A stretch of DNA of 63,291 nt, filler included, from Sphacelaria rigidula (Eukaryota): the NCBI GenBank assembly GCA_964200075.2. It is 9 parts of 9 records of this genome, joined end to end, with 100 filler letters (N's around TTAATTAATTAA, not from the genome) between each part and the next. Parts side by side here need not be neighbours in the genome. Positions count along the whole stretch, not along the records: positions 7,045 to 13,988 come from CAXNAA020017284.1; 8 more parts are not named here. One strand, given 5' to 3'. Below are positions 1 through 63,291 of the stretch, one piece after another. The position numbers were made by a program, and so were the translations under genes. The notes beneath the pieces were generated by a model. That model worked only from the letters and a program-made list of their open reading frames with translations, ran no database searches and had not been told where the DNA came from. Position 1 is the first letter of the stretch; every line of letters begins with the position of its first letter.

Positions 1-18
1 CTTAGGAGTAGGAACGGT

Positions 19-100
19 GCTCCGTGTCGAAAGGGATGCGCGGTCAATGGTCACACGACTAAGGCAAGCAAAAAATGAGAACGCCCCCCCCCCCCTCACC
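19..100 (+). mobile_element. LINE 3' tail, subfamily A, ending in poly(C)
   Basis: GCTCCGTGTCGAAAGGGATGCGCGGTCAATGGTCACACGACTAAGGCAAGCAAAAAATGAGAACG followed by C12. Matches the 3' end of the LINE ORF at 42344-42410. Confidence 0.8.
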
Positions 101-339
101 TCCTACGGCCTCAGAATGAGGCGTGGGCGACCTGGGGCATGGTGGTGCCATCACTTCCCGATCTGGGCCCCCCCGGCCCACCGTGCAGCTGCTGGACGCT
201 TGACGCTGTCTCCTGTCTGCCCAAGATAGAACAGTTTACGCAACTTTTATTCTATCGCATACCGGGAAGCAAGTCGTGTACATGTACTCGAAAACACCGA
301 AATAAATTGAAATTGGATGCGCCCTGGGCACAGGGCAAT

Positions 340-2726
340 CTATAAAAATGACACTTGCCTTCTACGCAAACAGTAAAGGGAATTATAAGAAATAACGGAA
401 TCCGCAAATATCTCGGAAGACCTCGTCAAAATAAAAAAGGAGGCACCCAAGCCCAGCCACAGCATGCGGCGACCTGGACCCCATCCAAGCGACAGACGTT
501 CCCCATCCATGAGCACTGACAACACCACCGAACGTCTAACTCGCTGCTGTGATCCCATCACAGCGTGAGTACGCTTCAATTCCATCATTGTATTTTTTAA
601 GTAACGAGAGCTGAATGCCCAAGTCGACAGCCCTCTCCGTTCGATGGAAATATGCCACTGCAGCTAAATGACTTGCCACGGTGCTCGACGGCAACCCTTT
701 CTTTGCACACGCATAACCTATGTACTCAATCGATGACCAAACGTTGTGTATCACATCATCACTGCTACTCGAAAACACGACTCGGTTCATCTCCCACCGG
801 AACTTGACCCAGGAACCGAAATATCCCTCGTAAGTTCTCGCAGACGGCGGCGCAACGACATTTCGGACGAGCCCGTGGCCAAAATTCAGGAACACGGATG
901 CCTCCCCTCTATCCCGATGTCCTGCATATGTCATTGAACACCAGGACGGCGGAACGAGAGGTTGGCGGAGATACATTCGATTGGGCATCGCGAAATACCC
1001 TCAGCAACATCATTCAGAATCCCCGGCAGGTGCTTCGCCTCGAACATCAATCCCGAAGCTATTTCTAGCACGCCAAGCACGCGCATCAGAGGACCCCATC
1101 GCGGCTCCTTACCCCCTCTGCACTTATTTACCCAAGTCACGGTGGCTGAATTGTTTCCACGCAACGACACGCAATCAGCTCGATGTCGCGGTCGCCTCCC
1201 ACCGAGAGCAATATCACCCACGCTGACATGAACATACCCGACAGTTCTAGAACATTGATTGAGATAGTCTATTCCGAGTGCACCGTAGCACCTTTAAACT
1301 GAGAATGTTCCTCATCGAGCAAATCATACCGCCACCACAGACCCGATTGCAGACAATATCCGCCAACTGTAGCACCTGATGCGTCCGGAAACAAGGATAG
1401 TGTGGGTGGGCACAACACCAATCGGTACACCAGGAACGATACTACTGCTCCACCCCGCGACAAACCGTCGCTGACCAGCCAACGCCACGCGTCTAAATCA
1501 TTGTGAAACTCCGGGCTCAATACCACCGTTCGCGACTTCGTCGCCGCACTCTTCTGAAATCATCCCCCGTCACAACACGGGACGAGGAGGGGCGGCGCAC
1601 CCCCGCCGATGCGAGCAAGCGGTGTACAAAACACTTTCCCGGACGCAAAACGTAGGAGACGTGTAGCAGGAAATCAGTCAACGATGAAATGTCTCTCACT
1701 GTTGCACATTTGCGATCCCGAGGCCATTGGAACACCAGCTTTTGCAATTTTGTGATTTTTGCCTCTGAAAGCGAGATCGACAGGGAGTCAGTATCAATCA
1801 CCCATCCAGCACCTCCAACCGGGGGTCCCACGCCGACATTTTGTTGGCCTCTGATAACGGTGGGTCATCCAGCCCCCTTTCACCCAGTAAACGATAATGA
1901 TATGATATTAAGGACCTCGACGCGCACAAAGATGACCTGCCGTCAGGAGAATATTGTACTTCCACCAATATGCTGTCGTCAACGTAAATGGACATAAAAA
2001 GGGGTCGCCCACCCCGCCACCAACTCCCGGAACGGTCTTACAGTCCGGGGGCAGAGTTGCAGCGCGTTCCTGCCGGCATGGTGCCATCTTGATAGACTGA
2101 GCATCACAACGGCCGACATCCGTCACCACATATGTGAAAAAGGATGAGTTGTCGTGCGAGTGTTCCATGGCCGCCGCTAGCAAGCCCCAAAAGCCGGGAC
2201 TGCTGCACCGGCCGAATTTTAGACACACATCAACTACCGCCATATCACCAAGCACGTATCCAAAATAAGCGGCACGTGCTGGGTCCACCAACACTTCGCG
2301 AAATGCCTCTTTGAAATCAAGTTTACTCAGCATAATGCGGGATAAGGAGCAAATTTTCTGTCGCAAGAACAAACTCCGCATCAGAACTTTACGCAGCACC
2401 CAACCAGTGTCACACGGCGGTGCCTGCAAAAAAGCGGTGTCCGCATCAACACTGGTGGGCGGCGTTGGACGGGGGTGAATAGTGAGATAATGTATGATGG
2501 GAAATTTAGGGTTCACCACTACCCCAGATGGAGAAACACGAAAGAAATGAATTTCGAAGATCCGTCTCACGTCGAATACCAATGCGCGACCGCTCTTGAC
2601 ATCCAGGCGCAGTTGTTCATATGCACAGTCCTGGTGCTCATCCACCCCACTATGATTACCGTAGGTAATCGCATTAGCTAAATCACCCCCGGGTTGGACA
2701 TCAACGGGTACTCCCCGTGCTAGCAC
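340..2726 (-). mobile_element. Degenerate tyrosine-recombinase retrotransposon (DIRS/Ngaro-like), RT-RNaseH-YR region
   Basis: Minus-strand ORF fragments occur in the expected order. RT: 1908-2726 (KLDFKEAFREV, LKFGRCSSPGFW) and 1798-1995 (IYVDD, LEVL-G). Post-RT and RNase H: 1517-1831, 1269-1526 (LFPDASGATVGG) and 931-1221 (GNNSATVTWVNK...AKHLPGILNDVAEGISR). YR N-terminal SAM-like part: 536-988 (SARTYEGYFGSW). YR box with catalytic Arg: 340-588 (SFFILTRSSEIF). Multiple frameshifts. Confidence 0.88.
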
Positions 2727-3419
2727 ATCAACAGGCTGGGCCGCCTAAGAAGCGGGCTTTCCTTCAGCCGGTTCTAACGGACGATCCATCACGAGTTGTG
2801 TCCACTGTAACACATCGTGGTAATCTGCTAATTAACACGCGTCTTTCACTTCACGTAGCACTGCGATCTGTCAAGTTCCCATCAAACGAAATACCAAACT
2901 GTGGTCAGCTGCGAAGTGTAGAGAGTTGAGGGTGGCATGTGTGGCGGAATCGGGGGAAACAAACGGCTGTAATAGCATTTACGGTTACAGTCGGTTGTGC
3001 CGCGGCCGCGAAGTGATGGTGCTGCACTAGTTGTGGTTGTACAACAATGCATGTCGTACTGTGGGCGCGCAGTGTCTGAGATGACACGCAGACGAGATTT
3101 CCAGCGTGCCAAGGCGTCTGGTAGTACTGTGCGAACCGATGAGCAGTGTGTGAACAAAGCTTGTAAAAAACGTCAAAGTTCCGGCTGAAGTTGTTGTACT
3201 CTGAAAGCAAGTGGTCCGATTCTCGACAGAAAAACGCGATTTTACTGCTCAACATCAAGTCATTTTCTATGAAATTTGACACAATGTACATGAGATATGT
3301 GCGAAGCCCCTACCGTTCCCCCCCCGATTCATTTATTCTTTCCTCATGAATTATTGTTGATCTAAATTTCGGAACATTTTTCTTGGTACAAAAGTGTCGA
3401 CAACTCAATGAAAAAACTA

Positions 3420-3872
3420 ATCAAGGGGGGGAAAATAGAGACTTGACAACATATCTCGTGCACATTGTATAAAAAATTCGTGGACATATACTCGAAATTG
3501 AACAGCATAATCGCGTTTTAGTTTTTCGTGGCTGGTCCATCTTCACATGAGAACCGATCTTCGACACGAACACGCGATTATGCAGCTCAATTCTGGGTCG
3601 TTTTTATTTAATCATATTTTGATACAATGCACAGGAGGTATATTCGAAGACTCCATCTTTTTGCCCCCTACATTTCTGCTTTTTTCTCCGTGAGTTATCG
3701 GCGACCAAACAATTCAGAACAGGTGTTTCGGAACAAAATCGTGAATGACTTACAAAAACAAGAACAAAAATGTAGAGGGGAGACGATGCAGTCTTTGTAC
3801 ATACGTCTTATAAATCGTGTCAAAATTTCATAAAACAACGACCCAAAATTGAGCTGCATAATCGCGTGTTCA
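3420..3872. repeat. AT-rich element with three alternating inverted copies of one unit, inserted in the YR retroelement
   Basis: AAATTGAACAGCATAATCGCG (~3495), its reverse complement CGCGATTATGCAGCTCAATT (~3573), and AAATTGAGCTGCATAATCGCGTG again (~3846). Confidence 0.6.
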
Positions 3873-3902
3873 AATCCCTGTCCGCGTCTTGGGCGACTCC
3901 GT

Positions 3903-6240
3903 CTATTCCAACGAAGCAATTTCTGGAGAACCCTTGAAATCACCAAACCATTGACGAACACTTTGAACGTCTGCTTGCGACCCGAAAGATTCTCGCCCTA
4001 CTCGTTTAACGAAAACTTCAACATCGCCGTCACACGCGTGCAGCATGGCCGAGCCTGAATCCACAATGCGGGTAAGGTGCGCGACCGTCTGCGTGCCAGT
4101 CAGGTTACGTGACTGCTTCACCGAATCTCTCCACCACTTACTGCAACATCGAAAATTAGCATCATCACATACATCCAACATATCAGAATCGTAGTGTGCC
4201 ATGGAACCTGGCCCCAGCACGTCACTATCGCATCCGCCTTGCTGCCGTCCCAAAGCGCAGCGTGCTAAATCCCGCAACTCCATCCTATTCTGGCACGTGC
4301 GCATTCCGACGCTCCTATCCTGGGTTGGCCCTGCCGTGAGGCGAAGCCCGTCCCCCCAGCCCGACCTTCCTGCACCCGCCACCGTACCATTGCCACTGCT
4401 TGAAACCTTCGTTTCCATCAGAACCTCCCCCGCCTGCGTGGTCTGGGACCGGCTACTGCCGCGGATACCGGGAGCAGGGACCCCGGTGTCGGGGGTACGG
4501 TTCCCACTCGATCGGCCGGCACCACTACCGCTATTACCGGTGGCGGCGCTCGAGTTGCCACCCCCTCCCGATTGTTGCATATCGTGGTTGAACCGGCATC
4601 AATCACCCCACCGACAGTGGCCGTAGTCGAGGAAAATGAAGCACGGCTGGCTTTGCCGCAGTCGCTTGGCCGCCGAGTGCCCGCCGTCTCCGGCTGCGGT
4701 GCCCCAATTCCCTGCATCCCGAATGCCGGAGCCCGAGGCACTCCCCACCCCACCCCCAGCCGTGGCGCTTCCCGTCCCCATCACTTCCGACGCGTCAACG
4801 TACCCCGCTCTCACCATTCGCACAGCGTCGCCCCCGGTCTCAATGAACGAGCGTAGCTTAGGAAAGGCGGGAACAGGCGGAGAAGGGAGAACGCCGGCCG
4901 ACGGTGGCGAAGAGAGATTGTTCGCGAACAATTGCTGCGACCATTGTGCCAGGACATTACACCACTTGCCAAGATCAGAATTGACATGGGTCGTCGTATT
5001 GGTACACGCGCGCTGTGTCGTTGGTGTACGACCGAAACCCGGAGGTCATCTTCGCAAAGGCCGCCGGAAGCGCCTTCGGCCGGCCGGCAGACATCGCATC
5101 CTCTACACCGGACGGCGCTCCCAGGCCGACACCCAGCAAGCACCCGAAGGCGTCACCCCTCAGATTCAAACGATCTGGCAGTGATATCTTGTTGCTCGGA
5201 CTGGAACCCGCAGCGCCACGCGGCATGATTGCTGTAACGTCGAGAAAGGAGAGCGCGCGGAACATGCTCGCCACTTTCGAAGAGACATATATCATGGCAC
5301 CAAGGACCCCTTGCAGCTCACCTGGACTAAATGATTGTGCTGGCGATTTGTCGATGAGGAGCCACCACTTGCGTGACGCTGCGTCCTGCCAAAGCTGCAC
5401 ACAACCCCGCACTTGGTACTTTCGTCGTTGCTCCACCTCAGCACAAGCTTCAGCGTGGTTTGCCGCTGGCTGCTCGGCATCCCACGGCTGCACGTTTGTC
5501 CACGCCCCGCCTCCACCCACGGATCCCGGATCGGCAGGGTTTGCGGTTTGCAGGTCGGTGTCGTCCCATCAAGCCGCGGGGGGCGCGGGTTGTGTTGCCG
5601 TTGCACCGAGGTGGAAGCTGCATGATCTCCAACCAGCCTCTGCCCATTCCCCGCCCGGCTCAGCGCGTACCCCTGGCGTACTTGGCCACACCACCGCTGG
5701 ACAGGTCGGTGACCGCAGAGAAACATCATCAGCGACGGTAGTGAGCGGCCTACCATCCTCTGTGACAGAACCCCTGACTGCCGCGTAGGAAAAGTTACCG
5801 GCATCGGGGCGGCTGACGGATGCTACAGGTCCCGCCCCTGATGCAACTAGCTGTTGTACCACCTCCCTCAACTGATGAACCTCATCTGTAATCGAGGTGA
5901 TATTGGACCCTCACCCTCCACGCTTGTCTTGGTGCCCTCCAAGTTGTTGGCGATGGTGTCTACGCGGTCGCTAACGCGGCCCATATTTTCGGTAGTGTCA
6001 CCCACCTGCTTGTCCAACGTATCAATCTCTTGGATAGTAGCACGCGGCAAGCCTACCGCCATCCCACCGTCGAGGGCGTGTAACCCCGACGAACGCAGGA
6101 TAGTCACTGTGTGCAGCCCCGCTGATGGCAGACCTGGTGGAGGACGACCTCGTCTGGGAAGCAGGCGCAGAAGCGGGCGCCGCGGCCCTTTGTTCACCAT
6201 TGCCGTCCGACCTCGCCGAAGCTCCTCCTGACGACGGCAT
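3903..6240 (-). pseudogene. Probable gag/ORF1-like 5' region of the YR retrotransposon, fragmented
   Basis: GC-rich chain of broken minus-strand ORFs (5868-6200 coiled-coil-like, 5569-5871, 4975-5520, 4599-4931, 3903-4580) upstream of and co-oriented with the RT, without clear splice structure. Assignment is by position only. Confidence 0.45.
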
Positions 6241-6531
6241 GTCGGTCAGAGCCGTGAAGTAGCTGCAAATGAAAACCTTTCACTATCGAAAATGGTGTCC
6301 CCCGCCGCAAGACGCTGCTGGCATGAAATAACGTTTTTACTGAGCCTTGCGGAGCATGTGTGGTGCTCAGGTGCCTGCGGTTTGGGTTCTGGGGGGTATA
6401 TTGATGCTAGAGTGGCACGTTCAAGGGCGAGTCACCCAATATGCTGCCCATATTCGTTTTCGCAATCTATAACCCCATGACAAAAATACAGTAACGACCA
6501 GATATGTTGAGGTATATTTTATTACTCGGTC

Positions 6532-6810
6532 GCCCCAGTGGCTCAGTTGGTATCCTCGAAACCTTCTGACGGTTGGAACGTGAATCCGAATCTCGGTGAA
6601 GTCACATCATGCCCAAAAGTTACGGTCGACGAGGGAAATGGACCGCTGAATTCTTCTCGCGTAAAAAAAAAGGCAAGTGCCGCAGATGGAAGGTGGAGTG
6701 CGAAACAATAACTCCTGTGTTGCCCTTCCTGCTGTGTGCCTCGGGCTGATACATCCACATAACCGAAAGGTGTAGACTGGCGTCCAGAGTAGATGGGATG
6801 GCAACACACA
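6532..6810 (+). mobile_element. tRNA-derived SINE, family 1
   Basis: Head CCCCAGTGGCTCAGTTGGT (Pol III A-box-like) with a degenerate B box. Homologous reverse copies at 48844-49205 and ~48415-48660. Confidence 0.65.
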
Positions 6811-6944
6811 TAGTGAAAAACCGCACTATACATATGCACTGACAGTACGCTGAAACAACGCGGAGTGCGTGGATTTTTCCACGGTTAGGACAAATAATGA
6901 TTCGTCAGGAAATTACTTGGTTCTAGTATAATAAGATGACTCGT

Positions 6945-7044
6945 NNNNNNNNNNNNNNNNNNNNNNNNNNNNNNNNNNNNNNNNNNNNTTAATTAATTAA
7001 NNNNNNNNNNNNNNNNNNNNNNNNNNNNNNNNNNNNNNNNNNNN
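6945..7044. other. Artificial contig spacer N44-TTAATTAATTAA-N44 (also 13989-14088, 21033-21132, 28077-28176, 35120-35219, 42163-42262, 49206-49305, 56249-56348)
   Basis: Identical 100-nt spacer with a six-frame stop linker, separating pieces of 6944 or 6943 bp. Confidence 0.98.
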
Positions 7045-7111
7045 GGCGTACTCATTTGTTGCTTGCCTTAGTCGTTTGACCATTGACCACGCATCCCTTT
7101 CGAGACGGAGC
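7045..7111 (-). mobile_element. LINE 3' tail, subfamily A
   Basis: Reverse complement of the ...GGTCAAACGACTAAGGCAAGCAACAAATGAGTACGCC tail, cut by the contig edge where the C tract would be. Confidence 0.8.
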
Positions 7112-7426
7112 AAAATCTACCTACGTGTCCGTATCTCGCCCCAAAAGAGGCCTATCCAACAAACTCATGAGCAAAATCGGCACTTGCTACGATACACCAC
7201 CCCAAGAAGTGCCTGGTTTGAGCAGGCAAAAATTTCATTAAAAGTGAAATGGAAAAGGCCACGCACAACGAGCAGCTGGAAATTCCCACGCTTGGGTTCG
7301 TTCTTGCCAATGTCGCCCATATGAGGCGCTTCATGCAGCCCGAGCCCAAACACCAGGCGCTGTATGGTCATTTTTTCGTGACACTATCTGGCCGGTTGGG
7401 GGCGGGGGGGGGGCTATCGTAGAACG

Positions 7427-7649
7427 TTGTAATGCGTGAGAAACCCGCGTGCTTAGAGGACCGCACCGGAATATAACCACTCCTATCGTTAGGGTTAGGG
7501 TTAGGGTTAGGGTTGGGGTTGGGGTTAGGGTTAGGGGCATGCATGGTCCCTTCAGGGACTGGCTCGATTGGTCTTGAAAAACGTCGATCCTGAGGTGTGT
7601 CGATCTACGGTGCGGTCCTCTAAGCACGCGTTCCTCTCACGCATTACAA
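7427..7649. mobile_element. MITE carrying internal telomeric (TTAGGG)n repeats
   Basis: TIRs TTGTAATGCGTGAGAAACCCGCGTGCTTAGAGGACCGCA / TGCGGTCCTCTAAGCACGCGTTCCTCTCACGCATTACAA. Eight TTAGGG/TTGGGG units at 7489-7536. Second, inverted copy at 47019-47534. Confidence 0.8.
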
Positions 7650-8218
7650 AGTGTCAATCACCAGGGGGAGTATAAATGGGATTGATCGGTGAATAGCAGA
7701 AAGAATTTGAAAACACACGAGGACTAAACGAAAGAGCTACTGTAGATGCTTTGTTGTGGCATAAGAGTGTGACTGGAAAAAAGGCTGGTACGAAATGCCC
7801 TTTTTTCTGGCAAAGTGTTGCGGATTTTTCGAAAACCTAAAGCGGAAAACGATCATATAGACAACTTGAATGAATAGAGAACAAACTTAATACAAGAAGC
7901 GATTTCTCAGCGTAGCCGAAGAAACGAGAAAGGGCACTAGAGTGATGCTACGGTAGGGGGTGCACTTTTTTAGCGCGAAAAGGTTTCTCGGAGATGCTCG
8001 GGGTGTTGGACGGGTCACTGTGTGAATCGGCATCATTTATACTTGAAAAAGACTGAAAGTGATGCCGATTCACGAAACGACCCCTGCGTGCAAACACTAT
8101 GTTTCTGGGAACCCGGTCCCCGAATATTTATTGGGTTGCATAGCAGTAACTCCCACATATGTTTGCTTCTACAAGAACGAGAGCCCTAGAAACAAAACGT
8201 GTAACCCCCACCAACTAC

Positions 8219-8508
8219 GTTTTCGTGAGCTTGAGAGTATAGCGCTGGTTGAGAGTGGCTTTGATCATTCGCTTTATCTTAGCCAATTTTTCCATTCCGT
8301 GTGCGCTCTTTTTTACCTCCATCACTGCCGTGTGTGTACAGCTACACGTCGATATCCTACTCAGGCGTATCAAGGGCCCCAGTGGCAAGCTGCTACAGAG
8401 AGCATATCGGGCTTTGTGGAGGGGCATTTCGGAGCTGAAACGATCCATTCACTAATTGATCTGTTTTCACTCTCAATCGTATCTTCTACTCTCAATCTCA
8501 CCAAAACA
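8219..8508. mobile_element. ~290-bp MITE family (copies also at ~18797-19085, ~19125-19381, ~39422-39713, ~41333-41626)
   Basis: Termini GTTTTCGTGAG(A/C)TTGAGAGT...ACTCTCAATCTCAC(G/C)AAAAC are inverted repeats. The conserved interior (CGATATCC...CAAGGGCCCCAGTGGC...GGGCATTTCGGAACTG) recurs on several unrelated contigs. Confidence 0.8.
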
Positions 8509-10218
8509 TTGTTTACCGTAGGATTTCTCAAGTAAGTGATGAAACAGGATCCTGGAGAAGAAAACGTAGAGAAGTGGAGGGTAAAATGATTTTTGCAATT
8601 TCACGGAAAACAGCAGCAGTTCCTGCCCCGCCGAAAATAGTGAGCTTGATTGAAGAAGTTCGGACTCAAATTATCGAAAGAGAAAATAAGATCAATCGAG
8701 TAAGAAAAACGTGTATCCTTACACTTGGAGGCATGCACTAGTGAGTAGCATATTGCTTTTCCCGGCTAATCAGCAGGGTTGAGAACCATGCGACAATCAT
8801 TGATACCGGAAAATGACCGCAGACCCGATTGAAATCAGAAGAGGGACGATTGGAAAGACATGCTCACGAAAAATAGGGGTTTCCTACTTAATGTGTACCA
8901 AAGCCGTTCACATTTCTTGCCTAAGGTTGAGACCCACGCGGGGAGTTATGGCCAAAATCTAGAGAGGGATAAGTATGTTCAGAAATCGAACAGTTTACCC
9001 ATTGAATCAATGAGTGAACAGTTTACCCACTGAACCGGTGAGCGGCTCACTGGTTTAATCGACAAACTGTTCGCTCCCTGAATAAAAGCTTTGCGGTACG
9101 AGTACCGGCATGATCCATTGTGGAAAGAATGAGGTCGGCATGTGAACAGTGGGCATGTGCAAGAACTTCGCGGTGAAACATTTCTCAGGCATACAGTTCT
9201 CCGTACCTACGTTCATTATTTTGTACGATCTGTACCATAGTTTCAGAAGAGGCTTCACAACATTCGGTAGGGGGCATATGCTGAGCTTGTATGGCTCTTC
9301 GAAATTCCTCGGAAGTTGGTGGCGCGTGTAAAACACACGAACGAGGGCGTCATATCGCCGTGTTTGTAATTGAATTGGAGGAAAACTTGTAGGTCTTGAG
9401 TTTTGCTCATGTTTGTGACAGTTCAGCATGCTCCTGTGCAGCATAATTCCACGATTTTATCTTCAGCCGTGTCCATCTTGAAAAAGCCATGGATCACACC
9501 GAAATGATTTTATTTCTCGTCTTTCCCCGGGGTCTTCTGCCGGACTGTTTCTGCGGGCTAGTTCCAAACCTTGGTTCGAAGAAAAAACGCAGTAATGGTT
9601 ATCCTGTTGTGAAGCTCTCGTTATTATTCATTCATTCATTATGAGCGTGACACTTGTTCGTGAATATCAAGAAAATTCGCTCCACTGTATCTCCAACTGC
9701 AGGATGGATGTCACCCTCGCACAAGAAACAAAGAATATTATCCGTACCCGTTTGCCATGATGATGCCCAGACCAGGCACTCTTCCTTTGTCGCTTTTCTC
9801 CGAAAGGGCAGTGACGCGATCCTTGACCTGCTGGCGGATGACCTTAGCGGCAAACTTTCCATTCAACGGAAGGGCTGGGACTCCCGCCTCCCGCACCATA
9901 TGGGTTGGCGTCGTGCCGAGGGAGGGGCTCTGCTCATATAGACGAAGTTCGCAAGAGGGAAAGACGACAGGGCGGGGGAGATGTGATTCGAAGGCTGGCT
10001 GTGTTACCTCATCCAGGGGTACCAAGAGGAATTATGATGTCGGAAGGCGCCGTGTAGATGTGCTTATGGCACGCAACGTGGGGGTGAAAACTAAGAGTTC
10101 GCCCTACCACGTGCCATTGGAAGAGGGTGCCATGTATGGTTGCTTGCACCCCCGGTGCACGCAATAATGACACCTGCATGCTAGTATTCAGCCCCCCCTC
10201 CTCCGTCGGTCGTATTTT

Positions 10219-11387
10219 CAGGGCTCTTTATGTTACACGTTACATGTTACGTCACTAATGTGACGTATGAAACGTTATACGTGACGTCACAAATTTTTGC
10301 ACAGGAAAACTTATACGTCATGTCATGTCACATTTTTTTACGGGAGCGTTACGTTACGTCACACTTGTGACGTATTCAAAAGTTATACGTCACTTTACGT
10401 CACAGTAACGTACTTTGAAACGTTTCCCGTACCGCGTAACGAATTTAATACGTCACACGTCAATTTAAACGTTACACGTAGCAATAAACGTTACACGTCA
10501 CATATTATACGTTTGTGACGTCTGCATGAACGTCACAACCGTCACACGCTCAACTTGTACCACTACTAGTGTGAGATTAGCTTATGTGATACTCGCATGA
10601 TATGATACATAGGCTCAAGAAGAGTGTGCATACGTCATCATAATACGCACGCGATGTAAGCGCAAGTTCAGCGCCATGGCAGCATGCACCGACACACCCG
10701 ACCATAGAACATAGAACAAGCGAATATCGGAATCCGAAAGCACGAGTTTCAAATTTCCGAATTTCGAATTTCCAACTTCGATAGCACAGACGGGCGGGAG
10801 CGACGTGTAAGGTAACAATGACCGCGGCCTAGGGTACCGAAACGACGAGCGAGCAAGAACGCATTCTTACATGTTAACATAGCGGGCAGAACGCGCCTCA
10901 TGCTCGAACAAGGCAGCCACCGTGAACCTCCCGTACCAAGTTGCGGTACATGAAACCTTACAACGTCGTACGTGGCGTTCATTTGCCCTCAACACGATTG
11001 ATGTGTAACTTTTCATTTTACGTCACATGTCACGAACGTAACGTATATTAGTCGTTACACGTCACACTGACGTTCCAAAATGCGTTGCACGTCACACACC
11101 TGACGTTTCAAAATACGTTACACGTCACCAACGTATAATAATGTGATGTGTAACGTTTCATGTAACGTGTAATGTATAAAATACGTTACACGTTACATGA
11201 AACGTTTCAAATTACGTCTATATGACATATAAAAAAACATCACGTCACGTCACACTTGTGACGTATTGAAAAATTGAACGTTACGTAACGTCACATTTTT
11301 TCACCGATACGTTACGTTACGTCACACCCTTGTGACGTACGTTTGTGATGTGTAACGTACGTGTAACGTGTAGCGTCAAGAGCCCTG
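10219..11387. mobile_element. Non-autonomous hAT-like DNA transposon with ACGT-rich subterminal repeats
   Basis: TIR CAGGGCTCTT...AAGAGCCCTG. Imperfect 8-bp flanks CGTATTTT (10211-10218) and GTTATTTT (11388-11395). Dense GTTACACGT/ACGTCAC motifs at both ends. Confidence 0.75.
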
Positions 11388-11701
11388 GTTATTTTGGTGA
11401 TACCATTGACGTGTTTCCAAACGGCTTGACTGCTTAGAACTCGTGATGCGTTGTATGCGGTTGCTTGTGTGCGTGCCGCTCAGATGGCCGCTGGCACACG
11501 TAACCTTACGACAGATTATGAGTGAATCGAGCGACGAACGTGCAGCGCGAATCGGACTCTGACCACACCCCGTTTTCGCGTCGTGTAACCATTTCAACCC
11601 GTCTTTACCCTGAGATATCTGTTTTGCAACACGGTTGACCCTCTACGCTTGCTGTTCAACTTGCCGATAACCTAGCGACGTTCCAAAATACGCATCGTAC
11701 T

Positions 11702-13793
11702 TCATACCTTGAAGACGAAACGACGACGGGCGTCGTTGTGCCATGTGCTGGAGAAACACTCTCGCATCTTCGACAGTTCCGATGCTCTGTACCTCTCAAC
11801 CTACGTGTGGCACAGTATATCGACGTCGGTGAAAGCAAGCAGGTACGAGTCAGAGTTCGGCTGCGAGCTCTGCACAGCCTCACATGTTTCCCCAAAGTGC
11901 GGGTGAATACTGGTTAATGTAACCCATTCGTAGGAGCACCCGGAGCCACAGCGATCGCAACAAGGTATGGAAAAGAAAGCGAGACATAAGGGAGCGTGTC
12001 CGCTCGACTGAAGTAATGTATTCGTGGATCATGACCACGAGAAGGTGTGGATCTGGCATCGTTTATTGATTGGGTGTTGGTGTGACAGGATTCGAAACCA
12101 TCACGACGAAATGAGACGAGCTGCAAGTCTCTATGCCATCGCGATTTTTTCACCCTTTGGAACCACGCAGTGTCTCTCTCTTGCTTCTTTGCAGCGATAA
12201 TTTCTTCGGCCACACCACTTGCCAAGAGCTCCTGAGCGCGGCCTCGGATGTAGCATGCCTGGTTCAGTTCAGAAGAGCAGATAAGTAGACCCGTTTTAAC
12301 GGCAGAAAAGACGAGGGAGATGATCGGTTTTGCTGTCGTGGGTTGCCCGCTTTTTAATTGACAGTGCCGGTGAGTATGGATTGCACCTGCGAAACAGGAG
12401 CGAGGATCTAAGTCATGCATGTTAGCGCCGCAATGGAAAAGGGTGTCAATTTTTGTTGGCCACACTCTACCCCCCCCCTCGTTAAGACGAGGATCGGGCC
12501 TGGTTCGGCGAAAACCCGGCGTGTTCCGTCCTGGCTTTGTAGGGGTGCGAGGTCATAGGTCTTATGACTACGGCATGCAAGATCATGACTATACCCCCGC
12601 TCCCCCGCTCCCCCGCTCCCCTCCTCAGACGAGTCCGTGATCTCAAAGGAACAATCGATCTCTGCCCGGTACCAGCCTTGCATTCCGGTCTCGCAGAGTT
12701 GATCAACACTCCCGTACCGGGTAAACGTTCGACAAACAAACTCAGTCAACCACCTATTGTTTACTCACGTCCCCACGCTTTCAACGGTGAAAATCAGATA
12801 CTTCGAAGAAAAACCCAACGCTTCTGGCGGGAATCGAACCCACATTCTCTACACCCTAATGGTGTCAGTCGGGCCATTACTTACGCCACCGGGGTGCGGC
12901 GGTCTATTACACACCAATTAGTTTGACCCGTCTTACCGTCACACATGAATGAATGGCAAAAGGTAAAGGACGTATCGCATACTTTGCTGTTGGTTATGCT
13001 CCTCATTTTTGAGCTCTTCTAATTTCTCGCGTATCGTTCTTCGCTTGCTTCGGAAACCACAGAAATTCTAGTTTCATACCTCCTCATGGAAGGCCAAGCT
13101 TGGCGAGTAGCGCATCAAGTCGTCCACCATTCCAAGGGCTAGCGCTTGACTCGCGGTGATCGCTCGGGTGCTGTCTGTGAGCTCCTTCGCTGCCTCCTTA
13201 CCCATCCTTGCTTGTAAAAAAAACGACCAGTACTCCGAACCCGTCAACTCCATGGCCTGTCAACCCACAAGTTCGCGAAGTACTAGGATCATTCCTGGTG
13301 GTGGTGGAATGACGTGTATTTCTAGGATGGGACAGCGCTTCGCAAACACATGCGCGCAACGCTTTGCGATCTACGTGTGTTTCGTCGCGTGATGTTTTTA
13401 GGGCAACCTGTTGTCACGTGAAGAAACAACCGGTGTCTAAGTTATCCAGGTAATGAAGCTACGCGCACAGAAAAAAACACTTTTGTGGAGCTGTCTACTG
13501 GTCGAACCCGCGGTCGTCCTCCTGACAGCATCGATAGTCTTTGGGGCGGCGTTGTCGCGCCCTTCGCGGTAATTGTGCGCTCTTTTACGACACGGCACCA
13601 CGATGGTCAAGCATACCTTATAGTGGGGATTGAGAATAATGCTTTCGTGAGCCCACACGAGATCGGACGACATTGCTGCCATTGCCCCACCGGCTCCGGC
13701 ATTGCCCCGCATGGCGCTGACGACGACCTTGTCCGTGATAGAGAACGCCTCCATGATGGAGTCGTTGATCGCGTTGATGTTCCTCCACGATTC
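11702..13793 (-). CDS. hypX: HypX/HoxX-like protein, C-terminal enoyl-CoA hydratase/crotonase-like domain (5'-partial, 4 exons)
   Basis: Four phase-0 GT-AG exons. 13793-13617: ESWRNINAINDSIMEAFSITDKVVVSAMRGNAGAGGAMAAMSSDLVWAHESIILNPHYK. 13256-13080: AMELTGSEYWSFFLQARMGKEAAKELTDSTRAITASQALALGMVDDLMRYSPSLAFHEE. 12258-12154: ACYIRGRAQELLASGVAEEIIAAKKQERDTAWFQR. 11800-11708: VERYRASELSKMRECFSSTWHNDARRRFVFK, then GTA TGA (V-stop at 11702, or a further donor). The motifs ESWxNINAI, GNAGAGG, LNPHYK, GSEYW and YRxxELxxM...ARxxFVxK are those I recognise from bacterial HypX. Upstream exons lie beyond the contig edge. Confidence 0.88.
12497..12622 (+). mobile_element. LINE 3' tail, subfamily B, with C-rich tail (intronic in the HypX-like gene)
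   Basis: GGCGAAAACCCGGCGTGTTCCGTCC...TTTGTAGGGGTGCGAGGTCA...CTTATGACTACGGCATGCAAGATCATGA followed by (CCCCCGCT)n. Other copies at ~28030-28076(-), 28222-28310, 35490-35592, 40944-41032, 45650-45770. Confidence 0.75.
12622..12895 (-). mobile_element. tRNA-derived SINE, family 2
   Basis: Minus-strand head CCCCGGTGGCGTAAGTAATGG (A box) ... GTGGGTTCGATTCCCGCC (B box). Body shared with ~14615-14830, ~49395-49610 and ~54690-54975. Confidence 0.7.
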
Positions 13794-14885
13794 CTGGATA
13801 AACGCGGCATATAATACCAGCGGCCGGTGGTTCATGTGGCGACGGCATTGCATCTGTATGTAACACCAAAGGCCTCTTGTATCGTGTGAACTAGAACGGT
13901 CGGCCGCGTAGATGTGTTAGAGAGAGATCGTAGCGGCTTTAGTAGCGCTTCTCAGTTGCCGGTATGCCACGCTCGGATGTCTACAAGTNNNNNNNNNNNN
14001 NNNNNNNNNNNNNNNNNNNNNNNNNNNNNNNNTTAATTAATTAANNNNNNNNNNNNNNNNNNNNNNNNNNNNNNNNNNNNNNNNNNNNCCCCCCCCCGCG
14101 ACCCGCGCCTAAAAAGGGATGGGGGGGCGGTGGTCAAACGACGAAGGCAAGCAACAAATGAGACCCCCCCCCCCCCCCCCCCCTCCCGGTACACGCCTTA
14201 CACTTTGGTAACGCGGGTTGATTTGCATCAGCACTCCCGCACCACATCACACGGCGTAGACTGTCCTCGAACACTGGTACTGGAAGAAGAACGAGGACGA
14301 TACGGATGTCTTGCAACAGTATGAAAGCTGCCAACAGTTACGACTACGTTACTCTGTTCGCAGTTAATAGAAGCTGTCAGCCGCAGCGTCCGTCCCCTTG
14401 GCCCCTGTAGCGCACAGGCCCTAAGGATCATGTTGTAGCCGGCGATGTTACTGTTGTACTTGATACAAGGCAGCACGATCCCTTTTACTGCATGTAGCTC
14501 GCTCACAAGTCGTGTTTTGATCCACGACATGGCGATAGTATGCTTCCCCTTACCCCCCATACCCCCGTCGCTCACTCATTCTCCCTTGTTTTCTGATCGC
14601 ACTTTGAACCCGTCCCTCTCCTCGGGACGAGTCCGTGGTCTCAAGGGATGAGGCCATCTCTCCCCGGTGCATGCCTTGCATTTTGGTCTCGCGGATGGGA
14701 GTCCGTAGTCTAGCACCGCATCAATTCTCATGACACGAACTCATTCACTCTGCTTTATGCTTGGTCACGCACGTACCCGCGCTGTCGACGGTGGAAATCG
14801 GATACTGTACTTTCGAAGAAAATATGTCATTTTCATATTCGTTTTTTTTTCGCGTTTTTTTTTCGTGTTTTTTTCTTTTTTCAAG

Positions 14886-15038
14886 ACGACACCCGCGGGT
14901 ACCTCAGAAGACGGACCGGCCACGGTTGTGACATCCATGGTTAGGACAGCTCCGCAAGAAGCTACAGTCGAAAGGGCGAGAGGCAGCGGCGACATGGACC
15001 GTAACAACCCAGTGGATCAAATGGACACCTCGGCATGA
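14886..15038 (+). CDS. Possible terminal exon of an unidentified gene
   Basis: A polypyrimidine tract and AAG precede an open frame (TTPAGTSEDGP...DQMDTSA-stop), followed by (CA)n-containing UTR-like sequence. No recognisable domain. Confidence 0.3.
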   Translation, partial: TTPAGTSEDGPATVVTSMVRTAPQEATVERARGSGDMDRNNPVDQMDTSA

Positions 15039-18000
15039 CGCTTTGCCTCGTCTTTGGCTATACGCACACACACACACACACACACACACCATACACATAC
15101 ATACATACATATATACACAAAGGGTGTTTGTATGTGTGTGTATTTTTTCCTTCAGACCGAGTGGTTCAGGGCCGCTTGCTGTTGCTGTTGGTTGTTGTCG
15201 CGGTTGTGCTCGTTCTCGCTGTTTGTTGTTTGTTGTTGTCTGGGGTCATGTATGTAGCGTGCTTCGAAAATGTCGCACGACGCGGTAGCGTAGGCGGTAG
15301 CTTTCTAACCGGGGTCACGGTGTGATCAACGTATCCTCCATGACACTGAAAACTGCGGCAAAGCTACCACGAGCAACAAGATAGAGTGTTGTTCCAGTCA
15401 TGCTCCAGGATCCTCTCTTGGAGCTTCCCTTGGAGCAAGGAGATACTTTCAATGAAACCATCGTGCGTGGTGGGTGATGATGTCATTGAAAATTTATCGT
15501 TCCCGGGACCGTTCCTCCCAGGGGTCCCCACGGCATTTGATGAATAATGACATGAGTAGCGATCATGTTCCAGAGTAGATATGAAGGGGGGAAAGAAGTG
15601 TGTGGTTTACCTGAATAGTGCATGCGCAAATTTTGTTACTTGTCAACCGCTGGCAGCCCTTGCACAATGGTATATATGTACGTGTATGTGTACCTAGCGG
15701 TCCATCGTAGAGTAGCATTCCTGGATTGGCTGAGCTCTGGTTCATGAGAGGGAGCGGTGCACTGCACTCGTCTCTCTCGGCGTAAAATATTTATGCGTTT
15801 TGACGTGCTGCAGCAGTGCGTTTTGAGGGTTATTATTCAACGCCTTTTGTTTTGCCTCTCGTCAATCGCGTGCTACTCGGATTTTTTTCTTCTATTTTCC
15901 CTGTTTCTGATACCTTGCAGTGCATGAAAGGCGGTTTGGATTGGTCTGGTTTTGCGCTCCTCCACAGACATCTCCAAGCTAAGCTCGCTGCATGCTCTCC
16001 AATTTTGTCTTGTGTTAAAATGTTTTTTACTCTTTTTTTCTGTCTGTGTATCTTGTGTGTCGAAATCGCGGTCCTCGTCTGGTCGAGGTGGACTGCGCAC
16101 ATATGAAGGGAAGGGGTGGGGCGGGGGGGGGAAGTGATGTTGGGAAATGTGAATATGGAATCGAAATGAATTATGGACGGCGCTTGATCAGGGGGTTTGG
16201 CTGTTGATTGCATCCTGCGGCTTTGCAGTAGCAAATTAAGGTATGAACATCGATGGTATTCTATCACGTTACTTGTCTGTTTCCCCAAACCAGCATATAC
16301 ACATATTTATATATATATATTTATTTTTTTGTGTGGCACGTTGTTTGTTAGTTCTGTGCCCGGGAACAAAGGTCGAACGGCTTGAGTGAACTAGTCGCAA
16401 GGCTTCTTTTGTTTTTGTTCTCTTTGTCATCACCTACCGTTGTGTAAACGTGGACCTCCTAGCGGGGAACCGAAGCTAGGTTGGTTAACGTGTGTGTTTG
16501 TCACGCGATCGAAAGCGTCCATGCGAGTGTGGTCCATGTGCTACGGAGATGCCGTCGGTCGTCTGTACTGAAGTGCCATAGTGAGAATACACTGTCGTGT
16601 GCCTTAACTTAGTTGCCAGTGTTTCTGGGGTATTTCCAGCCCGGAGCACTTCCTAGCATATGCTGAGTTTTCCAGTGTATTTGTGGTATCGAGAACCCTC
16701 CAGGGTACCCTGTATTTCCGGGGTATTTTCAGTGTTGAGTACTCCCCGTGTATCCTACGTTTCGCGGGTACTAGTAGTATCGAGTAACTCCCCCCCCCGG
16801 GGGGGGGGATACTCGGGGTATCAACAGTACGGGATACCCTCTGCCCCCCTTCACGGTACCCTGTGTTCCAAAATGGTATTTGCAGTACCGAATATCCAGG
16901 GTACCACAGGGGTATTAACTGTACAATAACCATATCGGTACCCGTACCCTATCTTTGATACCTTCGCTTGCGCTGAGAGACGAGGGGGAAACTACTGAGG
17001 CGCTTGACGTTCTGGTGCTTTGACGACCCGCATTTTCTCGACGCATCGGTCCTTTGAACTCATGTGTGTGAGGATCTAGGCCTTCGCCTCGCACGGCTGT
17101 GGGTTTTGTGCAGCGGCTCTTCGCGGCCAGCCAGGGTCGTGGGCATACGTTGATCGTGTGCAGTTTTTATTTGTGCATTTTGTTTGAAGAATGACATGTG
17201 TATCGTAGGTATGGCAGCTTTTTTGCCTTGTTGTGCGTTGAGAAAAGGAGAGCCATGGAGGAGCGTGCCCGGTTTGACAATGATATGGGGAATATATAAG
17301 CTGGTTATTCCCTCTCGCTTTAGGTGTTTTGTATTGTGGTGTGGCGTGTTTCTTCAACCATGTGTATTTGGGTGTGGTGGAAAGTGAAGTAGTCGTAGGT
17401 GTTTTTCACACCCCGAATGAAAAGTCCTGGCGCCTGTCCACACGATGTGCGGTGGTTCAGTCACGTCAAATGCATACATCCGCTTGTTACCGTGCTCTGG
17501 CTTTCGTTGCACAAGTGTCCAGTGCATACAATGTCCAAACGCATGACTTCTTTTGCTTCGAGGAGTAGGTAGCATCATGACACGTTTGTAGTGATGCTGC
17601 TGCATATGTATATGTAATATAGTGTAGTATCGTAATATGCATGAACACTTTTGGCAAAGTGGTGATGGTTTTGTCAATCCCCGGAGTTCAATTTTGTTGC
17701 GAGTAACAACCGACTAGCCACCGACCTATCACGATGCTCTTCCGTTTGCCGCTTTGTCGGTGGCTTACCCTGTGTGCGGTAGAATGGCTTACTTTTTTTG
17801 TTGCTCTTTTTGGGATCAGTTTGTCAGGGAGGAAACCTGCTGAGCTCGAGGCGGGTGCACTTGAGAGGGAGGGCAAGGAAGTCGCGTCAAGCATTCAGCA
17901 AACGCGTCTACGTGCCGAGAACTAACTGCCTTATGAACGAATGGACGCTCATGAGCGTGGCGGACCGACGTTCGTTCCGCTTTTTGGCGGGGTACTGTTG

Positions 18001-21000
18001 TACTTACTGTAGCACGTGTGTGATGATATGCATGATTTGTTGTTTTGGGACATGTTACTTTGTGGAGGACGTTCTCTTTTTTTTACGGGGGGGGGGGGAA
18101 TCGTCTCCTGTGAATAGTGAAACGTCGATCGTCGATTTTCGATGGATGTGTTTGACTTGAGATGCAGTTTTCCAGGATGTTACGGATTGAGCCAATACGT
18201 CAGCCAGGTGTGTTTCTTTAGAGGGAGGCACGGGGGAGAGATTGGGAGCGATGTGATTTCATGTGCTTTCTAGTGACTTGATATAAAAAAAGAGGATACA
18301 GACTACGTAGGAAGATTTGCAGACTTATGCGCCTTGCTCTTTCGTATATAGGGGATGAACCGGAGTCATTATCCATCACGATGCGCTGTTTTTCGTGCGA
18401 TGCGTACATGAGGGTTTTGACTGATCGAGTGATGTGTTGCTGACAAAACAGGAAGATGATGTCAAGAAAACATCCAGTTGTCGTGATGTTTTAGCAGCGA
18501 ATGCAACAGAGCACTAAAAAGATTATGGCCCTTTAATGTTCTCTTTGATCATTCCAGTAAATATTTTTGATATTTTTCAGGGCAAAAGACGAAAAGGGGG
18601 TACACCCTGGTGCTTTTGGAACAAAAAGGGCTAACGCATTTTTCGCTCTGGGGCGCGACGCTGCACGCGGTCTGAACACCTCGAAAACACGTTCCAGCGC
18701 CTCAGCCCCACGCTCAAGGTGTCTGGGCAGCATGCCCGACCATTGTTCTTCATTTTCACAAGTAACAATGTTTTTGTGAGGTTTAGAGTGAACGATGTTT
18801 TCGTGAGATTGAGAGTGGAGAGTTGGTTGAGGGTGGGTTTTACCATTCGCTTCAAATTGACCACTTTCTCATTCTGAGTGTGCTTTTCGTTGCCTGTAAC
18901 ACTGGTGTGTGCTTACAGCTACACATCGATATCCCGCTCAGGGATATCAAGGGCTTCAGTGGCAAGACACTGCAGAAAGCATGTCGGGCCTCATGAAGGG
19001 GCATTTCGGAACTGATACTGTTCACTCAGTAAATGACCGCTCTTCACTCTCAATCGTATCCTCTACTCTCTATCTCACGAAAACGCTGTAAGTAGAGGAT
19101 ATACGCTATATATGAGTACAGGATACGATTGAGAGTGAGAAGCGATCAAGTTGTGAATGAATCGTTTCAGTTCCGAAACGCCCCTCCACGAGGCCCGATA
19201 TGCTTCTTGTGGTAGCCTGCCACTGAAGCCCCTGATATCCCTGAGTAGGATATCGACACGTGCTGCAAGCACACGGCTGTGATTCAGGCGAAGAAAAGCA
19301 CCTACGGAATGAAAAATCAGCCGAGTCAAACGAGTGATGAAACCCGCTCTCAATCAGTGCCCTACTCTCTCTCACGAAAATATTGTCAAGTGTTACTAGG
19401 GTGAACTACGGCGCCGAAAATGAGAGCCTGTGAGGCCGCTTCTCATAGACTGAAAGAAAATCTCTCTGAGAACTGCTCTTTTGAACCTTTTATCACGGGT
19501 TATTGGCGGAATACGGGCCTTAACGGATTTTGCCTCCTCTGAAAGATTTGCTATATTTTTCACGAGGATTCTAGCGCACTTGTCCGATTGTTTGTACGCC
19601 CAGTTTTACTTTGTGCCATGTACAAAAAAGGGCACACCTTCGTACTTTTGGAACAAAGAAGCTTGGGGGTATTTCTCGCTTTGGGGGGGCGCGGCGCTGC
19701 AAGCGGACTGAACACCTCGAAAACACTTTCCAGCGCCTCAGCCCAAGGTGTCCGGGCAGCATACCCATTTTTTTTGTTTTCATTTTCACAATTGTTACTG
19801 GGCTGAACTACGGCGCCGAAAATCAGAGCCTGTGAGAGTACCCTTTTTGTAAGCAAAACAGGAGGGTACACCCTGCCCTCTGCTAAAAAGTTATATTTTG
19901 CCTTTTTTTGTTTCTCCGTTGATCCTTTTTTGTGAAGTGATGGCCCTTTTTTGTGACGTGGTGACCGTACCGCCGTCTCAGCACAAGATACGCCGAGCAG
20001 TCATAACCATAGCCATTTTTGGTGAAATCACACCCCACCAAAAAAAGCCGAAACCCAACGACCAGAATAGTGTGTATATCACCCCTGCAGGTTGGTCCTA
20101 AGACCAGGAAGATCCAACGATGCGTACAAGTCGCTTGTATGCCGGAGCTCACAAAGATCCAACGAACAGGGGTGAACATCTTGCCGACACACCAGCCCGA
20201 ACGGCATCATGCGGCGACAACGTCAGACCGTTGCCAGATCTGCAATTTGCGGCTGTGACACAGAGATGGACACCGACCGGACTCCAGATTGGAGGAAGAA
20301 CGCCTGAATCCAACGGTATAGACTGTCCAATCGGGTGTCTTCCTCTGATCGTTCTCGTTGCACCCACGAGACTACCACTCGGAATGCTCAAAGCTGCATG
20401 TGAGGCCGGCGCACCACCCGATATATCCACATGCTCTCAAGGGTCTGTCGAGGGAAAATTTTCGGACACGGAGGCCCCCCCACCCCCCCCTCCCGTAGGA
20501 CAATTTTTCGAAAATTGCCATGATTTTGAAGATTTTTTTCGTGTTTTGGTGATTTTCTGAACTTTTTATTGAAATTGTTGAAAGAAATTAATCAACATAC
20601 ACTGACAAAAACCGACAAGTCTGGCGGGCTTTGTGAGGTTCGTATATTTGCTTCGGCTCCTTGCCCGCCCTGTGCCGATGACCTCGGACGCCGGCAACGC
20701 TTACACACATCTATGTACAATACACGAACGCACGGTAGCAACAGCCTGTAGCCAAAGTAGCAACATTATCTCACGCCTCGCCAAATTTGCCGGGACTACA
20801 GTACTAGTAACAGCGGATCATAATTTTTGGGGTCGATCTCTAAAATGAGGTCCAAGTGGCATATTATCTTCTTTGCAGGGATGACGCGAAACAGTTTCAC
20901 GGAGTGAAACCATCTTCCCTCTCAAATATCTGCAGCAGTTAGGCAGTTGTGGCTAGGTGCACCGAACGAATGCGGTGTACACACGTAACAACAAATTGTG

Positions 21001-21493
21001 AGAATTGAGGTTTAACTTCGAGATGAGGCTCANNNNNNNNNNNNNNNNNNNNNNNNNNNNNNNNNNNNNNNNNNNNTTAATTAATTAANNNNNNNNNNNN
21101 NNNNNNNNNNNNNNNNNNNNNNNNNNNNNNNNCTTCGCCTCTTCATTGCGGTCAGTATGATACCATATATGCGACTATTGGGTGCGTATTGCGGAAGGCA
21201 TTTGCTGATGACCCAATTTTGGGTGATCACCGTGAACCAGCCTGTAGTTGAAAGTGAAAGCGATGTAAATCGAGGTATAGGTGCGCCCGAGTCGCCCCCT
21301 CTGCTTTGGCATTTTCTCCTCGCCGAAGGTTAGCTCACGGCACTTCATCTCCGCGTGTCTTTTCCTCAGGCCCTTTCTCATTATAACGTTCGACAGCTTG
21401 AAACTCCCCTTCTCGTACCCGTGTGTTAGAGCTCGATGCGACATGCCTTTATCATTCGGCTTATGTTCTTGTCTTCGTGTCTCGCTTGTTCAG

Positions 21494-24400
21494 GCTATCG
21501 GATGTAGTAGGAATCGAGTGGGGGCGTTGTGCTCCCGCGCCAGACGGCGGAGGCTACTACGAGTTGTACTACACGGTGCCCGACGAGCTCCGAAGACCGT
21601 GGCAGGTGCAGACAACGATGGAGATGCCTCGCCGGTGACATGCCGAACGTCTATTATTGTATTGGTTCTCTCTTTTTGTCGGTGCTTTTCGTATCCGCCG
21701 ACAGAGGCCGAGGATTTTTAAGTCGTGTGAGGATGATCGTGCGGCGTTGGAGTTAGGGTTGCACTCGAGTCGGGAGCCCATCCTAAGTTATTCCTCACAG
21801 CTTCCCCACTATGCTGTATATATGCTGGGGACAGGTACGGCGGGTGTTGCTGCGATCAACGGCATCGATGACGAGGTCGCCAGTCAACGGCGGCAAGAGT
21901 GGCTCCAATGACTCCGTCCGACACCGTGGAAGTAAGGATGACGATAGTATTCCTGGGTTGCAATGGGCGGTGGACATGGCTAGTGACGCGGCGGTTTTCG
22001 AGGAGGTCGATGACGCCTTTTTCGTAGATGTGGGCAAGACCAAAGATCATGCCTTCGTCGTCATCAACGTGCACTCCAAGACTACTTCAGAGATCTTGCT
22101 TCTCCCCGCCATCACCAATACTGCCGACACTCCGTCTACCACGACACCCTCCGCTCTTGAAGAAGGCGTGCTCAAAACAGCGTCATCGGTCGCCGGGAAG
22201 GCTCACGTCAGCAAGGACGAAGGTAGCAAGGTAGACCACGGCGTTCTCAGCAGCAGTCGCGGCAGCAGTAGCAGCGATTGCAGCCCGGTGTTGCTCCGGA
22301 AGCGAAAGCAAGGTGTAGAGTTCTACGTCGATCACGCGGTACACACCTTCTACCTCATCACTAATTCCCCTCCTGAACGCGAACGTGGGATTTGCTGCAA
22401 CGAAAATGTAGACACCATCGGGGGAGCGGAGGAGTATCGGCTCGTGCGTCTCCGGCAGCCACGAGGTAAAGATGGGCCCTGCCTCCGAGGTATCGCGGAC
22501 GAGCCGTGGGAAAGCGTCCGATACTACGGCCGCGAGTCTCTCGAGAACAGGGATACAGCGACTAAAACCATCAGCCCCCTACACACTCATCAGGAGTGCT
22601 CCGATGTCTGCTCGTTGGAAGACAATGAGGACAAAAGAAGGAAAGACAGTGGTGGGGCTACTGGTGTGGGCGAGCTGGTGCGTGACACTCCCGATGGAGT
22701 TGAGAAGCATGGGGACATCGAGAGGCAGGCTGGAGGTCATGAAGGTGCCGCCGCCCCCGTTACCGCAATACGAGGCGATGTGAATGTGGGAGGAGGAGAA
22801 GGAGCAGGCGGCACGATTGAGGAGATGGATCTGTTCCGGGAGCATTGCGTGCTGTATGAGACATCTACGAGTGGGTCTCCGAGGCTGAGGGTGGTGCCGC
22901 TTGGTAGCCCCGAGTCGGCGTTCGTAGTTACTCCACCGCCTCCGGGCGGCTGCGGCGGTGCGAATTTTTCGTGTGCGAGGTTTCGTGCGTTTTGTAGACA
23001 AGCGCGGCTTTTGCTGCATGTCAAATACGTTGTGCGAGTTTTCGCTCCTCGTTGCGTATCCCATACGCGAATACTACAATAGCGTATCCTACAACACAAG
23101 AGCGTACTATATATATATAACACAACGGTCAGTAGACGATCAACGTGCCTGTGGATACCACAAATACATCGCTGGAGAACGCATGAGACTGTCAGTCGAT
23201 TCGACTTCGACAACTTCACTTTTAGCCGAGAGTTCATCGTGTAGGCCAGACACGTGAGGAGGAAAAAAGAAAATACTTGTATCGGACTCTGCTCTACGCT
23301 TTCTTCAAAACAACAGGCGGCGACTGCGACAGCAAAGGCAATAGTAACTTCGGCGGCGAGGTAAAAGACACGGCGATGGCCGACGGGGCTAGCGTCCTCA
23401 GGCCCGGCGTGAACGCGTGGCTCGATAGCAAGACCGCGCGATTCTCGGTTTCATCGCCTACCGCTCCCGAGGATGTGTATGACTTGTGTCTGCAGTCCGG
23501 GAGACTAGACTTGCTCCGACGGACGAATGTGCCCGGCAGCCCTCGCTTTGACAGCAGCAACTACAGGTGTGGGCGTGCAATAGGAGAGCATACTGTACCG
23601 CAACAACCCCCTCCCTTTTTTTTCACAAGCGTATCTTTCCCTGCGCCTCGTCGAATGTGCCATGTGTTGCGTGCTGCCTTTGTTCAAGCTTATCTTGTGC
23701 TAGGATGTGTATAGCGAACCAAGGGTCAGAAGGGACTATGCAACAATCTTACGACTTGTTAGGGGAAAGGGATACATATCACTTGCATTTCGTGTGTCGT
23801 GTGACGTGTGTGTGTGTTGGTGCATGTTCGTTTTGCAGGTGCTACCGAGTTCAAGTGAGCTCTCATGACGGAGTGCGGATTCCGCTGACGATCGCGCATG
23901 ATAGATCAATAGTACTCGATGGCACCAATCGCTTGGTCTTGCACGGGTGAGTTTTGTGTTCCTCGCCACTGCTGTGCGGTGCTGCTGCCTTGCAGCCAAG
24001 CACCCTTTCCGATAATCACTCCCGTGAAGCTGCTGTTTTGCGGTCAAGCACACACAACGGAGAACACAATAAAAAAACATCTTAGCTTCTTATCGTGGCT
24101 CCGCCATCTGTGACGACACGAGGGTATCAAGTTTGACAACATGTCCATTAAACAACGACCCCCCGATGCTATTGTAGCGCACGTTTGTTTACTCGCGGAA
24201 TATTTTGAGGGCTTTCACTTTATCAGACCTGAAATATTCTCGGTTCCCGTTGATCATGGAGTACACGCAATCTCTCAAGGACCGGACGGAATTATCGCTG
24301 GTTCGAATCACCGAACTCTACGATTTCTTGGGCCGGGTTGCTCGGAAGGGAGAAAAAAGTTGACCCTGGACCAAAGAAGTCTCTGCGTTTTTTTTTCTGC

Positions 24401-27400
24401 GCTGTTCCACATGCCTGAGGTGCGCGGAGGTGGGGTGCAGTGGGACGCTGAGAACAAAGATCACAGTTGATTCGCACGGTATAAAAAAATACGTTGGAAG
24501 CAGAGAATTTTCAGGCGAATCACCACTTGTCCGAGCCTTGAAATCTCCGCAAACAACTCCCTATGAGAGGAAGAGCGGATAAAGTCACCGCCATACTTCG
24601 TCTGATGATCCTTCTCGAGGGCGCAGTGTTCGCCTGCAACCGGAATGACAATACTATATACACCGTTCACAGGTACGGTGCTTACGGCATGCATATGCCC
24701 ATAGACTATCACCCCGGACACGCGTGCATGCTGGAGAGGGGGTGGGTGCTGGCCTTCGCGCATGTGAGGGGGGGCGGGGAGCGTGGCAAAAGGTGGCATG
24801 CGGACGGGCGGGGACAGAATAAATGGAACAGCTTCCGGGACTTCGAGGTAGGAGGCATTGTGTACGTGCATATTCCCGATCCCTTCAACGGTATCCCTTC
24901 ACGCCCCCCTCCCCTCCCAGAAACGTATATTAGGGACCGAGGCAAAATCTATCACGTGAGGTGCTTGCAGGCAGGCGTGGTGCTGTTCGTGCTTGTCCTT
25001 CATTATTATAATGAATTCTAAGACCTGGCTCCTGAAACCAGCTGCTTGTATAGTCATTTTTCATAGTACAATCTAAGATCTGGTTTCTAAAACCAGCCAT
25101 CATCTCGATGCGCTGTATGGCCACTTCTTCGTTAAGCAAACGGTGCCAAATTGGGTGGGGGCTAAAGGTAGGACGAGCCTCCGTGGTGGAGGGGGGAAGA
25201 TGAGATTATGCGGTCGAGCCTGTTTCCCCATGTTACTCCGATTGTCCTCAACACTCTTGGAGAACGGAGAATGTTCAGACAACAGACACCACAATAAACG
25301 AAGAAACAACGGTCATTACCCAGGAATCGAACAGTTTACACATTGAACCAGCGAGCGCTCACTGGTTGAATGGGTAAGCTCTTTGCATCCTGAACAAAAA
25401 ATATGGTGTGTTGGTTTGTCCCGGCAGGACACTTAAGTGGTCTCCCCCGGCCCTTACCCCTCGCAAGCCTTACTGTTCACATTCCAAATTCCTCCAACAA
25501 TCGATCCGCCTGGAGACTCGAGCTTCCCGCCTCTTGTTCCACAAGCGAGTATTTGACCATTGAACCACTGGTGAGCGCTCACTCTGTCAAACTCGTGCCT
25601 TCCACAATCGATCATTCCGGGACTCGAACCGCATATCTTTTGTTCAGGAAGCGAACCGTTTACCCATGGAACCCGTGAGCTCTCACTGCCTGCATGGGTA
25701 AAGTGCTCGCTTTCTGAGCAGCCATTACTTATGTCAAGTTCTCCTTGTTCCCTCTGACCTTTTTACGAGCAGGCATGCGCGCGGTATCTGGTGACTTCGG
25801 GGTTTACAACCAGCGCGAGGATGGGGTTGCACGTCAGTAGTGCAGGGGGTCTGCTGGCGGGTGTAATGGCCAACACTCAGTCGGATCTCTTCGCCGCCAT
25901 GGTATTGAAGGTGATCCGGTCATTCTCGTCTGTCCGGCTTTGAATACATGCAACACCCGTTTTCGAGAAGAGTGAACAAGTCTGCGGAAAACGGAGCACT
26001 CACTGCCTACCGACGGGGGAAAATCTTGCAAGGGTAGGTCGAGTAGAGTATGTACTCTTGAGTACTCGAGTAAAATACTCCAGTATTTACTCTACTCGAC
26101 GTTTGAGTAGGTCGAGTACGGCCTTCAATACTCTACTCAAATTTTAAGTAGGTCGAGTATGGTCTCAAATACTCTACTCAAATTTTGAGTATGTTGAGTA
26201 GGGCCTCCAATACTCTACTCAAATTTTGAGTAGGTCGAGTACGACCTCAAGTACTCTACTCAAATATTGAGTAAACACTCTCAGTGATACTTGAGTACAG
26301 AGCATCACTTGAGTATGACCTCAATACTCTACTCAAATTTCGAGTAGATTGAGTATGATCTCAATACTCTACTAAATAATTGAGTACGTTGAGTACGACC
26401 TCAAATACTCTACTCGACCTACCCTTGAAATCTTGTGAAATAATCGTATTCCACGATTATTTACTGTTTTCAGTACCGAATGTCCACTGCGTCGCAACCC
26501 TCCAAGGGGAAAGCAACTGTTTCGATTTTTCTGACAGGTACTTAGTTCTTAAGCCTTCAACTGCCCGTCGATTTCGGGCTCCTTACTGAAGGAGTAATCG
26601 AACATTAAAATCAAAAGTCACAGATGATCGCATTGGCATCCTCGTACCTGACCTTCCTTTAAAAATGACTTTACTTGAGAAGCATCAAGATGGGGGGGTT
26701 GATAAGCTGCTAGCCCTCCGAGGGCACTTCTCATCGTAATAATTGATACAACTCTGCATACACATGGTAACTGTAAGCGCTTTGCGTGCGCCTGGGGGGA
26801 AACATACCAAGAGTCGGACGAAGTAAGGATTCGTCTGGAAATGACTTGATTTTGGTCTAATTGATTCGTACTGTACCAATTAATCCATAGGCTTTGTTTT
26901 CAGCGTTGCATGCCAGGTACACGCAGCTCAGGCACGTGGAATGACGCAAAGATTGCGTGGAGATATTTTTGACCGGTGGTCATCTTTTTTTTTCTCTTTC
27001 GAGCAATCAGGCGTGAAAATTCGTGGACTTGATTGTTCGAACCGGCGATGATTCGTCCGAACCGTGAAACATACCAAGGGAGTCGGTCGGACGAAAAGCG
27101 AATCGTCTGAAAATCACTCACTTACTTGTAGTGACATTGATTAATACGGTACGAATCGAATCAACCTTTGAGCTGTGTTTTCAGCGCTGCACGCCAGGTA
27201 CTGTATGCGCACCCCAGGCACGTGGAATAGCGCAAAATAATGCGTAGATAATTTTATTTTCTGACTCGCGGTCATTTTTTTTTTCCTTTCTCTTTTTCGA
27301 GCTATCATCAATCAGGCCTCAGATATATCGCAGATCTGGTGGTTCGAACCAGCGAAGCGAAGACTCGTCCGACCGACCTTCGGAACATGAAAACATACTG

Positions 27401-27661
27401 GATACGGATGCTGGTCCCTTCCCTTTCCTCTCGCGCCGTGGGTCCGCTGATTCATCAAACCTCGCAGGCTCCGTTTTTAGGAGTGATGTCGGCAATGAGC
27501 GACGCCAGTCTGCCGTTAACTGTGCACGAGTACGATGAGTGGGGAAACCCGAACGACAGCGAAGACGCGGAGGCGATGATTCGATCATGGTGTCCCTATG
27601 AAAATGTTAGGACCCAGGCCTACCCTGCCATGATGGTGTCGGCGTCGCTGAATGACACGAG
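21494..27661 (+). CDS. Prolyl oligopeptidase family S9A protein (oligopeptidase B / PREPL-like), partial at both ends
   Basis: Phase-consistent GT-AG exons: 21494-21605 (LYYTVPDELRRPWQ), 21835-22957 (FEEVDDAFFVDVGKTKD...SKTTSE), 23317-23566, 23839-23946 (SHDGVRIPLT), 24673-24847 (GYGAYG...AHVRGGGERGKRWHADG...KWNSFRDF), 25773-25910 (HVSSAGGLL, catalytic Ser) and 27468-27661 (LPLTVHEYDEWGNP...CPYENV...LNDTR, catalytic Asp). The His exon is off the contig. Confidence 0.93.
26029..26427. mobile_element. hAT-type MITE with perfect 8-bp TSD, in an intron of the S9A peptidase gene
   Basis: TIR CAAGGGTAGGTCGAGTAGAGTA / TACTCTACTCGACCTACCCTTG. TSD AAATCTTG at 26021-26028 and 26428-26435. Interior made of ~40-bp GAGTAGGTCGAGTA...AATACTCTACTCAAA units. 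Confidence 0.9.
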
Positions 27662-29859
27662 GTGCGTGAGATGCCGAAGACCTTATTAAGTGGTGGGTAG
27701 GTGCTCCTACACAGCACATGAATTTTGACGCTTGGACCGCTATAATATGGATAATAATGTTTGATGTAGACATTTATGAAGTGAAGGACATTCGTGAAGT
27801 GAAGGGTAATGAGCGATTTGACAGATTTACAAGCACCGAGCCCTGGATGCTCAAGGGGTTTCGGCGCGAGGAGAGAATGTCGAGATGAAAAACAAAAAAT
27901 CGAAGGTGATGATGCTGTTGGCTCTCTCGACGGTATCCCACGTTCATCGTGACTAGCGTTGAAGTCAACACCACGCGTTCAACGGCACGAAGGTATTGTA
28001 AACAGTAGGTCTGAGTGAGGACGGCTGGGGGGGGGGGGATGGTACTCATAATCGTTCATGCCATAGTCATAAGCCCNNNNNNNNNNNNNNNNNNNNNNNN
28101 NNNNNNNNNNNNNNNNNNNNTTAATTAATTAANNNNNNNNNNNNNNNNNNNNNNNNNNNNNNNNNNNNNNNNNNNNGTCGAATGACTAAGGCAAGCAACA
28201 AATGAGTACGCCCCCCCCCCTCCCCCCCTCCTTCCCCCACCGAGGTCAATGGTCTTATGACTATGGCATGCATAATCATGAGTACACCCCCCCTCCCCCT
28301 GCCCCCACCCCCAGACCATACTCCACGAACCCTGCCCTTTCAAATGGTTTCCTCACATTTACCACAAGGAGGTATTAACACCTGGTTCCTGCAGCATCGG
28401 AAGCTAACATGCGAGTATCATCGTTTTTGCCGGTTATTCGAACATTTTCAAGGTTTGATCAGGTCTGCAGTGGGGCCGTCGGTCAGTGGTTAATCTAATT
28501 TTCTATTTCCTTCATGTGTATGAAATGGGATTGATACTCTTCATTCGACATTACAAGACGTTTGCTTTTTTTCCTTCTCATCACAGTTGATTTATGTTGT
28601 TCTATTTATGTTGATAGATACACCCTGCTTCCCCCCCTCATTTTAATACGAATGATGAAATTAATGTGTTTGAAGATTCTTGAGCGAATGTTGCCAATTT
28701 TGTTTATGATGTCTCGGGTGTGTCGATCATGTGACCACGGGTGGATCCCTGAGGGATCAACTAAAGTGCGGGGATGAATCAATGAATGAATGAATCAATC
28801 AATCAATCAGTTTAACCAGATGTATATGTTCGTTGTCGCTTTGTATGAACAGGGACAGTAAATCTATCAAAGACGCTCGATTTACTGGAATGGACTGGCT
28901 TGGAGACTGCACGAAGCGCCGGCCATGCGCGGAGGATTCTTCTAGCCGAGATTCATCTTCAAGTTCTAGAAGTGGGGTGACTGCCCGCGCCGCGGAATGG
29001 CGACGGAGGATACAGGAGCGGGGAGAGCGCCAGGTGGGTCACTAGTTGATTTCCGGAGGTGTCTATTGAGGATATGGTACGGGTATGAGGGTGTGGTGAG
29101 TATTTTGGGGCAATCTTGGATACTCGGGGTGTTTTTTGTTAGTCGACAGATACCCCAGGCACCCTGGCATAGTTGGTACTGCAAATACCGTAGGAATCCA
29201 GTGTTGACACGGGATACGCACCTCTCAAATGTTTGATTGGTTATCTCACATGGACTGATTGACTTCGAAGCCAGCCGAGGTTACACACGATGGACGAACC
29301 CAGGGTATTGTACATGCGCTTGGAAAATACGCGCTGTGAGATCGTCGAGTAGAAGAGAGGACAAGAAAGAAAAAAGTGGAAATACGTGAAAAAACATCTT
29401 CAACCCTTTTGGCACCCGGTCGCCACTATCCAAGGGTGTAACCCTTCGACTGGGGGGCGGTGGTCCATTTGAGAATCGGCATAAGTTTTAGCCGTTTTTC
29501 AAGTGAAAATGATGCCGACTCATAACGGGCTTTCACTCATGGTGAGTCGGGGTCCGGTTCGAACAGGGTTGACTCTTGGACCGCGAGGGTAGGTTATCTG
29601 CTGAATCGACATCAGTTTCACTTGATAAAAGTATGCGTGATGCAGATGGACTACCCGCATCGCGGTCTAAGGATTGAGAAGGAAACAAAAGCAAAAACCC
29701 CGGGTTGCATGACCTTGATTGTTTAGACAATACACGGAAAGGGTGAATACCCTCAAGTTTTTGGAACACAAAAGGGTGACGCATTTCTCGGTTTGGGGCG
29801 CGGCGCTGCACACGGGCTGACCACCTCGATGACACATTTCAGCGCTGCGCCCCACGCAG

Positions 29860-30830
29860 GAGGTGTCTGCGTAGTATGCCGGACCATGTTTTTTTCTCAC
29901 ACGTGGTATTAGACGTAACTACGACGTGGAAAAGGGAAGCCTGTGAGTGTACCCTTTTTGTATACAAACTAAGAGGGTACACCCTACTCTCTGCTTGAGA
30001 TTGATCTCTCACCCTCTTCTTTTCACGCGTGTACCCTTTCATGCTCAAGGGCATACCCTTCTTTACATTTTCCCTGTGAAGTGGTGACCGTACCGCCGGC
30101 TCCGCAAAAGGTACGCCGAACAGTCACAACCATGTAATTTCTTTTTTGTCAAATTACACCCTGCCAAAAAGGCCGAAACGCAACGACCAAGAAGTTGTAT
30201 CCACCTGCTGGTTGGCCCGCAGACCCGGAGGATCTAACGGTGCATACAGGGCGCGAACGCTTGTGTGCCGAATCTCACAAAGATCCAACGAACATGTGTG
30301 AAGAATTTTACCGACACAAACGCGCCCGAACGGCATCATGCGGCGTCATCATGTGAAACATGAGACCGCAGTGGGATCTGCAATTTTCCCGTTCGATCTT
30401 TATGAGCTCCGGCACACAAGATTTCGCGCCCGACATGCATCCTCGGATCTTCCAGGTCTGCGGTTCAACCGGCAGGGGGCTACAATTTTTTGGTCGCTGG
30501 GTTTCGGCGTTTTTGACGGGTTGTAAAATCACAAAAAAACGTATGTGGTTGTGACTGTTCGGGATATCTTCTGGGCAGCCGGAGGTACGGTCACCACTTC
30601 ACAAAGGAAGGCACTCGTAAGGAAGGATATGCACTTGATCATCGAAGGGTACACAAGTGAACAAAAAAGGGTGAGACCTATATTTTTGCACAGAGTAAGT
30701 AGGGTGTATCCTCCTGATTTGCATACAAAAAAGGGTACTCTCACAGGCTCTCCTTTTCCGGGTCGTAGTTAAGCCTAGTACCACATGTGACAAAATATAG
30801 AAATGGTCGGGCATACTGCCCAGACACCTT
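29860..30830. repeat. Large imperfect inverted repeat (foldback) of a dispersed repeat family
   Basis: ~29860-30320 is the diverged reverse complement of ~30370-30830. Related single-arm copies at ~18590-18760, ~19620-20260 and ~32060-32190. Confidence 0.7.
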
Positions 30831-32803
30831 GTGCGAGGCGGCGGGCCCATGGGTACGGGCCAAATTATATAACGCATACACTATTTTCAAGTAATTTAAT
30901 TTGGATTATTACCAGTCCCTCTACATTATATAACGCATTATATAACGCAAACTTGATTTCAGTAAAGACTCCGTCACACTCGTGTTCACCGGGCCTTCTG
31001 ATCCCCGCAGCCACTGTAGCCACTGCAGCCACTGTAGCCACAGTACAGGACTGTACTGTGCTGTGCTGCGGAAGGATGGTATCCAGGACATCAATGGCTC
31101 CACAAGGAGTGCTTTGTCTTTCTGTATACGGGTTGGTGTACCCAACGTTTGCTATGAGCGCCGTCCTGCCTGCGGTATCGTTGCGGTGGCGGGGGTCGGC
31201 GTTGCAGTCTCCATTTTTGCGCTTGGCTAGCTTTCGCCTCCTGTATCCTGCACGACTTTGGATACGGGGCATGGGATAAGGCGGTGCCATCGCTGTCGCT
31301 GTGCGTGGTTTCATGCTCCCTGATGGCATAACCCCAGAAAAGGGCTATATCGGCATTAATGCTGCTACTGTAGCTCTCTATTGTTGGCCGTCGTGCTTTT
31401 GTTCGGGATGACTCGTGTTGATCGGTGCCGTACAGACAGTACTCACGCGATGCCCACCGCCTGGCCAGGGTTGGCGCATCTTGCGGTAAATATACAGTTG
31501 GTGCCGCGACAGAAATTGTTTGAAGATGCAATGGCGAAGACGACCAAGTGATCTACACATGGGACATGAGACAGCTAACGCAAAAATGCATTCCTCTTGC
31601 GTGTGCGATCCCGTGCGCTAGAGCACCGCCTTCCTCCGAAGGTATACCGTATAAGCTCGTTTCATGATGACATGGTGCCTGTGAAGATATCATCGATGTA
31701 CTGAACTGTTCTGGGCTGTAGCCAGCTAGCGGAGGGAAATGAAGCCTAGACCGGGCCTGGACAGAACCCCCCACCACCGCCGCTCACGCACCCNNNNNNN
31801 NNNGTAACTTTTTTGGGTGTAGGCCGCTAGCGGGGGGGAAAGAAAGCTAGACCGCGGCTGGGCAAAACCCCCCCCCCCCCCCCACCCCCCAAACAATTCA
31901 ATCTTATTGACCTCTCTGCGGCACACGGGGCTTGAACAGCGCACGTGTGTCCATCGACACAGAAATCCAGGGTTCAATCCGTTCGAGAATCATGGCAAAA
32001 CAACGAAAAAATCGATGATTTTGGTTCAGTCATTGTATAACGACCCGTACCCATGAACTCGGTGCCTTGTGCGAGGGGCTGAGGCGCTGGAACGTGTTTC
32101 GAAATGTTCAGCGCCGCGGCCCCAAACCGAAAATGCGTCATCAATTATGCTCCAAAAACATGAGGATATCCCCTTCTTTGTACACTGCCCTCTTTTTTCG
32201 TGCCTTCTTTGTCCTTGTTTTCTGTCGAACCCTTTGAATGCTCATGATACCCGTACCAAGATTTATTTCCACCGGCAGCCCTGCGAGGTTTTGGGAAGTA
32301 CATCTTGTAGACGTTGATGCACGCTAGATGGGCATGGGGTGCTTGACGAGAGTGTTTCAAGAAGAGACGTTTTGGCCAAAGGCGTGCGATACCTCGTGTG
32401 CCCGTTTTTGCATGTGTTCGTGTTTCTTTTTGCTGCTGTATGCCATGTTTGGTCATACATGGCCACGTTGCCACATGTACTGTTGGCTCGATCGCTGCTG
32501 TTTTATTTTTACTAAAAGGCGGCAACAAGCGGTGATGCGCGATACAGACGTGGCAACAGCATTTGGCGGGCAGACATAATCTCTCCACCAACAGCAAACG
32601 CACTATTTTTGTCTCCCCCAAAACACCTGTCGAGTTTGCGTTCACTATAGTGGTCTGAGCGTTTCAAAGGTTTGACTTGTCAGAATGTTTGTGTCTGAAT
32701 TTCCTGAGGGCGGAGGAGGAAAAACGTTGCGCAATGTTGGACCAATTTTTTCGATGACTGTTTATTTTTCTTGTCTCTTTCATTTCTCTTTTTTTCTGCA
32801 GTG

Positions 32804-33268
32804 TAGGGCCGTTTCTTCCGGTTCGTTTTTTGTTTGGTTCGTATTATCCACTTTCAGGACATTTGGCAAGGTTTTTGACCCCCAAACAGGGAGAATCGCC
32901 ACCACACGTCCTGGATACTTTGTATCACCCCACCGAGAGGAGCCTAGCTCACTTTTCCGATTCGCTTGGGTCAGAGATTCCGAGAGCGGCCTCTGGACAA
33001 ATATACGAGGAACACATATATTTCAGAGTGAAAATACGTGCAGACTGTGCAACATATGTTTTCCTCGTATTTTTGTCCAGAGGCCGCTCTCGAAATCTCT
33101 GACCCAAGCGAATCGGAAAAGCGGGCTAGGCTCCTCTCGGTGGGGTGATACAAAGTGTCCAAGATGTGTGGTGGCGATTTTCCCTCTTTGGGGTTCAAAA
33201 ATCTTGTCAAATGTCCTGAAAGTGGAAAATACGAACCAAACAAAAAACGAACCGGAAGAGACGGCCTA
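32804..33268. mobile_element. Foldback/MITE element: near-perfect hairpin with ~220-bp arms
   Basis: GGCCGTTTCTTCCGGTTCGTTTTTTGTTTGGTTCG... pairs with ...CGAACCAAACAAAAAACGAACCGGAAGAGACGGCC around a ~30-nt loop near 33022-33053. TA on both outer sides. Confidence 0.85.
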
Positions 33269-36056
33269 AAAGCGCTTTTCTTGCATCTAATTCCTTCATC
33301 TTCTTCTCCTTTTTCTTCTTCTTCTTTTTCCTCTTTTTTTTTTTTCTCATGTTCATTTTTTTTTTTTTTTTTTTTTTTCGTCTCTCGCCACCCGCTGTAG
33401 TTGTTAATTCGTCGAGTTGCCCTCAAGTCGATGTGTTTGGAGGAGAGGAGCTACAGGGGTGGGGCGCCGCCGTACGCATCCGGTATGTCTCCTGGATGCC
33501 GTACCGTTGCAATTTTCATCTCTGTGCTGCGTCCGTTTTGCCGCGCGTCACCAGGCACAAACCGCCGCGACTTCAAGCAGCGGGAACGGCGGGGCGGACG
33601 CAAGCACATCGATTGCATCCTCATCGGCTGCCTCTGGGCTCACGCAGCAGGATGTCACGTTCACGCCCGGTACGGACAGCCCTCAAACCTCCCCGTATGT
33701 ATCATGTACGGTACTGAGCAAGCTGTACTTTTATGATCTATATTGCGGAGTATGAAGACGGAGGGTGTCCTCCCGAATGGTGGTGCGTTTTGTATCTTTG
33801 TGTCTTGTGTCGTGCGTTAATGTTTTTTTTTTTTATCGCCGCGCCGCAGAGCAGATACAGTAAGTAAGTAGCGTGGAGCTTCCAGCCCTTCAGAATCGAG
33901 GGACTGGCGAGTGTTGCTCGCCAGGTTTTGAGTGCATCTCTGCTCTTGGGAAAACGTTGGTGACTGCAGGATAATCCCTTGGTCGTTAGAACCCCTCAGG
34001 TGGAGCCTCGGTGGACCACCTCAACCATGTATCCCGTGGCTCAACCATGACAGAATGCCTTGCACGTCTTTTGACATCAGATTTTAGTTTCGCACCGATC
34101 GTCCTAAACGCCCATTATCCTGCAGCGTTCATGTACGCCCACAACATCATTCTCCGAAAACCGTCGCGGGATTCTGCCTGCAGAAAAATATCGGAACATG
34201 AATCATGGGTGTTCAAAGAGTTGATCCGTTCTCGGGTGAAGACATCTCTGTTACCACGGTTTACCATATCTTGAGAGACAACTTTGCTCAAGCCTGTCAA
34301 GGACATCGACCCGTTCAAAGGTTTCACGCACAATTTGCAGTAATATTATACATATATATATATATCGCATGTCTCTCTTGTTTTGAAAACGGTGGGCAAT
34401 GGCGGTCCGTTTCGGAACGCTTTTCCCGTAGTCTCGGAATACCCTTCGGGGCTGCAATAAACACGTAAAACTATTTCGCTACTTTGTGTTCTGGGATTCG
34501 TTCTTCAAGTGATGACCGTTCAAAAATGAAACACCCATTTCGACAGCAATCGCGACGGGGGACGTAGTGCAAACAAATGAGGTGTGGACTCATAGGCCTC
34601 GACACACCAGCTGGTATTAAGCACCCAGGCCTCGCGGTCTTTTTGAACTTGAATTAAATTCACCAATATTCAAATCTTCGAAGGTAGCATATTGACTCTT
34701 GACTCGCGCAGGATTGCATGCTCACTGAAACTTCTGGGGAATCCCTGTTTCGCCCCGCCATTCAATTTTTAAAGTTTCTCAAATTTTGCTGTACCGGCTT
34801 TACTGGGCAAGAACATATCGGGGAGTGCAACCGCCGGCCTATTATGAAACTATGACCGGACGATGGATCACCAGAATGCCCCAACCTGTGGCAACAAATT
34901 TTGCCTGCTTCCGCAGTGTGTGGCGTGGTTGGCAGCATCATTGCCAACCGACGCCAACCCCGTCGGAGGTCCGTCCCTATAAAGCCATGAAGGAGCACGC
35001 CGGGTTTTCGCCGGACCAGGCTAACGGGGAGGGGAGGGGAGGGGGGGGGGGGGGGGGTAGTGATGTGGGGCTTGGCGTGGTGTGTTTGCGGTTAGAGGCG
35101 GCTCCCTTTCGAGCGGGAGNNNNNNNNNNNNNNNNNNNNNNNNNNNNNNNNNNNNNNNNNNNNTTAATTAATTAANNNNNNNNNNNNNNNNNNNNNNNNN
35201 NNNNNNNNNNNNNNNNNNNTGTGCTGCGTGGGAGAACCTCAACCCCACACAATGGGGATGATCGTACTACGTAGTGTTTGAATGGTGGCATACCCATGAG
35301 GCAGTGTATAAGCCATGGCTGTCTCTGGAAGTGGCGATACCAGAAAATATAACAACTCATTGTAGGTTGTCATCCAAATGCAAGATAACCAGCAGGCTTC
35401 GGGCCCAACAATCTTAGCAGGATGCAACTCACCCTTCATGCGACTCGCCGAATACACGACGGCACTTCGCGCTTGGTAATTGAGTGCGAGCCTGGTCCGG
35501 CGAAAACTCGGCATGCTCCGTCCCGGCTTTGTAGGGATGCGAGGTCAATGGTCTTATGACTATGGCATGCTGATCATGCCCCCCCCCCCCCTCGGCAATG
35601 CTCCGTCTCGAAAGGGATGCGTGGTCAATGGTCAAAGGACTAAGGCAAGTAACAAATGAGTACGCCCCCCCCCCCTCGGCACGAGTACCTGCCTGACATT
35701 TTATTGTCTCGTATTCGATTAGCACTACCCCATCGACTCTCTTGGATTTGTTTTCTTCTTGCGTCCTCATTCTTTCAGCGACAAAGAACAGCTAGAACGA
35801 TGTCCTTTATCGGGATTCGGGCTTACGATCTTCCGCCCAGCCTAATCTATCTCATGGTGTACCAGTAAAACCACCGAGTCGCAGCTGTAGTTGGAGAACA
35901 CAAGGGGGAGCTACGCCTACCTGGTAACGCGTAGACGCTGTTTCTGTCCGTACCACATGAACGATAAATCGGCGTGCATGTTGCGCCTTTACTGGATATT
36001 TTGCGTTCGCGTTTTGTATATCGCCCTGCCCCGTGGTCTCATCCTCCTCTCTGCCC

Positions 36057-38926
36057 ATGCTCGCGGGAGCAGGTGTGGCTGTGAGAATCACGTTGGGTCT
36101 GTTGGGCATGCAACAACGACTGGAGAGTACCCCGGAGCTCGTTGTGCCATCGGCATCGTGGGAAAGGGCGAAGGAAGGGCTGTTCTTAGCAAGCCTGTAA
36201 GATATCCGGAGCACAACAGTGTTGTTTCTGCGTGCCCGCCTCCAGCTGAAGAATGAAGACAGTAGGCGGATGAGCCGCATTTCTTGCTTTTTTTGTTGTT
36301 GTACGAGAAGGAGCAGCATATCTTTGAGCTCTCTCTTATGGTGCATACTGTAGCCTCTTGTTCAGGATAGGGACGTGACGGTTCCGTGTTTTCCCATCAA
36401 GAATCAACGCTGAGAATGGCTGGATGAAACGTTGGGAATCGTTGATTAATTTGACTGTCGCACAGTAGTAAACCCCGGGGGATCGAGCTGTTATTCACTA
36501 CCCTACTATAATACGAGTCTGATGCCTAGTATCCCATCTTCTCTCTCCCCGTCTTGTGACGGTTACCGCTCGCCCGTGAACCAGGGGTCTGTCCCACTAC
36601 GCAGGAGGCGTGTTTGCTGGTTCACCGCTGTTATTGGGCGTAGCGTCCCTTTGCGCTATGCTGCCTACGGGGCTGCAGAACCTTGGCGCCGCCGTGCTGT
36701 TCGCTGCCTTCGACGTGGCCAGCGCTCTACTACTGCGACTGATATGCCTACGGGCGGTGGCTGTAGAATCGTGCGATTGGTGAGAGTGTTTCCAGTTTTC
36801 CTTGCTCTTCTTTTGCTGAAATGGTGTTGGCGTTGAGCAGAGCCATCTATACTGGCAACGCGGTGCACAACACAACTTTCTGGGTACGCTAAAACAGAGG
36901 TCACGATGTGCTTGCGCACGACGAATATTGTTGTTATGGGTGCTGACATGACTCTCAGAAATATGATGAAGTGTCCTCGGGAACGCTGCTCTTCAGCAGT
37001 TCAGTGCTTCTAGTGAGCATACTGCATGTGTAGTCCCAGGCGTGTTGGTTATCCATTGCCACAACTTGAAGCGGAGAGGTAGGACGCAAACATCATTTTT
37101 TGGTCTCACGTGGTGCACGTGCGTACTGCTGAAACAGGGAAACAGAACTGGAGAAATGGATGGACGAAGACACAAGACCGCCGGGTAGAAATGACGCATC
37201 ATCGCCGGAATCTGCAAACAAATCAGCTGCAGAGAACACTGTACCAACAACAGAAAAGTCTAGGGAAACACAGGGAAAGGAGCAGACTGGCAAGCTGCCG
37301 TCCTCGGAAAGCAGGAAGCATGATTGCAGTGCGTCTCGCACACGTGTGGTTGACGTTACATCAACGGAACAAGGTCAAACCGACTCATGGCACCAACAGC
37401 TCCCCGACGTGGTGGTGGCGATGTATTTGCTCAACCCTTTGTTGGTCGCTCAATGCGTCGCACTTTCTGGCGACGTGCTCGGCCGCGTGCTACCGCTCAC
37501 TGCGCTGGCGGTCGCCGGGAGGCAACAGTTTGGATTCTCACCAATGACGCCAGTAGTGGCTGCAGCTCTTGCTGCCGCAACCTGCCTGTGGCGCTTCCAC
37601 GCCGCCCCCTTGCTCCTCCCTGTAACTCTCATGCTCAGCCGCGGCAGGTCCTCAACGAAGGAGGGCGTCGCTGGCACCGCTACGGTGGGGGCGAGGGCGA
37701 GAGGAGGGAACGAAGTTTGCGACAAACCTTCGGGGCGGATACGACATTGCCTGGAAGGAAACGGCAAGGCGAAAAGTGACGGCGGATATGAACCACTCCA
37801 GGATGAAAGCGAGTCGACCGGCAATGTTGATGCTTCGGGTGTCGGAGGAACACCAACCTCGCTGGAAGCCTATCTTGGCGGATCCTCGTTTGACCCGCTT
37901 CGTGTGGATTTCGATATCGAAGTGTTTGCACGCTTGTGCACCATGTTCGTGGCATTTTGCGTCGTGATCCTTGGGGCGTGTTGGCTGACCACGTCGCCGT
38001 CGTGGGGGTTTCTGCGCGCGGCAGTTGGGGGGCAGCTGCTGTGCGAAGACCTGACACCGAACGCCGGACTGTACTGGTACTTCTTCGCGGAGATTTTTCC
38101 TCGGTTCCGTGGCTTTTTTCTAGTATTGTTCCTGTCTCAGCCTTACGTGTACGTCCTCCCGGTGGTATTGAGGCTCGGCATGTTCCCTGAAGCTGCGGTG
38201 AGAGACAAGCCAGCAGAGTACATTGCAACGCTTGATATGCTAGTACCCGAGAAGCCACCGCGTTTGATCATGTGTGATAATGAGCACACGTTGGCGTGCG
38301 GTTTAACCGGTGCAGTCTGGCTTCGGTTCGTCGAAGTGCGATACGACGTAACAAAAAACAGGCGCTGTTCAGAGATATTCCTGTAGCCTCTTCACCGCAA
38401 CTTGGCGTACTACAAACACGCCTGATGTGGACCGTGAAGTGACCTAATATTCAGCACCAATCGCGCTCACCGGCCCATGCTCACCACACCTTACACCCGA
38501 TTGTCGGATGCGTCTGCTGTTCCTCTCGTTCGGCTCTTTTTCTGATGACAGGCCACTTTACTGTTGGCAATCTTCGGTTTTTTCCAACCGTACCCAACTC
38601 TGGCGGACCCCATGTTAGCGGGGTGTCTGTTTTTGTGCCATCCGCGCACAGCAAGGCGCATGCGAATCATCGTCCCTGTCTTTCTGGCGGCCGCAGTGCC
38701 CTCGTTGCTCTTACCGACTATGCGGCACTTGTGGCTGAGGGCTGGTACCGGCAACGCCAACTTCTACTACTTCCAGACTGTGGTGCTCAACGTTCTGCTG
38801 TCCGTTCTCGTACTCCAGTTCGCGGCTGCTCTCGTGAAGAGGCGGAAAGCGATTCGGTTAGCTGTTCACAAGCAACGGAATGCTGCTGCGGTTGGCGGTG
38901 CCATTGATTGCAGTGGCGGCGATTAG
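36057..38926 (+). CDS. PIGU: GPI transamidase subunit PIG-U (CDC91/GAB1), apparently complete, ~589 aa
   Basis: Exons 36057-36196 (PELVVPSASWERAKEGLFL), 36585-36779 (GLSHYAGGVFAGSPLLL), 37138-38197 (YLLNP; EDLTPNAGLYWYFFAEIFPRFRGFF) and 38552-38926 (FQPYPTLAD; LWLRAGTGNANFYY). Total 1770 nt, in frame, GT-AG introns. The start codon is the least certain part. Confidence 0.92.
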
Positions 38927-41900
38927 AGTGGCTGGTAGATGTGGTTAGCCCAGCCTTGCACGTGACAAACCCAGATCGATATGAAGCGATATGCAGCGTG
39001 ACGGGAGGCGGGTCTAACCTACAGGTCATCGGTCATTTGGCTTACGAAGTCTTGAGGATAAGTTGGAGCTTCATTTTACTTTAGCAGAGTTCTGAGGCCG
39101 CTGCATTGAAAGCAACAGATTTCCCTTCGACTTGTCGAGCTCCAACCTATGACTCGCTTCCGTCATGATAACGAGGACGACACGGCGTGTACTCCGAAAT
39201 GAATGCGGTCATCCGCTGTCCGTCTGCACAGCACATTCATGCTCCGTTTGCTGCCGGGCCGTTCATCGGCCTAAGCTCGACGTTTCTTGGCGTTGGCTTC
39301 TTGCTCTGGAAAGGTAACCCGCGCTGCACATGACGGCGAGTTCTGCGTGTGCTTCGGAAAATAGCTTCACGTTCGATTGCGGTGAAACTGCGACCAACTG
39401 AACCCGATTACATTAAACAACGTTTTCGTGAGATTGAGAGTAGAGGGTACGACTGAGAGTGAAGAGTGGTCAATCAGTGAATGAATCGTTCCAGTTCCGA
39501 AATGCCCCTCCGCGAGCCCCGATATGCTTCCTGTAGTAGTATAGCTCGCCACTGAGGCCCTAGATATCCGTGAGTAGGATATCGACGTGTAGCTATAAGC
39601 ACACGTCAGTGATGGAGGCAAAAAAAGCACACACTGAATGAAAAATTGGCCAAGTAAAAGCGGATGATTAAAGTCAATTTCAATCAGCGCTCTACTCTCA
39701 ATCTTACGAAAACGTTTGTCATTATCAGACGCCCCCTGTCTGCCGCTGAAGCGGCACGATCGTGTGGATTTTGACATTCAGTGCCCTCGTTTGCAAGGTT
39801 CACGTTGAAACGAAGAAATGTTGTACCCTCCCTGTCTGGAAATATAAGCAAGGTTGAGAGACAAAGCGGGCTAACTCCGGCCTACTTTATTTTTTTCAGA
39901 ACATTTTGTTTCTTTGGCTTCGCCGCTTTCGCGCGGTTCGCCCAAAACCCGTGTTTTTCAAATTCCCCACCAAAAATAGCTTTCCCACCAAAGCAGAACT
40001 AGCTCGAAATTTCAAGTTTCCCACCGAAAATAGCTTTCCCACCAAAGCAGAAGTAACTCGAAATCACCACCCTCACTTGGAACCGCCGGTCAAAGGCTTT
40101 CCCATCTTATTTTTAGGAATGTCCCCTGTTGGGAGTTCCTCCAAGGGGCCAGAGCAAGAATTTCAACGAGTTGGGAAAGGGCATGGTGATCCTATACCTC
40201 CTCGCTGGCAGCAAGGATTGGGTCCTATCAAGCTGAATCATTTCACGACATCACTAAACAGGGGACGCGAAGCACCAGTCCCCTCCCTTCAGAGTTTTTT
40301 TTCACCTATCCATGATATTCGATCGTATGTCATACCCGTCGGACATCAAACAAGGATTGAATCACAACCTTCGGAGCATCTGGTAGGAATCTTGCCTATA
40401 TATCTGGACCGAGGGAGCATGAATAATCACAAACTCGACGTGTGCAAAAGAGTATGGCATACCGGAGTCGACACAACGCTGACAGTCAAAGGGCAGCTCA
40501 ACCATGAAGGGGACAAACAAATCACACCAGAGTACATACATGAAGAATATAACAACACTGTGTTGTGAATGGAGGCGAACGTCAGCTGCGAGACATAGTG
40601 ACTAATGCTTGCAATTACCACAACTCTCCGCATGTAACGGGCGATCCTGTAATGACGCAGGCCGTGGTGTGCCGCGTGACGGTCGGCTGCAGCGTCGTTC
40701 AGATTGTCATTGATATGAATTGTCCTCCCACGACCGTACTGCACAATGATCGCATGATCTTGAGCTAGGATATATCTATATGTTGATCACATACCTGAAA
40801 CACGCTGAGGGCCTTGCACACGATACTGTACTCCGTGATTGTTGAAGTTCACGTAAAGGTCGATGAAAACACCGGCAGAAAAATCACACACACGCACATA
40901 TCCCACATGTCTTTTCCATTCCCCCCTGGGGGCGTATAAAACCGGCGTGGTCCGTTCCCCGGCTTTGTAGGGATGCGAGGTCAATGATCTTATGACTGCG
41001 CATGCAAGATCATGAGGTATACCCCCCCCCCCCGGGCATATGACATAATCCGAAGAGTCGTCGCACGCGAACCCACCGCACTTTTGTTGTGCCTTCAGGG
41101 CCCATGCATGCATGAGTAGTTGATAGGCACATCAGGCTGGTGACAGACTTTGAGGAACAAACATTATTTCTCAGCTAGAACGTGGGCAGGGAACCGAAAA
41201 ATTGTCTCTGCTGCTACTGCGGCAAATTAAGATTTGTGACGCTGACGGTAATCATTGACGACACTTTTCTTTCAGAATGTTTCGGGCACAAAAAGGACTT
41301 GAAACAAAAAAAAGCTGAACATAAAAAACAACGCTTTCGTGAGATTGAGAGTGGAGCGCTGGTTGAGAGTGGAATTGATCATTCGCTTCAACTTAACCAA
41401 TCTCATGCCGTGTGTGCTTTTATTTGCTTCCATCACTGATGTGTGCTTCCAGCTACACGTCGATATCTCACTGAGGGATATCAAGGGCCCCAGTGGCGAG
41501 CTATACTACTACAACAGGAAGCATATCGGGCCTCGTGAAGGATAATTTCGGAACTGAAACTATTCATTCACCAATTGACCGCTTCTCACTCTCAATCGTA
41601 TCCTCTACGCTCAATATCACGAAAACAATGTTAAAACCCCACGCTAGAGTTTCCGAGTAATATGAAGTCAGCCATAATTCATCCATTGCTTGACCTGGTT
41701 GAGAAATCTGCCGTCACATTTTTCGTAGAGGAAGTTTCCTTCCCCCCCCCCCGAAATGTCTGAAAAGTCTGAAAAAACTAACCCGGAACAACCCTGGGAG
41801 AAGATTGACGCGCTCAGTGTGATGGTATAGTGAAGAAAATATGCATGTGTCTCCCGCACATCTGGCGGTGTGAGTGGACGCTCAACGCTATCACCAGATG

Positions 41901-42343
41901 AGTATACAACCTATAGTTTATGTAGTCTGTAATTGTACCAAGTGCAGCGTGTTCACTCTCTGTGCCTTGTCGTGGTACGTTTTTTTTCTGTCGCCGGTTT
42001 GCACCCTTTCTCCACTTCAAACATTCTTGGACGTCGAGTTGACATCAAAGTGGAAGGCGTTGCTGTCAAATTTCCCAGAACTAAAAGACCCAGTGAACAG
42101 CCGATTTTAAATTTTGGGGTTCATACAAAATATGGGGTTGAAGTGGCATATCTCTCTTGCACNNNNNNNNNNNNNNNNNNNNNNNNNNNNNNNNNNNNNN
42201 NNNNNNTTAATTAATTAANNNNNNNNNNNNNNNNNNNNNNNNNNNNNNNNNNNNNNNNNNNNGGGGGGGGGGGGGGGTGTGTGGGGGGGGGGGGGGGTTG
42301 GGGGTGTGTGGGGGGGGGGGGGGGGCGCGGGTGTGGGGTGTGC

Positions 42344-43275
42344 TCATTTGTTGCTTGCCTTAGTCGTTCGACCATTGACCAAGCATCCCTCTCGAGACGG
42401 AGCACCGTTGCTACTCCCAACAGAGATACCTCCAACATTTAGGTGCTCATTACGTTTCTTCCATACATTACACAAGACCTTTTTACATATCTTATCCCTG
42501 TCCTGTTCCGCCGTCTGTGGCCACCATATATCTCCTAGTATAGCCATCGTTTTTTCGCTACTGTGTAGTGCATCAACGCCTTCATGCCACCTTCGTTCAC
42601 GTCCCGAATTTCCCCTCTAGCACGCCCCGCTTCTCCTTGTGTACTTCACATTCTGCCACTATATGACTTCTGCTCTCTATTGCTGTGCAACAGGGGCAGT
42701 TCTGTGCATATGCTTCCTCCTCAACACGACTACTGGTATGTCTCTTATTTCTGGCAGGTCCAGGTCCCGCACCCGAAATCGCGGTTTCCACAACCCATTC
42801 CTCCATACTGTGTCATAGGCCTCTTGCACGTCCAGAAAGAAACAGTAACTTGTCCGCCCGGTGTCTTTCCTACCCTGAACAATCTCACCTAGTGTGTACA
42901 CATGGTCTACGCAACTACGGTCCGGTCTGAAACCCGCTCGTCCCTCGCTGATTTTATCTTCATTTTCCAGCATCGCTCCTACTCTATCGTTCAGAATCTT
43001 ACAGAATGTTATCCCTACCGTGCTCGGTAGCGTTATCCCTCAATAGTTCCCTGGGTTAGCCTTGCCTCCTTTTAAAAAAAATATTGACGACTACTCCTTT
43101 TTTTCCATATCTTAGGTGTGTACTCGTTTCCCCAGATCCAGTTGTACAGCATAACCATCATGGCAGTCATTCCTTCTCCCCCGTACTTCAGGAATTCATT
43201 CACTATTTCGTCTACCCCTGCTGCCCCTCTGTTCTCGAGTTTAGCTACGTACTCCTTTACTTGGTCTCTGGTCAA
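42344..43275 (-). mobile_element. Truncated, internally deleted LINE (RTE/RTEX-like): RT N-terminal part, C-terminal CCHC finger, C-rich tail
   Basis: KLENRGAAGVDEIVNEFLKYGG; AGFRPDRSCVDHVYTL...FFLDVQEAYDTVWRNGLW; then CPCC...ESRSHIVAEC. The ORF ends NGAPSREGCLVNGRTTKASNK-stop, directly followed by a C-rich tract (G runs on + at 42263-42340). Stops and frameshifts are present. Confidence 0.9.
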
Positions 43276-44005
43276 TTATCTCTGCAATTCTGTTCAGCCT
43301 CTACCCTCCCGTTTTGACGTCTCCACATTTGCCTCTGCCCACGATTTGTTTGTTTTTTTGGGGGGGGAAGTAAGAGGCAAAAAGCCATGGAGTGGTGAGG
43401 TACAGAACAGGAGCGCAGCGACAAGAATCTGAAATAAAAAGTCTTGAAACACGGTAAAAACATAATTGCGCTACGCTCACGTGTTCAGCAATCGGAAATG
43501 CCCCGCCTGGAAATTGGCTAATAACGACGGACATATCCTTCACCGTGAGGGGCGGGAAGATGATAACCGACCAACACCAACACCTTGTGGAAGAGGACGC
43601 CCGACAAGGCAGAAGAAAGGGAACAACGCGCATAATCGCCTTTTGTCTCCAAATGTTGGGCTGGACACCCAACAAGCCCCTCTTACATCAACACGTCTAT
43701 AGTGGATGTCGCCACTTGCTTCACATTTTTCACAGGGAGAGATGGTAGACTACACGGCTGTGCACTGTACCGCAGGGAAATGATGGGTTCAACAAACCTT
43801 CTCGTGAACGAATTGGAATATACGAGTGCCGTACGTAGTAAAAGTACAAAGTAAAAACAAGTACATCCATTGGCATAAAAACAAGATGGGCGGGAGGGGG
43901 GGGGGGCGAGAGCCGGTGTAACTTGCGGGAGTACGCCCATTTACACAAACATGGAGAGTGCGAGCGGAGCGGTGGGGGATGTAGTTGGTGAGAGCAACAG
44001 CGCAC

Positions 44006-44974
44006 CTGTCATTCGCCGGTCCTGGATCAACGACACACAGATCCTTGGGAAGACTCAGCCCGGTCCATCCCCCATCCGCGCATCCCCAAGCGTAGCAGTA
44101 GCCGTCCGTTGTTATTGCCATACTCCACCACGGTCCGCATGCAACCTTTAATTTGCGAAACCAAAAAATGGGAATGAAACTACCTCACACGAATGTTGTC
44201 TATACGTGTGTGTATATGTGTGTGCGCGCATCTTGGTACACGGCTACTGCTAACACGATGAAGACATGATGAGAGAACGTACGTCCTCTGGACCAAAAAC
44301 ATGACCGTAACGACGGAACAGAAGAAAAGAGTGGAGTCAAACACTAGATCTTTCAAGTCTGGTACAAGATCGAGAAAATGGGAGAAGAAACGTTTGATGA
44401 CAGAAGGGCAACAAACATCACTCACCAGGGACATCCGGAAGTTGTGTTTCCTCAGACGACCCCACGACGATCAGCACAGTGACACCCATAGACGAAGAAA
44501 AAAAAACACACATATACACGCCAAGTAACACAACTCCCAGCAAGCACACGCCTCTACCACACACGGGCACACCCATACACACACGCCCATGTAGTTTGGC
44601 ACGCACAGCTACGAAAGTAGAACGCGTGCCTATGCAATCGGTACGCCCTACAACTCACAGCAAGCACACACCTCAACCGCACGCACACTACGAAGTAGGA
44701 GGCGTGCCTATGCAATCGGCACGCCCTACAACTACTCACAGCAAGCACACACCTCAACTGCGCACACGTACACGCATACACACGCGCCGTGTGGCACGAC
44801 ACGCACAGCTACACAGTAGAAGGCGCACCTGTGCAATCGGTACGCCCTGCAACGCGTTGACCCTGCGAGGCATCCGCATGTGCAGCAGGCTCCCGTGCCC
44901 GCCCTGACCTTCTGCACCGTACCCCCACGAGAACACCTTCATGCTTCGGGATAAGGCCACCATGTGGAAGTCTC
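44006..44974 (-). CDS. RCC1-repeat protein, two internal exons
   Basis: Exon 44974-44829 (GDFHMVALSRSMKVFSWGYGAEGQGGHG...PRRVNALQGVPIAQ) splices in phase 0 to 44145-44006 (VACGPWWSMAITTDGYCYAWGCADGGWTG), giving typical RCC1 blade motifs. Confidence 0.85.
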
Positions 44975-47018
44975 CTGGAAATCGCCGTGGACGACACGGC
45001 GAGACGAGAAACGACCGAACAAGAAGCAGGAGGGTTGATGTATGAGCTCCATGATCATCACAGTCGAAACGCCGTACATTACAAGAACTGTCACACAAAA
45101 AAAATCGTTCATCCCAGCATTGGGGTTGTTCTTGGCTTCACACCTCACGAGCGAAAAAACACATGCCAGGCGCGAAGAGGTCGACGCGTTCAGCAGCGAT
45201 TTTTCAGTTTTTGCCAAGAAATTTCTTCGAGACATACAGGGCGTAAGGCAGACTAGAATCGATTGCAACAAAGTAGCAACGTATAGCGAGTGCACCATGC
45301 TCGCCAGAGGAATACTGGCAGGCAATCTAATGGGCAGTATTGCGCGTGCTAAATTTCTGGTGATTCAGCCCTAGCCCTGCCTCGAAACGATGTCTGGTAT
45401 CTCCGAGTAATGTGCGTTGTCAGTGAACTACGACAGTGTTCTACACCTCACCCTCATGACTTGTCGCTCTCTCCGACCATCGCCACCTTCATCCCTTCCC
45501 CAGGCATGCTTCTGGGATGTCATGTACCATTTTGGTACCTAATATGATCATGGCGATGATCCTGAACAAGTGAAATATGTACCATGAACAGAGGTACCCC
45601 ATCCTTTTGATTGATGCTCCTCTCCTCCCCTCTCCCCACCTATTGCGAGTCTGGCCCGGCGAAAACCCGGCGCGCTCCGTCCCAGCTTTGTAGGGATGTG
45701 AGATCAATGGTCATATGACTACAGCATGCAAAATCATGAGTGCACCCCCCCCCCATCTCCTCTCCCCCCGCGGGGATGGAGTCAAGGTATTCCCTGTCCA
45801 CCAATCTCACCCCGAGGGAGGTGGTGTCTAACGTACTAGTCATTTGAAGGCGAACTACAAGGTTCCAATCACCACTTACACCCCTTCGCGTCGATACTGA
45901 GTCCCCTCGTTTCCGCTAGCCGCACACCGGGTGTCTGGGGGTAACAGTATCCCTGAAGCTCGGAGTGGGTGCTCACCACCGTTCTGACCTCGTACGTATG
46001 GATGGTGATATGCTTGACTACATGAGAAGTGTATGTAGCACTACTGCATTTACACAGAAATGCTCAAGTCCTCAAGGAGGCACTGGGTTAGTCGAAACAT
46101 TTTTTTGTAAGCAGCAAAAGGGCGAGGGAGTGATCATTATTTCCAGGGTGCCATGGTTGCCGTTGTTGGGTGTTCCTTGGACGCATGCGCTGACCACCTA
46201 TTGCACGGAGGGTAGTCCGCACCATCATTGAAAGGGTATAACAGTCCACAAGAAAGTCATTTACATTAAAAAAAAAAAGTCCAAATCGGACATACTTTGT
46301 TCAAATCTGGCCCAAAATAGGCTGATATTGGGTACGGTTTGGTGGACGATCTCCCTCGTGCGCACGGCCATATGAGGTAAGAACACGTCCTTCTGGCGGG
46401 GTGTCTTACAAGACACGAGTGCAGCACACAAGCCCCGGTTGATTTGCGTGAAGAACTCTGAGCAAACACAGTGTAGCGTAATATACCGTGTGCACGTGAT
46501 CGTAACAAACGAACCCCCTTGGCACCCTAAGCAAGAAAACGCGCAGGTATGCATACCTTTTCTAGACCGTCGCAACGGGTTCGTTTTCCTCCTTTCCAAT
46601 ACGAGTTGCCATCACGACCAAGGTATGGTCTTTGCCGTGGAAATTTCTTGCGGCACAGCCTTCTCTCCCTTCTGTCCTACCTTATCATTCCATCTTTCAA
46701 AATTTCTGGAGATGAGCATAAAGGGCGAAACACAGTGTCGGCGCATCTGAACGCCGCCGAATTGAAGAAGTTTTGGCGCGCAGCTTCGAAAAAATATTTG
46801 GGGTGATCGGCGACCGGCACAAGTCGCCCATTTCATGTCAAGGATCGCACTCACATCTAGACACTACCGCCGCTAATTGGAAGCAAAAGCGACAGCCTGA
46901 CGCCACCTGACAGCGGGTCCAATGCCGACATATCGACACGAGCAGCAACAACAGAGCTAGGCACCCCCGGAATTCTTTCGCTGGATGGCACCATCTTCGC
47001 TTGGAACCAACAGGTAGT

Positions 47019-47534
47019 GTAATGCGTGAGAGGACCGCGTGCTTAGAGGGCCACATCGTAGTTCGAAACACCTCAGGGTCGACGTTTTTCAGAACCAACC
47101 GGGTCAGTCCCTGCAGGCACCACGCCCCCAACCCTGACCTGCTCCGTCTCGAGAGGGATGCGTGGTCAATGGTCAAACGACTAAGGCAAGCGATTGATGA
47201 GTACGCCCCTCACCCTAACCCCAACACTAACCCTAACCCAAGCGGGCGAATAAATCTCGGTGCATGTTCTCCATGTTTCGTGAGGTATTGAGCAACAGAA
47301 ACAGTATACTCATACTTTTCCCGGGACGAGCCCGTGGCCTCGATAAGCGACTTCTCTCTCCCCCAATACACACGTCACATGGTCCTAAGGCGGATGATCG
47401 GAGCAGTACTTCCCCACCGTGTCGACTGTCGTTCAAGAAAGTCAGTCGAACAGTTTTTTTTCCTCACGGAAATTAGGCACTCCTGAGAAAAACTACGATG
47501 CGGTCCCCTAAGAACGCGGTCCTCTCACGCATTA
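47019..47534. mobile_element. Second copy of the telomere-repeat MITE, with nested LINE tail and SINE fragment
   Basis: Same TIRs and interior as 7427-7649 in reverse orientation. LINE tail A at ~47140-47209 lies inside the CCCTAA-like tract. SINE family 2 end at ~47320-47390. Confidence 0.75.
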
Positions 47535-48843
47535 AGGGTAGTGTCGCCGTCGCCTGTTTCGTTCTCGACAAAAGTGCTGCACTGATACTTGGGGGGCTGG
47601 CTCACTATGTACGAGAAATGAGGAGTCGTCGCGTGGGTTTTGCTACCCTACTGTTGTCCGCGGGTCTCGGCAATACGGAAGGTGTGGGATCAAGCCTAAG
47701 TAGATCCGAGGTTCGTATGGATTCGGACTTTCAACGGTGTTGTATTGAGGGCATGAGGACGGTGAATGCCGAGATGTCAAACCAGTTCGTGGCGAGTCTG
47801 GAGTGTCCGTGTGTGTGTGTGCGTGTGTGCGTGCGAGGTGCGAAAAATGAAAGGAAAAAAAAAAATGCAAAAGGTACCTTACTCGCATCATCGCGGGACT
47901 ACAGGTTGGGTGCATCAGTACATCACATCTACCGTCCCATGCATAAAATCCATGTTTTGGGCACCCGTCGATGCACCGCAAATAAACGAAAAGTCGAGTC
48001 AAATGGCGTTACCCTGAAAAAATTCGGCCCTCCGGGAAAATCTCCCGGCGGCCCCTGCGGGAATTTCATTGCGCCGACGACAGCCGCCGGAGAGCCATTT
48101 TTCACCCTGGTACCCAAAATAATCTCCGACACTAATCCTATATAAAATAGCCCTAACCGTACGTGACCAACAGTATAGTCTATGCTGCTCCAAGATACTT
48201 GAATGCAGTGTTGGAACTATAAATCCTACACGAACGCGCCCACTAGTACAAGCTCCTTGGCTTCAAGGTACGGAACGCTCATGTAGTCGAGTCATGTGCT
48301 TGTTGCACGCACAAGCTCCTTGCTTGTAGAAAGCGCCGATCGAACGTCACAGCGACGAACGGGACGGTAAGGAGTGATTTGAGAGCGACCAACCCCAAAA
48401 GCACGGCAATGGTGGTGTGTTGTCGTCCCATCTAACCTGGGCGCCGGTCTACACATTTCGATATATGTGGGCGTACCAGCCGGAGTCATACGTAAAGGAG
48501 GTCAACACATGAGTTTTTTATTTTTTATTTTAGTACCTCACCTTCCTCCTGCGGTCCTTGCCTTGATCTTTTATCGCGAGAGGGGTTCGGCACTCCCTTT
48601 CCCTCGTCGACCATCGAGTAGAATTTTGTGTACCCACGACAAAGTCGCTCTCCACTACCGTTGGGTAGAGTTCGGTATTGGGTATTGGGTCGAGACTATA
48701 CTACCTCCAACACGCATAGGATATTTAGAAATTCTAAGCGTGTTTCTTGGGCCCTAACTTGAAGATTTTTTGGCCAATCTTATGCGAGAACATATCCCCA
48801 AAATTACTCAATATATCCGCATATTCTCGCATAGATATTCCAG

Positions 48844-49205
48844 ATATGATATATGTGTGTGTTGTCGTCCCTTCTATTCTGGACGCCGAGCTGCTCCTTC
48901 CGGTATATGGGGGCGCATCAGCCGGGGCCACACAGGAGGACGGTCAACACAGGAGCTTTACATTTTTATTTGTTTTTAGTACTTCACCTTCCTTCTATGG
49001 TGCTTGCCTTTTATTTTTTATCGCGAGAGGGGTTTAGCAACCCCTTTCCCTCGTCGATCGTTGAGTCGAATCTTGTGTACCCGCTACATAGTCGCTCTTC
49101 ACTGTTGGCCATTACGTGAGAAAAAATCCCAGATCGCTCCGAGAGTTGAACCCAGGACCCAACCGTCAGAAGGTTTCGAAGTTACCAACTGAGCCACCGG
49201 GGAGA
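48844..49205 (-). mobile_element. tRNA-derived SINE, family 1
   Basis: Minus-strand head CCCCGGTGGCTCAGTTGGT (A box) ... GGGTTCAACTCTCGG (B box). Body homologous to 6532-6810. Confidence 0.7.
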
Positions 49206-50570
49206 NNNNNNNNNNNNNNNNNNNNNNNNNNNNNNNNNNNNNNNNNNNNTTAATTAATTAANNNNNNNNNNNNNNNNNNNNNNNNNNNNNNNNNNNNNNN
49301 NNNNNAAGGGGGGGGGGGGCCAGGGCCGAGGGACAAAGGGGGGCCACACCATGTCCCCCCCCCCCCCCCCCCCCCGCCATACTCCGAATCCCCCCTCCTC
49401 GGAACGAGTCTGCGGTCTCAAGGAATCAACTTCTCTCCGTCGGCACCCATTTTACTATCGAGAAACTGGATAATAACCATCAGCAAATCAGCAACTCGTT
49501 TTTTTGCTACTCGCATCCTCATGCTATCAACAACGGAAACCATATTCTGCTCAGGGTAGCGCGTATGTCGGGATTCAAATTCATAACCTTCAACACTAAC
49601 TGGCTATTGCTGTACCATTTTAATCTAGGCCACCAGGGTACAGTGGTCACATGAAAGATATATATATATATATAACTATGTGACCACGGGTTCTAGAATC
49701 GGGCTAACGTGACGAACATGATAATAATATTATTAATTATAATAATAATAGTATAATAATAACAATAGTAATAACTCATGCAAATGGGTAATGTCACCAG
49801 GATGTACCGAAGCAAGGCTTCACGCTCTCAATCCGCTGTGTATAGCTCATCTACGTGAATATAAACCGGAGCTTGGCCACCAACGACCCTGGTCTTGCTC
49901 AATCCAGGTTATCTCTCGTGATACATTGCCGTATAGAACGATTTCACCCTCTTCAGAACAGTGCCTGCTCAAAACCACAGATGGGCGCAGCCTAGAGTCG
50001 CCGCTGATGACAACAATGCACCAAGGTGCATTCCAAGAGGACATGGGGTCCTAAAGGGGTAGAGTGAATCTCGTAGCGTTCCGCTTGGTCTGTCAGCACA
50101 AGTGCCAGCAGATGCGGATACGAGCATGGCCTTTTGGAAACGTTGCCCTGCAAAAATTGCATCCTGGCTTGACCACCCTCAATAACTACCCACAAACTTC
50201 ACAACTACAGCACACCACGCACGTGAGAGAAATGAAACAAGAATGGCCATAACAGCACCTTCTTCATGCAAATGAAACTACTTCTTATAACCATTTGTAC
50301 AAGAGCTGCTCTAAAGCGGCATATTGAACGGGAAGATGAGAGGATCGGCACCATTTCCACGATTTCGACGGGGGAAAACGTCTGAAACGGATAGTTGTAA
50401 CGATTGTTCTGAAACGATAACACAGATCAACTGTTCCGAAACGGTAACGTAAAAAACTGTTCCGAAACGATAACGTTTGGGTAAACAAACAAGGGTACCG
50501 CTCCGCAATCTGTAGTGTAGTATGACGGAGAATAGCGTAGTGGGGTCAAGTATAGTTTCGTGTCGCCTAC

Positions 50571-53220
50571 CTTCAGGTCGCGAGTCCGCAGATTGCGACG
50601 GCGGATCATGTCGAACACACGCCCAGGAGTACCCGAAACCACCTGCGCCAACCGTACACACCGCACGGAACACGCGAAGCTATGAGACGGTAACCAGGAG
50701 GGGTAAAGCATGTGCAACACAAGCGCACAACGAGCAAAATCATCGACACCGAGGCAGAGCAAGTGCATGTATCGAGGCGACAGGCTCACGTGTACATGGC
50801 AGGACGCATCTGCATCAATGTTGGGGAAGACAGGCGCGACTCCCAAAAAATGACGCGAGAACGACCCACAAGAGGGGGTTCATAAAGTCGCATGAAGTGC
50901 GCAACCGCACACGCATTCTAAAAATCAGCACAGTAACAAAATGCAACATAAGCGTGAGTGGACAAAACCTGAACAGAACAAAACAAAATGGGTAGGTCGA
51001 CACATGGAGCTGGCCTGCAAGGGAGTAACTTTCCCATTGTTCGACCAATAAGCTTCGCAATCGATACACAATGTGACTCGCTAAAGTACAATCCAACAAC
51101 AACAACGAAGACTCGTGCAGCCAAACGGAGAAGGACAGCGGAGCTACTCGAAAACAGCGCCGTACACTGGAGTCGTGAAAAGCAATCTTGACCGCAATAC
51201 GGTCGGGCACCGCTCCTTAAAGGGATCGCATTATACTGGGACACCCACGTACCTGCACTCCGTAGTCGAGGCGGCGGATATCCTCTCCGATGCTTTTGCC
51301 CCCGATGCAGGCGTGACATTGCACGTTCATGAAGTCCCCGAGAGCCAAAATAACCTAATGGTTGTCGACAACAAAAACGCATCGCCACGATTGGGAGAGC
51401 TTTGACTTCCAAACGTGTGATGGAAATTTCCCCTTGGTGAGTGCAAGGATTCCTACGGGGCAACATTAAACGTGTTTAGTTACGGCCAATAACATCCCCT
51501 GTGAAAATCTACGTTGTTTGATTTCAGACAAGCGCACTACTGCTACTTCATTACAAAGCTGCACAATACCACTCATGAATGACCTACTTCGCGACAATGT
51601 ATCTGTGGATCCTGACCAAATATTTTACGGAAATGGAAGAAAATCCAGCGATGAGGCAACGAACCGCAACATGGTCTTTTTTCAGCCGCCCCTATTACAA
51701 ACCATACCGTTTCACACAGACATGGGTAGATCATATTGATTCACGCAGATCGACGAACACCATGCAATGAATACTGTAAACGCAGCAGCACACACCTTTT
51801 GGGTCTGCTCCGCCAGTTCACGGGTGGGCGAGAGTACCAACGCCTGCGTGTCTGAAGAGGAGGTGTCCAGCATCTGCAGGATGCCCATGGAGAACACCGC
51901 CGTCTTACCCGTACCAGACTGTTGTCAGAGACCGTGTTTCGATAAATATTTGGCAAAAGACGATAAAAAAGGCATGGAAGCAGCAGGATAATGAAGGATT
52001 ACAGTGCACGATATTGTAACAGGAGGATTGATTGAAACGTTGCCTCACCGCTCTCCCTACTACAAGTATCAGTACTGCTGTTGCTACTACTGCTTCATCC
52101 CTACCGTTTCGAGACGCGACTGTATCACACCAGAAACGCACGCCGTACTATTTATTTATCAAACAAAAAAATGATGAAATTAAAGAAGAGAGGCTGATCT
52201 GCGATACATACGATTATTACCTGGCTTTGGGCGATGACATCACGTCCGGTGGTGATCGGTTTCACAGCCCGCTGCTGCACAGCCGAAGGGCGCTCGAAGC
52301 CGTAGGCGTAAACCCCACGCAGCAGCTCATCCTTTAGCCCCATGGAATCGAAGTTCTCCACCACCTGACCAAACCAGCGAGAAACAAAAAAACGAGCGGG
52401 AAAATACGAAACAACTGTTGCCCACTATTTTGATACTGAAGAGGGGACATTTCGGGGTTTCGTTACCACCGTCACGGGGTTTCTGAGATACCGGATTCCC
52501 ACCTCCCCCATGTCTACAGGACCTTTCGACATTATCCGATATTTGCATGCAGATTTTTTTCATATATTTGCCCGATTCCAGGGTGACCCCGCCGCAAGAG
52601 AATATTGTACGTGTCGAATCCTGCGTGTGAAGTAGGGTGCACGCCTAGCCGTGGTGTCAAAACTCCATGGTTGGTACGTCCTTCTTGGTCAAAGCTCAAC
52701 CCTGACCCTGACCCTGAACCTAATGCCATAATTCAAACGTTAGCCCAAGGCAGCCGGGAAACTATTGGGCAGGGGGTTGGGCGCAGTCGGCGCGCCCTAG
52801 ACAAGAGAGTGCCTCGGCACTTGATTGGTGAATTGTTGCACATGAACCGTCCCGCTTGAATTCCAACCGTGGTCATAACCCATGCTCGACACGTAGTAAA
52901 CACAGGATGCCATCATAAAGAAAGGAGAAGGCAAGCGGGATGATACTAGAATAGGCGCCAGGCTGAGAACAGGTACAATTCCTGATAAATCTTACCGACA
53001 GACCACTGCCGGCGCTTCCAGTGCGGCTTCGTGCAAGAAGCACGGCCATGAGAGAAGCACTGCTATAGGGCTAGGTGTTTTGCCGGGATGTCGATAAAAT
53101 CACAGAATCGCCACAATTTGTCACTGTCCAACCTCGACTCTATGTTCCAACGGTTTCATCGCTTGCTCACCTCGACATCCCCCTCGATGGTGAACTCCAT
53201 GTTCTCATCTTCGTCGAAAT
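50571..53220 (-). CDS. EIF4A3: DEAD-box helicase eIF4A-III (exon junction complex), partial, 5 exons
   Basis: Exons 53220-53171 ([16 protein letters not shown]), 52364-52221 ([29 protein letters not shown]...GRDVIAQSQ), 51918-51796 (SGTGKT...SPTRELA), 51354-51253 ([29 protein letters not shown]) and 50642-50571 ([19 protein letters not shown]). These residues fit eIF4A-III better than eIF4A-I. The first exon and the DEAD exon were not found on the contig. Confidence 0.93.
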
Positions 53221-56200
53221 CTGCAAAGAAAATAAAGAGGAAACGATTCAAAAGGGCAACAACACTATTATGTATAAACAATGGAAACAAAATAATGCTC
53301 ACGGCAAAAAAGCGCATGCTTGAAACGAACCAGTTCGATGTCAGTCACCGTAATATCTAACGCACTATCCACATCCAGTCAGATCCGACACGGGTCACAT
53401 GGTGTCACCGCTCAGCTAGCCACCAAGTCGGGATGTTTGCTGTAACCGCATGTTATAGTGTCAACCTTCAATCACATCGGACATAGTCACCTGCATCGTT
53501 TTGATCACTCAACGCGCCAACCGTTGGCCGGCTTCCACAGTACCTCCGTACCTTACGCTGGGATTGCTCATTGGATATGGTTACTGTCTCACACCAAACC
53601 CAATATCTTTACTTAATGGACGGAAGACGAACATGCTCACGGTTATGGTGCAGATTCACATACAGTACAGTACGCCCCGAGCGGCTGGAGGGAGGTCACT
53701 ACGGGCGGCACAACTATGCTGACCCGTGACACACATCAACGGCACGGAATCACTGCGTTGTGCGGACTACACCCAGAAAGAGGGGTCCACGCCGTGTTGG
53801 GCACTGTGACCCACGTATGATATGCACGTTGTTCACTGAGCCACGTGTGCGACCATCAACATACATCTAACTCGTGGCTTTACGGAGGGAAGGTGTCGGG
53901 GGTCGAATTGATAACAAGATGTCGGCCGGTGTTTAACTTGATTGATTGATCGAATGGTTGTTGCACTACCGTAAGTGATCGCCGATAGATCCAAGGAATC
54001 CAGTTCAGTCATTATCCACATGACAGCCGTGACCCAAGGTAAACGGAACGGGAACACTTGCCGGAGTAAATTCCAGATACAGAGGAGACGACAAACGCAA
54101 CGACAAGCATGAAAACACCACCGATATGAAAACGCGGCCTGCATTCATCACACGAACCACAGCCGTTAACTCGTCAATCTTCTCCAACGCGAAAATGTGA
54201 TGATCTGGCCCTTGCACCTTCACGTCACCCTCGTACCTACCTACTACAGAACCCCCTACAACAGTGTAGAGTATTTGGTAAGGGGCACTGCGACTCTCCC
54301 ATGAAACGATGTTTTGCGCTCCTCGTCATCGCTGGAGTGGCGGGAACATGACACACGGTGTTCATGTACATTTGAACGCTGCTACAGCCGTGTTGTAAGT
54401 GGTAGCCGTGGTTCTCTCAGCACGGTACTGCCACGCACTCGCCAGTTTGGGTGAGTTTTGTGCTTTGGCAACATATGTTGCGCCGTGAAGGTAACACCTT
54501 ATTTGCCTGTTCGTCACGAGAGAGTCAGCCAAGTAAGACGACACCCACAAACTGCGGAGTCAGGCACAACCAGCTATTGGCCCAGCTGTACTGCACTGCA
54601 TTCCCCACCACTCTACACACCACGCTATCTTTTTGTATTTCTTTTATTTCATTTTATTTTTTTATTTGTCGCACTTTGAACTCCTCCCCTCCCTCGGAAC
54701 GAGTCCGGTCTCCAGGTATCAACGCATGCATCTCTCCCCGGTACACGCTTTGCATTTTGGTCTCGCGGATAAGGACATGACTGGACATGACTATCAGCAC
54801 TCCCGCACCGCATCAACGGGCCTCGAACAAACCCCGTCGACTATTTTGTTCACTTAGGCTCTCACGCTTTCGACGTGGAAATCAGATACTACCAAGAAAA
54901 ACTCAACGCATCGAGAATCGAACCTTCGTTCTCTCTACCCTGATGACGACAGTCGGACCATCACACCACCGGGGCGCGGCGGCATCCTGCTCATTATTCA
55001 TGTTTCCTGTCAGGAGCAGGGTGGAATGTGTACCCGGTACTCGACAACGCTTACTGTCACTGATGCATACAATATATATATGTTCAGCGCGTCAAGCATG
55101 TGAATATCAAACGAGCATGCATCAGACTCTACTCTACAGCCATACCAGGGAGAAGAAAGCGAGACACGCCAAAAAAGCATATGTCCCTGTTCGACAAATC
55201 TGACCGCGAACAACATGGACGTACGTGAGCTACAGCAAAGCGACGATGCCACGCTCAGAGTCACCGACGTATGCATCATGTCGGGCGAGTCAAGCATGCG
55301 AAACATGGAGAAGCATCTGCCTCGTAACATTGATAAAGGAAGGTATTCGAATGTCGGGATGGGTGGAAAAACGTCCGGTGGTTTCCGTCTTCCGTAATGA
55401 AAGCACAAGCTGTACGAAACGCAGCCTTCATTCATCGCACGACGTCCATTCATCAACGTTTTTCAATAAAACACAATGGTGATCTGGACGGTGTTGCTCT
55501 ACGCTGCTCCTTTTGCTTTCTTTACAGAAACCCGGACAATTAACGTCTTCGTATCCACACAAGCTATGTCGTTCTGTTCAATTTTTTTTTTCTTTCTGTT
55601 CCTTCTTTTCTTCAGAGCGTGTTTCAGTTTCGTTTTCCTTGGGTACGTCGATCATGACACCACGGCTGGACCCCTGGGGGGTCAGTTAAAGTGCGACAAT
55701 CAATAAAAAATCAATCAACTACAGTATCCAGTATCCAGTAAGGGGGACTGCTGATCTCCCATACAGAAATGGCCGAAACAGTGGGAAAGTCAATCTGATG
55801 TCCACGGGGGGAGTGGATTCTCAACACATAAATGTCAGGAAAAGTGGGAAGTCAACCTGATGTCAGGTCGACACAGCGGCCTGATTTCATCACGCAAACG
55901 GGACCCGCGAGCCTCGATAAGCGACGACAGAGCACTCGCTGAAATCGACCATGCGCAGCAGCCTCCTCCGTGCATCCATGAGTCGACGAGTTTACAGGCA
56001 TTTGAACCACAACTCTCAACCCTTGGATTGCCGAGTATACTACTACAAGAGTCATCATCCAGTGAGTTCGTGCGAGTCAATGCAAGTCCTCATGACTAGA
56101 GTTAAGCGTACGACTGCGTATGCAGTTAAGATCGTAATTTCGCCACCACTGCTCGGTTCGCAGCGGATCAATTAATGCGCGACAGTAAAAAAGACACTTT

Positions 56201-56373
56201 CTACGATACCCCCCCCTCCAAAATCAGCCAAAAGTGTCACGAAAAAATNNNNNNNNNNNNNNNNNNNNNNNNNNNNNNNNNNNNNNNNNNNNTTAATTAA
56301 TTAANNNNNNNNNNNNNNNNNNNNNNNNNNNNNNNNNNNNNNNNNNNNGATAAATGGGTAGATGGGGGGGGAA

Positions 56374-56408
<35 letters not shown>

Positions 56409-57232
56409 ACATAGGGTCCAGGAATTTTTTTTCCGGACGCCCTTGTCTACAGGGTACGAGTATTTCATACTCAGTTCCGATCATAAAACGAATCCTCTGG
56501 AGGGCATCTGATGCTCCAGTGACTTCTGAGGTCTGAATCCCTCGAGAATAACAAAAAAATGGTGCTCTGGGGGGCTGCGCATCCTCCAAGAGTTCCCCAA
56601 GAGGGTGCGCGGCCCTCCAGAGGCAAAACAAGCTTCTGGAGGCGTTTAGTTTCTCTGGAAGCTCAAAACGTTGTCCGGAACAGAGCATTTTTGGGGGTAG
56701 CCGAATGGTCGCGTCTGCGCCAGGCAGATATATATGTGCATTTTGAATAATCTCCATAGCGACAACGAAAAGGGAATGGAACGCCAAGGGATTCGACATT
56801 CATTCGACATTATAGATATATTTTACTGTACTACCCACGTGTTGTGTGTGTTATCTATGGTGCTGAAAATGTGCCAGTTGTACAATATACGTGCACACGG
56901 CCCCAACGCCTTGATCAAGACAAATGGGGCGATCTCTACCGTTGACGGGGGCTCTACGGGCGGACAACGGACCGTGAGTTTGCGCAGTCGGTAACGAGCA
57001 TCGAAGATGATGGTGAAAGGAGATGGATATAACCCCCCCGCCGATACAGTAAACAAGGGGATATTCGCAAACCCCGAAAATGCCGAAGAAGCCATGTATG
57101 ATTCCATGCATCCTGGGTGGGGCACATGTCTGCGCTATACACTGCGTAGCTCAGAGGACATATTATTGTGTTCAAGTACTGCTGCAAGCGCTACGGCGCG
57201 TGTCCCATGCGTACACGTATCCCACAACGTAC

Positions 57233-58653
57233 CGGAAACAGTCAGGATATTGTCGTCGACCAAGTGCAATCGGGCACCACCGAACGAGCACACCTCGCCG
57301 ACGGAGTTGTTGCCTTCGGCTGCAAGACCGTGCACTACATCCGCAGCACGAGTCCATTCGTGGGCGCGAACTCTCCCAGCGGTACGCGATAGGTGTCCGC
57401 CTTCTCCGTCAAGCATGTCGGGGTCGGACCAATAGCTGGACTGATGCATGTTCAGAGATCTGGTGTATTACTCGTACAGTGTTGAAGGAGACGAGCGAAG
57501 GAGGGTGAAACGCAGCACGAACGGGGTGAGTGGGGATCCTGTCGGGAGGCAGTCAGCGCAGCAGTACATCTCGACAATGATGAAATAATAAAAGCGGGAG
57601 CGGTGTAGGGCACTGTTTCTCGATAAAACATCCAACCGTATGTTTTTCAGTTTGACGATTGCCGAGAGAACTGGTACCGTCCACGTAAGGATGGTGTACA
57701 AACTGTCACAATTCCTAGTCGGGGTGGGTGGATTGGGATGGATTTTGTTTCTTTGTTTTTTAATGATGGGTAAGACATATTTTCCCGAATCTTTCCGCCC
57801 GCGTCTAGTGTTACTACTTGACCGCTGCTGGCAGTATCACACCCGTGATCCTTTACCTGGACATCAATTCGGAGTGCCAGTTACGCGCGATCTCACGAGC
57901 ATCTTGTTGCCGCCTAGTGACGGTACCGGGCGACAACTTCACGCTGAGGCCACGCACCCCATCAAGGGTCATGGTGCGCCCATGCTTCGTCACTAAAGCG
58001 CAGTTTTCCGCACCCGTTTTCTCAAGACTATCGTCATCAACAGCAGACCCCTCCCCGTGGTCAAGAACACCGGGCGCGATCTTGAGCGCAGATAAAAATG
58101 GTCCGGCCGAAGTTAGCCCCAAGCGAGACGGATTTTCCAGCATATGTTCCGCCGCGGGTGGCGATACTGACACCACGAAGCACGCGCCATGCGCAGCCGA
58201 ATGCGACACGGTGTGTACCGACGCGGGTCCACCATCGAACTCTTTCTCGAGATTGGCGCGTGAATGTAACGCATGTCCATACTCCGCGCACGCCAGGTAC
58301 GGTGCGACCGTGGCCGCGATGGCAGTGCTATCGACGTTATCAGCAAGCAGCCTCTGGCGTTGCCAATCGTACGCCGCCGCATATGCACTGTGATGCAAGC
58401 CAGCGGCGCCGGCGAAGTCTTGCGCTGCGGTGGTTCGCAGGATGGAGTGGACGAGGTCGAGAGGCGGGTAGTTGTCATCGATGTTATTGTTGGAGGGGGT
58501 AGTGGTGCTGCTGGTATCTTTGACTGCCTGGGGCGTAGGGCGTGCTAAGGTGGTCGCGGCAGATGTCGGTGTGGGGGCGGCAAGGATCAGCGCCGCCGCA
58601 GCCGCCGCTGCTGCTGCCGTTGATGCGGCTGACGCCAGAGACCATACCCGCAT
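57233..58653 (-). CDS. N-terminal exons of a secreted protein of unknown family (possibly the pro-region of a subtilisin-like S8 protease)
   Basis: ATG at 58653 starts a signal-peptide-like segment (MRVWSLASAAS...ALILAAPT). Exon 58653-57857 (donor GTAAAG) joins in phase 2 to 57459-57233 (SLNMHQSSYWSDP...NILTVSG). No catalytic motif is visible, and the S8 idea rests only on recalled resemblance. Confidence 0.65.
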
Positions 58654-61600
58654 ATTTTTCTTCTTCTCCGCTGTTCTTTTGGTTGCCGTGGTGGTAGTGT
58701 CACGGATGGGGCAAAGTCTATTACTGTCGACATTGTTTTTCTCGCAGATGTCAAACTTTTCCAGAGTTTTCGGACTCTGGGTTAACTCTTGGACGGCGAC
58801 CCCCCCACAGGTGGACTGGCATACACTACGCCACATTTGACGTTGAGAACAGCTCCTTTCAACCTACACAAAACGCCTTCTTTCGTAATCAGGTGGATAT
58901 TGGACATCTATATAGGAAATAGTTCCGGAGAACCCCTGGCCGGTTTTGACAGTGCAGTAGATCGGATACGCACGCTATATCTATATGCTGGATACAACAG
59001 CATGAAACAGTCAGCGTGTCATTGCCTTCCACTGAACACAATTTACTACTGCTGCTGATACATCTGCTTAGTGTTGCACAACAACACTCCAGCAGCGTGA
59101 AGCTATGCTGGCGGCATATACATGAGGCGTCAGACAGGCGGCACAGACCTCGAGCAGAGTACAAAACAGGCTATTTGTACCCATGCAATCCATGGTTGAA
59201 TCGCCATGACCAAAATGAGAAATACCGGTAGAAAGCGAAGTAGTCCACCTGTAGGGGAACTACGTGGTCATTTTGACGGTCATGGTTGGTCAGAATCGTC
59301 ATTTTGGTGCCTCTCGGGCCTTGTTCCTCGCTAAAAATATTCCTCCGGAAAATTACTAACCCACATGGCTGACTTGGTGAGCTTTTCGGCTGCTCTGCAA
59401 ACAAACAAACAAACGAACAAACAACCCCCCCCCCAAAAACAACCACTCCCCGGCCATACACTGGTAAACCCCGAATATTTCCGAACCGTCAGTCTGTCAA
59501 ACTCTTCCGAGGCGGAGCTCGCTGTTTAACCCCTGGACCGTGAATGTAGTTCATCTGGACTATGCACACTTTTTCAAGTGAAACTGATGCCGATTCAACA
59601 GATGACCTACTCTCGCTGTCCAAGGGTTTTAAAGGGCTTAACCGGTTGACCGCGAGGTGTGGCGATCTGCTTAATCAGCATAATTTGTGCCATTTTTCGG
59701 GTGTGGATGATGCCGAGGCAACAGATCGCCTACCCTCGCCGTGAAACGGTCAATACCTCTCCGGGAATGAAGCGGCTTGATTTATCCCTCTGAAGCTTCA
59801 TTTCTGAAAAATCCAAAAAATTCTGACGACAACGCAGAACTTCGGAGAGGGGCCCTTTGAATGCGCCGTGGCGCTCGCAAACATTCGAGAATAATCGGGT
59901 AACTCGCCAATTCCGACAATTTCGGAGATGTCCAAAAAACAGTGTCGATAACAATGGGCTTTACTGTGTCTCGTACACAGCGATAGCGTGTGTCAGCCGC
60001 AGTTGTTGCACGAGGAACTATTACTCCGCAACCCAGCCTGTGTTTTGTTTTGGGAACGTGCAACAGCGGCGAGGTGAAGGTGTCTGAGGGATCATGCTGA
60101 CAACTTACATATTACATAGGTTCGTATAGCAAAGACTTTGTCGATGTCTCTGGTGTCTATGGGTCAACCACACTAAACGACAAGTGTGGAGCTGCAGAGT
60201 TTCCACGGTTAGGACAAATCATCACGACTCAAAATCATCAAATTCACGATTTCTTCGGCCTGATTGCNNNNNNNNNNTGATTGCCCAAAAGGGAGAAAGA
60301 AGGTGATCGCTGGTCCAAGGGGTATCCACGCAACTTTTGCGCCATTCCACGTGGTGTGTGGGCTGCGTGTACCTGGATTGCAACGCTGAAATAAAGTCGA
60401 GGGATTGATTCGTCACGACGAGTCGACTCATTATACTAAAACCAAGTCATTTCCAGAGGAATCATTAGTTGTCCGACCCTTGAAAGCTTCTCACTTCAAA
60501 CTATATACTACGAACGTTCGTTGTGATCCACCAACGTTGCCTGCCCGCAAGTAAGAGTGCGTATAGTAGGTGCGACCACATCAGGTGCACCGTTTTACGA
60601 TGGCTTGGTGCTCAAAACGTACAGTTTGTGTCGAGGACAGGGGGCATTGCCCACAATTCATCGCGGATTATTGCGTACACGCAGCCATTTGGCTATCTCC
60701 CGAATTCCTCCTGGTGGGTAAACTTTTCGAGCCTCCAGAGGAATTAATCGCCTGAGGGGTGCTCGGCCCTTCAGAGGATTTTTTTGTTTCCTCCAGAGGG
60801 GTTAAACGCCTCCGGAGCCTTATTTCTGCGTCTAGAGGGCCGCGCATACCCCCACACTTCTCCGGAGGAGTTTGCGGCCCTCTCCAGGTCGGTAGAGCTT
60901 GGTTTTCTCCACAGGAAGGCCTCCGGAGATTTTTTTCCCTCTGGAGGGCCGCGCATCCCCCCGGAGAAATGTGGGGGGTAGCCAAATGGCCGCGTGTGCG
61001 GTTATCTCATGTGCCGAAGAGTAGCCATAAAGATTACAGATTACGTCTTGCAAAGACAGATGTGGCATACTGCCCGCAGACCATTATTTCCGACATTCGT
61101 ACGTACCATCATGCGATTTTTCCGCGAAACTTCTGTGCGCGGGCAACAAGCCTTGATGTTGATCGTTTTTCGGTAAGATGCTGCTGGTGTGCATCTGGTA
61201 ATCCTCGCACGCATGGTTGCCAGATTGCATATAGTGCATTCAGTGCACAGAGTGACGGTGCACCTCACGGGCAGCAGTGTGTTGAAAGTGTAACTGTGAT
61301 GACTTGTGTAGAATACACGATGTTCGACTGTCAACTTGGGAGGAACAATCGGTTCAACACGTGAACCCAGCTCTGACAATGGAGCTCGTAGAGGCTGAAC
61401 AGAATTTGCTTGTGCAATGAAAGGAGAAAAATGGTTGATAGTTGATTCGATCGGCAGAATAAACAAAACCAAAAGTTTTACCCCTTATTTAGGCTACTTC
61501 TTAGGGCGTGTCTTATCAATTTTTTTCCGACTCGAAAACGTGCGGTCGAATCGAACTGGCCGTTGCGAGACCGAATCTGATATGCCCACGGCATTTGTGT

Positions 61601-61772
61601 TCCTAGATAGATGGCTTCAAGTCCATTTTATAATTAGTTGCGCGCGACGGGCAGGGTCAAAAACAGAAAAGCTTAGCTTTTCCGAGCGAAACGAGCGGCG
61701 GAATGAACGAAGCGACACGTAACCCCCATGTTGCAGACAACCGTGCCAGATACTACCGTACCCTGTCACAGA

Positions 61773-62792
61773 GCCCAAATGGTTCATTCGCAGCTATTGA
61801 ATACTTACTCAACCTTGCGGCACAGTAGATCACGAACTGAGCGCAAGGATACAGGAATACACCCACTCCAGTGATGGGAAACCGATATCCCCACTGTTTT
61901 GGCATGATGTGTTCCTTTTTGTTCGCGAAAACTTGGACACCCAATTTTGTGACAAGGTCCACCGACGGAGACGGAGTTGCGTATTGTGGTGGGCGATCGA
62001 ACTACCAACGCGCTCCTGGATATTCGAGGGGGTGCAAAACTGCACATGGTTTAAATTTGCTTCGTATCCTTGTGTATGCAGAGAGTCAGAAAGCTGTGCT
62101 ATCTGTCAAATCTGCTGTATGTATGTCGCGTTGCCCGCTTCTTTTCCACATCGCGGCTGCATGCTGATCGAAACACACGCACCATCTACACAACACAGTA
62201 GTACAGGCCGCCGCTGTTGTACAGTCTGGTGCTTCATTGATTGACTGATATATGGGTGAAGAAGTACCAATGTTGCAGACAGCCCTGCCAGGTACCACCC
62301 TTTCACAGAATTACGCAAAACCCAAATGCTTCATTCGCAGCTACGTACTCAACCCTGCGACATAGACCACGAACTCAGGACACGGATATACACTGCAGCA
62401 GTGATAGAAACCGCCACCACCACACTTATAGCATGATGTGTTTCTTCTTGTTGGCAAAAACTTGGGAATCTAATTTTGTGGTAGGGTCCATCGACACAGT
62501 TGCGTGTCAAGGTGGGCGATCGAACTGCCAACGCGCTCATGGACAACAGTAGAGTCGGTGAAAAGCTGCACTCAAGTTCAAAATCTGCTTCGCATCCTCC
62601 TGTATCCAGAGAGACAGAAAGCTGTGCTGTCTGTAAAATCTGCTGTGTGCCGCGTTGCCCGCTTTTTTTTCACATCGCGCCCCAATGCCGAGCGAAACAC
62701 ACACCATCCGGACAGTACAGGCCGCCACTGTTGTACAGTCTGTACTGTCTGTGCTGTACTGTAATGTGTTTTGAATACGAGTAAAGAAGTAC
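61773..62792. repeat. Diverged tandem duplication of a ~500-bp unit
   Basis: 61773-62269 and 62321-62792 both begin CCCAAATG(G/C)TTCATTCGCAGCTA, share GGTGGGCGATCGAACT(A/G)CCAACGCGCTC and CAGAAAGCTGTGCT, and end AAGAAGTACC. Confidence 0.8.
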
Positions 62793-63291
62793 CGCTTCAC
62801 GAATTCGCTTAGCCTTCTCGATTCAAAGCGTGCAAATTCGCTCGGATCCAAACCTAGCAAAGCGAACTGAATCAATTCTGCCGCACGAACTCGTTCGAGT
62901 CGGAAAAAAAATGTTGAGACACCGCCTCCGACCCACTTTTTTGCACGAATCTTGGTTTTTTCAACATCGGGGGGACAAAAAATCGGGGAACGCATAGTAT
63001 GGACACGGATTTGGGCCACATCGGGGGCGAACAAGTCGGGGGGTCACGATCTCGAGACGGTTTTCCCCCATTTTTCGAAAAAGTCGGGGGAAAACCGTTC
63101 CGAGGTCGTGACTCCCCCGATTTTTTGAGGTGACGTACGTGCATTGACGTACACTCCCAAAGTACGAGGCGTTTGGTATTTTTGCAACGGCAGCAGAAAA
63201 CAGCCGATTCTAAATTTCGGGGTTCAACACTAAAATGGGGCTGAAGTCGCATTTCTCTATCGCAGGGAAGATACGAAAGAGTAACACAGAG

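What the first reader, a model, noticed from the sequence alone, without database searches (positions are those of the whole stretch)
11702..13793. Spliced eukaryotic HypX/HoxX-like gene: a candidate carbon-monoxide-forming enzyme in an alga
Seen in sequence: four intact phase-0 GT-AG exons, two of them missing from the ORF track, join into ~185 aa with ESWRNINAI, GNAGAGG, LNPHYK, GSEYW and YRxxELxxM...ARRRFVFK in the right order. Established: bacterial HypX has an N-terminal N10-formyl-THF formyltransferase domain and a C-terminal crotonase-like domain. It releases CO via formyl-CoA to supply the CO ligand of [NiFe]-hydrogenase. The Tyr of NPHY and the Glu of GSEYW, which I recall being implicated in decarbonylation, are both retained. 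Eukaryotes have no [NiFe]-hydrogenase, so the client must be different. Inference: this is an intron-bearing, probably bacterially derived gene kept for CO production or formyl-CoA/one-carbon chemistry. If the host is a kelp, it is a concrete candidate for the long-known CO accumulation in pneumatocysts of species such as Nereocystis, for which I know of no identified enzyme. Caveats: the formyltransferase half is off the contig, and I recall HoxX-like annotations in some other eukaryotes such as fungi, so eukaryotic presence alone may not be new.
Basis: partly seen in the sequence, partly recalled or inferred. Interest (0 to 1): 0.92.

Follow-up and report, generated by a model that had tools for sequence, protein, structure and literature searches.

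The report
Algal HypX-FolD candidate carbon monoxide synthase
This brown seaweed gene joins HypX, the bacterial enzyme that makes carbon monoxide from a folate-bound formyl group, to FolD, the enzyme that makes that formyl group, so it is an untested candidate for a heme-free source of carbon monoxide in seaweeds and other eukaryotes.

Summary
A fifth exon (9929-9748) runs in frame into a FolD domain (methylene-THF dehydrogenase/cyclohydrolase). One assembled contig holds exons 1, 2 and 5 without introns, spaced exactly as the five-exon model predicts. The host is Sphacelaria rigidula, not a kelp. Full-length brown-algal orthologues (911-979 aa) are formyltransferase + crotonase + FolD with all five HypX and four FolD catalytic residues. 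HypX is widespread but patchy in eukaryotes (fungi, Trichoplax, rotifer, flatworm, dinoflagellate). The algal copy's nearest kin are eukaryotic, so it is not a recent bacterial import. FolD is fused in at least two domain orders, and 31 of 48 N-terminal extensions in the eukaryote-rich clade look mitochondrial. Best reading: a mitochondrial enzyme turning serine/glycine one-carbon units into CO while recycling THF (0.55); main rival, formate release (0.2). No CO was measured. The pneumatocyst link is not specific, since bladderless algae have the gene, and Nereocystis was not testable. Ten literature searches showed no paper on this fusion.

The parts
13617..13793 (-). First exon on the contig (59 aa): crotonase-like HypX C-domain, ESWRNINAI to NPHYK; Tyr codon 13622-13620 = Aquifex Tyr416
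   Evidence: contig X1/3 positions 868-1046, 0 mismatches
13257..13616 (-). Intron, 360 nt, GT-AG, phase 0
   Evidence: skipped in contigs of X1, X2 and X3
13080..13256 (-). Second exon (59 aa): GSEYW, Glu codon 13235-13233 = Aquifex Glu426; Ala at 13163-13161 where 91% of the family has Pro
   Evidence: contig X1/3 positions 1047-1223
12259..13079 (-). Intron, 821 nt, GT-AG, phase 0; holds a high-copy repeat near 12381-12844
   Evidence: depth table
12154..12258 (-). Third exon (35 aa): C-terminal helices of the HypX C-domain
   Evidence: E 3e-9 to P0003; not among the pieces shown, inferred from contig offsets
11801..12153 (-). Intron, 353 nt, GT-AG, phase 0
11708..11800 (-). Fourth exon (31 aa), ends ARRRFVFK; the final Lys aligns to CoA-contacting Arg542 of Aquifex HypX. 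Not the last exon
   Evidence: inferred from contig offsets
9930..11707 (-).
   Evidence: skipped in contig X1/3 by offsets
10219..11387 (.). 1169-bp insertion with 10-bp terminal inverted repeats (MITE-like) inside that intron; absent from a second genomic copy of the gene
   Evidence: X4 contig 22 lacks 1168 nt here
9748..9929 (-).
   Evidence: contig X1/3 positions 1421-1603, 0 mismatches
7045..13988 (.). The single 6944-bp contig that holds the gene fragment; the formyltransferase exons (5') and the rest of FolD (3') lie off it
   Evidence: NCBI model CAM9870004.1 of Sphacelaria rigidula is on a 6944-bp contig

Best explanation
The window holds the middle five exons of a nuclear gene for a three-part enzyme: formyltransferase, HypX crotonase-like decarbonylase, and FolD. 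It is probably imported into mitochondria. Glycine cleavage and serine hydroxymethyltransferase load THF with a methylene group. FolD oxidises it to 10-formyl-THF, making NAD(P)H. The N-domain passes the formyl group to tightly bound CoA, and the C-domain (Tyr416/Glu426 equivalents) splits formyl-CoA into CO and CoA. Net: methylene-THF + NAD(P)+ + H2O gives THF + CO + NAD(P)H + H+. With no [NiFe]-hydrogenase to take it (recalled), the CO escapes as gas. The likeliest purpose is a one-carbon overflow valve that frees THF when glycine flux is high, as in photorespiration, with CO as waste or signal. SHOWN here: exon structure, splicing, fusion, domain identity, conserved catalytic residues, fold of an orthologue, spread across eukaryotes. 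INFERRED: full-length protein in Sphacelaria, mitochondrial location, direction of the FolD step, CO as product, and purpose.
For: (1) Contig X1/3 (3380 nt) carries exon 1 at 868-1046, exon 2 at 1047-1223 and exon 5 at 1421-1603 with 0 mismatches; the model predicts 869, 1046 and 1421. 1777 nt follow exon 5, and a contig of X2 has about 1.9 kb before exon 1, room for both missing parts. (2) P0003, P0005 (Ascophyllum) and P0006 (Cladosiphon) carry PF00551, PF02911, PF00378, PF00763 and PF02882. P0003 aligns over residues 1-575 to Aquifex HypX at E 7e-105; its model (pLDDT 81.8) matches 6j0p at TM 0.92 by target, rmsd 2.4 A, and FolD chains at TM 0.77-0.91. (3) His74, Asp80, Asp109, Tyr416 and Glu426 are each kept in 35 of 35 fused rows (7 are near-duplicate Rotaria rows) and in 87, 88, 89, 90 and 88 of 90 rows of the eukaryote-rich clade. 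FolD Tyr52, Lys56, Gln100 and Asp125 are kept in 43, 46, 48 and 48 of 49 fused FolD parts. (4) FolD makes the HypX substrate, and the two are fused repeatedly: C-terminal in most, N-terminal in 3 of 49; fused rows are rejected as one clade (AU p 4e-96). (5) The same fusion occurs in 2 of 39 bacterial loci (Chloroflexota), whose genomes both carry hypD, so the architecture fits a CO-supplying role. (6) 31 of 48 N-terminal extensions in the eukaryote-rich clade are basic and acid-poor, against 1 of 12 outside it and 77 of 1800 control windows (my own crude rule). (7) Bacterial HypX releases CO from formyl-CoA in vitro (PMC12134894, passages). Plant formyl-THF deformylases are essential for photorespiration (PMC6451014, passages).
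Against: No eukaryotic member has been assayed in anything I read. The formyltransferase exons and most of FolD are off this contig; their letters in Sphacelaria were not seen beyond one upstream crotonase-domain stretch in a second model, P0233. Runs X1-X3 are only guessed to be RNA and come from one study; exons 3 and 4 were inferred from offsets because the table was cut. CO binds cytochrome c oxidase (recalled), so a mitochondrial CO source carries a cost. Conserved Tyr/Glu could serve thioester hydrolysis as well: the structure paper itself proposes a water-activating mechanism. The window's copy misses 6 of 51 columns that are at least 80% conserved; 4 are shared with P0003, but Ala-to-Ser in exon 1 and Pro-to-Ala in exon 2 are not. 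Cladosiphon P0006 did not pass the presequence rule, nor did the six fungal-clade rows with extensions. Several CoA contacts of Aquifex (Arg9, Arg131, Gln195) are changed in P0003.
Confidence: 0.55

Rival explanations
1. Same fusion and location, but the product is formate. Formyl-CoA is hydrolysed rather than decarbonylated, so the enzyme is a CoA-dependent stand-in for the PurU-type formyl-THF deformylase plus FolD pair that recycles THF in plant mitochondria.
For: It explains the FolD fusion and presequences without a toxic product or a missing client. Plant deformylases are crucial for photorespiration (PMC6451014). A Tyr/Glu-activated water is one mechanism proposed for HypX.
Against: The C-domain is as conserved in eukaryotes as in bacteria (Tyr 90 of 90, Glu 88 of 90), with no sign of a remodelled site. 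A hydrolase would not need the crotonase domain, since the N-domain resembles the hydrolase domain of formyl-THF dehydrogenase. Fused bacterial forms sit in hypD-bearing genomes.
Confidence: 0.2
2. The enzyme makes CO or formyl-CoA for a dedicated partner, not as overflow: a CO signal, a metal-carbonyl ligand of an unknown protein, or a formyl donor for a biosynthetic step.
For: Bacterial HypX channels CO to a partner complex. Some bacterial hypX genes lie away from hyp genes (no hyp gene seen in 12 of 15 loci examined, several of them short), next to chemotaxis receptors, a Crp-family regulator or an MHYT protein (L005, L007, L009). HypD was not found in 3 of 10 such genomes, one of them an isolate.
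Against: No partner is known in eukaryotes. Neighbouring genes cannot be read in this fragmented assembly. 7 of 10 of those bacterial genomes do have hypD elsewhere.
Confidence: 0.12
3. One reading: the gene is kept in brown algae specifically to fill gas bladders with CO.
For: Ascophyllum, which has air bladders (recalled), has the full fusion. The Nereocystis bulb is high in CO (PMC9601103, passages).
Against: This copy is from Sphacelaria rigidula. The gene is also in Cladosiphon, Undaria and Scytosiphon and in a rotifer, a flatworm, a placozoan, a heterolobosean and fungi, which have no such bladders (recalled). It may still supply bladder CO as a secondary use.
Confidence: 0.05
4. The family is functional, but the window's copy is a decaying duplicate.
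For: A second copy exists: model P0233 is 96.6% identical over 118 aa and keeps the conserved Pro, and X4 holds diverged contigs over the same introns. The window's copy has two private changes at conserved columns and a 1169-bp intronic insertion.
Against: There is no stop or frameshift in 245 codons, the splice sites are canonical, both catalytic residues are kept, and the spliced contigs match this copy with 0 mismatches.
Confidence: 0.08

Closest known systems
HypX/HoxX of Aquifex aeolicus (PDB 6J0P, 6J1E-6J1J) and Cupriavidus necator
   Same: Formyltransferase plus crotonase architecture, 36% identity in the structural alignment and TM 0.92 for the orthologue P0003; His74/Asp80/Asp109 and Tyr416/Glu426 kept; Gln15, Ser194 and Asn306 kept, Arg542 as Lys.
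   Different: Nuclear, intron-bearing, fused to a C-terminal FolD, with a mitochondrial-type presequence in many relatives; no HypCD or [NiFe]-hydrogenase client known in eukaryotes (recalled); the loop between Tyr416 and Glu426 is one residue shorter; Arg9, Arg131 and Gln195 are changed in P0003.
FolD / DC domain of MTHFD1 (PDB 1B0A, 1A4I, 4A26)
   Same: About 39-40% identity, E 1e-56; Tyr52-x3-Lys56, Gln100, Asp125 and the GGVGPMT motif are kept in P0003.
   Different: Fused to a formyl-THF-consuming HypX instead of standing alone or joined to formyl-THF synthetase. Only its first ~40 residues lie in the window.
Formyl-THF disposal systems: plant formyl-THF deformylase (PurU type) with FolD, and 10-formyl-THF dehydrogenase (FDH/ALDH1L)
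   Same: They drain 10-formyl-THF and free THF. The HypX N-domain is homologous to the FDH hydrolase domain, and both pass the formyl group to a phosphopantetheine thiol.
   Different: They release formate or CO2 (CO2 recalled). They have no crotonase decarbonylase domain.
Database-annotated eukaryotic 'hydrogenase maturation factor HoxX' (Ceraceosorus, Trichoplax) and an Ascomycota-rich Atlas cluster of 206 members
   Same: Same HypX family and catalytic residues, in the same tree clade.
   Different: The named fungal and Trichoplax proteins have no FolD part. They are annotations only; I found no functional study.

Membership tests
HypX/HoxX | C-terminal crotonase-like domain closer to HypX than to enoyl-CoA hydratases | tested here: met
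   Exon 1 vs PDB: HypX E 2e-16, best crotonase 0.17; the window's four-exon product sits with P0003 inside the HypX tree
HypX/HoxX | Tyr416 and Glu426 | tested here: met
   Both present in the window; roles from PMC6802093
HypX/HoxX | N-terminal formyltransferase domain with His74/Asp80/Asp109 | tested here: inconclusive
   Off the contig, so not read in Sphacelaria. Met in the orthologues P0003, P0005, P0006 (67-81% identical to the window's product). A contig of X2 has about 1.9 kb upstream of exon 1, but its letters are not shown
HypX/HoxX | HypX fold with both domains | tested here: met
   Tested on the orthologue P0003, not on the window's fragment: Foldseek 6j0p E 5e-51, rmsd 2.4 A
HypX/HoxX | Bound CoA and release of CO from 10-formyl-THF via formyl-CoA | not testable with these tools
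   Needs an enzyme assay
HypX as a [NiFe]-hydrogenase maturase | hypCDEF and [NiFe]-hydrogenase genes in the same organism | not testable with these tools
   No whole genome is held for this window. That eukaryotes lack [NiFe]-hydrogenase is recalled, so I do not file it as a maturase
FolD (methylene-THF dehydrogenase/cyclohydrolase) | PF00763 + PF02882 domains | tested here: inconclusive
   The window holds only the start (NCBIfam FolD E 5.7e-4; PF00763 E 0.015, below the curated cut-off). Complete and above Pfam cut-offs in P0003, P0005, P0006, but below all NCBIfam whole-protein FolD cut-offs listed
FolD (methylene-THF dehydrogenase/cyclohydrolase) | Tyr52-x3-Lys56, Gln100, Asp125 | tested here: met
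   Met in orthologues only: P0003 aligned to human 1A4I, roles from PMC3368264, 43-48 of 49 fused parts. These codons are off the contig
Ordinary enoyl-CoA hydratase/isomerase | Best match to stand-alone crotonases | tested here: not met
   All NCBIfam crotonase hits of P0001 are far below their cut-offs (41 bits against 311 for the best); HypX scores far higher
Mitochondrial matrix protein | Basic, acid-poor N-terminal presequence | tested here: inconclusive
   Off the contig. Crude rule met by Ascophyllum P0005 and 31 of 48 relatives, not by Cladosiphon P0006; no targeting predictor was available

The most novel reading that the evidence does not exclude
Many eukaryotes (brown algae, dinoflagellates, heteroloboseans, rotifers, flatworms, placozoans, fungi) carry an unrecognised heme-independent CO synthase. 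In its FolD-fused form it is a complete mitochondrial route from serine/glycine one-carbon units to CO gas. In brown algae it is the enzyme behind the CO of kelp pneumatocysts and part of algal CO emission to the sea, and relatives may explain the serine- and folate-linked CO of siphonophore floats, now assigned to heme oxygenase.
Probability: 0.25. Interest if true: 0.92.

Novelty: new variant of a known kind. Interest (0 to 1): 0.7.

Why it matters
Heme oxygenase is still seen as the main enzymatic CO source in plants and animals (PMC4850744, passages). A HypX-FolD fusion would be a second, folate-based route in one polypeptide, wired to mitochondrial glycine and serine turnover. It gives a named, assayable candidate for the CO in the Nereocystis bulb (PMC9601103) and for biological CO from the surface ocean (PMC7277135). 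The Physalia genome paper recalls that float CO comes from L-serine but assigns it to heme oxygenase and never mentions HypX (PMC13579702), so the family is worth a look there too. If the product is formate instead, it is still an undescribed way to recycle folate.

Tried and rejected
No whole genome is held, so the missing exons, copy number and absence of hyp genes could not be checked in the host. No further exon was found in 7045-9746 or 13794-13988; best E 0.057-0.5, taken as chance. Other contigs of the window gave no HypX or FolD hit better than iE 0.5. The look-up of sequencing runs: no RNA holder listed on record; 7 runs of 2 studies. I laid 4 of 7 runs; the joint table was swamped by repeats, so only the piece table was used, and depth was not used as expression. 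Ten multi-member clusters of unnamed brown-algal-like exon fragments gave no species names (0 of 32 members named), so Nereocystis, Macrocystis, Ectocarpus and Saccharina could be neither shown nor excluded; they are not among the named rows, each of which lists only its best 120. No siphonophore sequence could be recognised. The Physalia supplement gave 0 hits for five terms, including Mthfd, so it is uninformative. Val-plus-stop at 11707-11702 as the gene end: rejected. Ordinary crotonase: rejected. Bacterial contaminant: rejected by spliceosomal introns and the brown-algal clade. Recent bacterium-to-brown-alga transfer: not supported. A separate origin for the Macrostomum HypX, suggested, did not hold: a tree with the 21 eukaryote-side rows as one clade was not rejected and scored higher (p-AU 0.84). 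The FolD tree has a poorly supported backbone and no named outgroups, so it cannot count the fusions. The Neocalanus fusion comes from a transcriptome and may be prey or symbiont. Atlas feature scores were 0.82-0.84, leads only. Sequence and place look-ups in earlier findings were empty. The Burstel 2016 paper is not held.
Full report
VERDICT. It is the middle of a spliced brown-algal gene that fuses HypX to FolD. HypX is the bacterial enzyme that turns 10-formyl-THF into CO; FolD makes 10-formyl-THF. The chemistry is inferred from homology and conservation; nothing was assayed.

THE LOCUS. The window is nine contigs of 6943-6944 bp joined by N-padded spacers, so neighbouring segments give no context. 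The gene lies on the minus strand of contig 7045-13988. Four exons (13793-13617, 13256-13080, 12258-12154, 11800-11708) have phase-0 GT-AG introns of 360, 821 and 353 nt. Exon 1 hits Aquifex HypX at E 2e-16 and the best ordinary crotonase at 0.17. An NCBI model of Sphacelaria rigidula on a 6944-bp contig is identical to exons 1-2 (P0001), which names the host. That this alga is small, filamentous and bladderless is recalled.

THE MISSED EXON. The closest full-length relatives are 911-979 aa, far longer than bacterial HypX, and carry the two FolD domains. tblastn with P0003 found a fifth exon, 9929-9748 (E 7e-26), 1778 nt beyond exon 4. The GTATGA after exon 4 is therefore a donor, not Val-stop. 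The five exons give 245 aa without a stop, 81% identical and gap-free to P0003 383-627, 70% to Ascophyllum and 67% to Cladosiphon. No further exon was found on the contig.

SPLICING. Of 7 runs listed, none is on record as RNA; I laid 4. In X1, one 3380-nt contig holds exon 1 at 868-1046, exon 2 at 1047-1223 and exon 5 at 1421-1603, all with 0 mismatches. The model predicts starts at 869, 1046 and 1421, so exons 3 and 4 fill the gap to the base, although the cut table did not show them. X2 and X3 show the exon 1-2 join. X4 pieces run through the introns. X1-X3 are one study and only guessed to be RNA, and a processed DNA copy is not formally excluded. 1777 nt follow exon 5 in X1, and about 1.9 kb precede exon 1 in X2, room for the missing parts; their letters were not shown. 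X4 also holds a diverged second copy that lacks 1168 nt of intron 4, matching a 1169-bp element with terminal inverted repeats. A second Sphacelaria model, P0233, is 96.6% identical over 118 aa.

ACTIVE SITES. PMC6802093 (parts 1-4 of 7 read) names His74/Asp80/Asp109 for formyl transfer and Tyr416/Glu426 for decarbonylation. PMC12134894 (passages) reports that formyl-CoA formation and CO release were shown in vitro. P0003 aligns over 1-575 to Aquifex HypX at E 7e-105 and keeps all five; the window keeps the two it encodes. Of 541 proteins then held, 357 covered at least 430 HypX profile positions and 53 had both parts. The five residues are kept in 35 of 35 fused rows and in 87-90 of 90 rows of the eukaryote-rich clade (7 near-duplicate Rotaria rows are inside the 35 and were counted with the 267 'other' rows because they were left out of the tree). 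In 49 of the 53 fusions that cover the FolD catalytic part, Tyr52, Lys56, Gln100 and Asp125 are kept in 43, 46, 48 and 48 (roles from PMC3368264, passage). The AlphaFold model of P0003 (pLDDT 81.8, flexible linker 570-582) matches 6j0p at rmsd 2.4 A and FolD chains at TM 0.77-0.91. Against: the window's copy differs at 6 of 51 well-conserved columns, two of them privately, and Arg9, Arg131 and Gln195 of Aquifex are changed in P0003.

DISTRIBUTION AND ORIGIN. Named fused forms: Ascophyllum nodosum, Cladosiphon okamuranus, Undaria pinnatifida (partial model), the dinoflagellate Togula, Pharyngomonas kirbyi, Rotaria socialis, Macrostomum lignano and a Neocalanus transcriptome. Named forms without FolD: Trichoplax, Chlamydomonas sp. 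UWO 241 and the fungus Ceraceosorus. An Atlas cluster of 206 members is 97% eukaryotic, commonest Ascomycota. A Scytosiphon fragment also matches. In a 351-row FastTree the window groups with P0003, Ascophyllum and Cladosiphon (support 100), then with Chlamydomonas- and Togula-containing groups, inside a 91-row clade (98) with no named bacterium; most rows are unnamed. A 68-row IQ-TREE agrees. Macrostomum fell outside, but holding the eukaryote-side rows together was not rejected. The trees are unrooted, so an old eukaryotic gene with many losses and eukaryote-to-eukaryote transfer both remain open; a recent bacterial import into brown algae is not supported. FolD is N-terminal in 3 of 49 fusions, the fused rows are rejected as one clade, and 2 of 39 bacterial loci (Chloroflexota) hold a full fusion. 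Opposite domain order means at least two independent fusions; the rest could be gains or losses, and some unfused rows may be truncated.

BACTERIAL CONTEXT. I scanned 102 of 140 ORFs from 15 of 39 loci. hyp genes were seen in 3 of 15; one locus (L013) has a separate folD about 2.7 kb away. HypD was found in 7 of 10 genomes, including both fusion carriers, and not in 3, one of them the isolate Paenibacillus alkalitolerans. So the fusion is compatible with a normal CO-supplying role, and HypX may also exist without its usual client.

LOCATION. Of 77 eukaryote-clade rows with an intact start, 48 have a 15-150 aa extension, and 31 of these are basic and acid-poor by my own rule, against 1 of 12 outside the clade and 77 of 1800 control windows. 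Ascophyllum passes; Cladosiphon and the fungal-clade rows do not. This points to mitochondria, where glycine cleavage and serine hydroxymethyltransferase make methylene-THF (recalled). The host's own N-terminus was not seen.

MECHANISM. Methylene-THF is oxidised by FolD to 10-formyl-THF, passed to bound CoA and split to CO, freeing THF and making NAD(P)H. I put 0.55 on CO as product, most likely as a one-carbon overflow valve. Plant formyl-THF deformylases are crucial for photorespiration (PMC6451014, passages), a precedent for the job with formate as product, which is the main rival (0.2). CO or formyl-CoA for a dedicated partner gets 0.12, a decaying duplicate 0.08, and a bladder-specific role 0.05.

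LITERATURE. Ten searches of an open-access library were run, judged by listing and abstract start. 'HoxX' gave 39 of 39 listed and 'HypX' since 2016 gave 40 of 46 listed; none is about a eukaryotic HypX or a HypX-FolD fusion. One fungal paper cites a hoxX paper in its references only (PMC5491491). Term searches in the main text gave 0 for HoxX/HypX in the Physalia genome paper (PMC13579702, which assigns float CO to heme oxygenase), a Physalia preprint and the Nereocystis genome preprint, and 0 for HoxX, hydrogenase and monoxide in the brown-algal genomics preprint. Passages were also read in PMC9601103, PMC7277135, 10.1101/645465 and PMC4850744. Subscription papers, the Burstel 2016 and Schulz papers, older kelp CO work and bioRxiv supplements (where gene-transfer tables may list this gene) were not seen. 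Earlier notes of this scan already report fungal HypX and a bacterial hypX-folD operon; they are unchecked leads, not support. The eight shown do not mention a eukaryotic FolD fusion; 5 of 13 were not shown.

SCORE. New variant of a known kind: both halves are known, and databases already label eukaryotic HoxX. The fusion, the likely mitochondrial location and the direct test it offers for non-heme CO in algae are what raise it. Interest 0.7, lower than 0.92 because the host is not a kelp, the family is widespread and CO release is unshown.

Noticed in passing
window 10219-11387: 1169-bp MITE-like insertion in intron 4 with 10-bp terminal inverted repeats starting CAGGG and an imperfect flanking duplication; a second genomic copy of the gene in run X4 lacks it.
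   Followed up: partly
window 9770-13556 (X4 contigs 22, 25, 26; X3 contigs 15, 16); protein P0233: A second copy of the gene about 9-11% diverged, at similar contig depth in X4: a paralogue or a distant allele. It was not resolved which.
   Followed up: partly
proteins P0408, P0418, P0520 (unnamed): FolD is fused at the N-terminus of HypX, the reverse of the algal order: an independent fusion in an unidentified lineage.
   Followed up: partly
L001:373-2925 and L002:6001-8703: HypX-FolD fusion genes in two Chloroflexota metagenome-assembled genomes, away from hyp genes though each genome has hypD.
   Followed up: yes
L004:6001-7716: hypX in the isolate Paenibacillus alkalitolerans, whose genome gave no HypD match.
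   Followed up: partly
L005:4445-7737, L007:1832-7719, L009:4678-7764: Stand-alone bacterial hypX next to possible gas-sensing genes: a chemotaxis receptor directly upstream in two Brevibacillus loci, with a Crp-family regulator and an ODP/flavodoxin protein in one, and an MHYT protein in another.
   Followed up: no
protein P0465 (unnamed, 863 aa): A FolD-fused relative whose crotonase half has lost the ESWRNINAI, NPHY and GSEYW motifs while the formyltransferase triad remains: possibly a member that no longer decarbonylates.
   Followed up: no
proteins P0125 (Trichoplax), P0141 (Rotaria), P0404 (Macrostomum): Animals carry HypX, fused to FolD in the rotifer and flatworm. Siphonophores, whose float CO is tied to serine and folate, were not testable and are worth a search.
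   Followed up: partly
window 7479-7543: Short interstitial run of CCCTAA telomere-like repeats.
   Followed up: no
window 37133-38386 (+) and 21787-23082 (+): On other contigs: an ORF matching GPI transamidase subunit PIG-U (E 6e-34) and one with a weak beta-propeller match (E 4e-4); 16 of 18 long ORFs had no Pfam match. No tRNA genes in the window.
   Followed up: no

What the first reader, a model, noticed from the sequence alone, without database searches (positions are those of the whole stretch)
11702..13793. Spliced eukaryotic HypX/HoxX-like gene: a candidate carbon-monoxide-forming enzyme in an alga
Seen in sequence: four intact phase-0 GT-AG exons, two of them missing from the ORF track, join into ~185 aa with ESWRNINAI, GNAGAGG, LNPHYK, GSEYW and YRxxELxxM...ARRRFVFK in the right order. 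Established: bacterial HypX has an N-terminal N10-formyl-THF formyltransferase domain and a C-terminal crotonase-like domain. It releases CO via formyl-CoA to supply the CO ligand of [NiFe]-hydrogenase. The Tyr of NPHY and the Glu of GSEYW, which I recall being implicated in decarbonylation, are both retained. Eukaryotes have no [NiFe]-hydrogenase, so the client must be different. Inference: this is an intron-bearing, probably bacterially derived gene kept for CO production or formyl-CoA/one-carbon chemistry. If the host is a kelp, it is a concrete candidate for the long-known CO accumulation in pneumatocysts of species such as Nereocystis, for which I know of no identified enzyme. Caveats: the formyltransferase half is off the contig, and I recall HoxX-like annotations in some other eukaryotes such as fungi, so eukaryotic presence alone may not be new.
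Basis: partly seen in the sequence, partly recalled or inferred. Interest (0 to 1): 0.92.

Follow-up and report, generated by a model that had tools for sequence, protein, structure and literature searches.

The report
Brown-alga HypX-like gene fused to FolD
This is a real, intron-split piece of a brown-alga gene related to the bacterial enzyme that makes carbon monoxide from folate-bound one-carbon units, and in full-length relatives it is joined to a folate enzyme that would supply its substrate, so it is a testable candidate for how algae make carbon monoxide.

Summary
On the minus strand, four phase-0 GT-AG exons (13793-13617, 13256-13080, 12258-12154, 11800-11708) encode 184 aa. Their best solved relative is Aquifex HypX (exon A E=9e-17, against 0.12 for the best ordinary crotonase). 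Tyr416 and Glu426 are kept.

Two corrections:
- The gene does not stop at 11702. The GTATGA there is a splice donor, and a fifth exon (9929-9748) continues into the start of a FolD-type methylene-THF dehydrogenase/cyclohydrolase domain.
- The window is a chain of about 6.9-kb Sphacelaria rigidula contigs joined by artificial linkers. The formyltransferase half and most of FolD lie off the contig (7045-13988).

Full-length brown-algal relatives (911-979 aa) carry formyltransferase, crotonase-like and FolD domains, with all five proposed HypX catalytic residues. Unfused "HoxX-like" proteins are already annotated in cnidarians, placozoans, amphioxus and tardigrades, so eukaryotic presence is not new.

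A HypX-FolD fusion also arose independently in Chloroflexota, which argues that FolD feeds formyl-THF to HypX.

Most likely chemistry: methylene-THF, then formyl-THF, then formyl-CoA, then CO. This is inferred, not assayed. Nothing here supports the link to kelp floats.

The parts
13617..13793 (-). Exon A, 59 aa, crotonase-like domain of HypX type (ESWRNINAI ... GNAGAGG ... LNPHYK). It holds the Tyr equivalent to Aquifex Tyr416.
   Evidence: Translation. AG at 13795-13794 and GT at 13616-13615. PDB: HypX 6J0P chain residues 379-437, E=9e-17, against 0.12 for the best ordinary crotonase. 100% identical to S. rigidula partial protein P0005.
13080..13256 (-). Exon B, 59 aa, continues the crotonase-like domain (GSEYW). 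It holds the Glu equivalent to Aquifex Glu426.
   Evidence: Splice sites. PDB: HypX 442-490, E=3.4e-4, next best EchA17 at 0.021. tblastn E=2e-27 to P0007.
12154..12258 (-). Exon C, 35 aa, poorly conserved helical tail of the HypX module.
   Evidence: No Pfam or PDB hit on its own. Collinear with P0007, 56% identity over 41 aa, E=3e-9.
11708..11800 (-). Exon D, 31 aa, C-terminal end of the HypX module (YRASELSKM ... ARRRFVFK). It is followed by a GT donor, not by the end of the gene.
   Evidence: 90% identical to P0007, E=2e-12. Relatives continue directly after the final K.
9748..9929 (-). Exon E, 60 codons plus 2 nt. It encodes a short linker and the first ~39 residues of a FolD-type (THF_DHG_CYH) domain.
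   Evidence: AG at 9931-9930, ends GG|GT. tblastn E=7e-26 to P0007. Alone it has no Pfam hit, but 8 of 8 PDB hits at E<=10 are FolD/MTHFD N-termini, best E=0.013.
9930..11707 (-). Intron D-E (1778 nt). It contains an A+T-rich palindromic repeat element at about 10229-11330.
12259..13079 (-). Intron B-C (821 nt). It contains a dispersed 70-nt repeat at 12628-12697.
7045..13988 (.). The 6944-bp contig that holds the gene fragment. It is bounded by artificial linkers at 6945-7044 and 13989-14088. No further exon of this gene was detected in 7045-9747 or 13794-13988.
   Evidence: N runs and linkers. The contig length equals that recorded for P0005. tblastn. Other long ORFs have no Pfam hit.

Best explanation
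The locus is the middle part of an intact-looking nuclear gene of the brown alga Sphacelaria rigidula. Its product is a three-module enzyme: an N-terminal formyltransferase domain (off the contig), a crotonase-like domain of HypX type (exons A-D) and a C-terminal FolD-type domain (exon E onwards, mostly off the contig).

The most likely reaction chain is:
1. FolD oxidises 5,10-methylene-THF with NAD(P)+ and hydrolyses methenyl-THF to N10-formyl-THF.
2. The formyltransferase domain passes the formyl group to bound CoA.
3. The crotonase-like domain, using the conserved Tyr and Glu, decarbonylates formyl-CoA to CO and CoA.

Shown: family membership, the retained residues and the fusion in relatives. 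Inferred: that CO is released, and what it is for. My preferred reading of the role is disposal of surplus one-carbon units, which regenerates free THF, with CO as a gas that is released or used. The protein may act in an organelle.
For: 1. HypX specificity. Exon A matches Aquifex HypX at E=9e-17, against 0.12 for the best ordinary crotonase. Exon B gives 3.4e-4 against 0.021.
2. Catalytic residues. Tyr416 and Glu426 are retained in the window. In an alignment of 74 rows, 73 of 73 full-length rows keep His74, Asp80, Asp109, Tyr416 and Glu426. These rows include 3 brown-algal, 6 animal and 2 green-algal proteins. The residue roles come from passages of PMC6802093.
3. Full-length relatives. P0007 matches 6J0P over residues 1-575 at E=7e-105, and matches FolD/MTHFD structures at about 1e-56. 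Pfam finds all five domains in 5 of 5 long forms tested.
4. The FolD part keeps the Tyr52, Lys56, Gln100 and Asp125 equivalents in 3 of 3 brown-algal rows. The roles of those residues are recalled.
5. Independent fusion. Chloroflexota MAGs encode one 901-aa HypX-FolD ORF. Its FolD part is 68% identical to stand-alone Ktedonobacteria FolD and at most 41% identical to the eukaryote-type fused FolD parts or solo FolD-like proteins compared. The fused state needs 5 changes on the HypX tree. Repeated fusion of the enzyme that makes N10-formyl-THF to the enzyme that consumes it argues for substrate supply.
6. HypX makes CO from N10-formyl-THF through formyl-CoA in vitro, as summarised in passages of PMC12134894.
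7. The gene is not a contaminant. It has five spliceosomal-type exons and is 70-81% identical to other brown-algal proteins, with which it forms a 100* clade.
Against: - There is no enzyme assay and no expression data for this locus.
- The formyltransferase half and more than 85% of the FolD domain are not in the window. No S. rigidula fragment of the N-terminal half turned up among shorter database proteins (best identity 45%). Completeness of this copy is therefore unproven.
- No CO-using client is known in eukaryotes, and CO inhibits respiration.
- The gene occurs in many organisms that are not known to accumulate CO, so its presence does not predict CO storage.
- 3 of 16 other fused rows show Ile in the FolD Lys56 column. 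This may be an alignment error or a lost cyclohydrolase activity.
- A 2026 genome paper ascribes siphonophore float CO to heme oxygenase, not to this family (PMC13579702, passages).
- HypX is a slow enzyme in vitro (recalled). That fits ligand supply better than bulk gas production.
Confidence: 0.6

Rival explanations
1. The same protein acts as a formyl-CoA/THF formyl shuttle without releasing CO. It would salvage formyl-CoA (from oxalyl-CoA decarboxylation or alpha-oxidation) into the folate pool, with FolD then running towards methylene-THF. Alternatively it would make formyl-CoA for another acceptor.
For: The formyl transfer between THF and CoA is in principle reversible (inference). FolD reactions are reversible (established). 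No CO client is known in eukaryotes. 7 of 8 bacterial loci inspected have no hyp or hydrogenase genes within 10 kb, so the family may have uses beyond hydrogenase maturation.
Against: Tyr416 and Glu426 are invariant in 74 of 74 rows, the window included. Their replacement gives a HypX-minus phenotype in Ralstonia. In Aquifex HypX, CoA is bound constitutively like a prosthetic group rather than exchanged (PMC6802093, passages).
Confidence: 0.15
2. It is a maturation factor. It delivers CO to an as yet unknown CO-ligated metal cofactor of a eukaryotic enzyme, in analogy to HypX and [NiFe]-hydrogenase.
For: This is the only proven role of the family. A slow, channelled enzyme suits ligand delivery (recalled).
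Against: No [NiFe]-hydrogenase or Hyp proteins are known in eukaryotes (recalled; not testable here). Fusion to FolD, and the wide spread from algae to animals, fit a metabolic role better.
Confidence: 0.1
3. This copy is a broken or partial gene (a pseudogene or an assembly fragment) with no function of its own.
For: Only 244 of roughly 900-980 codons are present. The contig ends on both sides inside introns. The public model P0005 covers only two exons.
Against: There is no stop or frameshift in the five exons. All splice sites are canonical. 81% identity to P0007 with catalytic residues kept. The truncation coincides with contig ends in a fragmented assembly.
Confidence: 0.07
4. It is an ordinary enoyl-CoA hydratase/isomerase.
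For: Pfam ECH_1 is the only Pfam family that exons A and B touch, and only below its cut-off (22 and 13.5 bits against 27).
Against: For exon A, HypX is favoured over every ordinary crotonase by about 15 orders of magnitude in E-value. Relatives carry formyltransferase domains.
Confidence: 0.01

Closest known systems
HypX (HoxX) of aerobic hydrogen-oxidising bacteria (Aquifex aeolicus structure 6J0P; Ralstonia eutropha HypX)
   Same: Same two-domain core, a formyltransferase domain plus a crotonase-like domain. About 40-45% identity over the whole core in full-length relatives. All five proposed catalytic residues are kept.
   Different: The host is a eukaryote with spliceosomal introns and no known [NiFe]-hydrogenase. 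The protein has a C-terminal FolD domain. Eukaryotic forms often carry basic N-terminal extensions of 20-99 aa, whereas 11 of 11 named bacterial rows have 0-2 extra residues.
FolD / MTHFD1 dehydrogenase-cyclohydrolase domain
   Same: The C-terminal ~300 aa of the brown-algal relatives match human, Leishmania and E. coli enzymes at E of about 1e-56, with the YxxxK motif kept.
   Different: Here it is a domain of a larger protein placed behind HypX. Only its first ~39 residues are in the window.
'Hydrogenase maturation factor HoxX-like' proteins annotated in animals (Trichoplax, Hydra, corals, Branchiostoma, Hypsibius)
   Same: Same HypX core and catalytic residues. They sit on the same side of the tree as the brown-algal clade.
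   Different: They are unfused (about 560-650 aa). The names come from automatic annotation. I found no study of their function.
HypX-FolD fusion proteins of Chloroflexota MAGs (locus L001 and others)
   Same: Same five-domain order in one ORF.
   Different: They are bacterial and have no introns. Their FolD part derives from the phylum's own FolD (68% identity), so the fusion is convergent. No hyp genes lie within 10 kb.
10-formyl-THF dehydrogenase (ALDH1L1/FDH) and heme oxygenase (functional analogues)
   Same: The FDH N-terminal domain is the structural relative of the HypX N-domain. It also removes the formyl group from N10-formyl-THF through a pantetheine arm and regenerates THF (PMC6802093, passages). 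Heme oxygenase is the known eukaryotic CO source.
   Different: FDH releases CO2, not CO. Heme oxygenase makes CO from heme, not from folate.

Membership tests
HypX/HoxX | C-terminal crotonase-like domain that matches HypX better than ordinary crotonases | tested here: met
   Exon A: HypX E=9e-17, best other hit 0.12. Exon B: 3.4e-4 against 0.021.
HypX/HoxX | Tyr416 and Glu426 (Aquifex numbering) in the decarbonylation site | tested here: met
   Both align (PDB chain index = native + 20). Column check. Residue roles from PMC6802093.
HypX/HoxX | N-terminal N10-formyl-THF formyltransferase domain with His74, Asp80 and Asp109 | tested here: inconclusive
   Not in the window: the contig ends at 13988 and no hit appears elsewhere. 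It is present with all three residues in 3 of 3 full-length brown-algal relatives.
HypX/HoxX | Association with [NiFe]-hydrogenase and hyp genes | not testable with these tools
   No eukaryotic genome collection was available. The window's flanks are other contigs. Among bacterial loci inspected, 1 of 8 had hypD/hypE next to the gene.
HypX/HoxX | CO release from N10-formyl-THF through formyl-CoA | not testable with these tools
   This needs an enzyme assay.
FolD (THF_DHG_CYH) | Catalytic and NAD(P)-binding domains with the YxxxK motif | tested here: inconclusive
   The window holds only the first ~39 residues. There is no Pfam hit, and 8 of 8 weak PDB hits are FolD N-termini. In relatives, PF00763 and PF02882 score E=1e-23 to 1e-54, and Tyr52 and Lys56 are kept in 3 of 3.
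Crotonase superfamily (Pfam ECH_1) | Score above the Pfam gathering cut-off | tested here: inconclusive
   Single exons score 22 and 13.5 bits, below the cut-off of 27. The seven relatives tested score 46-95 bits.

The most novel reading that the evidence does not exclude
Eukaryotic HypX-type proteins, fused to FolD in brown algae and several protist lineages and unfused in cnidarians and other marine animals, are dedicated folate-dependent CO synthases. They would be a second eukaryotic route to CO, independent of heme oxygenase, converting the serine-derived one-carbon unit to CO. That would give an enzyme both for the CO of kelp floats and for the long-known serine- and folate-linked CO of siphonophore gas glands. 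Wittenberg 1960 and 1962 were seen only as titles in reference lists; their content is partly recalled.
Probability: 0.35. Interest if true: 0.92.

Novelty: new variant of a known kind. Interest (0 to 1): 0.76.

Why it matters
HypX is the only enzyme known to make CO from the folate one-carbon pool, and it has been studied only as a helper of oxygen-tolerant bacterial hydrogenases. Here an intact-looking family member sits in an organism thought to have no such hydrogenase. In full-length relatives it is welded to the enzyme that makes its substrate, and the same weld arose separately in bacteria.

This points to a free-standing pathway from methylene-THF to CO. If so, it offers a concrete gene for three things: CO emission by algae, CO in kelp floats, and, through the animal homologues, the serine- and folate-dependent CO of siphonophore floats. 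A recent genome paper assigned that siphonophore CO to heme oxygenase instead.

It would also add a new way of discharging surplus one-carbon units. All of this can be tested with one recombinant protein and a CO assay.

Tried and rejected
- Searched the rest of the window for the missing exons (tblastn with three full-length relatives, word size 2, E up to 50). Only noise was found (E>=0.65). The neighbouring segments are unrelated contigs.
- Searched shorter database proteins with the N-terminal 380 aa of P0007 for an S. rigidula fragment. None was found; the best identity was 45%.
- NCBIfam gave no HypX-specific model, only sub-threshold crotonase hits for the window exons and sub-threshold formyltransferase and crotonase hits for bacterial HypX-like ORFs.
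- Exons C and D have no relative in Pfam or the PDB on their own.
Source names for unnamed relatives (P0007, P0010, P0022, P0069 and others) stayed unknown. I call P0007 and P0010 'brown-algal' only because of their identity to the window and their place in the tree.
- ARAGORN found no tRNA in the contig, despite a tRNA-like stretch in intron B-C. Rfam gave only sub-threshold hairpin hits in intron D-E.
- Other long ORFs of the contig have no Pfam family.
- The FolD Ser49 column was set one residue off, so I do not use that row.
- Two old papers requested by DOI are not held.
- Ten literature searches found no report on the function of a eukaryotic HypX/HoxX. Two of them were badly framed and returned only general kelp papers.
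- The Phaeoexplorer preprint has no occurrence of HypX, HoxX, carbon monoxide, formyl or hydrogenase in its main text. Its supplements were closed and may list this gene, for example among transfer candidates.
- Considered and rejected: bacterial contamination (the gene has introns and sits in a brown-algal clade), and an ordinary crotonase.
Full report
**What is in the sequence**

- 13793-13617, 59 aa
- 13256-13080, 59 aa
- 12258-12154, 35 aa
- 11800-11708, 31 aa

Each exon is preceded by AG and followed by GT in the reverse-complement read. The exons are not chance ORFs. tblastn of the closest full-length relative (P0007, 911 aa) against the whole window gives E=5e-19, 2e-27, 3e-9 and 2e-12 for these four stretches. 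Apart from a fifth exon described below, nothing else in 63 kb scores better than E=0.65.

First, the window is not one piece of genome. It is a chain of about 6944-bp contigs joined by N44-TTAATTAATTAA-N44 linkers.
- The gene's contig is 7045-13988.
- Exon A is 100% identical to a 119-aa 'unnamed protein product, partial' of Sphacelaria rigidula, recorded on a 6944-bp contig. So the host is a small filamentous brown alga.
- The flanking segments of the window are not neighbours in the genome.

Second, the gene does not end at 11702. The GTATGA after ...FVFK is a donor. After a 1778-nt intron there is a fifth exon, 9929-9748 (AG at 9931-9930, ending GG|GT, phase 2). It continues collinearly with the relatives (tblastn E=7e-26).
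- The five exons join to 734 nt, or 244 codons, without a stop.
- Identical residues: 198 of 244 with P0007, 171 of 243 with the Ascophyllum nodosum protein and 170 of 244 with P0010.

Neither the 195 nt above exon A nor the 2703 nt below exon E holds a further exon. The contig therefore ends inside introns on both sides.

The public model P0005 covers only exons A and B and reads one codon (Val) into the intron. Fragments from other brown-algal assemblies (P0006, P0008, P0012) also read 'HYK-V...' into the same intron. This shows that the intron position is conserved.

**What family it belongs to**

On its own, exon A matches the solved HypX of Aquifex aeolicus (6J0P and variants) over all 59 residues at E=9e-17. 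The best ordinary crotonase reaches only 0.12. Exon B matches the next stretch of HypX at 3.4e-4, against 0.021 for the next family. Pfam sees only a sub-threshold ECH_1 signal in these short pieces. NCBIfam gives only sub-threshold crotonase hits for them and has no HypX-specific model that hit.

The Tyr of NPHY and the Glu of GSEYW align with chain positions 436 and 446, which are Tyr416 and Glu426 in native numbering. Passages of Muraki et al. 2019 (PMC6802093) name these two as the candidate bases for decarbonylation of formyl-CoA. The same passages name His74, Asp80 and Asp109 as the formyl-transfer triad.

**The fused FolD domain**

The full-length relatives are the important addition. 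These are the Ascophyllum protein (979 aa), P0007 (911 aa) and P0010 (966 aa). The last two are unnamed in their sources, and I treat them as brown-algal because of 70-81% identity and a 100* clade with the window.
- All three carry Formyl_trans_N, Formyl_trans_C, ECH_1, THF_DHG_CYH and THF_DHG_CYH_C. So do two other long forms, making 5 of 5 tested. Two Chlamydomonas sp. UWO241 proteins have only the first three domains.
- P0007 aligns with Aquifex HypX over residues 1-575 (E=7e-105), with His74, Asp80, Asp109, Tyr416 and Glu426 all in place.
- Its last ~300 residues align with human MTHFD1, Leishmania and E. coli FolD at about 1e-56, with the Tyr52-x3-Lys56 motif, Gln100 and Asp125 kept. The roles of those residues are recalled.

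Exon E of the window encodes the linker and the first ~39 residues of this FolD domain. Alone it is too short for Pfam. Even so, all 8 of its 8 PDB hits at E<=10 are FolD or MTHFD N-termini, best E=0.013.

**How widely the family occurs**

A search with P0007 found 5344 proteins at E<=1e-20 among 8000 scored candidates. An exhaustive scan of cluster representatives gave 20051 hits at E<=1e-3 and 1935 at E<=1e-30.

Among the best hits:
- Fused forms of 856-1030 aa, from Chrysoparadoxa australica, the dinoflagellate Togula, and several unnamed transcriptomes and metagenome contigs.
- Unfused proteins of 557-654 aa that NCBI names 'hydrogenase maturation factor HoxX(-like)', in Trichoplax, Hypsibius, Hydra, two corals and Branchiostoma.
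- A language-model look-up adds, as a lead only (score 0.85), an Ascomycota cluster of 206 members.

So eukaryotic presence is not new as a database fact. In my 74-row alignment, 73 of 73 full-length rows keep all five HypX residues, and the window row keeps the two it covers.

I built a quick maximum-likelihood tree of the HypX columns (564 columns, SH-aLRT support only).
- The window sits with P0007 (99*), inside the brown-algal clade (100*).
- That clade sits inside a group with Togula-type fused forms and the Chlamydomonas proteins (99*).
- The 11 named bacterial proteins fall in one 100* clade.
- The 19 rows counted as eukaryotic (named, or from eukaryotic collections) and the 11 named bacterial rows separate with one change.

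The tree is unrooted, the sampling is biased towards hits of a brown-algal query, and 34 rows have no name. For these reasons I do not claim an origin.

Named bacterial rows start at the conserved Met (0-2 extra residues, 11 of 11). 5 of 6 animal rows and the Ascophyllum protein carry 25-76-residue extensions that are basic and poor in acidic residues. This fits an organellar presequence, but it is only a lead.

**The fusion arose more than once**

A scan of bacterial and archaeal genomes with a fused protein that nests among bacterial HypX found full-length fused matches in four Chloroflexota MAGs (L001, L003, L012, L014).
- In L001 the fusion is one uninterrupted 901-aa ORF with all five domains.
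- Its FolD part is 68% identical to the stand-alone FolD of Ktedonobacteria, from the same phylum. It is at most 41% identical to the eukaryote-type fused FolD parts or solo FolD-like proteins compared.
- The fused state needs 5 changes on the HypX tree.

Independent joining of the enzyme that makes N10-formyl-THF to the enzyme that consumes it is the classic signature of a shared pathway. It is the best evidence here that the eukaryotic module still works on formyl-THF.

The bacterial context also loosens the tie to hydrogenases. Of 8 loci whose +-10 kb I annotated, only the Nitrosomonas oligotropha locus has hypD and hypE next to the gene. Hydrogenases elsewhere in those genomes are not excluded.

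**How it most likely works**

- Established for bacterial HypX (passages of PMC6802093 and of the 2025 review PMC12134894): the N-domain moves the formyl group of N10-formyl-THF to bound CoA, and the crotonase-like domain decarbonylates formyl-CoA to CO.
- Shown here: the alga's gene belongs to this family, keeps the decarbonylation residues, and in full-length relatives keeps the transfer triad and an apparently competent FolD.
- Inferred: the protein runs from methylene-THF through formyl-THF and formyl-CoA to CO, so that a serine- or glycine-derived one-carbon unit leaves as CO and free THF is regenerated.

I rate family membership at about 0.95 and actual CO release in vivo at about 0.6.

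Rivals:
- A formyl shuttle without CO release. The invariant Tyr and Glu and the prosthetic-group-like CoA argue against it.
- A maturation factor for an unknown CO-bearing cofactor.
- A broken copy.
- An ordinary crotonase. This one is refuted.

**The kelp idea and a broader link**

Nothing here ties the gene to pneumatocysts.
- The host has none (recalled).
- Relatives occur in Undaria and in many organisms not known to store CO.
- I could not compare expression.

That Nereocystis bulbs are rich in CO is stated in passages of PMC9601103, citing Liggan and Martone 2020. The older literature on kelp and algal CO is recalled only.

A wider link deserves mention. The animal homologues include hydrozoans and corals. 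Siphonophore floats contain CO that, according to passages of PMC13579702 citing Wittenberg 1960, is made from L-serine. [quoted passage not shown] The 2026 genome paper assigns this CO to a horizontally acquired heme oxygenase, and its main text has no occurrence of HoxX, HypX, folate or formyl. A route from serine through folate to HypX-type CO formation would fit the old labelling data directly. This is my inference and is untested.

**Novelty**

None of my searches found a study of a eukaryotic HypX/HoxX or of a HypX-FolD fusion:
- HypX + eukaryot
- HypX + algae
- carbon monoxide + pneumatocyst
- HypX + formyl-CoA + carbon monoxide
- 'maturation factor HoxX' (0 papers)
- HoxX alone since 2012 (33 papers, judged from the listing)
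- 'formyltetrahydrofolate decarbonylase' (11 papers, judged from the listing)
- carbon monoxide + siphonophore
- two poorly framed searches

Subscription journals are mostly outside the library, so 'not in print' is limited to these searches.

I class the finding as a new variant of a known kind. The enzyme family is known, and eukaryotic copies are already annotated. What appears undescribed is the FolD-fused architecture, its recurrence, and the implied hydrogenase-independent role.

**Verdict**

- The HypX assignment is sound.
- The CO-synthase reading is plausible and is strengthened by the fusion.
- The pneumatocyst story is speculation.

Interest: 0.76.

Noticed in passing
window 6945-7044, 13989-14088, and every ~7044 bases onward: The window is a chain of about 6944-bp contigs joined by N44-TTAATTAATTAA-N44 linkers carrying six-frame stops. 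Adjacent segments are therefore not genomic neighbours.
   Followed up: yes
window 10229-11330 (inside intron D-E): An A+T-rich element (GC 0.395) built of ACGTCACA/GTTACGT-type repeats. It has inverted arms at 10396-10486 and 11139-11229 (76% complementary) and a near-perfect hairpin at 11143-11215. It looks like a MITE. Rfam gives only sub-threshold miRNA-hairpin hits.
   Followed up: partly
window 12628-12697 and 14626-14695: A 70-nt dispersed repeat (80% identity) is shared between intron B-C and the next, unrelated contig. A tRNA-like stretch lies nearby, but ARAGORN calls no tRNA.
   Followed up: partly
window 7051-7107 and 14106-14162: The end of the gene's contig and the start of the next contig share a 57-nt inverted repeat (84%). 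Long C and G runs lie next to the linker at 14090-14190. Repeats at contig ends probably caused the assembly breaks.
   Followed up: no
protein P0005 (public S. rigidula model) against window 13080-13793: The public gene model covers only exons A and B and reads one codon into the intron. Fragments from other brown-algal assemblies (P0006, P0008, P0012) read through at the same place, so the intron after HYK is conserved and these models are incomplete.
   Followed up: partly
locus L001 10001-12706 (also L003, L012, L014): Chloroflexota MAGs encode an uninterrupted HypX-FolD fusion. A D-2-hydroxyacid dehydrogenase gene lies just upstream (8479-9465), and no hyp or hydrogenase gene lies within 10 kb.
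   Followed up: partly
loci L046, L005, L063, L011, L004, L017 against L069: Six of seven unfused bacterial HypX-like genes inspected (Lysobacter, Paenibacillus, Acaryochloris plasmid, Peribacillus, a Chloroflexia MAG, Coleofasciculus) have no hyp genes within 10 kb. Only Nitrosomonas oligotropha has hypD and hypE adjacent. The family may have hydrogenase-independent uses in bacteria too.
   Followed up: partly
proteins P0009, P0148, P0175, P0123 and others (N-termini): Eukaryotic family members often carry basic, acid-poor N-terminal extensions of 20-99 aa. These are absent from 11 of 11 named bacterial proteins. They may be organellar presequences.
   Followed up: partly
window about 15040-15130 (next contig): A (CA)n-type microsatellite is visible as HTHTHT/CVCVCV runs in the ORF translations.
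   Followed up: no
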